Source: Takakia lepidozioides
Taxonomy: Eukaryota; Plantae; Bryophyta
Length of the DNA: 64,000 bases
Direction: 5' to 3'
Assembly: GCA_030704615.1 (NCBI GenBank)
Contig: CM060733.1
Coordinates: 58,280,001 to 58,344,000 of the forward strand
Shown here: positions 1-64,000 of the stretch, piece by piece
Position numbering within the stretch: the stretch's first letter is position 1
Layout of the letters: every line of letters starts with the position of its first letter
Notes under the pieces: model-generated
Databases searched by the model: none
Told to the model about the DNA's origin: nothing
Seen by the model: only the letters and a program-made list of their open reading frames with translations
Program-made: the position numbers and the translations under genes

Positions 1-594
1 CACCTCTCAATGTTAACCCTAAGATCAGTATCCAACGTTACAACTCATAGCACCTAAACATACATGTCAATAGAATCAAACAGTGTTATGTGAGTATCAT
101 CTATATAACACAGTATATCGTACATATGTCATATGGCTTAGGAGTAGAAGTACAATTGTGATGGATATGGAATGATAACATAATATCGTATATTATAGGA
201 ATGAAGTTATTTTTTTTTTAAGGAATTATTTGAGACAAAAATATATTATAGATTGGAAATTGAAAACTAACATATATACCAAAAAGTTTTTTTAAAAAAT
301 CAAATCTTAGTTTACTAATATTTAGATTGTAATTTATACATCAGAAATTTATCCTTTATTTAGAAGGATAAGATACATGAAAAACTAAAAAACTGATTTA
401 AGGGTTGTCCGAATGATTCATAAGTTAGGTGGAAACAAGTGGCACGTCGTCGCGTAATGGCTCCTCCCCTAGTAGATGAAATATATTGATAGCAAGGAAT
501 ATACTTAGGTAATTTGAAACAAAAAATAAATATGTATTCGTGGGTCCGTCCAAGCAAATATTAGATATGTTATATTGGATATTGGGCGTGCATA

Positions 595-3494
595 TTGCCA
601 GAACATCGACCTTATGATTGTGCAATTGAGTTACAAGAAAGAGCCCAACCACCATGCGGCCCAATCTATAACTTATCCCAGACGGAGTTGGCTGCGTTAC
701 ATGAATACATTGATAAAAATTTGTCGAAGCACTTCATCCGACATTCAAAATCACCCGCGAGGACGTCTATCTTGTTTCTAAAAAAGAATGATGGATCATT
801 ACACATGTGTGTCAACTATCGCGGTCTCAACAAAGTCACAATCAAGAATCATTATCCGTTGCCGCTGATTTCTGGGCTTCTCGACCAGCTGGGACGAGCA
901 AAGATTTTCACCAAAATCGACTTGAGATGAGCTTATAATCTTGTATGGATAAAAGAAGGAGACGAATGGAAAACAGCTTTCCGAACAAGGTATGGACATT
1001 TTGAATACAGTGTTATGCCTTTCGGACTTACAAATGCTCCAGCAATTTTCCAACATATGATGAATGACATCTTTCGAGAATTTTTAGATGACTACAAAGT
1101 CATCTATTTGGACGATATTTTGATATTTTCACAGAATGAAGAAGAACATGGCCGCCATGTACACCTTTTCCTTGATAAATTAAGAGAAAAATGACTAAAT
1201 GTCAAGTTGGAGAAATGTCTTTTCCATCAATCTGAGGTCGAATTTCTGGGCTACATTATTTCCGACAAATGCTTCTTTATGGATCAGAAGAAAATACAAA
1301 CCATCATCGAGTGGATTAAACCAACTTCGGTCTGAGATGTACAATGTTTTCTGGGCTTTGCAAATTTCTATAGAATCTTTATCAATGACTACTCCAAAAT
1401 TGCTGCACCATTGACACGACTCACAGAGAATGACAAAATTTGTATGGGACGAGAAGGCTGAACAGACATTTGAAAGGTTGAAGCAGACATATACAATGGC
1501 TCCCATACTGGTACATGCAAACCCATCTAAACCATTCTTCTTAGAAGCAGATACATCGGACTTTACACTTGGCGCGGTACTCTCTCAATACGGTACAGAT
1601 GGCCGACTCCACCCTGTTGGTTTTCGTTCTCGCAAATTTTCCGCTGCGGAGATTAATTATGAAATCCATGACAAATAACTTCTAGCGATTATCGATGCTT
1701 TTGAGGAGTGGTTACATCTATTGGAGGGAGCTAAACATCAGGTCACTGTCTATACTGATCACAAAAACCTCGAATATTTTATGAGTGCTCGTGTTTTGAA
1801 TCGACATCAAGCGAGATGGAGTATGTCACTAGCAATGTTTGATTTTGTTATTACCTACCGTCCCGGACATCTTCAAGGAAAACCAGATGCTCTCTCTCGA
1901 CGATCGTATCTTACGCCAAAAGAAGGGGATGCAGCTTTTGACCAACAAAAATCCATCATCCTGAAACCAGCAAATGCTATTCATGTCCACCTGTGACGAT
2001 GCAGAGATCATAAATGAGATTTAGGAAGCACTGAAGAACAACCATTTTGTTACGACATTACGAAGTCAACTAAATCAACCTCGAGACAACCCACATGTTA
2101 CAAACGACTTCGAATTCAAAGATGACTTACTTTACTTCAAGAGACTTTTTTATGGACCTCCAAGACCTACACGACTTTGAATTCTTCAAACATGTCATGA
2201 TCTTCCGACTGTAGGACATTTCGGCTTCAACAAAACATTGGAGTTAATATCCAGGGATTATTGGTGGCCGCAGATGTGGAAACTCGTGAAAGAAATTATA
2301 AAATCTTGCGACACGTGTGCTAGAGCGAATGGACCACGAGATTGACCTTACGGCCTTATTCAACCATTACCCATTCCCAAGGGTCCATGGTCGTCCGTGT
2401 CTATGGATTTATGACGGACCTTCCAATTTCCAAGACCACCGATTCAATCCTTGTTATTGTAGATCGTTTTACGAAGATGACACATTTCATTCTATGTAAT
2501 AAGACAGTTACCAGCGAGGAAACTGCAAGACTCTTCCTCAATAATATCTACCGCATTCATGGACTATGAAGGACATCGTATCTGATCGAGGACCACATTC
2601 CATATCAAATTTCTAGAGGGGATTATTTCACATATTGGATATTAAGATCAACCTCTCTACAGCTAATCATCCACAGACTGATGGTCAAACCGAACGTGTA
2701 AACCAGACTTTGAAGTAGTATCTTCGCTGTACGATAAATTATCACCAAGATAATTGGACGGACCTTCTGTCATTGGCTGAGTTTGCCTACAACAACACTA
2801 TATATTCTTCGACCAAACAAACTCCATTTTTCTCCAATTATGGTCATCATCCTTGAGCAAACCCTTTCCACATGAAAACTGTTGGAAGCCCTGCTGTAGA
2901 AAACCTTGCTAGTCATCTTGCTACGATTCACAAGGAGCTTACATCCCACCTCGCAGAAGCTCAAAAACAATACAAGGACTATGCAGATCAACGTCGTCAA
3001 CTCCAACCCCAGTTCAAGGTCGGAGATCGTGTGTGGCTTCTTCCACGGGACATACAAACCTCGCAACCATCAAAGAAGTTGGATTATCAATGCCTGGGAC
3101 CATTCAAAATTATTCGACAAATAAATTCGGTCAGTTTTCGGCTTGAACTCCCACGAAGTATGCGCATCCATTCAGTCTTTCATGTTTCACTATTGCAGTT
3201 GTATCATCCATCGAATATTATAGGGAGAGTTTCCGTCCATCTCCACTAATCGAAGTCAATCATGAAATTGAGTATGAAGTCGACGAAGTCCTAGACTCTC
3301 GCATCAAGTATAAACGTCTTGAATATTTCGTACATTGAAAAAGCTACGACATCAGCGAACGAACGTGGGAACCTTCATCCAACCTCGTCAATGCCTCTGA
3401 CAAAGTCCAAGAGTTTCATCAACGATATCCAGCTAAGCCCCAAGCTACACGTCAATGGGACGTCACAACGATGATGTCAGTCAAGCTAGCTTAA
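595..3494 (+). mobile_element. Ty3/gypsy chromovirus (Tcn1-like) pol pseudogene: RT, RNase H, integrase, chromodomain; 5' part (gag/protease/5' LTR) absent from the window
   Basis: Motifs [61 protein letters not shown] (RT); EADTSDFTLGAVLSQ..AEINYEIHDK, TDHKNL (RNase H); LVIVDRFTKMTHF, HPQTDGQTERVNQ (integrase); EYEVDEVLDSR..TWEPSSNL (chromodomain, ~3270-3440). Many stops and frameshifts. Confidence 0.95.
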
Positions 3495-4061
3495 AGGAGA
3501 AGACTCCATATTCAATGTACCTGATACACGTTAAGGAGGGAGGAGCACCACACATCAGTATATATAGCTACACTTCCAGCACTCTTGCATCTTGTATTGA
3601 CAGCATGAAGTCACAAGAACCAGATACATTGGAGTTGTCGCTTACCCAACTATCAGATCAGCCGTTCCGACTCTCATGACCTTCAACATCACGCCGACGC
3701 TCTCGAGACGATGGGCCACCAATGCGACGCGTACTTCCTCGTCTGGACCCCGTACTACGGCAAGTGGAGCATACTCAAAGTCTGATAATTCTGTTGGAGG
3801 TTGAGGCTTCGGATCCAGAGGGCAACGAAATCATGTTTGAAGGCAGCTTCGAAAATCAGAATGCTCAAATTACTACGTGGTCCCAAGTTCAAGGTGTTGG
3901 ACACTATCTACGGTTACAGGGACCTATAAATCATTTGAGTCAAGAACGAAGAGCCGAATACTTGGCAAGTACCATTCGTCGGATTTTGGATTTTCTCCAA
4001 CTCTAAGCAAGTCCAAGATTTTACCGCTCCTCGAGGAACTCGGCGCTAGAGGAGGGGGTGA

Positions 4062-4682
4062 TGTCACGGACATAGACCAGAGGAACTTACCAGGAATAAA
4101 TACAAGAAGTGATTGAGTTACCATATTACCGAAAATTACCATGACTTATCATGATTTACCATGATTTATCATTACTTACCAAGTTATCGAGAGTTTACCA
4201 AATTACCAAGAGTAACTTGGGAAACTACTCAGGAAGCTTTCCTTTGGAGGAAACTTCTCCATCAAGATACCTCCTTTGTTTAAGGAAGCTTCTCTATCAA
4301 GAAACTTTTGTTTAATCTTGGAAACTTCTCCAGCAAGAAACCTCCATAGAGGAAGCTTCTTGGGGAAGCTTCTTAGTAGCCAGTATATATAGGAGGCGAG
4401 ACTGGACACTCTTCAGTCTCGCCAACACAAGTTCAAGCTACTCTTGTTCCAAGTCCAATACTCCGGTCCAGCTTCCAGTATCTGGTATTCCAGTCCAGTT
4501 TCCAGCATTCCAGTATCTGAGTCGAGTTCCAGTATTTTGTACTCTTGTCCATTGTTATAAAGATCATCTTGATTCATGTTCACCTACCATGCATTCGGCC
4601 ACGCCGACCTTGACTTCTTGTCTAGTATTGTACCTCTAGTCTGATCTCTTGTTTGTGTTCTGTCATGTTCTCGTCATTGACA
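4062..4682 (+). repeat. 3' LTR of the gypsy element (621 bp), preceded by a polypurine tract
   Basis: PPT AGAGGAGGGGGTGA at 4048-4061 is followed directly by TGTCA; the LTR ends in TGACA at 4682. TATA-like TATATATAGG near 4384; short internal tandem motifs (TTACCATGAT, GGAAGCTTCT). The next 5 bp, GATAC, would be the TSD. Confidence 0.85.
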
Positions 4683-5589
4683 GATACATAAAAAAAAATG
4701 AACCTTATCAGGTTTATTTTGTCTATCATATACTCTACTCATCAAATTGTGGAAAAATTCACCATAAATCATGAGAGATTTTAGTGTTTTAGTGAGAGGG
4801 TTTTTTTTTTAGATTTTGTAAAGTATAGAATTTGAGCTTTGACCAAATTATTTAGGTGATGGGTGGATTTTTCCTGCTCCCGTCTCTCACATAGAAATGT
4901 GGTATGTTGTCATAGTTAATTACTGTGGAAATTTCAAATCAAATAACCTTTATTTTTATTAGGGTCATTTGTATGTGTATGAGTTGAGGGCAAAATGTCC
5001 TCCATAGCTTATAATTCAAAGTGAGCCCTCACAAGAAATCCACTCATTGATAAAAAGATGTTTTTCTCAATCGCTATGGCGAGGGTGTGACATGTAATAC
5101 AATAGTGAGCCTGGAAAAAAAAAAACTAGATCCAATGGTACAATCTACAAATGTGGGCCCCTGAGTGGGCCAAGTTACTTTCCTGCCCATATGCATGCAA
5201 ATTACCTACTCCGGTAGAGGTTTCCGACGACTGTTGAAGGGTCACGTAGACTTTCAACCTCCATGGCGGGTGGATAGGGTGTGTAGTCCACCGCCGACAT
5301 GCATATGACAATTTGACAGCTAAACGTGTGCCAATTATATCTCGCCACGTAGATGGTCAACTCTGCGTGGCCCATCCCCATGCTCCAATATTATGACCCC
5401 TGTGTTTTCTTGGAAAATTACAGGTCAGAGAATTTATTGGAATGTACTGTTTTCAATCAGAGAAGGTGGGCCATATTGTCATAATATAAATTGTAGTTGA
5501 AACCATTGAAAAATATTAAGATCTGCGAAAAGTACAGAAGAAAATCTACTTCCTCAAAACCTGAATCGGGTCTCTTGGGCCCTTAAGGG
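4683..5589 (+). mobile_element. piggyBac-like non-autonomous element, diverged copy interrupted near its left end by the gypsy insertion
   Basis: Ends ...CCTTAAGGG|TTAA (TTAA at 5590-5593). Colinear similarity to 61733-62540 at both ends, e.g. TGAACCTTA..AAATTCACC and GGTGGGCCAT..ATCTGC.AAA..TACA. Confidence 0.65.
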
Positions 5590-6174
5590 TTAAAATTTCA
5601 ATATTAATGAAATAATGATCAAATATACAATTTGATAAGAGGTTTTTTTACAAAAGAAGATCATATTCTTTAGATGTTTTGTTGTGAACAATATATAAAA
5701 AATGAACTAATGCAAAAATTTAATGATTTCAATGTAAAGTAATTCAATATAATGAATTATAAAAATTGATGAAATCAATCACTTCATATACAATGGAAGT
5801 ATTTTTTATTATTTCAAATATAAATTTGATATTAATATCATTTATATATATTATACAGAGATATATATGGATATATATATATATTTAACATCTACTCTTC
5901 AAAAATAATAAAAATGTAATTATTTATTTTAATTATAAATTTCTTTATTTTATATTTTGTTTTATTTATTATTATTTATTTTATATTATCATTTCAAATG
6001 TACATTTATCTTGAATAAATAAACCTTGAGAATTTTACCGTGAGATTTATATTGAATAATAAGCTTGAACAATTTTTTTTAAATAAATATAAGAGGTTTC
6101 AGTAGGATAAATCATAATATTTTATGAATTTTATTTTTTTGATAATTTTAATATGTATACAATGGATATAATCA

Positions 6175-6285
6175 GATAATAATAAATTATCAAACAACAA
6201 AATAAGTGATCCGTGATTATGACCATGTCTAATCATTCTCAAACGTGAGATCACTTATTTTGTTGTTTGATAATTTATCATTATC
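6175..6285. repeat. 37-bp inverted repeat (hairpin) with a 37-bp spacer
   Basis: GATAATAATAAATTATCAAACAACAAAATAAGTGATC (6175-6211) versus its reverse complement at 6249-6285, one mismatch. Confidence 0.85.
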
Positions 6286-6841
6286 ACGTTATTTTGTGTG
6301 AAACGTTTTCAATCATTCTCACTTCACAGACCCCCTTCCCCTTTCATATTTATGTACACTGCCAAGTGCAGAAGCTCATGAATTCAATGCTTAAATAGAT
6401 CGAACAAGACAAAGATACTCAACTATCTCAATTTCTTAAAAATAATACTTGTTGACTATGTAATATATGTCAAAGATAATCGATAGTCTCACGTACACCC
6501 CTTCAAATCTGTGAAAAAAAAACAGACAGATAAAAACTCAAACAAACATAAACAACTTTTTGAAAATACCTCGTGTACCGAAAAATCTCATTCCCGAATC
6601 TCTATCCATTGATACTCCTTCAGATAAGCCTGGTCGTCCTACAGATGGAAAGAAGAGAAAGCAATATGCTATGAAGCAAAATTTCATAAAAACCAATATG
6701 AAGATCTAATCAGATGTAGATAAGAGAAAGAGGGTGTATGAGAACAAAGCTCGTTCTAGGTTCAAGTTGAAAGCGGAGCGAATGTGAGAAATTGCACATG
6801 ACGGTTTTATAGACATAAAGAGCAAGTAGAAATGAACACCG

Positions 6842-8300
6842 TTGTTGGCAACTTGGTTCGAAACAGATATGTATGAGCACTTTGACATTCGCAAATGGGG
6901 AAGATGTGATTTATCTCTCAAGACCTTCGATGATGTTGTGGGTGCCAATGCGACCAGTAAAGTGATCAGGAAAAAATTTGCACAATACAAACCAATTTGG
7001 AGTTACAAATATGATTGCAATATTCAAAATATTGGACAAGATATATTTATTCATCTCATTTTTTTTTGTACCGTTTGATCGTTAAGTACACGCTTTGGCA
7101 CGAATAGGATCTACGAATCTGTACTTCTCCATCTGTGTATCGACAAACTCCTTGACAAACTCCGTCTTCGTCCATGTTAACTCCTCCGATATGTAGTCAT
7201 AAGGGTTTGTTGGAAATTGAAAGATTTGTTGAGAACACATCTACAATACAAATAAATCATTTATTTTATACAATCAATAGCAAAGATGGAATAGTACTTT
7301 AGTTTATAATTTTCTTGCTCATTATATGTTAGCAAGACAGATATCACATCTTTTTGCAATTTGCGGCGAGACACCTCCCAGTAATTCTTGTCATCTGTAC
7401 ACACTATTTTCAATCGTGTCAAATCATGTTTGTAACCTCTAACAAGTTTGTAATATGCAAGTTTTTTTCTGACCATTTTACCATTGTGATTAGACCATTC
7501 ACTTATAGGTGTGATAGAGTTGTTTTATTGCGACCAAAATGCCACATCACACATTGGGGGGTATTGTAGATCTAGATCATGGTTTTGAAATATTATCATC
7601 TATAGTGTCGTGGCATTTGGAAGAGCCTGCGACATTGTTGACCTTGACCATACGAAATGACAAAAAGTTCATAAGCTTGTCCATACTACACATTCTAGTG
7701 AAGTGAACATCTTCAAATATCCATGTTCCTCTTGGATTTGGAACAAAGCGTAAACTGCTCATATTTCGAAAGTTTTTGCTACGACGGAAGACAAGAAGAA
7801 GGTGATGTTGTTCATCCGAATACCATCCGTTGATTCTCGAAGACACACTCTGTTCAAGACACACTCTGTTCTTCAATCTATGAACAACGAAAGATTCGAA
7901 GATGTTATTTGGTCTAAACAAAAGCTGATGACAGCTTCATCGGATTATTGGTCACCGCCACAGCAAGATTAGGGCCTAGCCCTTGCCTCAAAATTACCGT
8001 GCAACATCTCAGCTCAAAAAGACAAATCAGAAGAAGGCAAGAATGAACTCCTGACCCCAAATCGTTAACATGGACATTCCAATACTTAAATTTGGCATCA
8101 GAAATCCAAGTAGAATCCAAAAGAAACACTTGAAGCTCTTGAGCATCGACTTGTAAATTTCGCAAAGATGTCGGAATTTTACAATGGTGTCGCAACGTTG
8201 AGGCATTCGTGTTTTTGTTCTATGAACAACAGTCTCCCATCCAGGACAACAATTTTTAACCCATGTCATGAATTCATGACAACAATCATGCAACCGCAAA
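6842..8300. other. Unidentified coding-like remnants: two convergent, related ORF fragments, probably TE cargo
   Basis: The + strand peptide VIRKKFAQYKPIWSYKYD (~6960-7015) resembles the - strand peptide MVRKKLAYYKLVRGYKHD (~7476-7423). Further - strand ORF pieces lie at 7577-8299, plus an exon-like piece at 7083-7241. No family recognised. Confidence 0.35.
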
Positions 8301-8490
8301 TAATATTAGACGACTGCCATGAATTCATGCAACAATCATGCAACCGCCAATATTGGTAGTCGCACACATTTTTAAGAAAATGAATTGTTCAATTTCTAAA
8401 ACAAATGCGTTCGACTGCCAATATGGACGATCACGCGTATTTAAAAAAATTGAAAAAATATACAAGTACCAATATTGACGGTCGTACGTA
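8267..8490. repeat. Short array of degenerate TGCGACCGCCAATATTGGCGGTCGCA palindromes (same family as 34115-35470)
   Basis: About 4 copies, e.g. TGCAACCGCCAATATTGGTAGTCGCA at 8339, separated by A/T-rich spacers. Confidence 0.75.
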
Positions 8491-8923
8491 TTAAGTGAAT
8501 ATCATAAATATGAATCATATGATCATATATTGATGATAAAATTAATATATTGATGCATATTTGATAAATATCGTATATCAATATAGTGATGTGAAATTCA
8601 CTTAAGTGTAATGTCACTATATTTGTCTTAATGGTAAAAATACTTATATGTTTTTAGTATAAAATTTAATTTAATTAAAAAATTAGTTTGGTTATCAATA
8701 TATGTATTTTCAAATAATTTTTTAATATTTATGGTGTAAATAATGATTTAACCCCTAAACATTGAGTGACATTTAAAAGTTTTTTCAAAATTGGTACTCA
8801 TGTAGTAATAAAAGTCATGTAATTTAACAAAAAATAAAATCTGAAAAAATCAGCTAGATACAATCTGCCCATCTCACGCCACGTAAGACAAGCTCATTTT
8901 CAAGCTAATCAGATAACATCTAA

Positions 8924-11349
8924 GAGCATCTCCATTAGGGTACACCAAGAGCCACACCAATGGTAACTTGTCATACCGGTGCTCGACAGTGTCCTTCGGC
9001 GACCCCAACCCACGACTCCATATGATATATATTAAGCAGGCCTCGACAAAAATCATCGTTCTGCCCTCCACTTATGATAGAGGGAGCCAGAGCATGGCCA
9101 GTAAGTACCGTCGGTGACGTTTGGGCAGCTTGACAAAAGAATCTATGGCGTCAGCTGCAGCTCCAGAAACCTGTTCAACTGCACCGAGAGGGAAGAAGGG
9201 AAAGAAATTTGGGGTCGATGAAGAACGACAACTTTGGTGCTCTTTTCTAGGATCCAGTGCTAGGGAATAGACAAAAAACACAACATTATGGTATATGGTA
9301 CAATGGTACTACAACAACAATTCACTTGCTTGTGGTGTGGAGAGACCGGTCAGGTCGTTGGAAATCAAGTGGGGAATTATCAAACTCGACGTCGCAGAAT
9401 TCGTGGATTACTACCAAGCTGTTGTCGCTTTGTGTAAATCTGGAACATACTGAAGACACCTTAGATATAGCTCTTAAATTATACAAGTCGAAGCACCCAA
9501 GAGCCTATAGCTTCACCTTCATACAATATTGTTGGCTGGTTTTGAAGGATGTGCCTCGTTGGGCTGATACGCGAAAGGTGGTCAAGAAAACACCACCCAT
9601 AAAGTGTAAAACTTGTAGTGCTACTGCTGACCTTGACACGGGTGAGGTGAAAATTCTAGATGCATATAATTTCAACTCTATCATTGCACCAAAGATGCCA
9701 CATGGATCAAAATCTGCCAAAGAGTTTAAAAAAATACAGAACTCAAAGGAGCATGCAATGATGGCTCAGACAATGGCAACTGCAGACATGACAGCTGCAA
9801 CTCTGAAAAAGGCTATTATCCTAGAAGACTAAAGCACCATAACACTTTTCACAATGCCGGAGGAACAGCTGGTCATGTCTGAAGAAACCAAAGAATACTT
9901 CAAATTGCGCAGATCTAATAAGCTCCAAAAGTTGAAAGCTCGGCTCATGATCAGACACAAGAGACAAACATTACAGTCTAGAGAGCATAGATTTCAAAGA
10001 TAGAAGATAGTTCAGGAAGATATCGGAACGAATTAGACCATTTCATGAAGTTGACCATTCAAGGCAACTTGACCATGCTTTACAAGATGACCACTTGTAT
10101 CTTGTTAACTCTATCAATTCAAGTGTGTGATATGTCTTTCGAAAGATAGCTTGTTTAACTCATGATTGCAATTTTTATTAAGCTGTTTGATCCCAAAACT
10201 TGACCTCATTCCCTTCAACTTGTTTGAGCTTACTGAAATTTTGGTCTCTTGTTTTTTGTGATTTCCATTCATGATACTGTATGATATATCCTTAGAAATA
10301 TGTCTTGATTATCTACTTTTTTTTCAAGTTTCATTACAATCTAGTTGACAGCAATGTGGTAGGTCCCAAAATTTGACCTCATTCCATTTCATCTTGTTTG
10401 TTTGTGGCAATTTGAGCTTGCTTGACATTTTGGTCTCTTGGTTTTTGTGATCTCAACTCATGGTAGTGTATGATATGTCATTGGAAAGGTGTTTTGATTA
10501 TCCAACTTTTTTTTTAAGTTGCATTGCAATCCAAGTTGATATCAATCTGGTAGGTCCCAAAATTTGACCCTGAAAAATTTCATCTTGTTTATTTTATCAA
10601 ATAGCATATTGGAAAACACCCTTGTGAGCATGTATGCCAGATGCAGGAGCATGAAGGATTCGATTTTATAATTTATTAAATATTTATTTAATTTAAGATG
10701 ACTAATTTAGATATTAAATTATATTAAATTAATATTTTGTGGCAGTTTGACCTCACTTGACATTTTGGTCTCTTGGTTTTATTGATCTCAACTCATGGTA
10801 ATGTATTATATGTCATTGAAAATGTGTCTTGATTATATAACTTTATTTTCAAGTTGCATTGCAATCCAAATTAATGATGTCAATCTGGTATGTTCCAAAA
10901 TATGATCCCAGGGATTTCATCTTGTCTTGCTTGACATTTTGGTTTTTGTGCTTTCAACTCATGGTAGTATATGATATGTCATTGAAAATGTGACTTGATT
11001 ATCTAACTCCATAGCAATCCAAGTTGATGTCAATCTGATAGGTCTCAAATCTGACCCCAATCAAACAAATTTGCACCACGCCCTGCCCTAGATCCATCAT
11101 ATCTATTTTTTGGAGGACTTGAAGAATTGAATCCAAGTTCATTTACCAAAATATTACTAAACATCTTCTCACAATCGTCGTCTTCGAGTTCTTCTTGCAA
11201 GGTTACTTGAAGTTGCTGCCGTTATCGCTACATCTCCATCAAGAGCATGATTTTGAGCACCAGCGCTGTGTAGGCTCTAGTTTAACGGGAACGGCTGACT
11301 GTCACAGCACAATCGTAGAGCTATTTACAGGCCAAAGTTGGAGATGCGA
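8924..11349. mobile_element. PIF/Harbinger deletion derivative: Myb/NAM-associated ORF1 (+) and N-terminal transposase remnant (-)
   Basis: TAA|GAGCATCTCCA ... TGGAGATGCGA|TAA (TIR 9/11, TAA TSD). ORF1 from ATG 9145: KKFGVDEERQL..RSLEIKWGIIK..FTFIQYCWLVLKDVPRW. The - strand at ~11200-11065 reads ..RYDGSRAGRGANL, the GGSxxGR start of Harbinger transposases. Confidence 0.8.
10190..11060. repeat. Tandem repeat, about 5 diverged units of ~150-190 bp, inside the Harbinger element
   Basis: Recurrent CCCAAAATTTGACC..GACATTTTGGTCTCTTG..CAACTCATGGTAGTGTATGATATGTCATTG..CTTGATTATC units starting near 10191, 10365, 10555, 10893 and 11043. Confidence 0.85.
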
Positions 11350-12958
11350 TAAGGAATTGCCGTTATTGCATATGAGACCCAATTTTACATTTCCTAGAAT
11401 GTTCTGGAAATTTAGCTTGATTTTTTAAAGTTTTACATTTACACAATGTAATCCATTGTGTTCCACACCTACGCATATGTATGAAATTGTTTATCCATGA
11501 GTTGTTGACACTTGGTCAAATGATAGACCCCACTTCATCTAACAACGATGGTACGTCGTGAATCCAAATCGTGAGCCTATGAGCCCAGTTTCACATTTAA
11601 ATGATGTGGCATGAGCCTAGACTATTGTTTGTCATGTGACAATATATCAAGCTCACACCATGTCATAAGAGAAGAAAAGGTATCTATACCTATGGACAGC
11701 TTCTCCCATATATCCGTGGAACAAATTCAATATAGATTTTGATACCTTCAGATATGTTCGTACAATGTCTTGTGTTTATCGTGTTCTGTCTATTTGTCAA
11801 TCAGATTCTAATATGGAGGCTAGATTTAGTGCATGCATTGAGTGGTGAACAATCACAACTTGTTTCTAATCATAAAGAAGATTAGACAGAGTTGTGTAAA
11901 GAGCAAGGGAATCGCAATCCTTGATGATCGCAATTTCTGAAGCTCTTTCGCAGTTGGACCAAAAATAAATAAATAAATAAAAATAAAAATAAAATTGTTG
12001 ATGTTTGTTGTTTATTCATCTATTTGTATTTGGAGATTCTATGAAAGAGCAAACAAATTGCAACAATTTTTTAAGCTTTTCATCAGCTGGACCTAGAAAT
12101 ATATATATATATATATAATCTCGGCAGGTGGCATAGATAAACATATTTAAATTTCAGAAAAAAATAAAATCCCAAGAAATTATCTAGATTTTCTTGGTTG
12201 AAAGAGGTCAAAATGGGCCATTGGACATTTAAGAATTAAACTTTTGAAAATTATCATAGGACTTAACTCAAACTTTAGTATATAAAATTAATCTTTTATG
12301 TTAATAACATAAGTATGGGTAATTAAAAAACAATTTATTTAATAAACAATGGGCCTCCACGAAGCAGCTAATATTTTCTATAAATTTATATTTATATTAA
12401 AAAATAATTTGCATTCTTAGACATGATTTATACCACTCGCTAGGTATTGTGGAGGATTTAAAACCAATCACCCATAGCTGGTAGGTCAGTTGGATAGTGC
12501 ACTAATAAGCATTTAGGTGATTATGGACTGGACCTACCAAGCCACGTTAGCGGCGACGTGTCATGGCGACATGCTATATCCGATAGCAGGGGCTCCTCTC
12601 CAGCACTACCGGACATATCCGGTTTTTAGGGCAGTGAGCCAGTCAGTTTGTCCTTGTACCACCACCAGGGGATATAGCAGGGAGCTCGGACCTACAGAGT
12701 CGCGTAGGTAGTTAAAATCTAGTAGGTCGTAGAATACCACAATAGAGCACCCCTCCTCAAATCCAGTAGAAACATGCCACGTCAGCTCTAAAAAACGGTT
12801 ATGGACTCAAATCTTGTGACCACCATTGTGGGGTGTGTTATATTCTAGTGTTGTGTAGGTAGCGTTCTCTTTTAAGAACCCTCAGGTTCGGGATCGGGGT
12901 TTCTCTTGGAAACAAGTCCAGGTCTAGCTCCGGGTAGGTATTTGAAATTGAAAAAATA

Positions 12959-13045
12959 CCAACAGTCAGTAGCTCAGTTAGTTAAGTGCACTGAGTGCCA
13001 CCCAGATGATTCTGGGGTCAAATCTTGCTACTGACGGGTGTGGTA
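12959..13045 (+). mobile_element. tRNA-derived SINE head (3'-truncated copy of the 41638-41884 family)
   Basis: CCAACAGTCAGTAGCTCAGTTAGTTAAG..GGGGTCAAATCTTGCTACT..GACGGGTGTGGTA; closely matches the reverse complement of 41793-41882; A- and B-box-like motifs. Confidence 0.75.
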
Positions 13046-13207
13046 TACTCAGATATTTAGAAAATATCAGCAGATATCTAAGTTATTATCTGAGTTAAGT
13101 GAGCAGATATGTGCTCCTGGAGCCTTTGAAGGGTGAGGCTTGAAGAGCGAAGCAGAGAGCGCGGAATGTGAAGGTCCTTGTGAAAGTGTTTGAAGGGCGA
13201 TGAAGGC

Positions 13208-13820
13208 ATGTTTTCCCTGCTATATGGGCTCTGGAAATACCTCTTCACTGTAGCAGAATTCCATTTTCTTATTCTAGGGATCGACAAGGCAGGGAAGACA
13301 ACTCTTTTGGAGAAGCTCAAGACGCTCTACTCTGATTCTGAAGGGCTTCCACCGGATCGTATAGTGCCCACTGTTGGGCTCAACATTGGGCATGTTGAAG
13401 CCCACAAATCCAAGCTCATATTCTGGGATCTGGGGGGTCAATCAGGGTTGCGAACAATCTGGGAGAAGTACTATGAGGAGGCTCATGCTATTCTGTATGT
13501 GGTGGACTCTGCAAACCAATCCCGGTTTGAGGACACTAAATCGGCCCTAGAGAAGGTTTTTGAGACACGAGGACCTGCAAGGGGCTCCTATGCTGATCTT
13601 TGCTAACAAACAGGATTTGCCGGGGGAAGTTTCTGCGGAGGAACTCTCTCGTTACCTGGATCTGAAAAAGCTCAGCGAGCGGCCCTCATTGGTCCAAGCC
13701 TTGTCTGCAATTGATGGGTCAGGTGTTCGGGAAGGAGTACTGTGGCTGGTGGAGGCCATGAAGAAAACCAAGCGCACCGAAGAGCTAAACAAGAGGGCGG
13801 AATCGGGTGTCACTTTATAG
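13208..13820 (+). CDS. ARFRP1: ADP-ribosylation factor-related protein 1 (ARFRP1/ATGB1-type ARF-like GTPase), intronless, with one +1 frameshift in a T run (possible pseudogene or assembly error)
   Basis: MFSLLYGLWKYLF..LILGIDKAGKTT (P-loop), IVPTVGLNIG, FWDLGGQ, IWEKYYEEAHA, then in the second frame LRHEDLQGAPMLIFANKQDL. Removing one T at 13557-13561 gives a continuous 203-aa protein. Confidence 0.9.
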
Positions 13821-14719
13821 AGGTGAATTAGTACTGTTGTTGGCCCATACTCCCTCTTTCTTCCTCCGCTCGTCGAGCTATGCCACAGGGTCCGTGTCTT
13901 TGGGATCTCCAGAATGTTGGCGTGGTTGGTCAGAATTGTCTCAAAATTAGTCGTTTTGTCTATTCACTCTCCTCGACTAGTGCTCTGTCCTTGTAGAGAT
14001 GGCGGAAAGCCTGGGATCTGGTACAGAGGTCGCTTATGGAATTTTGCCTGAGGAATATAGCATCAGGTAAAGTTGGCGCAAAAATAGTACTGGTTTCAGT
14101 CTCTCTCTCTGGACTTGCACGAGCTATGCATATTAGTAGGAAGAGAGGCTTGCGATGTGGTACAGAGTATGGATGTTCGCTAAAAATGCACCGTTTGTAA
14201 GTAACAGTCATAGCAACTTGATCAGTGTCGTGGGTTGGAATCTCGCTCTCACCACACTCTGTATACATTCTCCCGCTTTGTAAACGTTTTAAAGTGTTGA
14301 GCTTCTTGCTTCTCTCTCTTCCTTGCACATGCTCCTCTAATCCTCGCAACTTTTCCCATCATTGTCAGTTCCACTCTCCCCTCTGTTCCTTGTCTTTGCC
14401 GGTCATCTCTGTCTAAACCTATTTGGCTTCACCTCTAAGATTCCTCACACAGAAGGTGATCATCACGGGGTTTTAATGAAGAGTTTTATGTTCATTCTAG
14501 TTTAGGAGTTTCTCCCTTCTTGCCTCTTCCTACAAGCAAACCATTGTGTAATTTTCACTATGTTTTATCTTTCCAGCCTTCACCTGTCATCCTATGTCTT
14601 TATTTCTCTTTGTATATATGGGGATGCCTAATCCTCTCCATCCGATCCTCTCCTTTCCACCTCACTTTTTCCTCCCTCTCTCTGGTTTCGCTTTTTCTAG
14701 TCTTGCGATTGTTCCGGCT

Positions 14720-15100
14720 TTGTGAGACAGAACGCAAGTGCAGGACAGATATAGAGGCTGTCATGGAGAAGCATGAGACACAATTACAGAAGATCTTTGC
14801 AGAGGCAATGCAATTGAAGTCGGTTGATACTGGGACGCAGCTTCATGGTGCCGACGGAAAATCTAACAGGAACTCTTGAGTGTGTTGTCTGCTTTGAAGA
14901 GATGGATGGTAGGAAACCCAGTCGGGGATGGAGGCACTGACACCATAATTCCAGGAATAGACTGTTGCTTATTCCTTGCAGGCATGCTAGTGTGTGCATT
15001 CTGTGTGCAATGATTGTAAGGAAGTCAGCAAATCAGTGCCCTGTTTGCAGAGCCAAGCTCACCAAGAGACCTATAAACCTTCCGTCAGTAATTTGTCTGT
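14720..15100 (+). pseudogene. C3HC4 (RING-HC) zinc-finger gene fragment preceded by a coiled-coil-like segment
   Basis: ECVVCFEE..LLIPCRHASVCILCA..NQCPVCRA (14881-15051), with one in-frame stop and a frameshift relative to the upstream piece. Confidence 0.7.
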
Positions 15101-16092
15101 GAAGTTCTCAGCAGAAGTGTCATTGGACTTCCATCAAGTGACTTAGGTACTGGTGATCTCTTTTGGAGACTGCTCACTGGAAATCATAATCTTTTGCTTG
15201 GAGTAGAGTCAGCCCAGGCCTTTTCCAATCCTTAGCAATGGAGGCTTGCCATGATCTTACACAGGGGTTGAGGGTTTCCATACAGAAGATGTTCGTTAAC
15301 TATTGCGGTCCCTACAAATCAAAATCTAGCACCAGCCTTTGCAGGTTTAGAAGATCAGTTGTACCTATTTGCCAAGTGCTAAGGTTTTTGAATCTGGATT
15401 CTTACATGATCACCCCGTAGGGCTGGTAGAGTCAAGATACATTCGACTTCTGTGAGAGAGATGGCTGCACTGTCTTGGGGAAGACTTTGAAACCAGATCA
15501 GATGTCAAACCCTTTGGTAAGATATTCTTTGACCTTTGGGTCACGTTCTTGATGTTTCCGCCATTTCTGCCAAGGGTACAAATAAGATAAGAAGTGGGAT
15601 CTATCCTTGACTTCTTTATAGAGGATATTTTGGTGGAGCTTGAGTTGTATGCTTGGCTTGAATTTGGGTCATGTTCTTGATGTTTCTGCCATTGTTTGTG
15701 GAACAATAGGCTCATGTTCCATTCTATCACATTTCTTCATTGTATTCAATGAATGAGACATTTGGCACCAGCTTGCAACTACTTATCCCTGGTGTTTGTA
15801 TTAACATTAATGTGGTGAATGCTCTTCTTCACTTTCTTCCAGTATTTACGTGTTTAGGTTTAGAAATTGCCACAGGGTCTGAAATCAATGGGGTTTTTAC
15901 ACCAAGAGTAACTGCTGGATCCTGTACACGCATGACCCCTCCCTGCAAAAAGTTTTTGAGACGAAACTTGATTCTATATGCGTGACTGTAATCACTTATC
16001 AGCTGGGGCTTGAGATTTGTAACCCAGGAGAAGCACATGATTGGCTTCATCATAATTCCAATTCTTTCCCACGATACATGCTAAAGTCTTAG

Positions 16093-16200
16093 CATGTCCG
16101 CAATTGAATAGCCTCCATCAATCAAAAACTACTGACCTGTTAATCTCTTCTCCAAAACTCCAAGGAGGCGTTTTGATTCCTTTTTGTAACACTTGAACCA
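16093..16200 (-). pseudogene. Glutathione S-transferase C-terminal fragment, Ure2p/nu (YfcG/YghU)-like
   Basis: Translates to YKKESKRLLGVLEKRLTGQ*FLIDGGYSIADM, matching the ExxRLxGVLxxRL..YSIAD signature; one stop; isolated fragment. Confidence 0.6.
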
Positions 16201-16949
16201 CTGGTCATGCAGGTTATGTTGGGTGATGATACGAGTAACAGAACCGCACAGAACCGCAGCCGACGACATCCCATTCAGTTTGGGCTGTACTGATACTATG
16301 TAAGATTGCATTGTCTCCTTGCTGTATTCTGTTTTGGGGGAGTTTGCGAGTCAATACAAGAGTTTAGAAATAGCATCTGGTTTGATACATTTACTTTCCA
16401 AGAAAAGGGGTAGTAACTGAAAGGTAGTTCCGCTGAAGCTTCTCTCAAACTATTATAGGATCCTGCAAACACTCATGACCTTGAGCAAAATAAATGGGTA
16501 GTCTCAACCTATGATGGTGTGAAACTTTGTGTCATGATATTGGTAACTTCCAATCTAGTACAGCTATCTTCAGATGGAAGAGGGCATATGAAATGTGTCA
16601 AGTGAAATGAATTTTTAGACAATTGCAACTCAGGAGAACAAATCTTCTCAGGTCTTATGAAGTGGAAAAATAAGAATTTCAACAACAAATTAAACAACTT
16701 TGTAGACCTTCAATAAACTTAAACACGATTAAATTAAATTACACACAATCTTGCCATCCTTGTACAACATGGTTTATGGCAGAAAATTGGCAAAGAAATC
16801 TATGATTCCCCTCAGGTTTTGGCCCCACTAGCTATCAGTGGGCTTCATTTGTGTGAGCTCAGCTATCAACTTGGAAAGTGGGATTAGACCCCATGCAATA
16901 ATCTCCAATTGCGCAGTGTTGGTTTGAGTGTTTAAACATTGACAGTCCA

Positions 16950-17960
16950 AAGCCAATGAGCTGCACCAGTGATCATCTGATTCTGGACACAAACCCTTCA
17001 CCTTTACTATTGCAAACAATACACTTTGATAAAACGTGCCAAGTGTGTTTCTCAATCCACTATTGCAGGAGGTGGGGCAAGAAAAACAACAACAGTGCCT
17101 GCGACATATTGGAACTAAATTAAGACATAGGCTTCTAACTTTTGGCAAGCTTGCTCATGCATTTCCCTTATGATATCAGCCACTTCCTTCAGCAGTTCCT
17201 TCTCATCTCTCCAAGCCTCGTCATCTTCACGACTGTAACTGTCTTTTGTTATCTCCAACGGAGGGAAGCTGAGTTCCACTAGTAGTACTAACATCCACTA
17301 GAAGTAGAGTATACCTTCCGAACCAAGAAACTCTGAGGTATATCCTTGCAATATTATAGAGCCATGTTCGCAAGAAAAAGTCAAAGACCAGAGGTATATC
17401 TATTCCAAGGTCATAAACTGTATCTGAACCACACCAGTACTGTGTATGTGCTGTATATGTACTTTAGAGCCTTCTTGACCCCTTGAATGGCCTGCTGTAG
17501 ACTCTCTTGCCATCACGCCAACAACTTTGCTTAACTTCCTCCAAATCCATAAGTTTACTAGCGTGCTTGAGGTCGAGATGGTGCTGGTACCCTCTCCGTA
17601 GCTTCAATGCGCTGGCCCTCATTTTCTCCTGAATTAATGTCATTCCCTCCTCAGGCTTCCCAGTCTCCTTGAACCCCATCACCTCCTCCACTTGCCTCTT
17701 CAAGCTCGATTCATGTGCTTCCCATCTGCCTGCGGATTCCAACTTCCTGAAACACACACCCTCCTTAGACTTCCCGAAGTTCTCCTTCAACCCCATAAGG
17801 TCCTACTCCGCCTGCCCCTTTAATGGCTCCGGCTCATTAGGCTTCCACTTCTTAGAGAGATTATCCGCCGCCACCTCCTCCACCTTCATCTTTTCACGCT
17901 TGAAGATTTTGACATGCAGGCTCCCACTTGTAGTCACCTTGGCGGAAATCGCCATGTAGT
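16950..17960 (-). pseudogene. Unidentified degraded coding sequence (charged, helical protein)
   Basis: Near-open stretches MAISAKV..KKWKPNEPEP..LKLRRGYQHHLDL and ELSFPPLEITKD..KELLKEVADIIREMHEQACQKL with scattered stops; family not recognised. Confidence 0.3.
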
Positions 17961-19109
17961 CCCGCTTCACCATCATGAGCAAGTATAAGCAAGACTAGGC
18001 CTAGCAAGAGCTGGAAAAAGAGCAACGTGGTAAGGAAACCTGGTCGACAAAGATGATAAGAGAGAGCAAGAGTACCGGGGCTCGAGAACAAAGCTAAGCG
18101 CAGGACAAAGATGATGAGAAGATGCGAAGCGTGCCTAGAGAGAAGAGCGATCACGCTTAAACAATGGCAGAGAACAGTCGAGCACCACGTGTCCATAAGA
18201 TCTGGATACCTGCCACCTGCCACCTTTTTGCTCTAAAAATACTAAAAGTAACTAGAGTTCTAGCTACTTTTCAGTTTTGACATACCAATCTTAAGTGAGT
18301 CGGAACACGATAAAAGATCGATCTTGCTCTGATCTCTGCATGGGCTCACGTACCTGCAGGGCAGAGCCAAAGGATGCGGGTGACAAAACCATGTACAGCG
18401 AGCATGCATGGACAAGCTTCCCTACTCGAATCGAGTCCGCCAGCATTCCCAATGACATGCAGCGCTATGCAAAAATAATGTTGTTGTGTTTCGCACCCAG
18501 GTCGCCCTGGAAGAAGGTGAGCCATTGCTAAGTTGTGGTTTGTTCACTTGCTTTGTCACCCGGCCTCTTCCAATCTCTCCCTCCCACTTTGGGAGGAACC
18601 GGTGCAGTCTCCCATTGTACATACCTCAGGATCGTTTTGAGTATGCACAGAGCATGGAGGAATTGGAACAACTTTGGAGGAGTTGATTCTGAAGCTGTGA
18701 AGTGAACTCGGTAGTTGATCCACGGTTACTCATAGTAAACCATTGAATGGGCTGGTGGACAGGGTGCAAGTTGATTGACGCGACGGTGGAGAGTTTTAAG
18801 CCTGTCAAAATCCATCGTCCGAGCCTCATCTAGTTTGTTGCATACACTGCATGCCCCGTACTGGGCTGGATTGAGTTTGGTTGATGGCATTCTGTGTTTG
18901 TGCATAGGGTTATGAAGGCCATAAGGTCGGAAACAGTGTCCCCACAGAGATTCATCGATGTGTGGGGATTTTTCGTCAAGTCAGGTAAGGAACGCCGATA
19001 TATGTAGATTGTGATAGATCCATGCCCATACAGGAACACTGACTTAACAGAGACGATTGAGTTGGAGAATTTATTGATCAATTGATGCATTCATCACCAT
19101 GCATTTAGC

Positions 19110-20462
19110 TCAGCTTTAAGGGTGACTGCGAGGTGACTGCCCCACTTTCTACATGACCACTAATAGTGCGTGTGCGGGACAACTTTGGTGCCCATTCTGC
19201 GATTAGAAAGTTGAAAGTCCCATTGCAACGCCCTAGTAGTTCGAACGGATCTATAGGTTCTTGGAGTCAAATTTTTCACCCAAATCATGAGTAGACTTCT
19301 GAAAACAAACAACCATGCCATGGCCCGTCTCATCGTACTTTCTGCACATCCGCCAGCTTGCTGGAGTGCCCTGTTGAAGTCGTGCTATTTCTATACCACC
19401 GACGAAAGAATTTACTGCATTATACAATTTGGGTTGTAATAAGGGGCTCGGGGGTTTAGAGTGAGGGTTTATGTTCGGTGATTTTGCCATAGCGTAAGGG
19501 AGAGTGAGGCAGGCATTATGAATACCCGGGATTGCCATGAGCGCCTTCATTCTTTTTCATGTCTCGGGGCATGAAATTGTAAGATAGGTACTTAACTGCC
19601 GACCACCTAAAAATCGAATCTCTCTCGTCTTATGCTACGCATTCCTGTTCTACCTTCACCAAGTAACACCTCTAATCTCGAACATAGTTTTGCAAACTGA
19701 AATGACCGCTATATTTACAGGAATGATGACGAACACTCTTTCTACAGGCGAGGCGATCCCTGCTTGTTCCGCCCAACAGGGCGCAGGGTCTATGGCCACA
19801 AGGTTACAGCAAACGTGTTATGAGTAATGGAATGCTGGTCTAAATTAGTCTAAACAGGTGAAGGGGGAGCAGTTTGCCTCTGCATGATCTACTATTGGTC
19901 CACCAATTTCTTTGATTGAGAAAAGGCTCGACCCACAACATTCACACACTATTTTTTCATTGGGTGAGTTATATCCATCTGCTCCAAATTCTTGACATTC
20001 TTTTTGCTTCGGTGTGAGCACATGGACACCAAAACTACATTGGTGATATGCAACTACCCAGAAACAAGCCCATCATTTCACTGGTGGCAAGTGGCACCTT
20101 TGTGGTTTGTGAATCAAGTTGTTATGGAGTTTTGTTGCAGTTCTCAGGCATTGCCAGCACAGGCCATCTTGCAAGTAGTCCTGGTTTAGGGAGTCCCGTT
20201 ACAGCCGACCCAGTTACTAAAGGTGGCCATTGGGTGAATCAATCAGTCCTTGGAAGAGGATTGGGGTAGCCGCACAGCCGTTAGTCACCTTCTTTGTAGG
20301 ACTCAACGACTCAACCTAATAGATCCGTTCAAACTAGTAGGACGTTGAGAGACCTTGCATCATGGGACTTCCAACTTTCTAATCGGAGAATGGGCACCAA
20401 AGTTGTCCCCCTGACACACTAATAGTGGTCATCGAAAGTGAGGCAGTCACCCTTACAGCTGA
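19110..20462. mobile_element. Long-TIR element (~150-bp inverted arms; MULE/Pack-type architecture), TSD not resolved
   Basis: 19110-19258 (TCAGCTTTAAGGGTGACTGC..GGGACAACTTTGGTGCCCATTCT..GAACGGATCTA) matches the reverse complement of 20313-20462. Confidence 0.7.
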
Positions 20463-20604
20463 AGGAGGCATGCATACCCCTCACAGTGTACCTCGTTCAC
20501 TTTTAACTGCTCTGCGAAGATGTCAACCCCCGCGGACAGTCACAGAAGTATATATAGGGAGTAGCCATGAGGCAAGAGAAAAGGCCATTGAAGAGGCTTA
20601 GGGT

Positions 20605-21282
20605 GTGGAAGTGACAGATGCCCATGTAAGCGAGGGACACACAGAAACGGTGGATCCCTCCAAGACAGCAGAAACAGGCAGTAACACACTGGCTGCATCC
20701 TTACCGGTTACACCATCGCGGGTGGGAGCAGCCCCTGCAATTACCCATACGGTGGAGACTGGGGGAGGGGATAGAACACCACAAAGACCATGGAATGTGG
20801 GAGGTGGAGGTGAAGACGGGGAGAGGGCACGAGGTGCTTCCGCCGGGATTGACGAAGTTGAGGACGACGAGAGGGACCTTTCTGACCAGGATGAAATCCT
20901 CCCGGAGATCCCCAGGCCCCAAACCCGGAGCATACAGGTTGGATTTGGTGGTTCTGGTGGACTGCCGGAGAACCTCCCTGCAGCAGACGTCATGTCGGAG
21001 GCGGATATGAAGTTGGCCGCTGCCAAGATGTTGGAGGCAACCCACAGCAACATTGGCAGGGTCCTGGGGGGCATGGTGTACCCGGAAAAGCTTCGGATTT
21101 CTCTCTGCCGCTTGGTATCATTGCAGGTGGTGAGACTTGCCCTACCAGACGATATCGACAAGCTCAAATTCTCTTTCCGAGAGGGATATCGAATGGGGTC
21201 TGCTAATAACGCGACAAAGCAAGGTTTTCTTGACCTCAGAGTTAATCCCGTGAGACTCAGCGCTTTGCCCTTGCCAGTTTAA
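20605..21282 (+). other. 225-aa ORF of unknown function, low-complexity N-terminus; probably a TE (LINE ORF1-like) fragment
   Basis: One of the longer uninterrupted ORFs, but no recognised domain and no ATG start; its end runs into an antisense LINE fragment at ~21245. Confidence 0.3.
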
Positions 21283-21757
21283 ACAACTTTCTGGATATGT
21301 GCATTCCAGTTACAGTTGGAGGAAAACTCAATGAGAGAGAGAGATTGTACTCATAAGACGTTGTTTGCCGTAGCCTTGTGGCCATTGACCCCGCGCCCAG
21401 TTTGAGCGGGAACAAAAGGGACAGAACCTACCTCTGTCAGGGGCTGACGTTGGTAGTAAGACTGACCTCCATATATAGAATTAACCCGGGTTTTCCAGAT
21501 ATCCTCTAGAAATCCCTTCACACAAGCATCAATCTGCTGTGTGTGATTTGCCCAAAAACTAGGCCTCAGGAGGGCCTGGGCTTTTGGCTCAGCCTCGAGA
21601 CTTTCAAAGTTGGTAAACAGGGGTACAGGCACAATACCCTTAATAGATTTGAAGAGAGCGTCTCTTTGGTGAGAGAACCCCGGACAGTGTATCAGAAAAT
21701 GAATATTGTCTTCAGATTGCCCACACAACGGGCAATGAGAGAGAGAGAGAGAGAGAG
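21245..21757 (-). mobile_element. LINE family A (RTE/RTEX-like) 3' fragment flanked by (GA)n
   Basis: [28 protein letters not shown]-terminal CCHC region and 3' end ..GGCCACAAGGCTACGGCAAACAACGTCTTATGAGTACA followed by (TC)n; near-identical to 22605-23046. Confidence 0.85.
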
Positions 21758-21769
21758 ATTACTCATTTT

Positions 21770-22033
21770 CCTCCTGGTGGGAAAGCTTCATGGAGCCCCA
21801 CTCTCCCAAAAACCATGGGGTTGGGGTACCATTGGATGGGGGACCAACACAATCAGATCTCCTCTACGCTGATGATGTTGCCCTTTTGGCACAATCCCCG
21901 GTCTTCCTGCAACGCCATCTCAAAATTTTGGAACAATTCTGCAAAGACTATGGGATGCAAGTCAATCTTAGCAAGACCAAGATCATGGTCTTCAATGGCC
22001 AGGCTGATCGTAGATTCATCTTCAACCAGCAGG
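21770..22033 (+). mobile_element. LINE reverse transcriptase fragment (YADD)
   Basis: LLYADDVALLAQS..LQRHLKILEQFC..MQVNLSKTKIMVF. Confidence 0.9.
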
Positions 22034-22034
22034 A

Positions 22035-22984
22035 TGGAGTACGCATCTGCTATATGGGTTGATAACTCCAACCAGGCTAAGTCTCTAGAATCCATTCAAG
22101 TGGGGGTGCTTAAGGAGTGCATGTCAGCATGCTCCAAAACAGCCAATGTGGTTGTTCGGGGTGAGTTTGGCATCCTTCCTTAAGCTCCCGACGAGATGAA
22201 TTCAAGGTCAGATGGTGGGGTCAGTTGCAACAACGTCCAACACCAGATATCTAAGTTAATCGACTCTATATCTTGGAAACAAGACTGCCCTGTCAAACAG
22301 GCTAAGTCCTGGCAGAAGAGAGTAGAAGAGATTCTCAAGGATCTGAATCTGGACCTGCAAGTCTTGACCCTGCTGGATAAATCTGACTTAGAGACCGTAG
22401 TGTCCAAAGCCATGTCTGTTACCAGAAAATTGTCTGATGAAAATGAAGTTAGGCAGAAAACTTCCCTGAACCTGTTTCCAGTCTGTGACATCATGGATGA
22501 CCTCAAGGGTCTACCCACTCATGGCACCAGACTGAAATTTAAACTCAGGGCAGGAAGCCTACCTTTGAACAGTAAACAGAAGCAGAGAGGAAAAGGAGAG
22601 TGCAATTGCCCGTTGTGTGGGCAACCCAAAGATAATATTCATTTCCTGATACACTGCCGGGGTACTCTCACCAGAGAGACGCTCTCCTCAAATCTATCAA
22701 GGGAATTGTGCCTGTACCAATGTTTACCAACTTTGAAAGTCTCGAGGCTGAGCCAACAGCCCAGGCCCTACTGAGGCCTAGTTACTGGGCAAACCACACA
22801 CAGCAGATTGATGCTTGTGTGAAGGGATTTCTAGGGGATATCTGGAAAACCCGGATCAATGTTCTTTACCAATTACTACCGACGTCGGCCCCTGACAGAG
22901 GCAGGTTCTGTCCCTTTGTGTTCCGCTCAAACTGGGCGCGGGGTCAATGGCCACAAGGCTACGGCAAACAACGTCTTATGAGTA

Positions 22985-23046
<62 letters not shown>
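22035..23046 (+). mobile_element. LINE family A 5'-truncated copy ending in a long (TC)n tail
   Basis: EYASAIWV..VVRGEFGI..RLKFKLRAGSLPL..CNCPLCGQ..HFLIHC; (TC)n at ~22988-23046. Confidence 0.88.
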
Positions 23047-23051
<5 letters not shown>

Positions 23052-23379
23052 CTATATGAGATATATATGGGGCTTAGTGTCTTTATGACCGTAGACAATT
23101 TTGGCCTTAAATTGTCACCCACTGAGCAGAGCTATACCTGGTTGTCATTTTGCAAACTATCACAACACACTGCCTAGTAGTGTGTCCTTCTCTTCACCCT
23201 GAAATTTGGATAGGGTTTTGAACATAACTCACCAAACTTTTTCATCCATCTGGTGTTGTCCTTTTGCGTGGGGGTAGGCTCATGATCAAACCCTCTCCCT
23301 CTCTCTTTCTCTCTCTCTCTCCCCTTTTTGTGTTCCGCTCAAACTGATGTCTCTCTTTCTTTCTCTCTTTTGGCTCTGA

Positions 23380-25348
23380 TTTTGGTTCCTCTCTCATGTT
23401 TTCTTCCATTTTGTCCCATAAGCTCTATGAGCTCTCCGCGGATGTTATAAAGCACCATTTCATTTCATTTCTCTTGTTTTTTCCATTTTGTCCATAAGCT
23501 CTTGAGCTTTTCGCGGTCGTTATAAAGTAGCAATTGAGATTGTGAAATCATACCGGTGCCTGGGTCTGGTTATCCACTCCCCCAAGTTTCACTTTGCAGC
23601 CACTGCCCTGGACAGATTGACTAAAGGTAAGGCGGCCTCCGTCCACCTTCAGGCCAAATGCAAGCAAATACATCTGCGTCATCCCCCAACCAAAAAGTGG
23701 CTGTTTGACACCGTCGTCAGCCCTGCTACCATCTATGGTTGTGAGTTCTGGGCACCTGGTGTCCCTGTCTCTTGGTGGGAATAGAATTTGGAACCATTAC
23801 AGTCATCTTTTCTCCAAGCAATGCTTGGCGCCAGGAGCACAACTCCATCTCAGATCCTAGGTGCAGAGTTCGCATGTGTACCATTGCAATCCGAGCCCCT
23901 CTTCCGGCTTACAATCTTTCTCCATAGATTACAGGCCCTTTCACCCAAGGGGCTCATGGCAAGGGCCCTCACAACATCTATGAGGCTCAAAGCTGCAGGT
24001 TTCGGGAACTCCTGGTATGCTCAAGTGGACAGTTTATTTCAACGCAACGGACTTTCTACTGCTTTCCTATTACCAATGAATCCAGATGAGGTGGACATCA
24101 CATCCAGACATGACCGCAACAGACTCATTAGGAGAGAGCTTATGGAATTACATGTCAAGAGAACTTGGAAGCTACCCAATCTCACGACAAAGCTCCACTT
24201 CTATCGAGAGACATTCTTAGTGCTCCGCGATGATAGAATCTTGAGACCAAATTACCTTTCAGCATCCTTATCTCCTTCCCTCCTGCGGGCATTGGGGCGG
24301 TTCAGGGTGGGTTCCCACAACCTACGGATAGAGACTGGCAGATGGGAAAACCTGCAACGGGAGGACCGCCTATGTCCAGCTTGCATAGGGCGCAGCAACG
24401 AAATTGAAACTGAAGAACACTTCTTCTTCTACTGCTCTCTATACTACGAGATCCGTGGGAGATTCCACTGTTTATTCAGTGGAACCCAAACTCTCACTGA
24501 TGTCTTCCACTGTGAGGATCAAAAAATGCTTGGCAGCCTACCTGCACGAGGCCTTTACCCTTAGACAATCGCTAAAACATTAATTGTGGTTTCTGGATTT
24601 CTTCCTCTCTCATGTTTTCTTCCATTTTGTCCCATAAGCTCTATGAGCTTTCCGCGGACGTTATAAAGCACCATTTCATTTCATTTCATTTCTCCATTCC
24701 AAAAAACTTCTCTATAGTTCCATTTCCTGCAAAGCATCCAGAATTCAAAGCCACGAATTAAAAGTTTTTTATGGAACTGCGGAAAAAGGGAGGGAGAGGA
24801 TGGGGCGTCAGTGCCAGCTCCCTATGACCCTTGACTTAGACATGTTGGGCCTGCCTGGGGTTCTCACTTCTCACCGCTAGGCATTGGTTCTCCGAGATGA
24901 TAGAATCTTGCGGCCCAATTAACTTTATCTCCTTCCCTCCTGAGGACATTGGGGCGGTTCAGGGTGGGCTCCCACAACCTCCTGATAGAGACTGGCAGAT
25001 GGGAAACTTGCAACGAGAGGACCGTCTATGTCCAGCTTGCACAGGGCTAAACCGGGAGATTGAAGCTGAAGAACACTTCTTCTTCTATTGCCCTCTATAC
25101 TACAAGATCCCCATGGGAGATTCCACTGTCTATTCCGCGGAACCCAATCTCTCAGTGAAGTCTTCCACTATGAGGATCAGAAATGCTTGGCAGCTTACCT
25201 GAACGAGGCCTTCACCCTTAGACAATCACTCGAGCAATAGTTTTGGTTTTTGGCTCTGGTTTTGTTTCCTCTCTCACGTTTTCTTCCATTGTGTCCCATA
25301 AGCTCTATGAACTTTCCGCGGACGTTATAAAGCACCATTTCATTTCAT
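23380..25348 (+). mobile_element. Cluster of LINE family B (RTE/RTEX-like) 3' fragments with (CATTT)n tails
   Basis: YRCLG..IYGCEFW, then a 258-aa ORF with FRVGSHNLRIETGRW..RLCPAC..ETEEHFFFYCSLY. The 3' UTR AAGCTCTATGAGCTTTCCGCGGACGTTATAAAGCAC(CATTT)n recurs near 23460, 24680 and 25340. Confidence 0.88.
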
Positions 25349-25349
25349 G

Positions 25350-26650
25350 TCATCCTGGATACTCCTGCATTTGGCCTACATGTCCACAAGGGCATGTGCC
25401 AAGATGATGTCAGCATGGACCTTTCTGCCCCTTTCCAGCTCTGCCAGGCTGGCACACACATTGTAGACACAAATGAATGTGACCTAGTTGGGCTTCACCC
25501 CTTCCTGCATCATTCGCTCGATACTCCATGAGATCAAATCTTGTTTACCCATATTATTGAGCACTCCCTTTGCATCTTTGATGCTCCCACATTTGGCATA
25601 CATGTTGAGGACATGTTGACGAGCATAGTGTCCAGAACAATATCTGGTACAATTCCAGCTTTTAAGAGGTGAACGTGGAGACAACAACGTCACATTCATT
25701 TGCATTCTCAAAGCGTGTGCCAGCCTGGTAGACCTGGAAAAAGGCAAAGCGGAAAGATCCATCCTAGAAAACCAGATTTCAAGCACCAGACTAACAACGA
25801 GGGACCATGGATTGATAGCTACAAAAAACCTATTTGGGTCGATGGTGAATTGGAGCAGCAGGATGCAGCTAGGGGCAAATGTACAAAAACTGAAGATACA
25901 AACGAGGAGAAGCTCCGGAAAGAATATTTCTCAAACTCCAGTCAATGGTGGGACGTTGTAGGCAGAAAGATCCATCCTAGAGGACCAGATTTTCAGCACA
26001 AGTGCACCAACCAGCAACTATGGATTGGTAGCTATAAGAAACCTCCATGGGTAGATGGCCAATTGAAAACAGCAGCAACACAATTGTGTGGGTGACGCAT
26101 CCCCACGAGAACGACCTCCTCCATTGTACAATGTGGGGATGTGATGACAACTGAAATCTGCTGTTCAGAATTTGAGCCAAGGGGGCATATCAGCAGACTC
26201 CAAAACTTATGTCTGTCTCTTGAGGGAGTGTATCAAGATGACAGGCCTAGCAGAGGGAAAGCAGGTGCATGCACACATTATCCAACGTGGATTCAAGCCA
26301 GAGATCTTTCTACACAACACCCTTGTCAATATGTATGCCAAGTGCGGAGCGTTCTGGATGCACGTCTGGTGTTTGACAAAATGCATGAACGATACTGGAT
26401 CACATGGAACATAATGGTAGCAGCATATTCCAAGCAGGGATATTGTAGGGAGGCCTTGGACACCTACAAGCAAATGACGTTGGAAAATTGTCCCACCATT
26501 TACTGGAGTCTGCCGAATAATCCTTCCAAAGCTTCTCCACATATGTATTTTGGGTTATTGGATATTTGCTTATGTGGCCTCCTTGCTTATCCCCCTGAAT
26601 GTGATTCGCCTCTTCTGTTGTCCACTGCGCTGCAATTGGCATGAAAGTGT
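25350..26650. pseudogene. Rearranged pseudogene with OSB-type PDF motifs followed by PLS-class PPR repeats
   Basis: + strand: KIHPRKPDFKH..W..KPIWV, EYFSNSSQWWD..KIHPRGPDFQHK..LW..KPPWV, then TYVCLLRECI..GKQVHAHI..NTLVNMYAKCG/SVLDARLVFDKM..TWNIMVAAYSKQG. - strand: EKLWKDYSADSSKWWDN (26540-26487) and PPR pieces (25620-25350). Confidence 0.8.
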
Positions 26651-27064
26651 TTGAAGCAAATCGCAATTCAATGTGTTCGAAATATGAACAGGGGTCACGT
26701 ACCGTGTACCTATACAACCAACACGTTTCTGAAGCTCTCAGGATCTGAGCTCTCAGGCAAGCAGTATAGCCTTGGGAGGCTTGCGAGGGCACCCAAGGGA
26801 ACATGTCATGTCATGCGTGCCAAATGTTGAAGGGCCCGCCGGCACCATTGACCTGGCCACGTGGTAGGTTGAATGAGTGACGGTGACAAAAATGAGGCGA
26901 TGGGTGCATGCAGGGTCTGCATCAGTGTTGGGTTTTTCTGCCATTATACCCTGAGGGTAAAACCCAATAAGGGTACCTATGTGGATACACACTACCCTGG
27001 AAATTCGAAAATACCCTTACCCTACCCTAATAATTATTTTTGTTATACCCTTAATGGATTATAC

Positions 27065-27568
27065 CAGTGTTGGACTGGTATATAGGTGAAGGACTGGTAT
27101 AAAGTACTGGTATATGCACTGGTATTAGATACCATACCAGTCTATCGTTTGGGAGAATACTTGGTCATGTACCAGACCAGGCTGGTATCAGTTTTTTCAT
27201 ACCAGCCACAATACCAGTACTCCCCCGCAGTCTACCTCATTTACTCTGGTATGTGTACCATATTAATTTATGTGTACATTTGTCTATACATTTGTATTTA
27301 TGTATATTTACTTCTAAAGCCATCTTGAATTACAAGTTTATCAAATAGCAAATATCAAGTGAAAATAAATACAATACACATAAAGGATGATACCAGAGTT
27401 GATACCTCATACTAGCTGGTATTGTGGTCATGATACTCATACTCATACCAGTATTTGGACAAATATACATCCACCATTACATAGACCAGACTGGTATGAA
27501 AACTTTGTGATACGCCTGGTACCAAGACCAGGCTGGTATGTAAAAAACTTGATATCAGACCAACACTG
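27065..27568. mobile_element. hAT MITE nested in the outer hAT
   Basis: TIR CAGTGTTGG / CCAACACTG with a perfect 8-bp TSD GATTATAC; subterminal ACCAG/CTGGT repeats. Confidence 0.92.
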
Positions 27569-28274
27569 GATTATACCCTGGGGTTTGAAATTTTGAAGGA
27601 TACCCTTACCTGAGGGTAAATCTGTTCAATGGCCGGGAAGGGTATAATATTACTTGCCATAATTTGATTACTAAGGGTTTAGGTTTAGGTGTGGTATTTG
27701 CTAGGGGCAAACACTACCATTTATTATTTATTTGTTTTATTTTTTCCCCCTCGTTGGTCTTCCCCTTCGGAGCTTGTGCTCCAAGAACCGGTCCTTGCCA
27801 CTCTCTCCTTCTTGCAAAAAGTTGTGCTAGTGGCGGGGACCGCTTAAATGTGCTGTTTTATTATTATTATATTTTAGGGCCATAAATAAGGGCTAAAATT
27901 TTGCTATTCATAAGCCACAAGAAATAAACAATTGTTTTTTTCAAAGTAAAAGGCATAGCCCGTTAAATTCTATTTAATGGGGATGTCATATAATTGAATT
28001 GATTTATTCTAAGTATTTAATGAAATTCGCAAATTAAATTAATTAAATTAAGTTATCCTTTATAATTACCCTGGGATATCCATAGGATATAAAAATGGTA
28101 CCACTATCCTGCAATTACCCTTACCCTCATGGTATCTGTGGCACCCAATACCCTTTCCCTGAGGGGTAAATATTTACCAAAAAATTATATATACCCTTAC
28201 CCGGAAAGTAAATATTTTCAGAAAATAGATTATACCTTTACCCTGAGGATAAGTTTGATCCCCAAAATTATATA

Positions 28275-28473
28275 CCGTAGTACCTTGGCAATTTCGACAT
28301 AAATCATAATATTTCAAAGGTTGTTGAAAATTTTGGAAATTGATTTTTATCAATTAAATAATTTTTTGAATGATAATAAAGCATCTTTGGGAATATTCTA
28401 TATATTGAAATGAAATTCTTAAAATAAAATAAATATTCGACAGATGATTGTTGAGCTTGCCAAGGTACTACAG
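28275..28473. mobile_element. Tc1/mariner-type MITE nested in the outer hAT
   Basis: TA|CCGTAGTACCTTGGCAA ... TTGCCAAGGTACTACAG|TA; 17-bp TIR with one mismatch and TA TSD. Confidence 0.85.
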
Positions 28474-28749
28474 TATATCCTTACCCTCAGGGTAGGAAAA
28501 ATCGATATACCCTCCCAACACTGGTCACATCCACTCATACCCCTTTCCATGCACCACCGTGGAATGGGACCCGTCCGGTGGTTTCCACTGGCACTTTTGT
28601 ACGTGTGTGACTAAAAAAATCTTCTTCCTCGCACCCTTGAGTTTCCTTATTTTCCCGCACTTGACTGTATCTGTAGGCACCTCTTCCTATTGTACAGAAT
28701 GTGATCGTCCTCCTCCACACGCAACGAAAATTTATGGATTTCAACTTTG

Positions 28750-29650
28750 AGATGTCAGCTTTCACTACAATGGTTTCCGCGACTTCTGCAGTGGTCACTA
28801 GATTGCAACTTGCTTCAGCCACCACGTTTGATGATCACATACGACTACACACTCTAGTAACAGCCTGAAAGCGAGCAAGACAAATGGGATCACAAGCAAT
28901 TGCAGTGCTTTAGAGACGAACACGTGCTTATTTCAACAATCATTAAAGGCAATTTCAACAAGGTTTAAATTTTTGGGTCATCTTTTGGTCCGTGGTGTAT
29001 CAAACCCCGATCTATTCATTGGTGGGATCAATTTGCAGATATTGTGATGAGGGAAGATGAAGAGAGATTTCGGAAAATGCTTAGAGTGACAGTACCCACA
29101 TTTAATTATTTGTGTGATATTCGTGGCAATGACCTCATATGAAATCCGTCTGCTGATTTGCAAAACATCAAAGGGAGAAAACTGTCAATTGCCAAACAAG
29201 TAGCATTATCTCTACGAAGGTTTGCAATATGTGATTCTTTTCTCAATATAGGGGAAATGTTTGGTGTGGCTGAATCCACTGCCAACAAAAATGTGCATAG
29301 ATTCACGAAGGCCATAATCAAAAGAGCCCACGACCACCTGCAGTGGCCTGGCCAGGATGCCCTCTGTTTTGTGAAAGTTGGCTTTGAAAAAATGCATGGT
29401 TATATTCCACAATGTTGAGGAGCTATCAACTACACCCACATCTTGTTTGACCTACCAGACAATAAAAAAGGGACTGATTGGTTTAATAGGGATCATAATT
29501 ATTCAATGATTGCATAAGCTGTTGTCGACTCCAACATGCATTTTCTGGATGTATTTGTCGGCTTCCCTGGTTTTGTCTATGATTCCCGTGTGTTGACGAG
29601 GTCTGATTTCTACTTCCAAATCGAGAATGACCAACGGCTGAATGGTTCAT
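28750..29650 (+). mobile_element. PIF/Harbinger (HARBI1/ALP1-like DDE) transposase pseudogene, 3'-truncated
   Basis: WCIKPRSIHWW..FRKMLRV..TFNYLC, KQVALSLRRFA..GEMFGVAEST, GAINYTHI, AVVDSNMHFLDVFVGFPGFVYDSRVL; stops and frameshifts. Confidence 0.88.
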
Positions 29651-30164
29651 TGAGAAAATTCCGTAGTATGGTGCAATGTCTTCAATCCAGATCCAGGACC
29701 ATGCTTCACCCAATCTGTATGTTTTGCTGCTTGCAAGACCATGACCTCGTTCACGGTCCATGGACCCTTCTTATAACAGTGATCGGGAATATTACTGTGT
29801 TGGGACCAAACTTTGTGCTTTCCTTATCTAGAGGAGAATACACATCTTCTGTTTCTTGTCCTAAATTATCTTCAAGAAGAGCTTGCACTGTTGCTACGCG
29901 CTACTCTGCGAAAACTAAAAAAAAAACCATGGCGGCAAAAGACTATGTGTGTACGTTTGGCGCGAAAATGTGAGAAAAATGACATATTTAGCAAGTCATA
30001 CAAGAAAAAATACTGGCTAGTATAGGTCAACCATGGAGAACGGGACCCGTACGCCCAACGCCTCACCAAAAGTGAGGGCTCCGTTGCACGAAACCCGACC
30101 AGACCCTGCACGGGTCTCGATATCCATGGAAGTACATGGAACGAGGTGCCTGGAGGACCCATTG

Positions 30165-31700
30165 ACTCCATTCTGATGAGGAGTTCGAGCTTGCGTCAAT
30201 TGCCTCAAAATCCCGTGCTGATCCAAATAGTCTTGAAATTGCTTGGATAGAAATTCACCCCATTTGTCCGTACGAAGGGTTTTGATGTGTTTGCCGGTTA
30301 GATTCTCTATCATTGTCTTTAGCAACACAAACTTTGAAAAAAATTCACTAGAGCTTGGATCGCAAGAAATAAGTCCAGGTACATCTGCTGAAATCATCGG
30401 TGAAGGTTATTAAATATATTTTTCCTCTAAGAGATATAACTGGAAGTGGGCCACAAACATCTGAATGAATCAAAGCAAAGATTTCACTTGTTCTTGAAGT
30501 ACTTGACTTCGGGTATCTCTCTCGATGTTGTTTCTCTTTATGACATCCTTCACATCAAACAGTAATCAAGGGTAGTTTTGGAACACCCGATGCTTCATCT
30601 TTGACACATATGTGATGAATTCCTTGATAGCTTAAATGACCAAGTCTCATGTGCCAAAGATTTGCGAGAGTAGTTACTTCAATTGCATTGATCTCAACAG
30701 ATGAACTTGATGGAGAGTAGGCTTGAAGTCTGTATAAACCACTGGATGGTTCTCTGATCCTTGTGGCTATGATTGTGGTTTTTACCTTTAAAGAGATACC
30801 AACATCTAGTGGAGTTGAAAACTGCAATTACACCGTTGTTAGTAAGTGCACCGACAGAGAGTAAATTTTTGTGAGACCTGGAACATATAAGACATCAGAA
30901 ATTTTCTTTATTTCTCAAGTTGGGAATTGAAACATAACGTCTTATTTTCCCTCTACAACATGGCTTCAATAGCCTCCAGTTGACTTGACCCTCTGAGATT
31001 CTACAAATGCATGAATATGCTCCAAGACATTTGGGCTGCCAGTAACATGTTTACTAATTCCCGAGTCAATGTACCAGGGATCACCAGTCTCAAACAAGAG
31101 AGCTGTCAGGGTTTCTTCAATAACATCTGCCGCTAGTGCAGCGACTTCGGTGGAGTCATTTTGATCTTCTCCTTTGTATGAAGTTTCCAACGGATGACCT
31201 TCAGAAGAGACCAAATGAGTCTGTTTCTCCTCGTTGAGAAGATGGAACTTTGCTCTGCAGTCCTTAGCCTTGTTCCACGACAAGTTCCACGATGAGTTTT
31301 ATTTTGGAAGCGACTCTCCTCTAGATAAAACCTCTCACTGAGCTCTTCTAGAGTTGGAAGGTCCCGCTCGCTAGAAACAACTCTAACGAAAGTCTCATAA
31401 CTCTCCGGGAGAGCATTAATAATTTATTCTACCACAATATTATCGTCAGGAGTCTCACCAAATTCTGCCAATTGGTTGAGTAGATCCCTGACGTGTTACA
31501 TGAACGCAACAATACTTGTCCCCTCTTCCATTCGCAAGTTGGTGAACCTGCTATGAACCATCAATCTATTCGCATTGTTCTGATTCCATAAAAGGCCTTG
31601 AGAGTGACATCCCAACATGATTTCCCCATGATCCCGAGAGTTCAGAATGTATGGCACCACCTGATCCTTCACTGATAGTTTTATGATGGACATGACATTT
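30165..31700 (-). mobile_element. Ty1/copia gag-protease-integrase remnant
   Basis: IKLSVKDQVVPYI..LRMEEG (gag), WYIDSGISKHVTG (protease), LWHMRLGHLS (pre-integrase), LIHSDVCGP, IKTLRTD.WGEF, RTPHQNG (integrase). Confidence 0.92.
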
Positions 31701-31807
31701 TTTATTTTTTATTTTTCCGCCTCCTCATTCGTTCTCTCTCTTTGCCGCAAGCGTCGGCGCGTCGGCGCCCGCTCACGTGCATAGGCGCCCCAACACCTTC
31801 TCCACCA

Positions 31808-32350
31808 TGTCATCGTCCAAACGACAACGGACTGGGAACGAAGATGGGGTCTCACCCTCACCATCGCTTCTCCCTGATACTCTTCTACTCCTTCTTCCTG
31901 CCCCAAGCACTCAACATACCTCTCTGTTGCGTCAGTATTCCACTAGGAGTGCAGACATCCAGATCCTACGAGAGCAAGTTGTCATCCTGCAATCCTGTTG
32001 CGTCTCAAAAGAGACTCTACAGAATTTATTTGCAGCCAAAGATAGAGACGTGGAGAATTTGTTGGCGGAGGTGGACGTCTTGCGAACTTCCCTTCTGGAG
32101 AGCAACACCAAAGTGGAGGGTCTGCTGAAATAGCTCAATTCTACAATAACCACTGCACGTCTCTATAAATTGGAAGGGGAAGTAAGGGCCCTTACAGATA
32201 AGGACATTTTAAGTACCCTCACGGCAAGGATCCACCAACAGGTGGAAACGCTAGTTGGAATCTCATAAGGCTATGACATCGTCTATGGCTCAAGAGCTGC
32301 AAGCTCATAAGGCGGAGATTCAACAAACAGGAGAACGGGTTACATGGAAG
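31808..32350 (+). other. Degenerate coiled-coil ORF, probably a DNA-transposon accessory gene
   Basis: MSSSKRQRT..LREQVVIL..VENLLAEVDVLRTSL continues in frame past stops; no domain recognised. Confidence 0.3.
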
Positions 32351-32363
32351 GTAACCCTTAAAG

Positions 32364-32394
<31 letters not shown>

Positions 32395-34114
32395 TTCGGT
32401 GTCATTCGCATTTTTGAGACAGTCATTCTTATTGTTTTGTTGTTTGCTATTGCCACCATGCCATTTGCAGGGGATTCTATTTTGTGAGCTCATACGTTTT
32501 GGGTCGTCCATCACTACAGACTCACCAATTTTGTAGGTTGTGTTTCGTGGTCTACACAATAGAGCTCCTGGTTATTGTGCATTGAAGATGGTATTAGGGC
32601 TGACATTGGAGCATGTTTAGATTTATGTGTCTGCCATCTGGAGCCATTAATACGCGCTTCATGCTCATTTTTGTGTAGGTTTAGGCTTATATTCATTGGG
32701 GTGACTTATGTGGTGTGTTTAGGGATTTCATGGCTCCAAAGTAAAAGGCGGTTGCTGTAGCTAAGCCACAAACACCTCCAGCCGAGCATGCAACTGTAGT
32801 CAATCTATGGTCTTATCAGATATTATATACGTGCATGAACTTCATGCATTATTCCTAGGGTTCTCTATGTTATGCGTTGTTTTGCCTTTTTGCAATAAGA
32901 ATATTTTTGGATGTATTAACGATGTTGATATTCGTTTCATTTTCAATATGAATTTGTTTGATTTTATCAATGTGTAATTATAATATATTAATAGATCTAT
33001 ATTGAGAATCTAATTGCAGTTTTTGCTTCTTTGTTGTTGCTCTATAATATGATATATTGCAATGCTTATGGACATTTCTATAGAGCCATACAAAATTTGG
33101 AAGAGCATATAATAACTTTTGTAATGCAAGTATTGTGCACTTGTTCTATATCGTCTTACACAGAACATTGCTGATAAGAAGAGAAATTTCATTAAGGTCA
33201 ACATATCTACATATACGCGATATAGATTGGTTGTCGTGAATGCAAGTGTAGTACATATATATGTCATCTTCTACAAGCTACATTGGAGTATAAGCGTGCA
33301 CATTCTAGCAATGTTGTTCTACAAATTATCCACCTCTTCGACACTACCTCCATATAAGTAAACCACTTCTTAGTGAACTGCAAACGTGTGTTGGGTAAAA
33401 TATAAATATTTTGTTTATCTACCCAAAATCAAGGCACATTGCAATTCTAAGCGATTGGGGTACCATAAATAAATTACAATCCTAAACTTTACACATACCA
33501 TAAACACAAAGTTTTAAAGAAAATATACCTCAATTGCCTTCCCACCACCTATATCTAGAAAAACAAGTCAATATACTAGAGTTATCCATTAAGTGAAAGG
33601 GATGGAGGGTATGTTTGGCCAGTTTGGCTAGAAGACAGGCTGAAGTGCAATAAATGTTAAAAGAGCATGCCTGCAAAATAGAAGGGGAAAAAAAAAAACC
33701 AAACTCAAAATAGTACCGGTATGAGCATAAAACGCGTGTTATTCTTTATTTGTTTTTTAGCATTTCTCTCCAAGTACGTGACGGGGCGTGGCGTGGCGAG
33801 GCGTAGAACAAAGTGAGCATGGAGGCTGGGGCGGGGCCCACGCTGACATAATATGCGCACTTTGGCATAGGCCCCGCGCGCGCTGGGGCAGGCTCATCCG
33901 TCCCTAATTCCTCTCAGGGTTGTGAATCTAGACGTGACGTGGCGCTGACACATCAGCGTCACGTCAAGTCCAAACCGGACGTTAGTAAGTGTAAATAATT
34001 TTTTTTTCATCTTTATTATTGACTATTTATCATGCATACCGAGGTGACGGACCAAGTGGACTAACCACGTGAATAAAATTTTATTGTATTTAAAGAATAA
34101 AAAATAAAAATATA

Positions 34115-35470
34115 TGAAACCGCCAATATTGGCGGTCACAAAAATTTGATTTTTTTAATGCATGCGACCGTCCGTATTTGTGATCGCTTGCATTTAAATA
34201 AATGAAAAAAAAATGCGACCGTGGTTAATGAATAAAATTTTAAATTTGTTTTAAAATAACAGATTTTTTAATTAAAAAATGACCAATTGACGGTCGTTCG
34301 CATTTTATAAAATAACAAAAGCATGTGATTGTCAATATTGGCGGTTGCAAGTATTTGTAAAAATGAGAAAAAACATGTGACGGCCAATATTGACGGCTGA
34401 TCATATTGTTTTTCTCGCATTTGTTCTTAAAACAACACGCGCGACCGCCAATATTGGCGATTGCATGCATATCAAAAAAAAAAAAAACATGCGACCGGCT
34501 TTCAATTTTGAATAATTGGATCTTTGAGTCCCACGTATGGGCCAGACAGCGCATGGACAAACGCAGGGTCGTCCCCGCCTTCCCCCGCGACCACCCGGCA
34601 AGTCTACTCACGAGTCTGGGTCTGCTGGGGTCCAACTTTAGGGTCCACTCGAGGGTCCGGGTCTGCTCAGGACTTACGAAATTTCCTGGAAAACTCGCAC
34701 CTAAAAAGGACTGTCATTAATGCACATGCAACGCCATCCAAAGTTGAACGCGCAACGTCATAAATATCAATCAATGCTCCCAACCACCACACTACCTGTT
34801 GTTTGCTGCTACACCAACGATTTTTTTTATCTCTTAACGTAGAAAAACAGCCGCAGTCAGCCTTAACGTGGTCTAGGATGATGAACCCACCTTCGGGTCA
34901 GGACCTACGGACCCTACCTCGCGGCAGACCTTTACCTGGCGGACCCTGGCCGGATCATAGGTCGCGGCGGGGCCACCCAAAACCACCCCTCGTCTGTACG
35001 TGGGGCCCGCTGTCTAGCCCACACGTGAGACTTAAAGACCCAATTATTCAACAAATTATAAGAAGCCATGCGACCGCCCATATTGGAGGTCGCATACATT
35101 AAAAAAATTTAAAAAAACATACGACCACCAATATTGGCGGTCGCACGCATTTAAGTAAAAAAATAAAATTTAGCATGTAACCGCCAATATTGGTAGTCAT
35201 ACGCATTAAATTATTAAAAAAAATGAGAAAAATATGCGACCGTCAATATTGACGGTCGCAAAAATTAGAAAAAATAGACAAAACATGCGGCCGCCAATAA
35301 TGGTGGTCGCATGCATTTTGTTAAATTGGTTCCCAAACAAATAACAGAATATAGAAACAATACTTCTTCCTATTTATTCGCGGTCGTACCTAATGTAAAT
35401 ATATACAACTGCCCATTTTTGGCTGTCGCACCTATTCTGTTACTGTCATAAATATATGACCGGTCGGTGA
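34115..35470. repeat. Foldback-like element: two inverted arms, each an array of 26-bp palindromes, around a GC-rich core
   Basis: Consensus TGCGACCGCCAATATTGGCGGTCGCA (a perfect palindrome) recurs every ~50-60 bp at 34115-34500 and 35069-35430. Inner arm sequence 34500-34551 is the reverse complement of 35008-35058. Confidence 0.8.
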
Positions 35471-35511
35471 TATTTGTCGATTCATATTTTTTATTTTTTA
35501 TTTATTTTTCA

Positions 35512-35545
35512 TTAGTTACCCGTCACCGTGTCTGCGACGGCGCTG
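35512..35545 (-). mobile_element. Probable Helitron 3' terminus
   Basis: The - strand reads GCCGTCGCAGACACGGTGACGGGTAACTAA|T: GC hairpin followed by CTRR and T. The 5' end was not located. Confidence 0.5.
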
Positions 35546-36694
35546 CTTAATGACATATTTTATCTTTAGGATATTTGCAGGATTGGGTATCTCAAAATCG
35601 ACAGATGTTGAGTCTACGAAAGTCCATTGGGAGAAATAAATAAATAAATAAAATTCATCATATATATTTAAAAAAATAGATATTAGTATACCTAATATTT
35701 TTAATAAAGAGCCCACCTCAAAATATTGAAGACATTGTTTACTAGTCTATTAATTTTTAATTTAAAAATGTCAAAACTTAGAGTTTACAACCACTTGTCC
35801 ATATACCACCTGACGTCTCTAGATTATAGATTTGTATGTTAGTAAAAGATGACATCCCGAAAACCCAAAAGATAACATGTTATGGACAATTTATTTCTTA
35901 TGTATAAAATAATCCATTGCTCTCGATACCTAAGATAACTAGTCCATATAAAAGTGGATTTGGATTGGTTTTAAAAATGGCACTAGTAGTATATTTTTTT
36001 TTGTGCCATTATATGAGTGTAGATAATAATTTTTTAGTCCATAAGATTTTATATGTAACATCTGCATTCCATAGTATTATTAATCAACTTCAAAAGTCCA
36101 TAGCTCTCTGGTACATGATTGTTTTTGCAATCTAACAATTGGTACACATACCAAGTATTGAAGTTAGAAACCCTACGCCATATAAATTTAGATGAAATAT
36201 TGAGTTGTTAAGCAAATATGGGTAAAACCATGAAGGAAGGTCAATGTAGAAACTGCATATTACACAAAAACTGAGATATCCAATTCTGCAAATACCCTTT
36301 AATTTTTTTTAACTAGTATAAATCCTAAATGTGACGTGGTAGGTCTGATGCAACCAACGTGACATTAATAACCAAACTTTATTGTATTTGCTATAACTTG
36401 GGCGTAGGTATTTTTGCCAATGTCTCTTCTATAAGGCTCTCTGCAATGACTCGTAAACGGTGCTGGAATTGAGAAGAGGTTTCACCATACTACATTTAAG
36501 AATCCATGAGCAGCCCCATGAACGAAACATCACATGTCAGAAATGTCTTTTGACTTGGAATAGGTATTATGTTTGCTTCGGTGTAGGCTCGAAAACATGG
36601 CTCATGGCTCATGGCTTGTCTGCTCATCGCTCATGGAAAATGCAGACCCTGGAATGTGTAGTGATGACCATGTAGATCGCTGAGAAAAGTGTTC

Positions 36695-36960
36695 ACTATG
36701 AGCAAGACAACGAGACAGGGAAATACCCTTGTTTGATTTGTGCCAAAGGGCCTAAGATAGGCTACAGCAAGAAAAATAGTTTCAATTATCATCTTGCTCG
36801 TGATGGTCATATGGTGTAGTTGTCTGTTAGCAAATCTGGGAGGCCTAGAGTGAGATTTGACACACCTCTAGAACCTGAGAAGAGTCGGAGAAATAACATC
36901 CGTGCAATGGCAGATCCTGTTAAACTACCTGAAATTATAAAACTCACAAACACACATTGT
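36695..36960 (+). pseudogene. C2H2/BED-like zinc-finger ORF remnant (TE cargo)
   Basis: KYPCLICAKGPKIGYSKKNSFNYHLARDGH followed by a stop and SGRPR. Confidence 0.4.
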
Positions 36961-39900
36961 CAGTAACGTTCTGATTTAGAAAGCAAGTACAACCTCAATA
37001 TGTTCAGACAAATTAGGAATGAAATATTGGTTCAATGTTCCAAAGATTTACCCTTAAAAAAGGTTACAAAATTTAAATATAGATACAAACCGTAACCTAA
37101 CGACATTTTCACAAGAGTAAAAGAGGTCCACTTATAGGTTTAATCTCGTCGTTTGCAGCACAATATTACACTCCCAAATGCCCAATAATATCTAGTACTA
37201 TATACAGTAGCGCTGGCTGGAATCCCACATGAAACAACAAATGACATCATTTGTTGAATTTTAGTAGGTGACCATATCGACATTCTTTACTTATTGTCTT
37301 TGGTTATGCTCATCCCTTAATGGGGGTTATGGTAACATGACATAAGCATACATAAAAGCTAGGAATTCATCAACCGCATCTTCGAACTCGCTGTATATAT
37401 TCATGTCGTGGTCATGATTGAATGGATGATTTACAGATATTTTAATGGCAAGTTTTTTTTCACAAGCTGCCTAAACCAAAATTGCAGCCACGGACGCATC
37501 ACTTTATTGGCCAACTGTGTTGCTACCTTTCTCATTTATCTTGTTTGAGTGGAGAGATTAACAACATCGTATATGAAATTACCGTTCTTTCGTACTAAAG
37601 TCTCTTTTCCATTAAATTTGGCAAATGATACCCTTGAAGGAGTTCCACAGAATATCAACCCTCCCAGATTGAGTCATGGTGTGTCAAATTAAGGTATGAA
37701 CCTGGGTGTGAAATTTCATAATACACAGAAATAATAATTTGGTTATATAAAATTTAATGATATTTAAAGTCCAGGCAAAAACATGTACTAGGGATGAGTC
37801 CAACATTATGATGAGAGATGTATTCAATAATTTTTCCTTGTTATTGCTATCTGGGCCACCAGATGAAATAGAACAGAAAATGACATAGATGGCAAGGAAT
37901 GAATCCTACCATCACATAAGGCTCATCCAAAATTGGTACTTACACTTAAATATGAGGTGATATAATACTCAAACAAACGCACAATTTGAGAAGCTCAGTC
38001 CGTTCTCAAGACTTTTCTACTGGGCGAAAAGACTTATAATTACCATTCTTTTATGATTGCAAATTAGATCCCTCAATCAGGGAACCGCACATAAAGTGTA
38101 TGATATAACAATTACCAATTAGAGTGCAAGGGAAAAAGATAATGGCAAGAAAGATTACCTTCCACGGGTGTCAGAAACCACATTTTGAAGCTTGTTCTGG
38201 CATATCCGCAAGACTTTGACATGGTTTCTCTACAAATAGAACAAAAACAACTAAGACAAAATCATAGTTTTTTTTGCCTCATAGATCACCTTTTATTTAC
38301 CCATGAGAATTTGACCTAAGTATAACAAGTTTTTCCAATGGGACATCATGTGTCGGGCTTGTCTGTGGAGTTCACAATAATGCTTGAAAGAATAACAATT
38401 GCAGCACATCTTAGGAATTGTAAGGACATAACTCACTAGAGTGCATTCGTCATATTCTTGTGGCCATAGATCAGAGGGGATTTGAAACATAGAACCCAGG
38501 GACCTTAATTTTGTGGAAGCAAAATTACTCTAAATACTATGATAACTACAATAATGGATTGGTAGCTTGCATGCTCCACAAAGGGACTGTTGTTTAACAT
38601 GAAGGGAAAATATATAAAGATCTCTTAAACAACAACATGAAGTCCAAGAAACTCCCAAGCTCTTTCTCTCTTGGTTGATTGCTTCCATGTGTCATAAGTG
38701 AAATTTTTTGTCATGTTGAAAGCTAAGATTTTGATGGAATCATTTCGATATTATAACATTGGTATGACATTGGTTCAAGCAAAGAAAGTCCATGGTGGAC
38801 GATCTGAACCGTAATCGTTGGCTGGTCGCTGCTCATTGCAGGCTAGATTTCGCAGCTCCCTCCACGTGTGTTACCTCTTGTAGTCTCTTCCTCTCTTACT
38901 CTACTCTTACTCACTCTTACTCTCATCTTCGATAGTTGGAGCACAAATGCAAGATGTTTAATTCTTGATGGCTGCCCAATGTGTCACATTTCTCTCTATC
39001 TTATGAGCTCTTCTAGAATGTACAACATACATATGTCAACTTCTTATGCGTCATATACCAAGCTTCACCTACTCTCATGGGATGGAATGACTCTCGTCTC
39101 ATCTAATTTAATGTTCTGTAGTACAAAGGTTTTGCAATACATCACATCCATGCCCTATTACGTCCAGCTCCACATAGTTGTTAACTACGGACTAAAGATC
39201 GAGGACAACAGACCTCATCCGTTGTTCTTTGGGGTCATGACCTTTGATAGTAGACAAGACACACCAGCGAGCATAGCTCGTAGGGGTACATATATTGTCA
39301 TGCCCTTCCTCTCATAGCCCATTAAATTTGGGGAATTTTGTTTTCATTGGCAATTTCCATGTGATTTGAAAAATAATTCGGATGTAGTTCAATTTTGATA
39401 GAGAGAGCACATAATCTTATCACCTTTTGTCAAATGTGATATGATCTTCCTCACTTTCCCTTGGGCGGTGTACCTCCTGGCGAGGTTACTATGAAAGAGA
39501 TTATTTTCTCTTCTAACTAAAAATAAATAAAAATGCCTAAGTTGTGACTGGTCGGTCCCGAGTGTTTCCCTTTAAACCAAAAAACATGGTGATTCAGAAG
39601 ATTTTCACTATAGGTATGCAAGTCTAGAGGTCGGGGTACTAAGAACAGAGATTGATTGCCTTCAATCCAACGTTAGAATCTGGGATATGCAATGGTGGAT
39701 TTGTGCATTTCTCTTTTTGCATTTATTGCCCATGGTAGTTGGGTATCCAAGCATATGGTACTAGGCAGCTCCAGAACAATCCAAGGCTCCAGCTGTGACT
39801 CTAGAGGTGTATCCCAACTCTTTATGGTCGGTGGGGAAACTATTAAGTTGGAATAGTGGGAAAACTATGACAATATATGATAGGCCCAGAAGATGTGCTA

Positions 39901-41342
39901 GCTCATGCACTCAAAACTTATTACAATGAGCACAAATACTCACAAATGTGGTCTCAGTTAGAAGACGCGTATAATTTGTCCTCCAATGTGCCACGAGTTC
40001 TTTTAGATATGTCAAAATCTTATCAATTTTACCATGCTACAAAAGTGGGTTGTTACCGTTATTTCATAATAACGGTACGGATTTGTAAGATCTGATGGAA
40101 ATGTATGGTTAGGTGCAGATGCTCAATAATATTGCGCGCAATTTCTTTGATGCTTTTGCATGCCAATAATGCGTGCAATATGCGGAGTTTGCAAATGATG
40201 TCCAAAACAATGTTGTGCTTGCTGCTGCTGTTTCGCTACTTCAAACTACAATCATGTCCACTCATATTCCAGATTTATCTTTTTAAAAAACAACATATTA
40301 CATCAAAACATTTCATGTTTTGTCCATACCCTTAATCCCAATAGTGGCTCTTAATTATGCTTGCTATGGCCAAGTCTTCTCTCTCAATCCAAGTATTATC
40401 TGCAAAATTGCAAAAATTTGAACCCAAGCCCACAAAAGCATATACCTAGCTTGCGGATCCTTGAAAACTCACATACTGTATAGAAAGTGAGCAATCTGGG
40501 TACGTTATGTAAATTAAAAAAACGTAATTCCATAGTAGAAGTTGGGAGAAAGTTATTGGAAGACAAAAATAGTCAGTTGTTGTTTTGGGCAGTTTCTTTA
40601 TCAGATTCCTTTTCCAAACCTTTTTTTGGGAGCGTCACATTATGCAGCAACAACCAAACATTTTTTAGTTGTGGATTTTTGGTAATGCTATTTGGGGAGG
40701 CGATTCACTGAAGGATGGGCAGCCAAAAATTTCAGTTGTTATTTTGCTACATGTCTAATCCATAAAAAATTGCAAGGGTATATATGTATATATATATTGC
40801 AAGGGGAAGTGGATATGTGGGCCCTTCATGCTGGTACGACGTAAAGGGAGCACATTCCATGTGTTGGACACTTGTAACCCGTGCAGCCGTGCAGCACAAC
40901 CCTCCCCTGAATGTGAGGCATTGGCTGACCGGCCCCATGACCTGCCCTAGCAAGTCAAAAATATTGATCCCCCCTTCTAAAAATGTCTCATTCAAGTTCC
41001 ACGCCATTCTCCTAATCCTCTTCTAGGGGGTCAGCCAGTGAAAAATCACCTACAAAACTGGCTAGAAATTTCCTTCAGAACAGCTGCCCTGCCCCTATTC
41101 TATACAAAACGGGTTTGGAGAACATGGAATCATCCCCAAAATAATCAATGAATGGGACACGTCAACCTCGTCTCGGTTCACCTGCAAAATGACCCTCATT
41201 TACGCTGACTCAAATGTGGTGGGGACAGGGCGGAGACTCTTCCCGTCTTTCTTTACTGATGAAATTTGTTGGAACTGATGGATGAGATTTCCCCCTGTCC
41301 ACGACTTTTCATTCAACCACAAAAGCTCCCAACTGCCGTAGT

Positions 41343-42042
41343 GGGATAGCCGGTTAGGCAGAAATTAATTCAAAAAAAAAAGTGCCTAATCAAAATAAAT
41401 TATTCTTGACAAGAGTGCCTAGTTTACAAAAATTTCTCTAAAAGTGCATATGGTATAAAAACTTGAATTTAAATTAGAAAAACGAATCTAAAAATGATAT
41501 TCATTTAAAAGGTCATCCATGGACTCAGTTTCCAATATTCATCCATGGCAGCGGCTGAGTTTTCATTTAAAACGTCATCCATGGACTCAGTTTCAAATTT
41601 TCATCCATGGCAACAGCTGTATTTTTATATTTTTGTGTTTTGTTTTTTAAAAATTATGAAAGGGATACACCTACCTGGGAGCGACAGCTCACAAATCAGG
41701 CCCCTTGATAGAGAGAGGAGAAAATAACCTCTCAGTAACCTCGCTGTAAGGCTTTCAGCTGCAACACCGCACAGGGGAGGGGGAGCAGAGCCTACCACAC
41801 CCGTCACAAGTAGCAGGATTTGACCCCAGGGTCATCCGGATGGCACTCAATGCACTTTACCAACTGAGCTACTGACTGTTGGAGTGTTTATATTTTGTGA
41901 TCATTTTTATTTTTAGTTGCCTAATTTGAAAAAATTAAACATCCAAGATGCCTAATTTTTTAAAAAATTCTCAAAAGTGCCTAACTGTCGAATGGCCCCA
42001 AAAAATAATTATTAGGCAGGCAAGTGCCTAACCGGCTATCCC
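41343..42042. mobile_element. MITE with a perfect 18-bp TIR in the SQS upstream region
   Basis: GGGATAGCCGGTTAGGCA (41343-41360) / TGCCTAACCGGCTATCCC (42025-42042); repeated TGCCTAA motifs; ~61-bp internal tandem duplication at 41500-41620; TSD ambiguous (TAG-like). Confidence 0.85.
41638..41884 (-). mobile_element. tRNA-derived SINE, full length, inserted in the MITE
   Basis: - strand: A box TAGCTCAGTTGGT, B-box-like GGGTCAAATCC, unique body, A-rich tail; flanked by TTTATATTTT(T)GTG direct repeats (41624-41637, 41887-41899). A second head copy lies at 12959. Confidence 0.8.
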
Positions 42043-42561
42043 TAGGGTACAAATGTAATCGTGTATTGCGCTCTACATCCATCCAGCAGATGTGGGTCCG
42101 TCCAAAAGTGAGTGCAGGAGCAGGCCATGTGGCACAGCTCGCGCTGCTCGTGGCATCGTGTAAGTAATGTTTCATTATCTTTGGATGATCTTGTCGTGCC
42201 TTATTTTAGTAGTCACGCTCTCTGCGTTTTTCACTGTTACTGGACCTTGCTTGGATCATCTTGGGGATGGCGAGAGCGATGGAGACAGAGACAGACAGGG
42301 AGGGATAGCATGCACAAAGGTAGAGTGTGAGTGTGAGTGTGGTGATGGAGGATGGAGCAATTCTGCTCCTGCTCCCACAAAGTCCGAGACCATCGCCATT
42401 AATATAGTAGGGAAGATGCTGAGGCAGCTTCCATTGAGAGAGATGACAAAAGACGAAAAGGCGAATGGTAACTAGATGCATACACAAGAGCCAAGAGCGT
42501 AAAGGCGGACACGGAATCTCAGACAGACACGGAGTAGCCAGGACTCGGGAATCTGCAAAAG

Positions 42562-44213
42562 ATGGGGATTATAGGTGCGCTGTTGAAGCATCCGGAAGAC
42601 TTGCTCGCTCTGTTGAAGCTGAAGATGGCATCAGTGGCGGCCAGTGGAGCCATTCCGTCGGATCCTAACTTGGCATTCTGCTACCAGATGTTGAGACGCG
42701 TCTCTCGCGGGTTCTCAGTTGTGATCCAGCAGCTCGACCCTGGTCTACGCAATGCGGTTGGTCCTTTCGTTCTGAACTTGTGCCACTCTATACTTCAAAT
42801 TCTAAATTTTTCTTTATTGTCTTTCAATTGATTGTCTTTAGTATGTGATCTCAATTTTGAAATTCGATGAATTGATTCTGAAATCGGTGATGAAAACACA
42901 TGTCCGATGGTGGATTGGACAGCTCCCCTCTGGTGGTGCAGTTTCATAAAAGTTAGTGCCGACGAGAAGTTGGAGTGCTACTACGGACGATCAATGGAAA
43001 GTAACCTGGCATGTGCCTTGTTCAAAGACATGCATCTCTAACAGTTTGGGGTTGCCCTGTTTCGGCACTAGTGAGAGCAAGTTCAATCACAGCCGAGAGC
43101 ATCAAGATCCTTCTTTCCGGTGTGATGCTAATGGCAGACCGAAACTAAAACATGATATCTTGGAACCAGTATATAAGCCACTCTCCTGTCAACGTGTGTT
43201 CCAGTGATGCCAGAGTAATTCTTGGTCATAGTTTTGATGATGATTATTATGAAGGTTTGCTGAGGAGCAGACTTGTACGAAGGGGCTTATTTTTCCATCT
43301 TTGTATTAGTGCCTCTACTGAAAGTGGATTTTCACCAATAATTATGCAGGCTTGCGTCTTTTACCTGGTGGTGCGGGCGCTTAATGCAGTTGGTGAGCTT
43401 TTGTTTCCTTTCATTTGAAATTAGAATTCCCTTGACTTTTGCAAAACACACTCACTGGGCTTGCTACATGTCATTCCAGTCAAATGCATAGAGGAGGTTG
43501 GGCAGTTATGGTCCTTAGCTTTGCATGTGCTTGTTGCAATCACAAATCAGCAACACCTAGTTCTATTCGATGTATCACGCAGGGTTACCTGTGAATGTGG
43601 TATGACAGTTGAGAGCCGAGTCCCCATTGGATACCAAAAACAACTCAGCTGACAGCTTCTGTATTGCTTCCATCCAGGCGATGCAATAGTTTACAGTGGA
43701 TTTGAGTGCAGATTTTGAAGAGCTGGCTTTTAAAAGCATGATGCTGATGTTAGTGCTGCTACTGTACAAGTGGCTGTGTTTGCATTGCCAGTCCCTTAAT
43801 TACAGGACATTGGGTACCACCTGGTTTATACAATAAAGAGAGGTGGAGGAGAGATATGGAAGTAGGCGTAGATGATAACACTCTAGGCCTCCAATATTGC
43901 AACCTCATTTATGAGGGTGCTCTTGTGTTCTAGAGTGCTCTTTACGAAAGCACTTAAAGCAGCAAGAAATGTTAGAGCTTTGGTCGTTGTCCTGAGACCT
44001 TGAAAACAGAGCAGAAAGATGTGCAGTGGTCTTTCCAATGCTTGTGAAGAGCTCCTCTCATTTTTAAAAAGAGGAACTATGAGAGAGACAGAATGTGCTC
44101 TTAAATGTTGTTTGCCTCGAGATTTTCAAAGTTGGTAAACAGAGGTACAGGAAATTCCCTTGATGGGACTGAAGAGGGCGTCTCTCTGGTGAGAGTACCC
44201 TGGACAAAGAATC

Positions 44214-44263
<50 letters not shown>

Positions 44264-47200
44264 CCTAAAAGGAAGGGATGTTGCATGAACAGAGGATGAC
44301 ATCAGCATTCCAGTGGATGCCAAGGTGCCGATTCTGAAGGAGTTTCACAAACACATCAATGATCCGTCATGGCATTTCTCCTGTAAGCTTCAACTAAACT
44401 TTCACTCAGTAATATGATTCAGGGATATGTACTGTACCATCAACAATTTTGATTGGGATGAATGAAATGAAGTGAAAAGTAAGCGATAAGCATGTACAAG
44501 AGAGTCTGTTGGCCCATAGGTCTTGGATAAAGCAATCCTGGACACCACAAACACCTTAGCCTTACTGAGATATACTATCTCTGGAATTTTTACAACAACT
44601 CACAGCAGCTGCAATCATATGACTAAGCATGGTTGTGTCTGTTTATGGATGTGAGGGTAGGCGGGATGAATGACTACAAGGATTTAATGGATAAATTCCA
44701 TTTTGTATCCCATGCCTTGTTAGGCCTTCCCAAAGGGTGTGTTTCCTTACCTATGCTCCTATCCATGTACGTGTCTGTCTAGTATGAGCACCTTGGTTAC
44801 TGATGTAGAGCCAAAAAGAGATTCCAGAGAGGCACTACAAGGTTCAAAGTATGTTATGTATACCTACACGACAGTGACTCACAAGTCCACAATCAAGTTC
44901 ACAATCCTTTGCCACTACACTAAAGAGGCAATTTCCTAGGCTCAACGTAGAAGATGATTTAATGGCAATGATCCAGTCTGCAGATGAGATTAGGCTTTGG
45001 GCCTAATAAACAACAATGCCTGGCAAGTTTAAACAGCAGTGTCATACGTGACCACCTTGCAAGCCCTTAGATTAAAAATTAAGGGGGGCGACCATATTTT
45101 TGTTATTGATTTCTCCTTGTTCAGAAAGAGCAAAATTGAAAGTTACATCTAAGCAGACAGAAGATTCTAAAATTGGTGTGCAGATACCAAGAAGTGATTG
45201 AAGAAATTGCAGAACGCATGGGAGATGGGATGGCTATTTTCATTGCTTCTGAGGTAGGTCTCTTTTCTTTCAATTGTACCTCTACTGCAATTGCCCCATG
45301 TACCTGTAAAAAGAGGTAAAAGAAGGACGCTGACTGGAAACAGCATAATCATGGGACCTCCATTCTGTATATGAGAAAGCTTAATCTGCTGATGAGTCTG
45401 TTTACAGGGATGAGAATTCGCCTCAGAGTAGAATGATGAGGTTTCTTACTGCACTCCTGCTATATCCTCTAGATGGAAATCGATTCGACAAATGTGTCTG
45501 GTTGCACTGCCAGAGAAGAACGAAAGAATGAAACTTCACAATATACACCGGGGCCCACAGAGTGAGAGAGAGCCAGAATTAAAGACAGTTAATAACTCCA
45601 CCAGGAGAGCAAGAAAGCAGAAAAAGACATCATCTATGGGATTACCTGAGGGCCAAATAAATGGGAGATGGAAAGAATGAGAGAGCAACTTTATAACGTC
45701 TGTGGGAAGTTCAAAGAGCTTATGGTACAACAGAAAGCAATAAACATGAAATTGGGTCCTCAACAAGCAGCCTAAAAACTCGGATTCAACATGAGAGATT
45801 CTCTGAAGAGATGGAGAGGGGGAGAGTTATTATGTGTACAGGGGGTTCCAAGGGCTAACAAAAGAGAAATAAAATGAAATGGTACTTTATAACGTCCGTG
45901 GAAAGCTCCTAGAGCTTATGGGACAAAATGGAAGAAAATATGAGAGAGGAAACAAAACCAGAGCCAAAAATAAAACTATTGCTTGAGAGAGGAGAGGAAG
46001 AAAGCAAAAAAGAAATATTATAATCTCTGCAGGAGCCAAAAACCTTGTGGGACATGCAGTATATGGAAGAACAATGAAGAAAACCGCTGAAGAGCAAGTG
46101 GAGGAGACAAAGAAGAAATAATTTAAATAGCTTATAAGAGCATTTCCTACCTTCTGCTCTAAATTCTGTTTTGTCCATGGCAGCCCCAGAGGACCATGGG
46201 ACACGATAGAACAGTGAGGGAGAGAGAAGGTGCTGGTTTCAAGGCATTTTTACTATATGATTGTACAGGTGGAGACAGTAGCCGACTACGACGAGTATTG
46301 TCACTATGTGGCGGGGCTTGTAGGGTTGGGTCAATCGCGTCTTTTTTACGCCGGAGGTCTTGAAGATTTTGCTCCTGACATTCTTTCCAACTCCATGGGA
46401 TTATTTATCCAGGTACTGCCTGGAAGTCTCTCTTACTTGTATAAAGAGTCATGCAATGCATTTGTTTCAGTTCACATTTTTCATACTGCTGGCTGATGTA
46501 AGCCAAATAGAAGGCTGAGTGGTCAATCCTTTTCTTCCAAGATGCACTGGACAAAATAAAGGCCAAATCATTTTGACAGCAGTTACGTTCTGCAAACTTT
46601 ATGTAATCCTCCACTTTTATGGACTCGGACCATGCTGGAAGGTGATGGCAGAAGGTTCACCGCCAACAACCTCTCTACATCATTCACCAGTCCAGGTTGA
46701 TCAAAAGTGGCTTGAAAGGGGTGACTTCTTGATATACACCTGGGCCTTTATAGGACAATTTTACGGTCTGAATGAGGCCAGCATTCAGCTAGTGCTGACT
46801 GTGGTTTCCTGCTTGATTATCTCACAGGTAGCTTTTTAAAGCCAGATTTTGGTGGTTTCACATTTATTGTTAGACTCCTTCACAATTATATTAAGGCACA
46901 ATGGGGTTTGATGCTTTCTTCTGCTTGCATGGCTTCAGAAAACAAATATCATTAGAGATTACCTGGAAGATATCAACAAATTGCCGGCGCCTCGCATGTT
47001 TTGGCCACGTGAAATCTGGGGCAAATATGCAAAGAAACTTGAGGTGGGTGCTTAACAGCCCTTTCTGTCATCCTGACGTCAAGTTTCTTTTTCTTCTTCT
47101 TTTCTGTTTCTCATGATCTATTTTGAAGTAGTTCTTGGTTTGTTTGACCCTTGTCCCATGGGCTCTTTTGGTCCTCTGTGGACGTAATAAAGTTTCTCAC

Positions 47201-50200
47201 TTTCTGTCTTTCTCCTCTCCTGTAGTTGTTTCGTATGTCTTGTGGATGGAAGAAATTTTGTTCTTCTTCCTTTTCCTTTTTCTACTTCTTTCTCTGACAT
47301 CAGAAGAGAACTTATGGAACGTGTGAGGAAATCAGCCAATCTTACAGCAAAACTGCACCTCTTTCTGGAGACATTCTTGGTCCTCCATGACGATAGAATC
47401 TTCCGGCCCAATTACCTGCCTGCAGCTCTATCCCCCTCTCTTCCAAGGGCATTAACAACATCTAATGAGTACATTCTTCTAAGGGCATTGGGGAGGTTCA
47501 GGGTGGGCTCCCACAGTCTGCAGATAGAGACTGGTAGGTGGGACAACCTTCAATGGGAGGACTGCGTATGCCCCGCTTGTGCTTGGAACAACAGGGGAAT
47601 CGAAGTGAAGAAGATTTCTTCTTTCACTGCCCTTTTCACTATGAGGTCCGTGGGGGATTCAATTGTCTCTTCCGTGATACCCAATCTCTTATCATTACGA
47701 GGATCAAAAGTGCTTGGCAGCTCACTGCATGCGGCATTGACTCGTAGACAATCCCTTGAGCAATAGTTGCTTTTGGGCTGCTTGTGGAGGGGCTTCCTGC
47801 GGACGTTGTAAAGTTCCATTTCATTTCATTTCATTTCTCTTATCCCATAAGCTCTTTGAGCTTTCCAAGTACGTTATGAAGTACACCATTTCACTTCATT
47901 TCTGACTGCAATCGTAAGCTGCTAAGATTTGATGTTGCCCTGATGGTTCCATTGTGCTTTTGCCCAACCTTGTTTGAAACAAATGAACTATTCACATTTA
48001 AGTGGATTAAGGGCAGTATTGTAATCCTCAATAGGGACATGGGGGAGAACCTGGTAACTATTGTGGATTCAGATCCTCATGTGCTGTAGGCAAGTGATTT
48101 TACTGTTCCCAATCAATACTCTCCAAACATTGTGCTTGAAGGTGAAGCAGGCTTTAGGCTTGTTCAGGAATGCTTTTTACTCACTATTTGTGTTTGTTAC
48201 TGTGCTAATGCAGTAGCTGTAGCCTTGCAGGACTTTAAATATGAAGAAAATGCAGAAGCAGCAGTGAAGTGCTTGAATCAGATGATTACAAATGCTCTGT
48301 CGCATGCAACTGATTGTCTTCAATACATGGCTGCCATTGATAACCCTGGAAATCTCGTCTTTTGTGCCATTCCACAGGTGAGAGAGAAGAAGCTAGTTAT
48401 AAACCTGTGCATGTTGTAGCCTTGTAGTCAGAGACCCGCCTTGTCTGTTGATCTAGCAGAAAGAAGGGCAGATGGAAGGGCTTGCATGAAAGGTGAGTAC
48501 TGATGCTGTAGCCTTCTGGCCTGTCTATTTTGGACAGAGCAGAAGTGGGGCAAAGGGGAAAGGGGAACAAGAGGACAGCAGAATGAGGGTGAGTAATGTT
48601 GCTGAAGGCTTGACTTGAGTAGACCTACCCTTGTAGATAAAGTTGGTTTCCAGAATAGCAGCTCTTTACCGCGGTAGTCTGAAGGGACATGAGATGACGT
48701 TTCTGTAGCCTTGTGGCTATAGACCCAAATAAGAGGGAACAGCCACTACCTTTGTGAGGAGCTCACTGAAGGAGTTACCTTGATTTTAAACAGTTCGTTC
48801 GGGCTTTCCAGATTTCCTCTAGAAAGCCCTTCACACAAGCATCACCTGCTGTGTTTGATCTGCCCAGCAGTAAGACCCCAACAGGACCAGGCTTTAGGCT
48901 CAGCTGTGAGATTTTGAATCTGAGAGGGATAAAGAGAGGTCTGGGGGGAGGAAGAACAAGTGGGATAGGATGAAAACGTTCTTGCAGTTTGTTGCCACTG
49001 AAAGGGGTTGATCACAGATAATGGCTATGGGTACGCTGGCTATGTGCTACAACAACATCCAAGTCTTCAGACGAGTAGTTGAGATCAGGCGTGGTAAGTG
49101 ACTACATGAAATGGAGCAGTTGGTTACTTGTTTTATGCACTTTACACTGAAATTTGTGCTCTTGGCCATGAGTGATGTACTCAGGAAACCAATTTTTTCT
49201 TATGCTGAAGTACAGATAAGCATGGTTTAACCGGCACTTTACTCCTAGAGACTATTTGTAACTTTCTGTAGTGTAACCTAGCAAAAAGAGATATGAGCTC
49301 TTGGAAAACTCTGCACAACATTCGAGTCATGATTAGCGTCAAGTGAATGTAGTCCTAATTATCGAGCATCTTCTTTGGTACGGGGTTGTATGGGGATCAG
49401 CCCTCACAATCATACCTAATTTTTCATGATCATGATCTATAAGGTTGGACACATCAAGTCATCGAAGTTCAGAATCAATTACATTTTAACACTATGAGCC
49501 AAACAATTGAAACCTGTACAATAGTCACTGATTATCAACTCCTTGGATTGCAGGGCTGACAGCAAAGATATTGGAGGTTAAGACGATGCAAGATGTATAT
49601 GGAGCTTTTCTTGACTTCTCTTCCATACTGGCTACCAAGGCATACTTCATGCTATCACTGTCTCCATATTTCATTTTATTCTCACCCTCCCTCTCCACCT
49701 TTTTTCTCTTCAGCATGACATGTAGTGCAACCACAGCCATGGCGGGTTTGTGTGAAGTCTCCCCACAGTCCTAAGTTGTCAATGCCAGCCATGGGGCTTA
49801 CACAAATTGGCCCTACTAAATGGTGCCGGAAGAGTGAGAAGGGGATAGACATATCAATCGAGTGCATTAGAATGTACTCATATGACGTTGTTTGCCGTTA
49901 GCCTCGTGGCCATAGACCCCGTGCCCAGTTTGGTCAGAACAAAAGGGAATGGAAAGACCTTTCTGAGGGGCTCACTCTGGTAGTGCGACTTTACCTTTAT
50001 AGACAATTAGTTCGGGATTTCCAGATATCCTCTAGAATGCCCTTCACACACGCAAATTAGACCCCAAGAGGGCCAGGGCTTTAGGCTCAACCTCAAGATT
50101 TTGAAAGTTGGTGAACAGAGGTGCAAGGACAATGTTCTTGATTGTCCTGAAGAGGGTCACTCTCTGGTGAGAATACCCTGGACAATGTATCAGAAAATGG

Positions 50201-52505
50201 ATATTGTCTCTAGGCTCCCGCACATTGGGCAATTACAATCTCAGCGTACTGAAAGGATCACAGGCCCTGGACGCAGAAGACTGTACCTCAGCTCGAAAGA
50301 TATCGAATACAAAGCCATTGAAGCTGCTGACCACAGCCTATTGCACATCCAGGCCTAGACCATCGAGGGTGTGCACTGTTGACAGAAGAAGCCCTGCACG
50401 GTGTGCAGAGAACATGCGGATATTGAGCACCCTCCCCTGATCTCTTGTCCTAACCTCTACCTGCTCCACATAAGTCCCACGATCAGTGATCACGCTTGGC
50501 TGCAGTAATGAACGCTCTCTGCATCTGTTTACTTTTCAAAGGTAGGCTTCCCATCCCGAGTTTAAATTTCAGTCTAGTGCTGGGCCCTTCAGATCATCCT
50601 TAAGGTCCTCTCGCTCATGTCATAGACTGGAAACAAGTGAAGGTTTATGCCTAACTTCATTCAATCGGACAGTCTTTGGGCATCAGACATGACTTTGGTC
50701 ACATCCCCCTCCAGGTCAGCTTAGGGTCAACTCTTCTGGACTAATATTCAGGTACTTGACAATCTCTTCTCCCCTTTTCCGCCAAGACATAGCCTGTTTA
50801 ACAGAACGGTCTTACTTCCAAGAAATAGCGTTGATTAGTTTAAGGTATCTGGTATTCGGCATGCGATTCAACTGACCCCACCATCTGACCTTGAATTCAT
50901 CATGTTGAGAGCTTAAGGGAGGTATGCCAAATTCGCCCCGAACATCCACATCAACAGGACCGTCTTGCTTCCAAGAAATAGCATCGATTATTTTAGGGAA
51001 TCTGGTATTCGGCATGCGATTCAACTGACCCCACCATCTGACCTTGAATTCATCATGTTGAGAGCTTAAGGGAGGCTTGCCAAACTCACCCTGAACAGCC
51101 ACGTTAGCTGTTCTAGAGGAAGCCGACATGCTTTCTTTGAGCACGGCGACCTGAATGGATACTAAATACTTAGCCTGGTTGGAATTGTCGACCCTCGGGA
51201 GCAGATGCGTACTCCAAGGCCGGCCTAATAATGTTCCAAAGCATGGTCCTTTTAACTTCAGTATTAATCCCTCTGCAGTCAAAAAATTTAGTGAGACCCA
51301 AAGCTTTGCGTGTAGCTGATTGAATCACTTTCTGTATATGCGCATCCCAGTAACAGTTGGAGGAAAACTTGACTGCATTAGACTAGGGGTGGAAGTGTAA
51401 ATGGGAGAGTTTGTCGTGCAGCAGGTTAATATGAAGGACCCAGCTGCAACATTGACTCTCAAGCATGTGGATGAAATCCAACAACTTTGCAGTTTGCAGT
51501 TAAACAGCAGGCAGGCTATTCCTTTCTTTTCTGTGTACTCAGACACTGTCTAAGAAGCCTTAAAGTGACTGTGGATCCACTGGCCCCCTATCCTATTTGA
51601 TTTAATTGCAAATCGTTCATCCTATGTGAATTATGTGTGTGAATACCTCTGGATTTCTCTAGGATCTCTTCCTAGAGACATTCAGTTGTCACTGAAAAGC
51701 GGCTGCAGTCTGTCGGGATTGATGGCATGCTACTTTTGTATGCTTACAGGCGAGCCTCTACAAAAGAGAGCAAGCTCGCACATGAAGCTTTCTTGGTATG
51801 TGACCTGCACCCCCCTTCTTTGTTACTGTGATGTGTTTGAATAGTGGAACAAGCTTATCCTAAAACACGTCTGGTACTTTACATAGAAAGTTCACTGCCG
51901 TTGTAGTGAGCTCTTTTCCAGTACGCAAGTACCACAAGTACAGGGATATAAGCGCAGGTTATTGGGTCTGACTGAGAGAGTTTCTTGTCAGTGATGCCTA
52001 CCAAATATTTTTTATGGGAGGAAGATTCCGGTTCCAAAACTCTTGGTGTGCCATGTCGTGGAGCTTATTTGAAAGCGTAGTGTAGCAGCCTGACACTTCG
52101 AGTTCACAGGGGCATGTCAGAGATGTGCAAGTTTAATTTTGTCTCAATTTATTTATTTTTTAAATCTGATGTTAGGGATGTCCATTTTCATGAAGAAAGA
52201 AAAGCCATGGTTCTATCATTGACAGTGAAAAGGGACAACATAGTTACTCACCTGAACCACATCCTGGAAACCACTTGCAACTACTGGCCAGGGTATATCC
52301 CAATCCCTCCCTTTGTCGCCTGGCCTCTGCCCAACTGAATACATATCTACTATGCCAAGCATTCTTTAAGGAATTTGACTTCTCAGAGATTGACTGTTGA
52401 CATGCACCTTGTTCTGGTGTTTGTTTGTTGAATGCTTTGGTGCAGGCAGGGGCACTATTGGTACTCATGACAGCCATGCTCCTCATCGTTTGGAGGTCGG
52501 TGTAG
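42562..52505 (+). CDS. SQS: Squalene synthase-like protein (FDFT1/SQS family), 13 exons, 407 aa, divergent catalytic motifs
   Basis: Exons 42562-42756, 43350-43392, 44293-44382, 44661-44736, 45184-45253, 46269-46412, 46939-47043, 48231-48377, 49018-49093, 49554-49639, 51425-51510, 51750-51795, 52446-52505 total 1224 nt in frame. Motifs [41 protein letters not shown] and a C-terminal hydrophobic anchor. Introns 10 and 11 need GC donors. Confidence 0.93.
44080..44258 (-). mobile_element. Internally deleted LINE family A fragment with (GA)n in SQS intron 2
   Basis: [13 protein letters not shown] matches family A; (GA)n at 44219-44258, ending 35 bp before exon 3. Confidence 0.75.
45490..46000 (-). 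mobile_element. LINE family B 3'-end fragments in SQS intron 5
   Basis: Reverse complements of the family B 3' UTR (AAATGAAATGG..TTTATAACGTCCGTGGAAAGCTC..GAGCTTATGGGACAAAATGG). Confidence 0.75.
47295..47900 (+). mobile_element. LINE family B fragment in SQS intron 7
   Basis: [31 protein letters not shown] and a (CATTT)n tail; paralogous to 24125-24690. Confidence 0.88.
49870..51375 (-). mobile_element. LINE family A copy in SQS intron 10, with a ~140-bp internal tandem duplication and a captured gene fragment
   Basis: [40 protein letters not shown] and the family A 3' end; direct duplication 50815-50955 / 50968-51105. Confidence 0.88.
50287..50460 (-). pseudogene. ICE1: Captured exon of an ICE1/SCREAM-type bHLH gene (C-terminal ACT-like domain)
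   Basis: [57 protein letters not shown], bounded by CAG| and |GT; one stop. Confidence 0.85.
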
Positions 52506-53993
52506 CATGGGTGGTGAGGAGACAACCAGATGTTATGACTGGCCAGGGACTTTTATATTGAAGTTGAAACAGAGGTTTGGCTTGGATAGCCGATTGGCTA
52601 TAGCTTCGGGCTTTTTCCGCCAAATGAGGGATAAACCCTACTTTAAACTTGTGTAAATGAGAGGATTGTTCTCTAGTGGTCAGCTCTACGTCTTTCTTCT
52701 GGAAAGGTAGACGTGTTAATGCCTGGAGAATGCCGGACTGGGTATCAGGGGCATATTTAAAAAGGTCGTGTAAATTATTCAACTATCAGGAAACTAGTTC
52801 TGTACATTTTATGAATAAAGTACCCAATCTAGTCATCAACCTTGGCAAAATGGAGGTTGTGTCATTGTAACACCAACCAGTCTTACAGCCAACAGGAGCT
52901 GGACATTCTATATTTTGTTGTCAACAAGGTCGGCAAAGTTATGGTTGATGGAGGGTGGAAGGATGGTGAGTATTCTCCTATCCACGCTCTCGCTCTTCCA
53001 TGACACCCACCATCCAAGTGACAAGAGTACTGTAAAACCTTTTTTGGAGGTGGTGGACGTTGTGTTGCTTTATCTGCAACATCACTACGTGGAACTAGTG
53101 TTTCTTTTTTCATTTCTCAAAAGTTGGTGGCAAAGCCACCTATGAATTCTATCCAGCATCCATGTGGCGCAATAACGAAGTGGAAGGTTTAGAAAGGTGG
53201 ATATATGACAGGTGGCATGTTTTAACGGATGCATATAATATTCCACTACTGGCACGAATTATTTAGATTTTACCCCCCATAATTCCTCGGTACTATTAGC
53301 TGAGTCATTTTCCAGGGCCGGTGAAATCTGGTGGTAATTAATCGCCAGAAAAAGACACACAAAACAAAAATAAAAATACACTGGCCCGTTGGACTAAATT
53401 ATTGGTACCCTACATTTGTCTATTGAATTCAACTTGTGTAGGACTATATTAGGAGCTTCGATTCAGAGATTAACCGACGAGAACTTGGAAAGATTAAGCT
53501 AAGTTCAACATTATGATGTTTCATATAATCTGGAGATAGTTGTAACATATCAACATTGAAATCCCCAATGAAAATCATAGTTCAAGATCAAGGAGCTTTG
53601 AAGTAGAGTGTGAAGGAAATCTTCCGACTGCATTGTTGGGGGTTTAAATAAACTGCTATGACATGTGGCACTTTTCAGGTAAGTTGAATAAAATGCTAAT
53701 ACATTCACCACCATTATGTGTGGATATATCATGATCTGCCATGATTATCATAACAAGATTAAAACATTAAGTTTATTGGTGTTTATCAAATGCAGCCAAT
53801 TTGTACTTGAATATGAGACGCTTGAAGTTTATAATCTTTTGTTATATTGAAAGGATTGAGTATTTAATGATTACACAAGGAGATATGATAGATACGGTTA
53901 ATTCATATTAAGCCGATGTCCTTAATTTTTTTTTTCTAAGGGATACCTCCCCTTTTTGTAAGAAAAAGAAAACGTTTTCATCTCATCAAGGAC

Positions 53994-54280
53994 CAGTGTT
54001 TTTATTTCTGGCGAAAATTCGCACTTTTTTTACCTCAAAAATCAAAATAGAATATTCTGTCGTAAATTCCCTATTTTCTCATGGATGAAATCGCCAAAAA
54101 TCGCAATATATATATATATATATTGGATGAATTCGCCTAATATGGATGATATACATGGATGAAAGTACAGAGGAGGATGATTCCGTCCAAATTTCAGTGG
54201 ATGAGCAGAAAATATGGCTATTCCCTGCAAAACTCAGTAGCCACTCCTGTTCTTTTTCAAATTTGAAAAAAAAAACACTG
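53994..54280. mobile_element. hAT MITE
   Basis: CAGTGTTTTT..AAAAACACTG TIR with 8-bp TSD TCAAGGAC / TCAAGCAC (one mismatch). Confidence 0.85.
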
Positions 54281-56019
54281 TCAAGCACCAACTTGTGGAC
54301 TTAAATATTTTTTATTTCTAAATGATTTAATGAATATAATTTTTCTTTTGTGCGAATCCTAGATAATGCGATATTATATGTGACACCAGTATGATCAAAT
54401 GGGCTTAAAGTTAATTCTTGAGCACAATGTATTGTTCGGGCTGCTGCTGGTTGTATGAGAATTTAAATTTGTGCGATGAGATGATTGAAAATTTCTTCAA
54501 CTTGTATTCCTTTTGTTATTTTTGTTGTATGTCTCCATAATATTTATCAATGTTTGATGAAAGGTATATAAATAATCACGTTTCATTCTTGTATATTGAC
54601 CTATGTGAGGCAAAATAAAATTTATTCAAACAATTAATAATATAGATGAGATTTTTATATAATTCTTGATTACACCTTCGGCTCCTTGACAAGTCCGTCC
54701 ATCTTAACTTTTAAGTTTCATAACTTCTAGCGAATAATTCCAAGTCTAGCATGTTTCTTTTGAGGTATTGATCTCTGTGCAAAGGTGTCCTTTTTATCTT
54801 TTCTCGCAATGCTGCTGCCCATTTTGCAAGATTATTAATTGTATCTCTTTGTGTAAACCTCCCGTGTTATTCGGATTATCAAACAAAGTAAAACATGTAA
54901 GACATGTCAAGTTGATTTTTGTAGCTTTGAAGTTTCAAAGTATATAATTTACCCGGAGTTATATAAAAAAAACCTTCATATAAACTTCATCTTTATTGTG
55001 TTATCCACATGTGTCCAAAGTAGCAATTCTAAAGTACCACAGAACTAGAAATTGAAGTTACTGCATAAATACTAAACAATATTGTCATATTTTGAATGAT
55101 ATTGCGTTAACAATCTAAATATTATTTGATATCCAGTCATGATAAGTTAGTTTCAAATTCAGGAAAGAGCCTCTCGCGTGAACAAACACATCATACTTTC
55201 AAAAGGTTAGGGGAAGATGTATACATTTAATTGATGAATTTAACTTATAATTGTTGAATCTAGAACAAATATAGAACTCTGTTATATTCTTACGTCGGCT
55301 GAAAGATTATTTTCGCAAGGGGAAAGTTGAGGTTTGTATATAAATGATAGCTATAATAGTAGATAGGTGTACTAGTGCATAGATGTAATATAATACTTGA
55401 GTTAGCATTCTCTCGATTTCCGCTCTAGTATCTCAAGGCCAAACCCTAGTCCTACATTTTGCAAATTCTAGAGGGGCTTTATCCTTGTCAGTCTGCCCTA
55501 TATTAGACAGTCTAGTATGTTTGCTGTTTTCCAGACATTCTTGAAGTGCTAAGTCGCATGAATTTCTACATAGAACCGAAGGAGGTCCATACATTATTCC
55601 GGAAAGTTGTCATTGTCAGCCCAGACACATTTGTGTGTCAACTTGTGTTACCTCACCTCCACAACACAACCTCGAGCAAACCAAGCCAAGTTTTATCAAA
55701 TAACATCGTATTGTAGCCCAATACTTCAGCAGAAGTTGAATCAATTGGGACCGGCAACAGATAAATCCTTTGCCGATGTCTACAGTGTATTTCTATACCC
55801 GACTAAATATGCTGGTAAACTGTTATTCAAGACCTGGTTTTGTGTGGGCATCCAACGGTTGTGTAGGCAGATTATAGATAGGTGACCACACCTGGGAGTT
55901 CTACAATAATCAGTGGATATGATATCCATCGACCATCCCAAGTTATCATTGGGAACTAAGGCATCTAAACCTATAAGAGCGGCAAGCCTCGTAGTTTCCA
56001 TCACTAAAGTCATGCGCAA

Positions 56020-59000
56020 GCTTGATTCCATATCCATTGCCTCGAGAAGCCACTTTACAATTAGCAATTGAGATCCAAATTATTCAGCTTCAAGCAGACA
56101 TGGACTTTTCAAAGGCCTCGATCGCTCTCCAAAAGAAAATCATCTCAAGGCTATTTGGAGGGCAAGCTTGTGATGACCCCACAGACTATGCCTCTATGGG
56201 ACTGAGCCAACTACTTTCTATTGCAGGTAAACACTAAACAGTCCCCATCATGACACAAACCCTTATGCTTTTCACTGCCTACAAATTCATTTGTATTTTT
56301 AATTAGCTATATCGGTTTCATTCCAATGCAGGTGCTAACTCAGTTGAAGTCAATGCACCTACTTCTTGGCAACAACTATCCAGAACCTATGAAGAGCTTG
56401 GCATGCCCAAACCTGTTAGGTGGCGGGTATGCACAGGCAAGACAAACGAACCCCATGCCTCGGAGTTGTTACTTCCCTCAGTGGACATTTATGAGGGTCC
56501 ACATGTAGTAAAGTATCATTGTGGCATGGTGTCAAACTTCGTTGTTGTGAAAAATGTTCAGTATGTGGAAACTTTCGAAATGATACTCTGGGATTTGACT
56601 ATCTATCCATTGCAACTCAACTTGCAATATACTGCAAAAGCCCTACTCAATGCCACGAATTTATGGAATTATGGCGTCATCGAGAAAACTGGCTTCATAA
56701 AGCACGAGACTTTAATTAACCTACCACCAGCATTTCACAGTTTTGGCATGGAGAAAAAATGAGAACCCGTCAGGCATTTTGGGACCCATATAGACAGTGG
56801 GAATTACCCCATATGCACTAATGATAATTGCATGATGGCGTTTTGTGCTTTTCTAGAGCCTTGCCCAGAGCTTGTGCAAGGTTGGGATATTACATCACGC
56901 CAGTATAAATTCTATTGCCCTTCTTGTTCGACCCGTAGTGTGTGTGCCAAACGAACTCAATAGGTACATCCAAATGCCTTGTAGCTATATTCTCAAAACA
57001 TAGGTACCATTTCTAAATTGCAAGCTATTTGTTGTTCTTCATGATTACGAATAACTTTGTTTTTACGTTTGTAGGTCTAAGTGTTTTGCAAGCTTTTTGT
57101 TGTTCTTCATGATTATGAATAACTTTGTTTTTGCTTTGGAGGGGGACCCACGTAATTTTGCTCTTGCAGCACATTGGGGATTTTTATCAGTGACAACCAA
57201 ATTCAAAGATACATGGGTGGTGGAGGTAGAAGTATTGAATGGTGGAAAGGAGAATGCTCTTGGACCACTACCAATGTTGTTCATCCCATCTTCATCTGCT
57301 CTGATTGTAATGGAGGAACAAGTTTTGGCTGGCTTTCTTGAGCCCCTATTACAACATGTGGAGTCCATATTGTTCTTGGTTGGCATCGACGTCATCTATG
57401 TGTATCCATCTCGTCTAATCTCTTCACGCATACCTGCTTGTGATGGTAATGGACATTCGAAAATACGTGCGATGTTGATGTTATGGACATGTGATCACCC
57501 TGCCAAAGCAAAATTGGGGGCTAAAAAGATGGTGGATATCATGCATGGCGACAAGATCACATGCTAGCAAAGGTGGTTGGACGTCAGGTTGTATACCTAG
57601 ACAATAAACGCCAAGCCGAGTATCCCCCTCCAAAATGTAGCATTCACAGCATTCTTTTGGAGCTAGAAGAAGTGGGCCTTGTAGCCGGAGATAGTTGTGT
57701 CACAGGGAAGTCAAAGCTTTGGCGATTGTTTCATCTGTATGGGTTTGACTTGTCATGTGACCTTGTATACGACTGCATGTACATTCTGCCTTTGTGTGTA
57801 TTTAAGAAGTACATGAAGAAGTTGAGCTAGGCACAAGTGCAAAGGACGAGAGGTAGAGTTACAAACTGCCCTGCAAGAAATCACAGCAAGGAGGCCTTTG
57901 AGCTAGGGGCGCGGTGGCCATCTCACATAGTGGAGCGACTGGGATATTGGAAAGCTGAAGAGTATATACTTTTCATTTCTTGGTGCTTGCCATATATCCT
58001 AGACCGAATGGGGTTTACCAAAGATGACAAATTGTGTGCAATAGAGTCTCATTTTGGTTGAGATTTCACGCTTGTTTTTTTGCCATTGTCAGACATTTGG
58101 TTGGACTGAGGTGGTTGTTGCCTAAGAGCTTCTTGCCGCATGAAGAAAAGGATGGGAAGAATATTTCGGGCCAAATGGCTCCATTTTAGAGCATGTTGCA
58201 GGTAAGATACTTCCCATTATCATTTTATGCGTCAACTAATTGTAGGGCTGCAACTATGTGAGTGCCCCCACTCACATGAGTATGGAATTCTCATTGCTTC
58301 TTCAAAGGAAGAAGCGATGTGCCTTTGGAAACTACACCACATTTTGCCCCCATGCCCTTGCAAAAACTTAATTGAAACAAAATATATGTGTGGGATGGAA
58401 GAAGGGAAACAAGTTAATTATGATATAGAGTACGAAAACCTACCTCTATCGCTACTGGAGTGAAAATGAGCTTTTGGATATTGAAATGACAAGGATGATG
58501 TTCAATGAAACAGTTGAGAAGATGTCTTTTGTGATCTTCAAAGGCGTGAAAATACCATGTTGGTGATATGATTGTGGTTAGAATTGATGCCATGGCCAAT
58601 GAACCCCTCAAAGAATTAGGCCATTGGATTTGGAAGGCGCAGATTACATCCATTTTCATGCACGAATTTATGGGTCATCATGACCTGTTTTTTTGTGCTA
58701 AATACTTTGAGCAGGTTTCAGTCTCAACAACTGACAATGAAGCCTTGCATTTGGAGCTATCTTCCATGCGCATTTTATGCCCCATCCCTAGACACTACCC
58801 AGGGGATGATACCCGTCCAGTGCACATGCTCTTGCACAAATTCATGATCAATCAGATCCACAAGAGAGGAGATGTCATCTTGGCTTTCGAACTTGCTGAC
58901 CTGTCAATCCGAATGCATTTACTAGCTCAAGGGGAGCCAGGGTGTTGTCCACCTTAGCCTGAGGTAAATGACTTGATTTTTTATAAACCAATGGAGTCAG

Positions 59001-59330
59001 AGAGGTCATTGCGCAACTTTCTTCTAGGGGTTGTGCGAATGGTTACGATGCCCCCTCATTTGCGTGTGGAAGGAGAATCTGGTGAAGATGACATTGAAAC
59101 ATATGATGTTGAACCATACGTTGGAAAAGTCTACATGAGTAGGTTACACCTCATTTCTGGCACAACAGATAGATACAAAGCAGCCACAACCAGTCATCGA
59201 CCTTTCATCGACATTCCTGGAGCCGTTTGGGAAAATATGCCAATAATCCTGGTCGTGTCACTCGCTGTTCACAGCGCCATAATCTTCCCATTGAATGGGA
59301 GGGTGTTGAGATATGATGCTTGGTGCAGCT
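56020..59330 (+). mobile_element. CMC/EnSpm (CACTA-superfamily)-like transposase pseudogene with introns; termini not found
   Basis: DPRNFALAAHW.GF, FLEPLL, IRAMLMLWTCDHPA..K.G, DLVYDCM(H/Y)ILPL, RWP..LGYWKAEEY..F; multiple frameshifts. Confidence 0.7.
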
Positions 59331-61732
59331 GAACAATAGTCATTGGTTGACATTTTTAAAATTGTCATTGAATTAGCATTGAAATAGCCTTCGGAAGCAG
59401 GAGACATATGTTTGCTTTCTGCCCTGTGGCATCGGTAATGACATTTTGGGTGATTTCTTGGGCTCAGCAAGTGGGATAATTGTACAACTATTGCACCATT
59501 GTCTCTTGTGGCATGCTATTAGTCTTAAGAAGCAGAACAAGCTTATTCGCCAACTGCTGCCCAAGGATGGCGTGGCCCTAGATGCACATTTCCAGCACAC
59601 AAGACCCCAGTTTTTCCTAAACGTTGGCCAAGCACTGAATATTATTTCAAGTAATTTCCATGGGAGAATTTACCTAACTGTTGCTCAGGGGCCTTGTGAA
59701 CTTCATGATACCATGGTTCCTATGATCACGGATTGCACAACATCTGTGCATGATGTCTAATGTGTGAGACCAATGTCTAGAAGGAAAATGTAACAATGTC
59801 TTCTATGATTGTGACAAGGCGGATTGTGTGAATCACTCTGTCTGTAATTCCTACAATGGGCTCAACGGAGGACGTTTGTCCCATTTGCTTCAATGAGTTC
59901 GATAAGTGCACATTTGTTGAAAGATAATAAACTGGAAGAACCAAAATCCAATTAGAACCGAGATCCAGTTGCAAGCCAGATTTAATTTGACAAATATGAA
60001 AGAGTAAAATCTTATAAAAAATCAAATTACAAATGGATTACTATAAAATAGTACTTACCGTTTCTCTTCACAGACACGCTATTAAACATATAGCGCATAA
60101 ATCGATTGAACTTCCAACACGTTGTGTTCTATGCTGGGTATGAAATTGTTTGAAGTCGATTTCAAACTTTGGCATGCCCACGAGATCCTTAAACTTCTCG
60201 GATTGCTGGTTGGGCACTTGCAAAGGTAGGATTTAGATTTGTTGGAGACACAATATGGGCTGCTCTATCCTAGTTATTGAAAATTGTTTTTTCCCATAAG
60301 GCTTCATATCACAATTTTGGTGTTCTAGGAAATCCGGATTTGTAATGAATGCCATTTGCAGATTAATGTAGATATCCACAACCATTTGAGGTGTTCACGA
60401 GATTTATGTATCAACAATGTTTGATGAGTTTCAACAACTAGTTAAATACCTTTAAAGCTAAACGTGCTTATGCAAAATGCTTATTTTCCAAGTGAATGAG
60501 CTCCATTTCCAGCTAAATATGGTCATGTTATTATTCTAGCTCTGTTGTCGGATATTTTTGTTGAACTCACATACTAGATGTTTTCCCATAAAATTCGTGT
60601 ATAGAGGGGTAGGAACTATGTTTTTCATTTGAAGATCATTATAGATCTCATTCCAACGTTGTTTTTGTGTGCTCTGCATTGGACTACATGAGTGTTATCA
60701 TTGATCAATATCGTGAATCAATTCACGAGTGCTATCATTTGTATAAAACAAGTGTGGATATTTTGGATCAAATGGTGGTTGTCTGTAACAAGTTTTATTA
60801 GTAAAATTTATGTCATTTTCAGTTTGTTGAGATCAGTTGAAAATTTGCTCAAAACTTGAATGAACCTAATATTAGTTTGATACATAACTTGATGGAAGTC
60901 ATAACAATTTATCAAAATTCTACATGTACATAGATTATGAATCATGAACATGCTTGAGTTGATGGAAATTGTCTATTATAAGTACGTCAAAGTTGCCAAG
61001 AAAACAGATTATGAACACACTTGATTATTCTTTAATCTTCTATCTACAAATATAAGCATCTTATGACATATAAGAGAAATTTCATCGATTACCAATAACT
61101 TCAACTGCTCGTATTTTCAATTGAGTGCATCTCTTTTTTCATCATCACTTAAAGGATGTAAGTAATTGATCAGGACTCCTGTTGATTGATTAGGATTGTG
61201 AAACTTGAAAAATTGAATGAATAGTTGTTCCATCTATATTGAGAGCGGTTTTTCTAGTGTAAATCTCTTTTAATACTTTTGGTCTCGATGGATCCTTATT
61301 TTTATCTTGTTTTACATAGAATCGCAGTAATGCTGGAATGATAATTAACAATGTGAATGTTTTATCAGTACCAAGCCCCTTAGTGGTAGATATATAGAAT
61401 GGTTCATCATGATGTTTGTTGTTTTTGTATAAAATACTATCCAATAAAGCTCTTTATTCTTCGTTCAAACTTCAAACTCCTTACATGGACGCAAAATATT
61501 CAGAAGGTAAATTTTTTTGTAATATTGGGTTAAATATAATATGTTAAAGTCATTTATTTTGTTTTGTTTCATAAATTTCTCGATTGAAAGATCATATGGA
61601 TTGATTCCAATTGCATTTGTTTCCAATGAGTTATCCATGATTTCACTTTTCAATGTTTGATTTTGCGTTCATATTATGTTGGCCAACAAATTTTACTAAT
61701 GACAAGGGCTCCAAATTGTCGGGTCTTCTTAA

Positions 61733-62540
61733 CCCTTAACTTCCTACAGGTAGCTTTTTTTAAAACCAAAATTCACTTATCTCTACAGTAAATTGAGTCT
61801 ATCTACCTACCTATTTACATCTAGAAAAGTGAACCTTACATAAGTGAACCTACTTACCACATACATCCACGCACTCAATCTTGGAGAAATTCACCGTAGA
61901 TTTGTCAAGATTGTAATGCTTTAGTTAGAAGTTTTTTCCCAAGTTTTTGAAAACCAGTTTTTTTGGGTTTGACCAGAGAAATGGACTGACGAGTTGATTT
62001 TTGCTGCCTATCAAAGTAGCATATCCATATTTCCAAACTTGTTACAGGGGTCTCCATCAAATTTGGAGGCCAAATTCCCAATTTCCTAAATGCCCCTTTG
62101 TACATGAAGTTGTGGGGGGTTCAAAAGCCAGGAACCTAAAAAATGGAGCATACACCAAATTGAGGTCCAAAAAATATATATGATCTAGAAATCACACCAG
62201 TGACTATGTCATGTGCACTCCATAGAGCACGCATGCCCAATTTTCTGGAAAATCCACCGGTGGAATAAGAAAAATCTGGACCTAGTGGACCAGCAAGTTT
62301 TGGGCCCATCAGGCCTACACCACTGTGAAATGGATGACCCCCTCATTTCCTAAGGCTTTCCTAAATTCTTGCATGTCGCTGAATTTACCAGAATTCAAGG
62401 CATTCAATGCGAGATGGTGGGCCATCCCGTCAGAAATAGAATTGCAGAAGAAACAAACCTAAAAATTTAAAATCTGCAAAAGTTACATGCTCATTTCATA
62501 CATGCCGCGACCCGTTTTGGGTTGCATAGGAAGTTAAGGG
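61733..62540. mobile_element. piggyBac-like MITE (808 bp)
   Basis: TTAA|CCCTTAACTTCCTA ... TAGGAAGTTAAGGG|TTAA, a perfect 14-bp TIR. Removing the element and one TTAA restores the RepHel frame (CIDKSLRRPDNL). Confidence 0.85.
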
Positions 62541-63445
62541 TTAAAGACTTATCAATGCATGATTTGCATTGCACATCTGTGAAATCAAGTGGCGAATCAC
62601 GTAGTCTTGCATGAGGTTCCTTGCAAGATGCATCACAAAAGATGTATCTTATTTGGTGATGTATTTATGAATTGAAAAGACCGCGAAGAATTATGAAAAG
62701 ACAATTATAATATAATGTAAACAACAAGTTATACCAGTTGACATTAATTCATTTTCCATTGTTTTTAATCCGTTGTAATGCCTCAGTTTGTTTGTACGTT
62801 TGTACTTCAATTTTTGTAACCTATTTCACATGTTTTGTCCATTTTGGTTAAATACGACGTACAATAGCTCTGGTTGTGTAAGGATCCAAAATGAATTGAA
62901 CGTCATTATTAGCGTGCCATCTATAGACAATTTTCCAAAAGAATTTGTCCTAATGTCAATCACTTTCCTATGTAAGAATATAGTAGCTTTCTTCAATTTG
63001 CTTCTCAACACTGCGAAAAAATTAATTTTTTTCTTAAAACAAAACAAAAAAAAAAAACAGAGAGAGAAAGATATGCAAATCTATATCCATTTAAACTGAT
63101 TCTAAGAAGGTATTATGCTCGCTTCCCAAGGAAGCCACTAGGAATAAGATGTACTCGTGCCATCTGACGGTACTTTTTCCGGATTCAGGCAGCTTGGGGC
63201 TCCTCTGGGGGGGGGGTTTGTCAAGTCCTCCCCACCCCCTCTTACCTTGGTTTCACTATTACCCTCTCTAAGAATCCAAAAAGGTGCCATGTGTCGTGGT
63301 GGGTAGCGAGTTGGTAAGGTGTTTGCAGTGCAGGCGGCAAGATATCAGGTTCGAATCTTGATGGAAGGCTATTGTAGTGTAACCCGGGTACCCCAACCGG
63401 TGTAACCCTGTGTAACCCCAGTGTCTCGTCTAACTCTTCTTAGTC

Positions 63446-63689
63446 CATTTTATACTTACTCAAATTTCGAGACCGTGGAGTTACACACCCCGTCGTGGTC
63501 TTCGGTTCCATGTCACTCTCTAGAGAGGGTGGGGAAGATTTAACATGCCGGAAACCGGCGTACCATTTTATACTTAGTCAAATTTCGAGACCACGTGAGT
63601 GGAGTAACACACCCCCTCGTGGTCCTTCAGTTCCATGTCACTCTCAAGAGAGGGTGGGGAAGATTTAACATGCCAGAAACCGGCGAACC
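63446..63689. repeat. Two tandem ~120-bp repeats inside an insertion (~63121-63727) in the Helitron
   Basis: CCATTTT(T)ATACTTA.TCAAATTTCGAGACC..GAGAGGGTGGGGAAGATTTAACATGCC.GAAACCGGCG occurs twice. Confidence 0.85.
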
Positions 63690-64000
63690 AAAGTTTGCAC
63701 ATGTGCATTAAGTTCTTCCATTCTTACCTCATTTCTAGTATTCTCCCATTTCCATGACATGTAAAGTGTATAAATAAAGAAATAAAAATTCATTTGAACA
63801 GATTGGTTATTATCTGTTTGAGCAATTGGTAGAAGAATTTTTGTTTTATGCATAGGTGATAAAAGGGTATTGAAAACGACATATTAGCTCCCCTTTTTTT
63901 CAACTTGTTTGGCTAGATGTGTTGGAGCCTCTTGAAAATATGGGTCTAGAAGAGAAACATCACATGCTATGTATTGTCAACAAAACATTACATCATCTGC

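What the first reader, a model, noticed from the sequence alone, without database searches (positions are those of the whole stretch)
42562..52505. Intact squalene synthase-like gene with substitutions in three normally invariant catalytic elements: candidate neofunctionalised or pseudo-enzyme
Seen: 13 exons join into an open 407-aa frame with a membrane anchor. The FLAP reads SRGF instead of SRSF (GGG, 42709-42711). The first Asp-rich motif reads RALNAVEDD instead of RALDTVEDD (AAT, 43383-43385). The loop before helix K reads FRRVVEIRR instead of FRGVVK(M/I)RR (GAG, 49081-49083). Pocket residues also differ (equivalents of human V69A, L76V, L183Q, L211I), while YCHYVAG, IRDYLED and FCAIPQ are retained. 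Known: in human FDFT1, D80xxED84 binds Mg2+/diphosphate, S51-F54 is the FLAP and V314KIRK318 is the proposed NADPH-binding loop; Botryococcus SSL-1/2/3 paralogues split or redirect the two half-reactions. Inference: this paralogue may stop at or act on presqualene diphosphate, work without NADPH, use another prenyl chain, or be a non-catalytic partner, pointing to undescribed isoprenoid chemistry in a non-seed plant.
Basis: partly seen in the sequence, partly recalled or inferred. Interest (0 to 1): 0.85.

Follow-up and report, generated by a model that had tools for sequence, protein, structure and literature searches.

The report
Degenerate squalene synthase paralogue of mosses
This is an intact copy of the sterol-pathway enzyme squalene synthase from a moss-wide sister lineage, apparently undescribed, that has repeatedly lost its metal- and diphosphate-binding residues while staying under purifying selection, so it probably no longer makes squalene and has another role.

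Summary
A 13-exon, 407-aa squalene synthase (SQS) gene lies at 42562-52505 (+). It reads SRGF, NAVEDD and VVEIRR where 185 canonical land-plant SQS proteins have S (185/185), D (185/185) and K (183/185).

The gene is not an oddity of one genome. It is the earliest-branching member of a moss paralogue lineage, called clade B here (support 100/99). Clade B is sister to the canonical moss SQS clade A, and Physcomitrium patens has both.

- Every clade B member has a damaged first Asp-rich motif (N, Q or E for D80, or ENN in Sphagnum).
- Every member has a different flap substitution.
- The later-diverging (Bryopsida-type) copies also lose D223.
- Y171, F288, Q293, N215, R77 and the tail anchor are kept.
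- dN/dS is 0.11-0.17, and spliced transcripts exist in other mosses.

The best reading is a selectively maintained, catalytically impaired pseudo-SQS or an SQS with changed function. The window copy is the least degenerate member.

No paper describing the clade was found. I rate it a new variant of a known kind and moderately to highly interesting. The scan had not noted this clade before.

The parts
42562..42756 (+). Exon 1 (65 aa). Start codon at 42562. The flap reads VSRGF, with GGG at 42709-42711 (human S53 to G).
   Evidence: donor gttggt
43350..43392 (+). Exon 2. It holds the start of the first Asp-rich motif, which reads RALNAV, with AAT at 43383-43385 (human D80 to N; T81 to A).
44293..44382 (+). 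Exon 3. It completes the motif (E)DD, where E83, D84 and D85 are retained.
44661..44736 (+). Exon 4
45184..45253 (+). Exon 5
46269..46412 (+). Exon 6. YCHYVAG is present (Y171 retained). GLGQ carries L183 to Q, and GLFIQ carries L211 to I.
   Evidence: (PF00494, E 1.5e-5)
46939..47043 (+). Exon 7. [11 protein letters not shown] is present, so the second Asp-rich motif is intact.
   Evidence: (E 1.8e-4)
48231..48377 (+). Exon 8. It ends in FCAIPQ (F288 and Q293 retained).
49018..49093 (+). Exon 9. The JK loop reads FRRVVEIRR, with GAG at 49081-49083 (K315 to E) and CGA for G312 to R.
49554..49639 (+). Exon 10. It is followed by a non-canonical GC donor (gcatac), where Sphagnum and P. patens have GT.
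51425..51510 (+). Exon 11 of the 407-aa model, with GC donor gcaggc. It is 86 nt long, as in Sphagnum and P. patens, and the P. patens gene also has a GC donor here. The alternative is 51422-51498 with a GT donor, which gives 404 aa.
51750..51795 (+). Exon 12
52446..52505 (+). Exon 13. It holds the hydrophobic tail anchor and the TAG stop.

Best explanation
The gene is the orthologue, in an early-diverging moss, of a moss-wide SQS paralogue lineage (clade B). This lineage arose by duplication of the canonical SQS gene at or near the base of the mosses.

Shown. Clade B proteins keep the full SQS architecture and the ER tail anchor. They also keep the residues that line and act in the hydrophobic reaction channel (R77, Y171, Q212, N215, F288, Q293). 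They evolve under purifying selection. They have been released from the otherwise absolute constraint on the residues that hold Mg2+ and the substrate diphosphates. These are the flap S51-F54 and the first DxxED motif, plus D223 of the second motif in the later-diverging (Bryopsida-type) copies.

Inferred. Clade B proteins no longer work as squalene-producing enzymes. They are kept for another role at the ER membrane. The most likely role is a catalytically impaired pseudo-SQS that still binds an isoprenoid lipid in its channel and regulates or scaffolds sterol/triterpenoid metabolism.

The window copy is the slowest-evolving and least degenerate member (D80N, T81A, S53G, G312R, K315E; second motif intact). 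Residual or altered activity is therefore more plausible for it than for the Bryopsida-type copies.
For: Phylogeny. The window groups with Sphagnum balticum P0278, P. patens P0272 and three transcript-derived moss proteins at 100/99 support. This group is sister to canonical moss clade A at 93/90. The branching order (window, then Sphagnum, then the other mosses) mirrors the species tree. P. patens has both A (P0151) and B (P0272, which maps exactly onto genomic locus L001).

Motif decay.
- D80 is D in 185/185 canonical proteins. In clade B it is N, D, Q, Q, E, E, Q.
- T81 is changed in 7/7 clade B members.
- Sphagnum keeps D80 but reads ENN for EDD.
- D223 is N, N, H, N, N in the five Bryopsida-type members.
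- Nine B-type flaps all deviate from VSRSF, each at a different residue.
- The codons show at least three independent hits on motif 1.

Retention. Y171, Q212, N215, F288, Q293 and R77 are unchanged in all B members.

Shifted constraint. Of 161 ultra-conserved columns, 17 to 38 are changed in B members against 1-7 in canonical controls.

Selection. dN/dS is 0.107-0.171 for B pairs with unsaturated dS (window versus Sphagnum: 0.143 at dS 1.35). The comparable A pair gives 0.089.

Expression elsewhere. Uninterrupted 405-aa ORFs sit on 1.3-2.3 kb JGI and Logan contigs, while the genomic genes have 12 introns. These contigs are therefore spliced mRNAs.

Functional weight of the residues. Asp to Asn or Glu in the Asp-rich motifs abolishes SQS activity. 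The flap, Y171, F288 and 314-VKIRK-318 have assigned roles (PMC10378455). S51, S53, Y171, Q212 and both DXXED motifs are key, and the active algal SS-like enzyme LOS conserves them (PMC4823828).
Against: - No enzyme assay exists for any clade B member.
- In the window copy only one carboxylate (D80N) is lost, and Asn can still ligate Mg2+. Its second motif, E83, D84 and D85 are intact, so it may retain activity.
- Expression and splicing in this species are untested, and two of its twelve introns have GC donors.
- I could not establish that this genome has a canonical clade A copy. If it has none, this gene must make squalene.
- A non-catalytic role is inferred by analogy only. SQS is not known to form oligomers, so a partner-subunit mechanism has no direct support.
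- dS is saturated for deep comparisons.
- The 185 canonical sequences are biased towards angiosperms.
Confidence: 0.55

Rival explanations
1. Clade B is a neofunctionalised enzyme. It keeps a catalytic role but with remodelled metal and diphosphate binding. Examples would be another prenyl substrate or linkage, a substrate without diphosphate, or only one SQS half-reaction. It would make an undescribed moss isoprenoid.
For: Purifying selection acts on the clade, and the channel and cation-stabilising residues Y171, F288, Q293 and N215 are strictly retained. The Bryopsida-type B proteins share their own conserved replacements (GSVR(M/L)R, YCHF(T/S)AG, ITALG). This looks like a new constraint rather than decay. 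SQS duplicates have evolved new chemistry before, as in Botryococcus SSL-1/2/3 and LOS.
Against: The replacements at D80, in the flap and at D223 differ between members (N/Q/E, ENN, N/H). This is the signature of relaxed constraint, not of a newly selected catalytic site. The active SS-like enzyme checked (LOS) keeps both DXXED motifs and S51/S53. No candidate product is known.
Confidence: 0.25
2. The window gene is still a working squalene synthase. It would be a subfunctionalised isozyme, or the only SQS of this species, and its substitutions would be tolerated.
For: It is the least diverged B member, 64-68% identical to canonical SQS of all land-plant groups. The second DxxED motif, E83, D84, D85, Y171, F288 and Q212 are intact. 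No canonical copy has been seen in this genome, which could not be searched.
Against: D80, S53, T81, G312 and L183 are invariant in 185 canonical enzymes and all are changed here. Asp to Asn in the Asp-rich motifs abolishes activity. Its orthologues in other mosses have clearly lost catalytic carboxylates while a canonical paralogue coexists.
Confidence: 0.12
3. In this species the copy is a recently silenced or decaying gene whose frame has not yet been broken.
For: Two GC donors, one weak and unique to this genome (gcatac after exon 10). Several lineage-specific hits at invariant residues (S53G, L183Q, G312R, K315E). Long, repeat-bearing introns. No expression data.
Against: The 407-aa frame is open across 13 exons. 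This copy has the shortest terminal branch in clade B (0.19). dN/dS against Sphagnum is 0.143. The intron 11 GC donor is shared with the annotated P. patens gene.
Confidence: 0.08

Closest known systems
Canonical eukaryotic squalene synthase (FDFT1/ERG9/plant SQS; Pfam PF00494, EC 2.5.1.21)
   Same: It has the same fold family and the same 13-exon plant gene structure. It has a C-terminal tail anchor and is 60-68% identical to land-plant SQS. Y171, Q212, N215, D219-D223, F288 and Q293 are present.
   Different: S53G, D80N, T81A, L183Q, G312R and K315E fall at positions that are invariant in 185 canonical enzymes. The gene belongs to a separate paralogue clade.
Arabidopsis thaliana SQS2 (Busquets et al. 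2008, cited in PMC6508512)
   Same: It is a plant SQS duplicate that sits beside an active SQS1 and is reported to lack SQS activity (called a pseudogene in PMC6508512). Two sequences in my canonical set read S for the conserved F288. From memory this is the SQS2-type change, but I did not check which sequences they are.
   Different: It is a young, Brassicaceae-level duplicate hit at a different residue. The moss clade is ancient, spans Sphagnum to the Bryopsida-type mosses, is under purifying selection, and has its damage at the Mg2+/diphosphate sites.
Botryococcus braunii SS-like enzymes SSL-1/2/3 and LOS (PMC4823828)
   Same: They are SQS duplicates that left sterol metabolism for another role.
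   Different: They are algal and of independent origin. They are active enzymes. LOS and LSS conserve the flap serines, both DXXED motifs and the NADPH residues. SSL-1 and SSL-3 lack the membrane anchor, whereas moss clade B keeps the anchor and loses the motifs.
Catalytically inactive prenyltransferase paralogues that act as partner subunits (GPP synthase small subunit; NgBR/Nus1 of cis-prenyltransferase). This comparison rests on my own knowledge and was not tested here.
   Same: They are isoprenoid-enzyme duplicates that lost Asp-rich catalytic motifs yet are conserved because they modulate an active paralogue.
   Different: Those families are obligate dimers. SQS is not known to oligomerise, and no interaction was tested here.

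Membership tests
SQS/PSY superfamily, eukaryotic SQS branch (PF00494) | Match to the PF00494 profile and to solved SQS structures | tested here: met
   Exons 6, 7 and 8 hit PF00494 at E 1.5e-5, 1.8e-4 and 6.9e-3. Exon 1 matches the flap region of T. cruzi and human SQS. The orthologue P0278 matches human SQS at E 3e-87.
SQS/PSY superfamily, eukaryotic SQS branch (PF00494) | Placement inside land-plant SQS in a tree | tested here: met
   The gene nests within bryophyte SQS, in a moss clade.
Catalytically competent squalene synthase (EC 2.5.1.21) | First DxxED motif (human D80, E83, D84) | tested here: not met
   The window reads N77-A-V-E-D-D, whereas D80 is D in 185/185 canonical proteins.
Catalytically competent squalene synthase (EC 2.5.1.21) | Second DxxED motif (D219-D223) with N215 and R218 | tested here: met
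   [11 protein letters not shown] is intact in the window. It is lost in the Bryopsida-type clade B members.
Catalytically competent squalene synthase (EC 2.5.1.21) | Flap S51-R52-S53-F54 | tested here: not met
   The window reads SRGF, whereas S53 is S in 185/185 canonical proteins.
Catalytically competent squalene synthase (EC 2.5.1.21) | Y171, Q212, F288 and Q293 | tested here: met
   All four are retained.
Catalytically competent squalene synthase (EC 2.5.1.21) | JK loop / proposed NADPH site, G312 and V314-K315-I-R-K/R318 | tested here: not met
   The window reads R-V-V-E-I-R-R. G312 is 185/185 and K315 is 183/185 in canonical proteins. The role of this loop is only proposed.
Catalytically competent squalene synthase (EC 2.5.1.21) | Conversion of FPP plus NADPH to squalene; rescue of erg9 | not testable with these tools
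   This needs an experiment.
Moss SQS-like clade B (defined here) | Monophyly with Sphagnum P0278, P. patens P0272, P0273, P0274 and P0285, apart from canonical moss clade A | tested here: met
   Support is 100/99. In the clade B profile search, B members score 785-846 bits against at most 631 bits for single-copy canonical proteins.
Moss SQS-like clade B (defined here) | T81 replaced, at least one flap residue replaced, and at least one carboxylate of motif 1 lost | tested here: met
   The window has A78, G50 and N77 in its own numbering. All seven members fit.
Botryococcus-type SS-like enzymes | Common origin with the algal SSL genes; retention of catalytic motifs while one half-reaction changes | tested here: not met
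   Clade B arises inside the mosses. Its motifs are degenerate, whereas the active algal SS-like enzyme LOS keeps them. The SSL sequences themselves were not aligned here.
Pseudogene | Broken frame, or neutral evolution (dN/dS near 1) | tested here: not met
   The frame is open. dN/dS against Sphagnum is 0.143.
Pseudogene | No transcription or faulty splicing in this species | not testable with these tools

The most novel reading that the evidence does not exclude
Clade B is an ancient family derived from squalene synthase and conserved across mosses. It would have a function of its own. One possibility is an enzyme with a remodelled metal site that makes an undescribed isoprenoid. The other is a lipid-sensing pseudoenzyme that controls sterol and triterpenoid flux. 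Either would be a new functional class within the SQS/PSY family, and it could be tested directly in Physcomitrium patens.
Probability: 0.35. Interest if true: 0.85.

Novelty: new variant of a known kind. Interest (0 to 1): 0.66.

Why it matters
Squalene synthase is the committed step to sterols and triterpenoids and is one of the most conserved enzymes of eukaryotic lipid metabolism. This work points to a second SQS-derived protein in mosses. It has been kept under purifying selection since around the base of the moss lineage while its Mg2+/diphosphate-binding residues decayed in different ways in each lineage. That indicates a conserved function other than making squalene, either regulation of the pathway or new chemistry. 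It also warns annotators that genes labelled "squalene synthase" in moss genomes (for example UniProt A0A7I4FQR3 and the Sphagnum gene models) are probably not isozymes. This matters for metabolic engineering of P. patens as a terpenoid chassis. The family can be tested directly by knockout and assay in P. patens.

Tried and rejected
Expression, splicing and raw-read support in this species remain untested.

2. The joined 407-aa model has no reference, so it was never sent to a search, fold or look-up tool. Searches were run exon by exon by reference or with homologues that the tools returned. Exons were joined only inside local scripts that read coordinates from window.fa, for alignment, tree and dN/dS.

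3. The first fragment alignment, A1, was misaligned and discarded. A3 had one misplaced stretch, which was fixed in A4.

4. An exact look-up of the exon 1 read-through ORF (42562-42828) was not on record. The species could not be identified this way.

5. My first 404-aa join (exon 11 at 51422-51498) was set aside. The 86-nt exon 11 was preferred after comparison with the Sphagnum and P. patens genes.

6. The search of earlier findings by sequence came back blank, which means nothing.

7. Four literature searches for a moss SQS-like gene or SQS paralogue found nothing relevant.

8. The window's own protein did not appear in either profile search.

9. AU tests did not firmly exclude a duplication older than the moss-liverwort split. 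A plus liverworts gave p = 0.06 and B plus liverworts gave p = 0.04.

10. Complex prediction for an A-B pair was considered and not run. There is no prior evidence that SQS oligomerises, and a full-length clade A and clade B pair from one species was not to hand.

11. A weak tblastn hit at 18462-18518 (E 0.91) was dismissed as chance.
Full report
**1. The observation**

The region 42562-52505 (+) holds a 13-exon gene. Translating the stop-free stretches and running tblastn with Marchantia SQS locate every exon. The boundaries were read from the sequence and checked by script.

My first join (51422-51498, GT donor) gave 404 aa. The 86-nt exon 11 is preferred for two reasons. It matches the exon length in the Sphagnum balticum and Physcomitrium patens orthologues. 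Its GC donor (gcaggc) is mirrored by a GC donor (gcaagc) at the same intron of the annotated P. patens gene. Intron 10 has a second, weak GC donor (gcatac) that the other two species lack.

The three flagged codons are in frame. GGG 42709-11 gives SRGF, AAT 43383-85 gives NAVEDD, and GAG 49081-83 gives VVEIRR. Exons 6-8 hit PF00494. Exon 1 aligns to the flap region of solved SQS structures. The C-terminal 19 residues form the most hydrophobic window of the protein.

The joined model has no reference, so no search or fold was run with it. Searches were done exon by exon by reference, and joining was done only inside local scripts.

**2. Are the positions really invariant?**

I aligned 185 canonical land-plant SQS proteins (380-480 aa) returned. 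Human numbering was fixed from the alignment to PDB 3asx/3vj8.

| Human position | Canonical residue | Count | Window |
|---|---|---|---|
| S53 | S | 185/185 | G |
| D80 | D | 185/185 | N |
| T81 | T | 185/185 | A |
| L76 | L | 185/185 | V |
| L183 | L | 184/184 | Q |
| L211 | L | 185/185 | I |
| G312 | G | 185/185 | R |
| K315 | K | 183/185 | E |

Of 161 columns that are at least 97% conserved, the window differs at 17. Canonical moss, liverwort, lycophyte, fern and gymnosperm controls differ at 1-7.

**3. What the gene is**

- A phmmer search with exon 1 (collected) returned short genomic ORFs that are 74-82% identical but carry odd flaps (SGSF, TPSF, GQSF).
- One of them lies on P. patens WGS contigs (L001-L003). 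The runs SRR191864 and SRR3099021 are P. patens according to PMC5021289 and PMC13672439.
- tblastn showed an intact 13-exon SQS-like gene there, with QAVEDD and DYLEN.
- A profile built from canonical sequences plus the window and P. patens exons given by reference (A4) retrieved the full-length members. A second profile of those members (A5) confirmed them. They are P. patens P0272 (UniProt A0A7I4FQR3), Sphagnum balticum P0278, and the JGI/Logan proteins P0273, P0274, P0285 and P0324.
- In the A5 search these members score 785-846 bits. Apart from three 665-734-aa Brassica gene models, which look like fused tandem SQS copies, every canonical SQS scores at most 636 bits.

An IQ-TREE tree (LG+C20+F+G4) gives two moss clades.

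- Clade A is canonical and has support 100/99.
- Clade B has support 100/99. It holds the window as the first branch, then Sphagnum, then the other mosses on a long stem (0.36).
- A and B are sisters at 93/90.

AU tests disfavour placing either clade with the liverworts (p = 0.06 and 0.04). A somewhat older duplication is therefore not firmly excluded. P. patens carries both A (P0151) and B (P0272), so B is a true paralogue. The window is 70% identical to Sphagnum B and 60-67% identical to everything else.

The first-branching position, together with 5084 windows of 64 kb (about 325 Mb), would fit Takakia. I could not verify the species.

**4. The clade-wide pattern**

Every B member deviates in the elements that hold Mg2+ and the substrate diphosphates, and the replacements differ between members.

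- D80 is N (window), D (Sphagnum, which instead reads ENN for E83-D84-D85), Q (three members) or E (two members, plus the partial locus L004).
- T81 is replaced in 7/7.
- D223 is N, N, H, N, N in the five Bryopsida-type members. One member also has R218S and D219N.
- Nine B-type flaps (VSRGF, VSHSL, VSGSF, VTRSF, VTPSF, VGQSF, TCRSF, VNRSF, ASRSF) each alter a different residue of the otherwise invariant VSRSF.
- The codons imply at least three independent hits on motif 1: GAT to AAT in the window, GAY to GAA and then CAA in the Bryopsida-type members, and GAY-GAY to AAC-AAC in Sphagnum.

In contrast, R77, Y171, Q212, N215, F288 and Q293 are unchanged in all members, and the tail anchor is present in every full-length member. 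The Bryopsida-type B proteins also share their own conserved replacements, such as GSVR(M/L)R and YCHF(T/S)AG.

**5. Selection and expression**

Nei-Gojobori dN/dS is 0.107-0.171 for B pairs with unsaturated dS. The window against Sphagnum gives 0.143 at dS 1.35. The comparable A pair gives 0.089. Clade B is therefore constrained, with the constraint relaxed roughly 1.5- to 2-fold relative to A.

Four contigs from JGI metatranscriptomes and a Logan run carry uninterrupted 405-aa B ORFs. The genomic genes have 12 introns, so these contigs are spliced mRNAs.

**6. Mechanism**

The literature gives these points.

- The two Asp-rich motifs bind the diphosphates through Mg2+.
- Asp to Asn or Glu abolishes activity.
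- Residues 50-54 form the flap.
- Y171 and F288 act in the first and second half-reactions.
- 314-VKIRK-318 is only a proposed NADPH site (PMC10378455).
- S51, S53, Y171, Q212 and both DXXED motifs are key, and the active algal SS-like enzyme LOS conserves them (PMC4823828).

The steps that are shown are paralogy, the motif losses, the retention of channel residues, purifying selection, and transcripts in other mosses.

The inference is that clade B no longer ionises prenyl diphosphates as SQS does and is kept for another role. I consider a catalytically impaired, lipid-binding or regulatory pseudo-SQS most likely. My estimate for this whole reading is 0.55. I put about 0.9 on clade membership and selection, and about 0.7 on loss of canonical activity.

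The rivals are:
- a remodelled enzyme with new chemistry (0.25);
- a still-active isozyme, which is most plausible for this least-degenerate copy (0.12);
- a recently silenced copy in this species (0.08).

**7. Comparison and novelty**

The closest precedents are Arabidopsis SQS2, a young duplicate reported to lack SQS activity, and the Botryococcus SS-like enzymes, which are active and whose checked member LOS keeps the motifs. By analogy from my own knowledge, inactive prenyltransferase partner subunits are also comparable. Four literature searches found no description of a moss SQS-like clade. Subscription journals are not covered by those searches. I rate the finding as a new variant of a known kind.

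The analogy to split half-reactions is not supported, and the specific biochemical options remain open.

Noticed in passing
window 49640-49645 and 51511-51516; L001 4584-4589: Two consecutive introns of the window gene have GC donors. The intron 11 GC donor is shared with the P. patens orthologue, while Sphagnum has GT there. This looks like a GC-AG intron conserved across distant mosses.
   Followed up: partly
L001 2222-2227: The annotated P. patens clade B protein (P0272) uses the downstream AG of a tandem acceptor (gcagaag). This drops the Glu equivalent to human E83, so QAV-DD is read instead of QAVEDD. It could be alternative NAGNAG splicing or an annotation choice.
   Followed up: partly
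window 44214-44258: An (AG)22 microsatellite lies 35 bp upstream of the exon 3 acceptor.
   Followed up: no
window 50800-51102: A 153-bp unit is repeated twice in tandem (90% match) inside intron 10.
   Followed up: no
window 47191-47766: A long open frame (174-191 aa) lies inside intron 7 on the gene's strand. It has no Pfam match and may be a remnant of a mobile element.
   Followed up: partly
window 26141-26641: This ORF carries a PPR repeat (PF01535, E 7e-9). It overlaps the earlier scan note on a PLS-PPR gene at 25350-26650.
   Followed up: partly
proteins P0002, P0004, P0037: Several annotated plant proteins carry duplicated copies of SQS exon 1. In P0002 these are fused to an unrelated C-terminal region that I did not identify. 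The scan note s1-462631 reports an SQS exon 1 next to a PPR-DYW gene in this genome. Stray copies of exon 1 seem to recur.
   Followed up: no
proteins P0322, P0323, P0270: Brassica gene models of 665-734 aa score about twice as high as a single SQS. They are probably tandem SQS genes fused by annotation.
   Followed up: no
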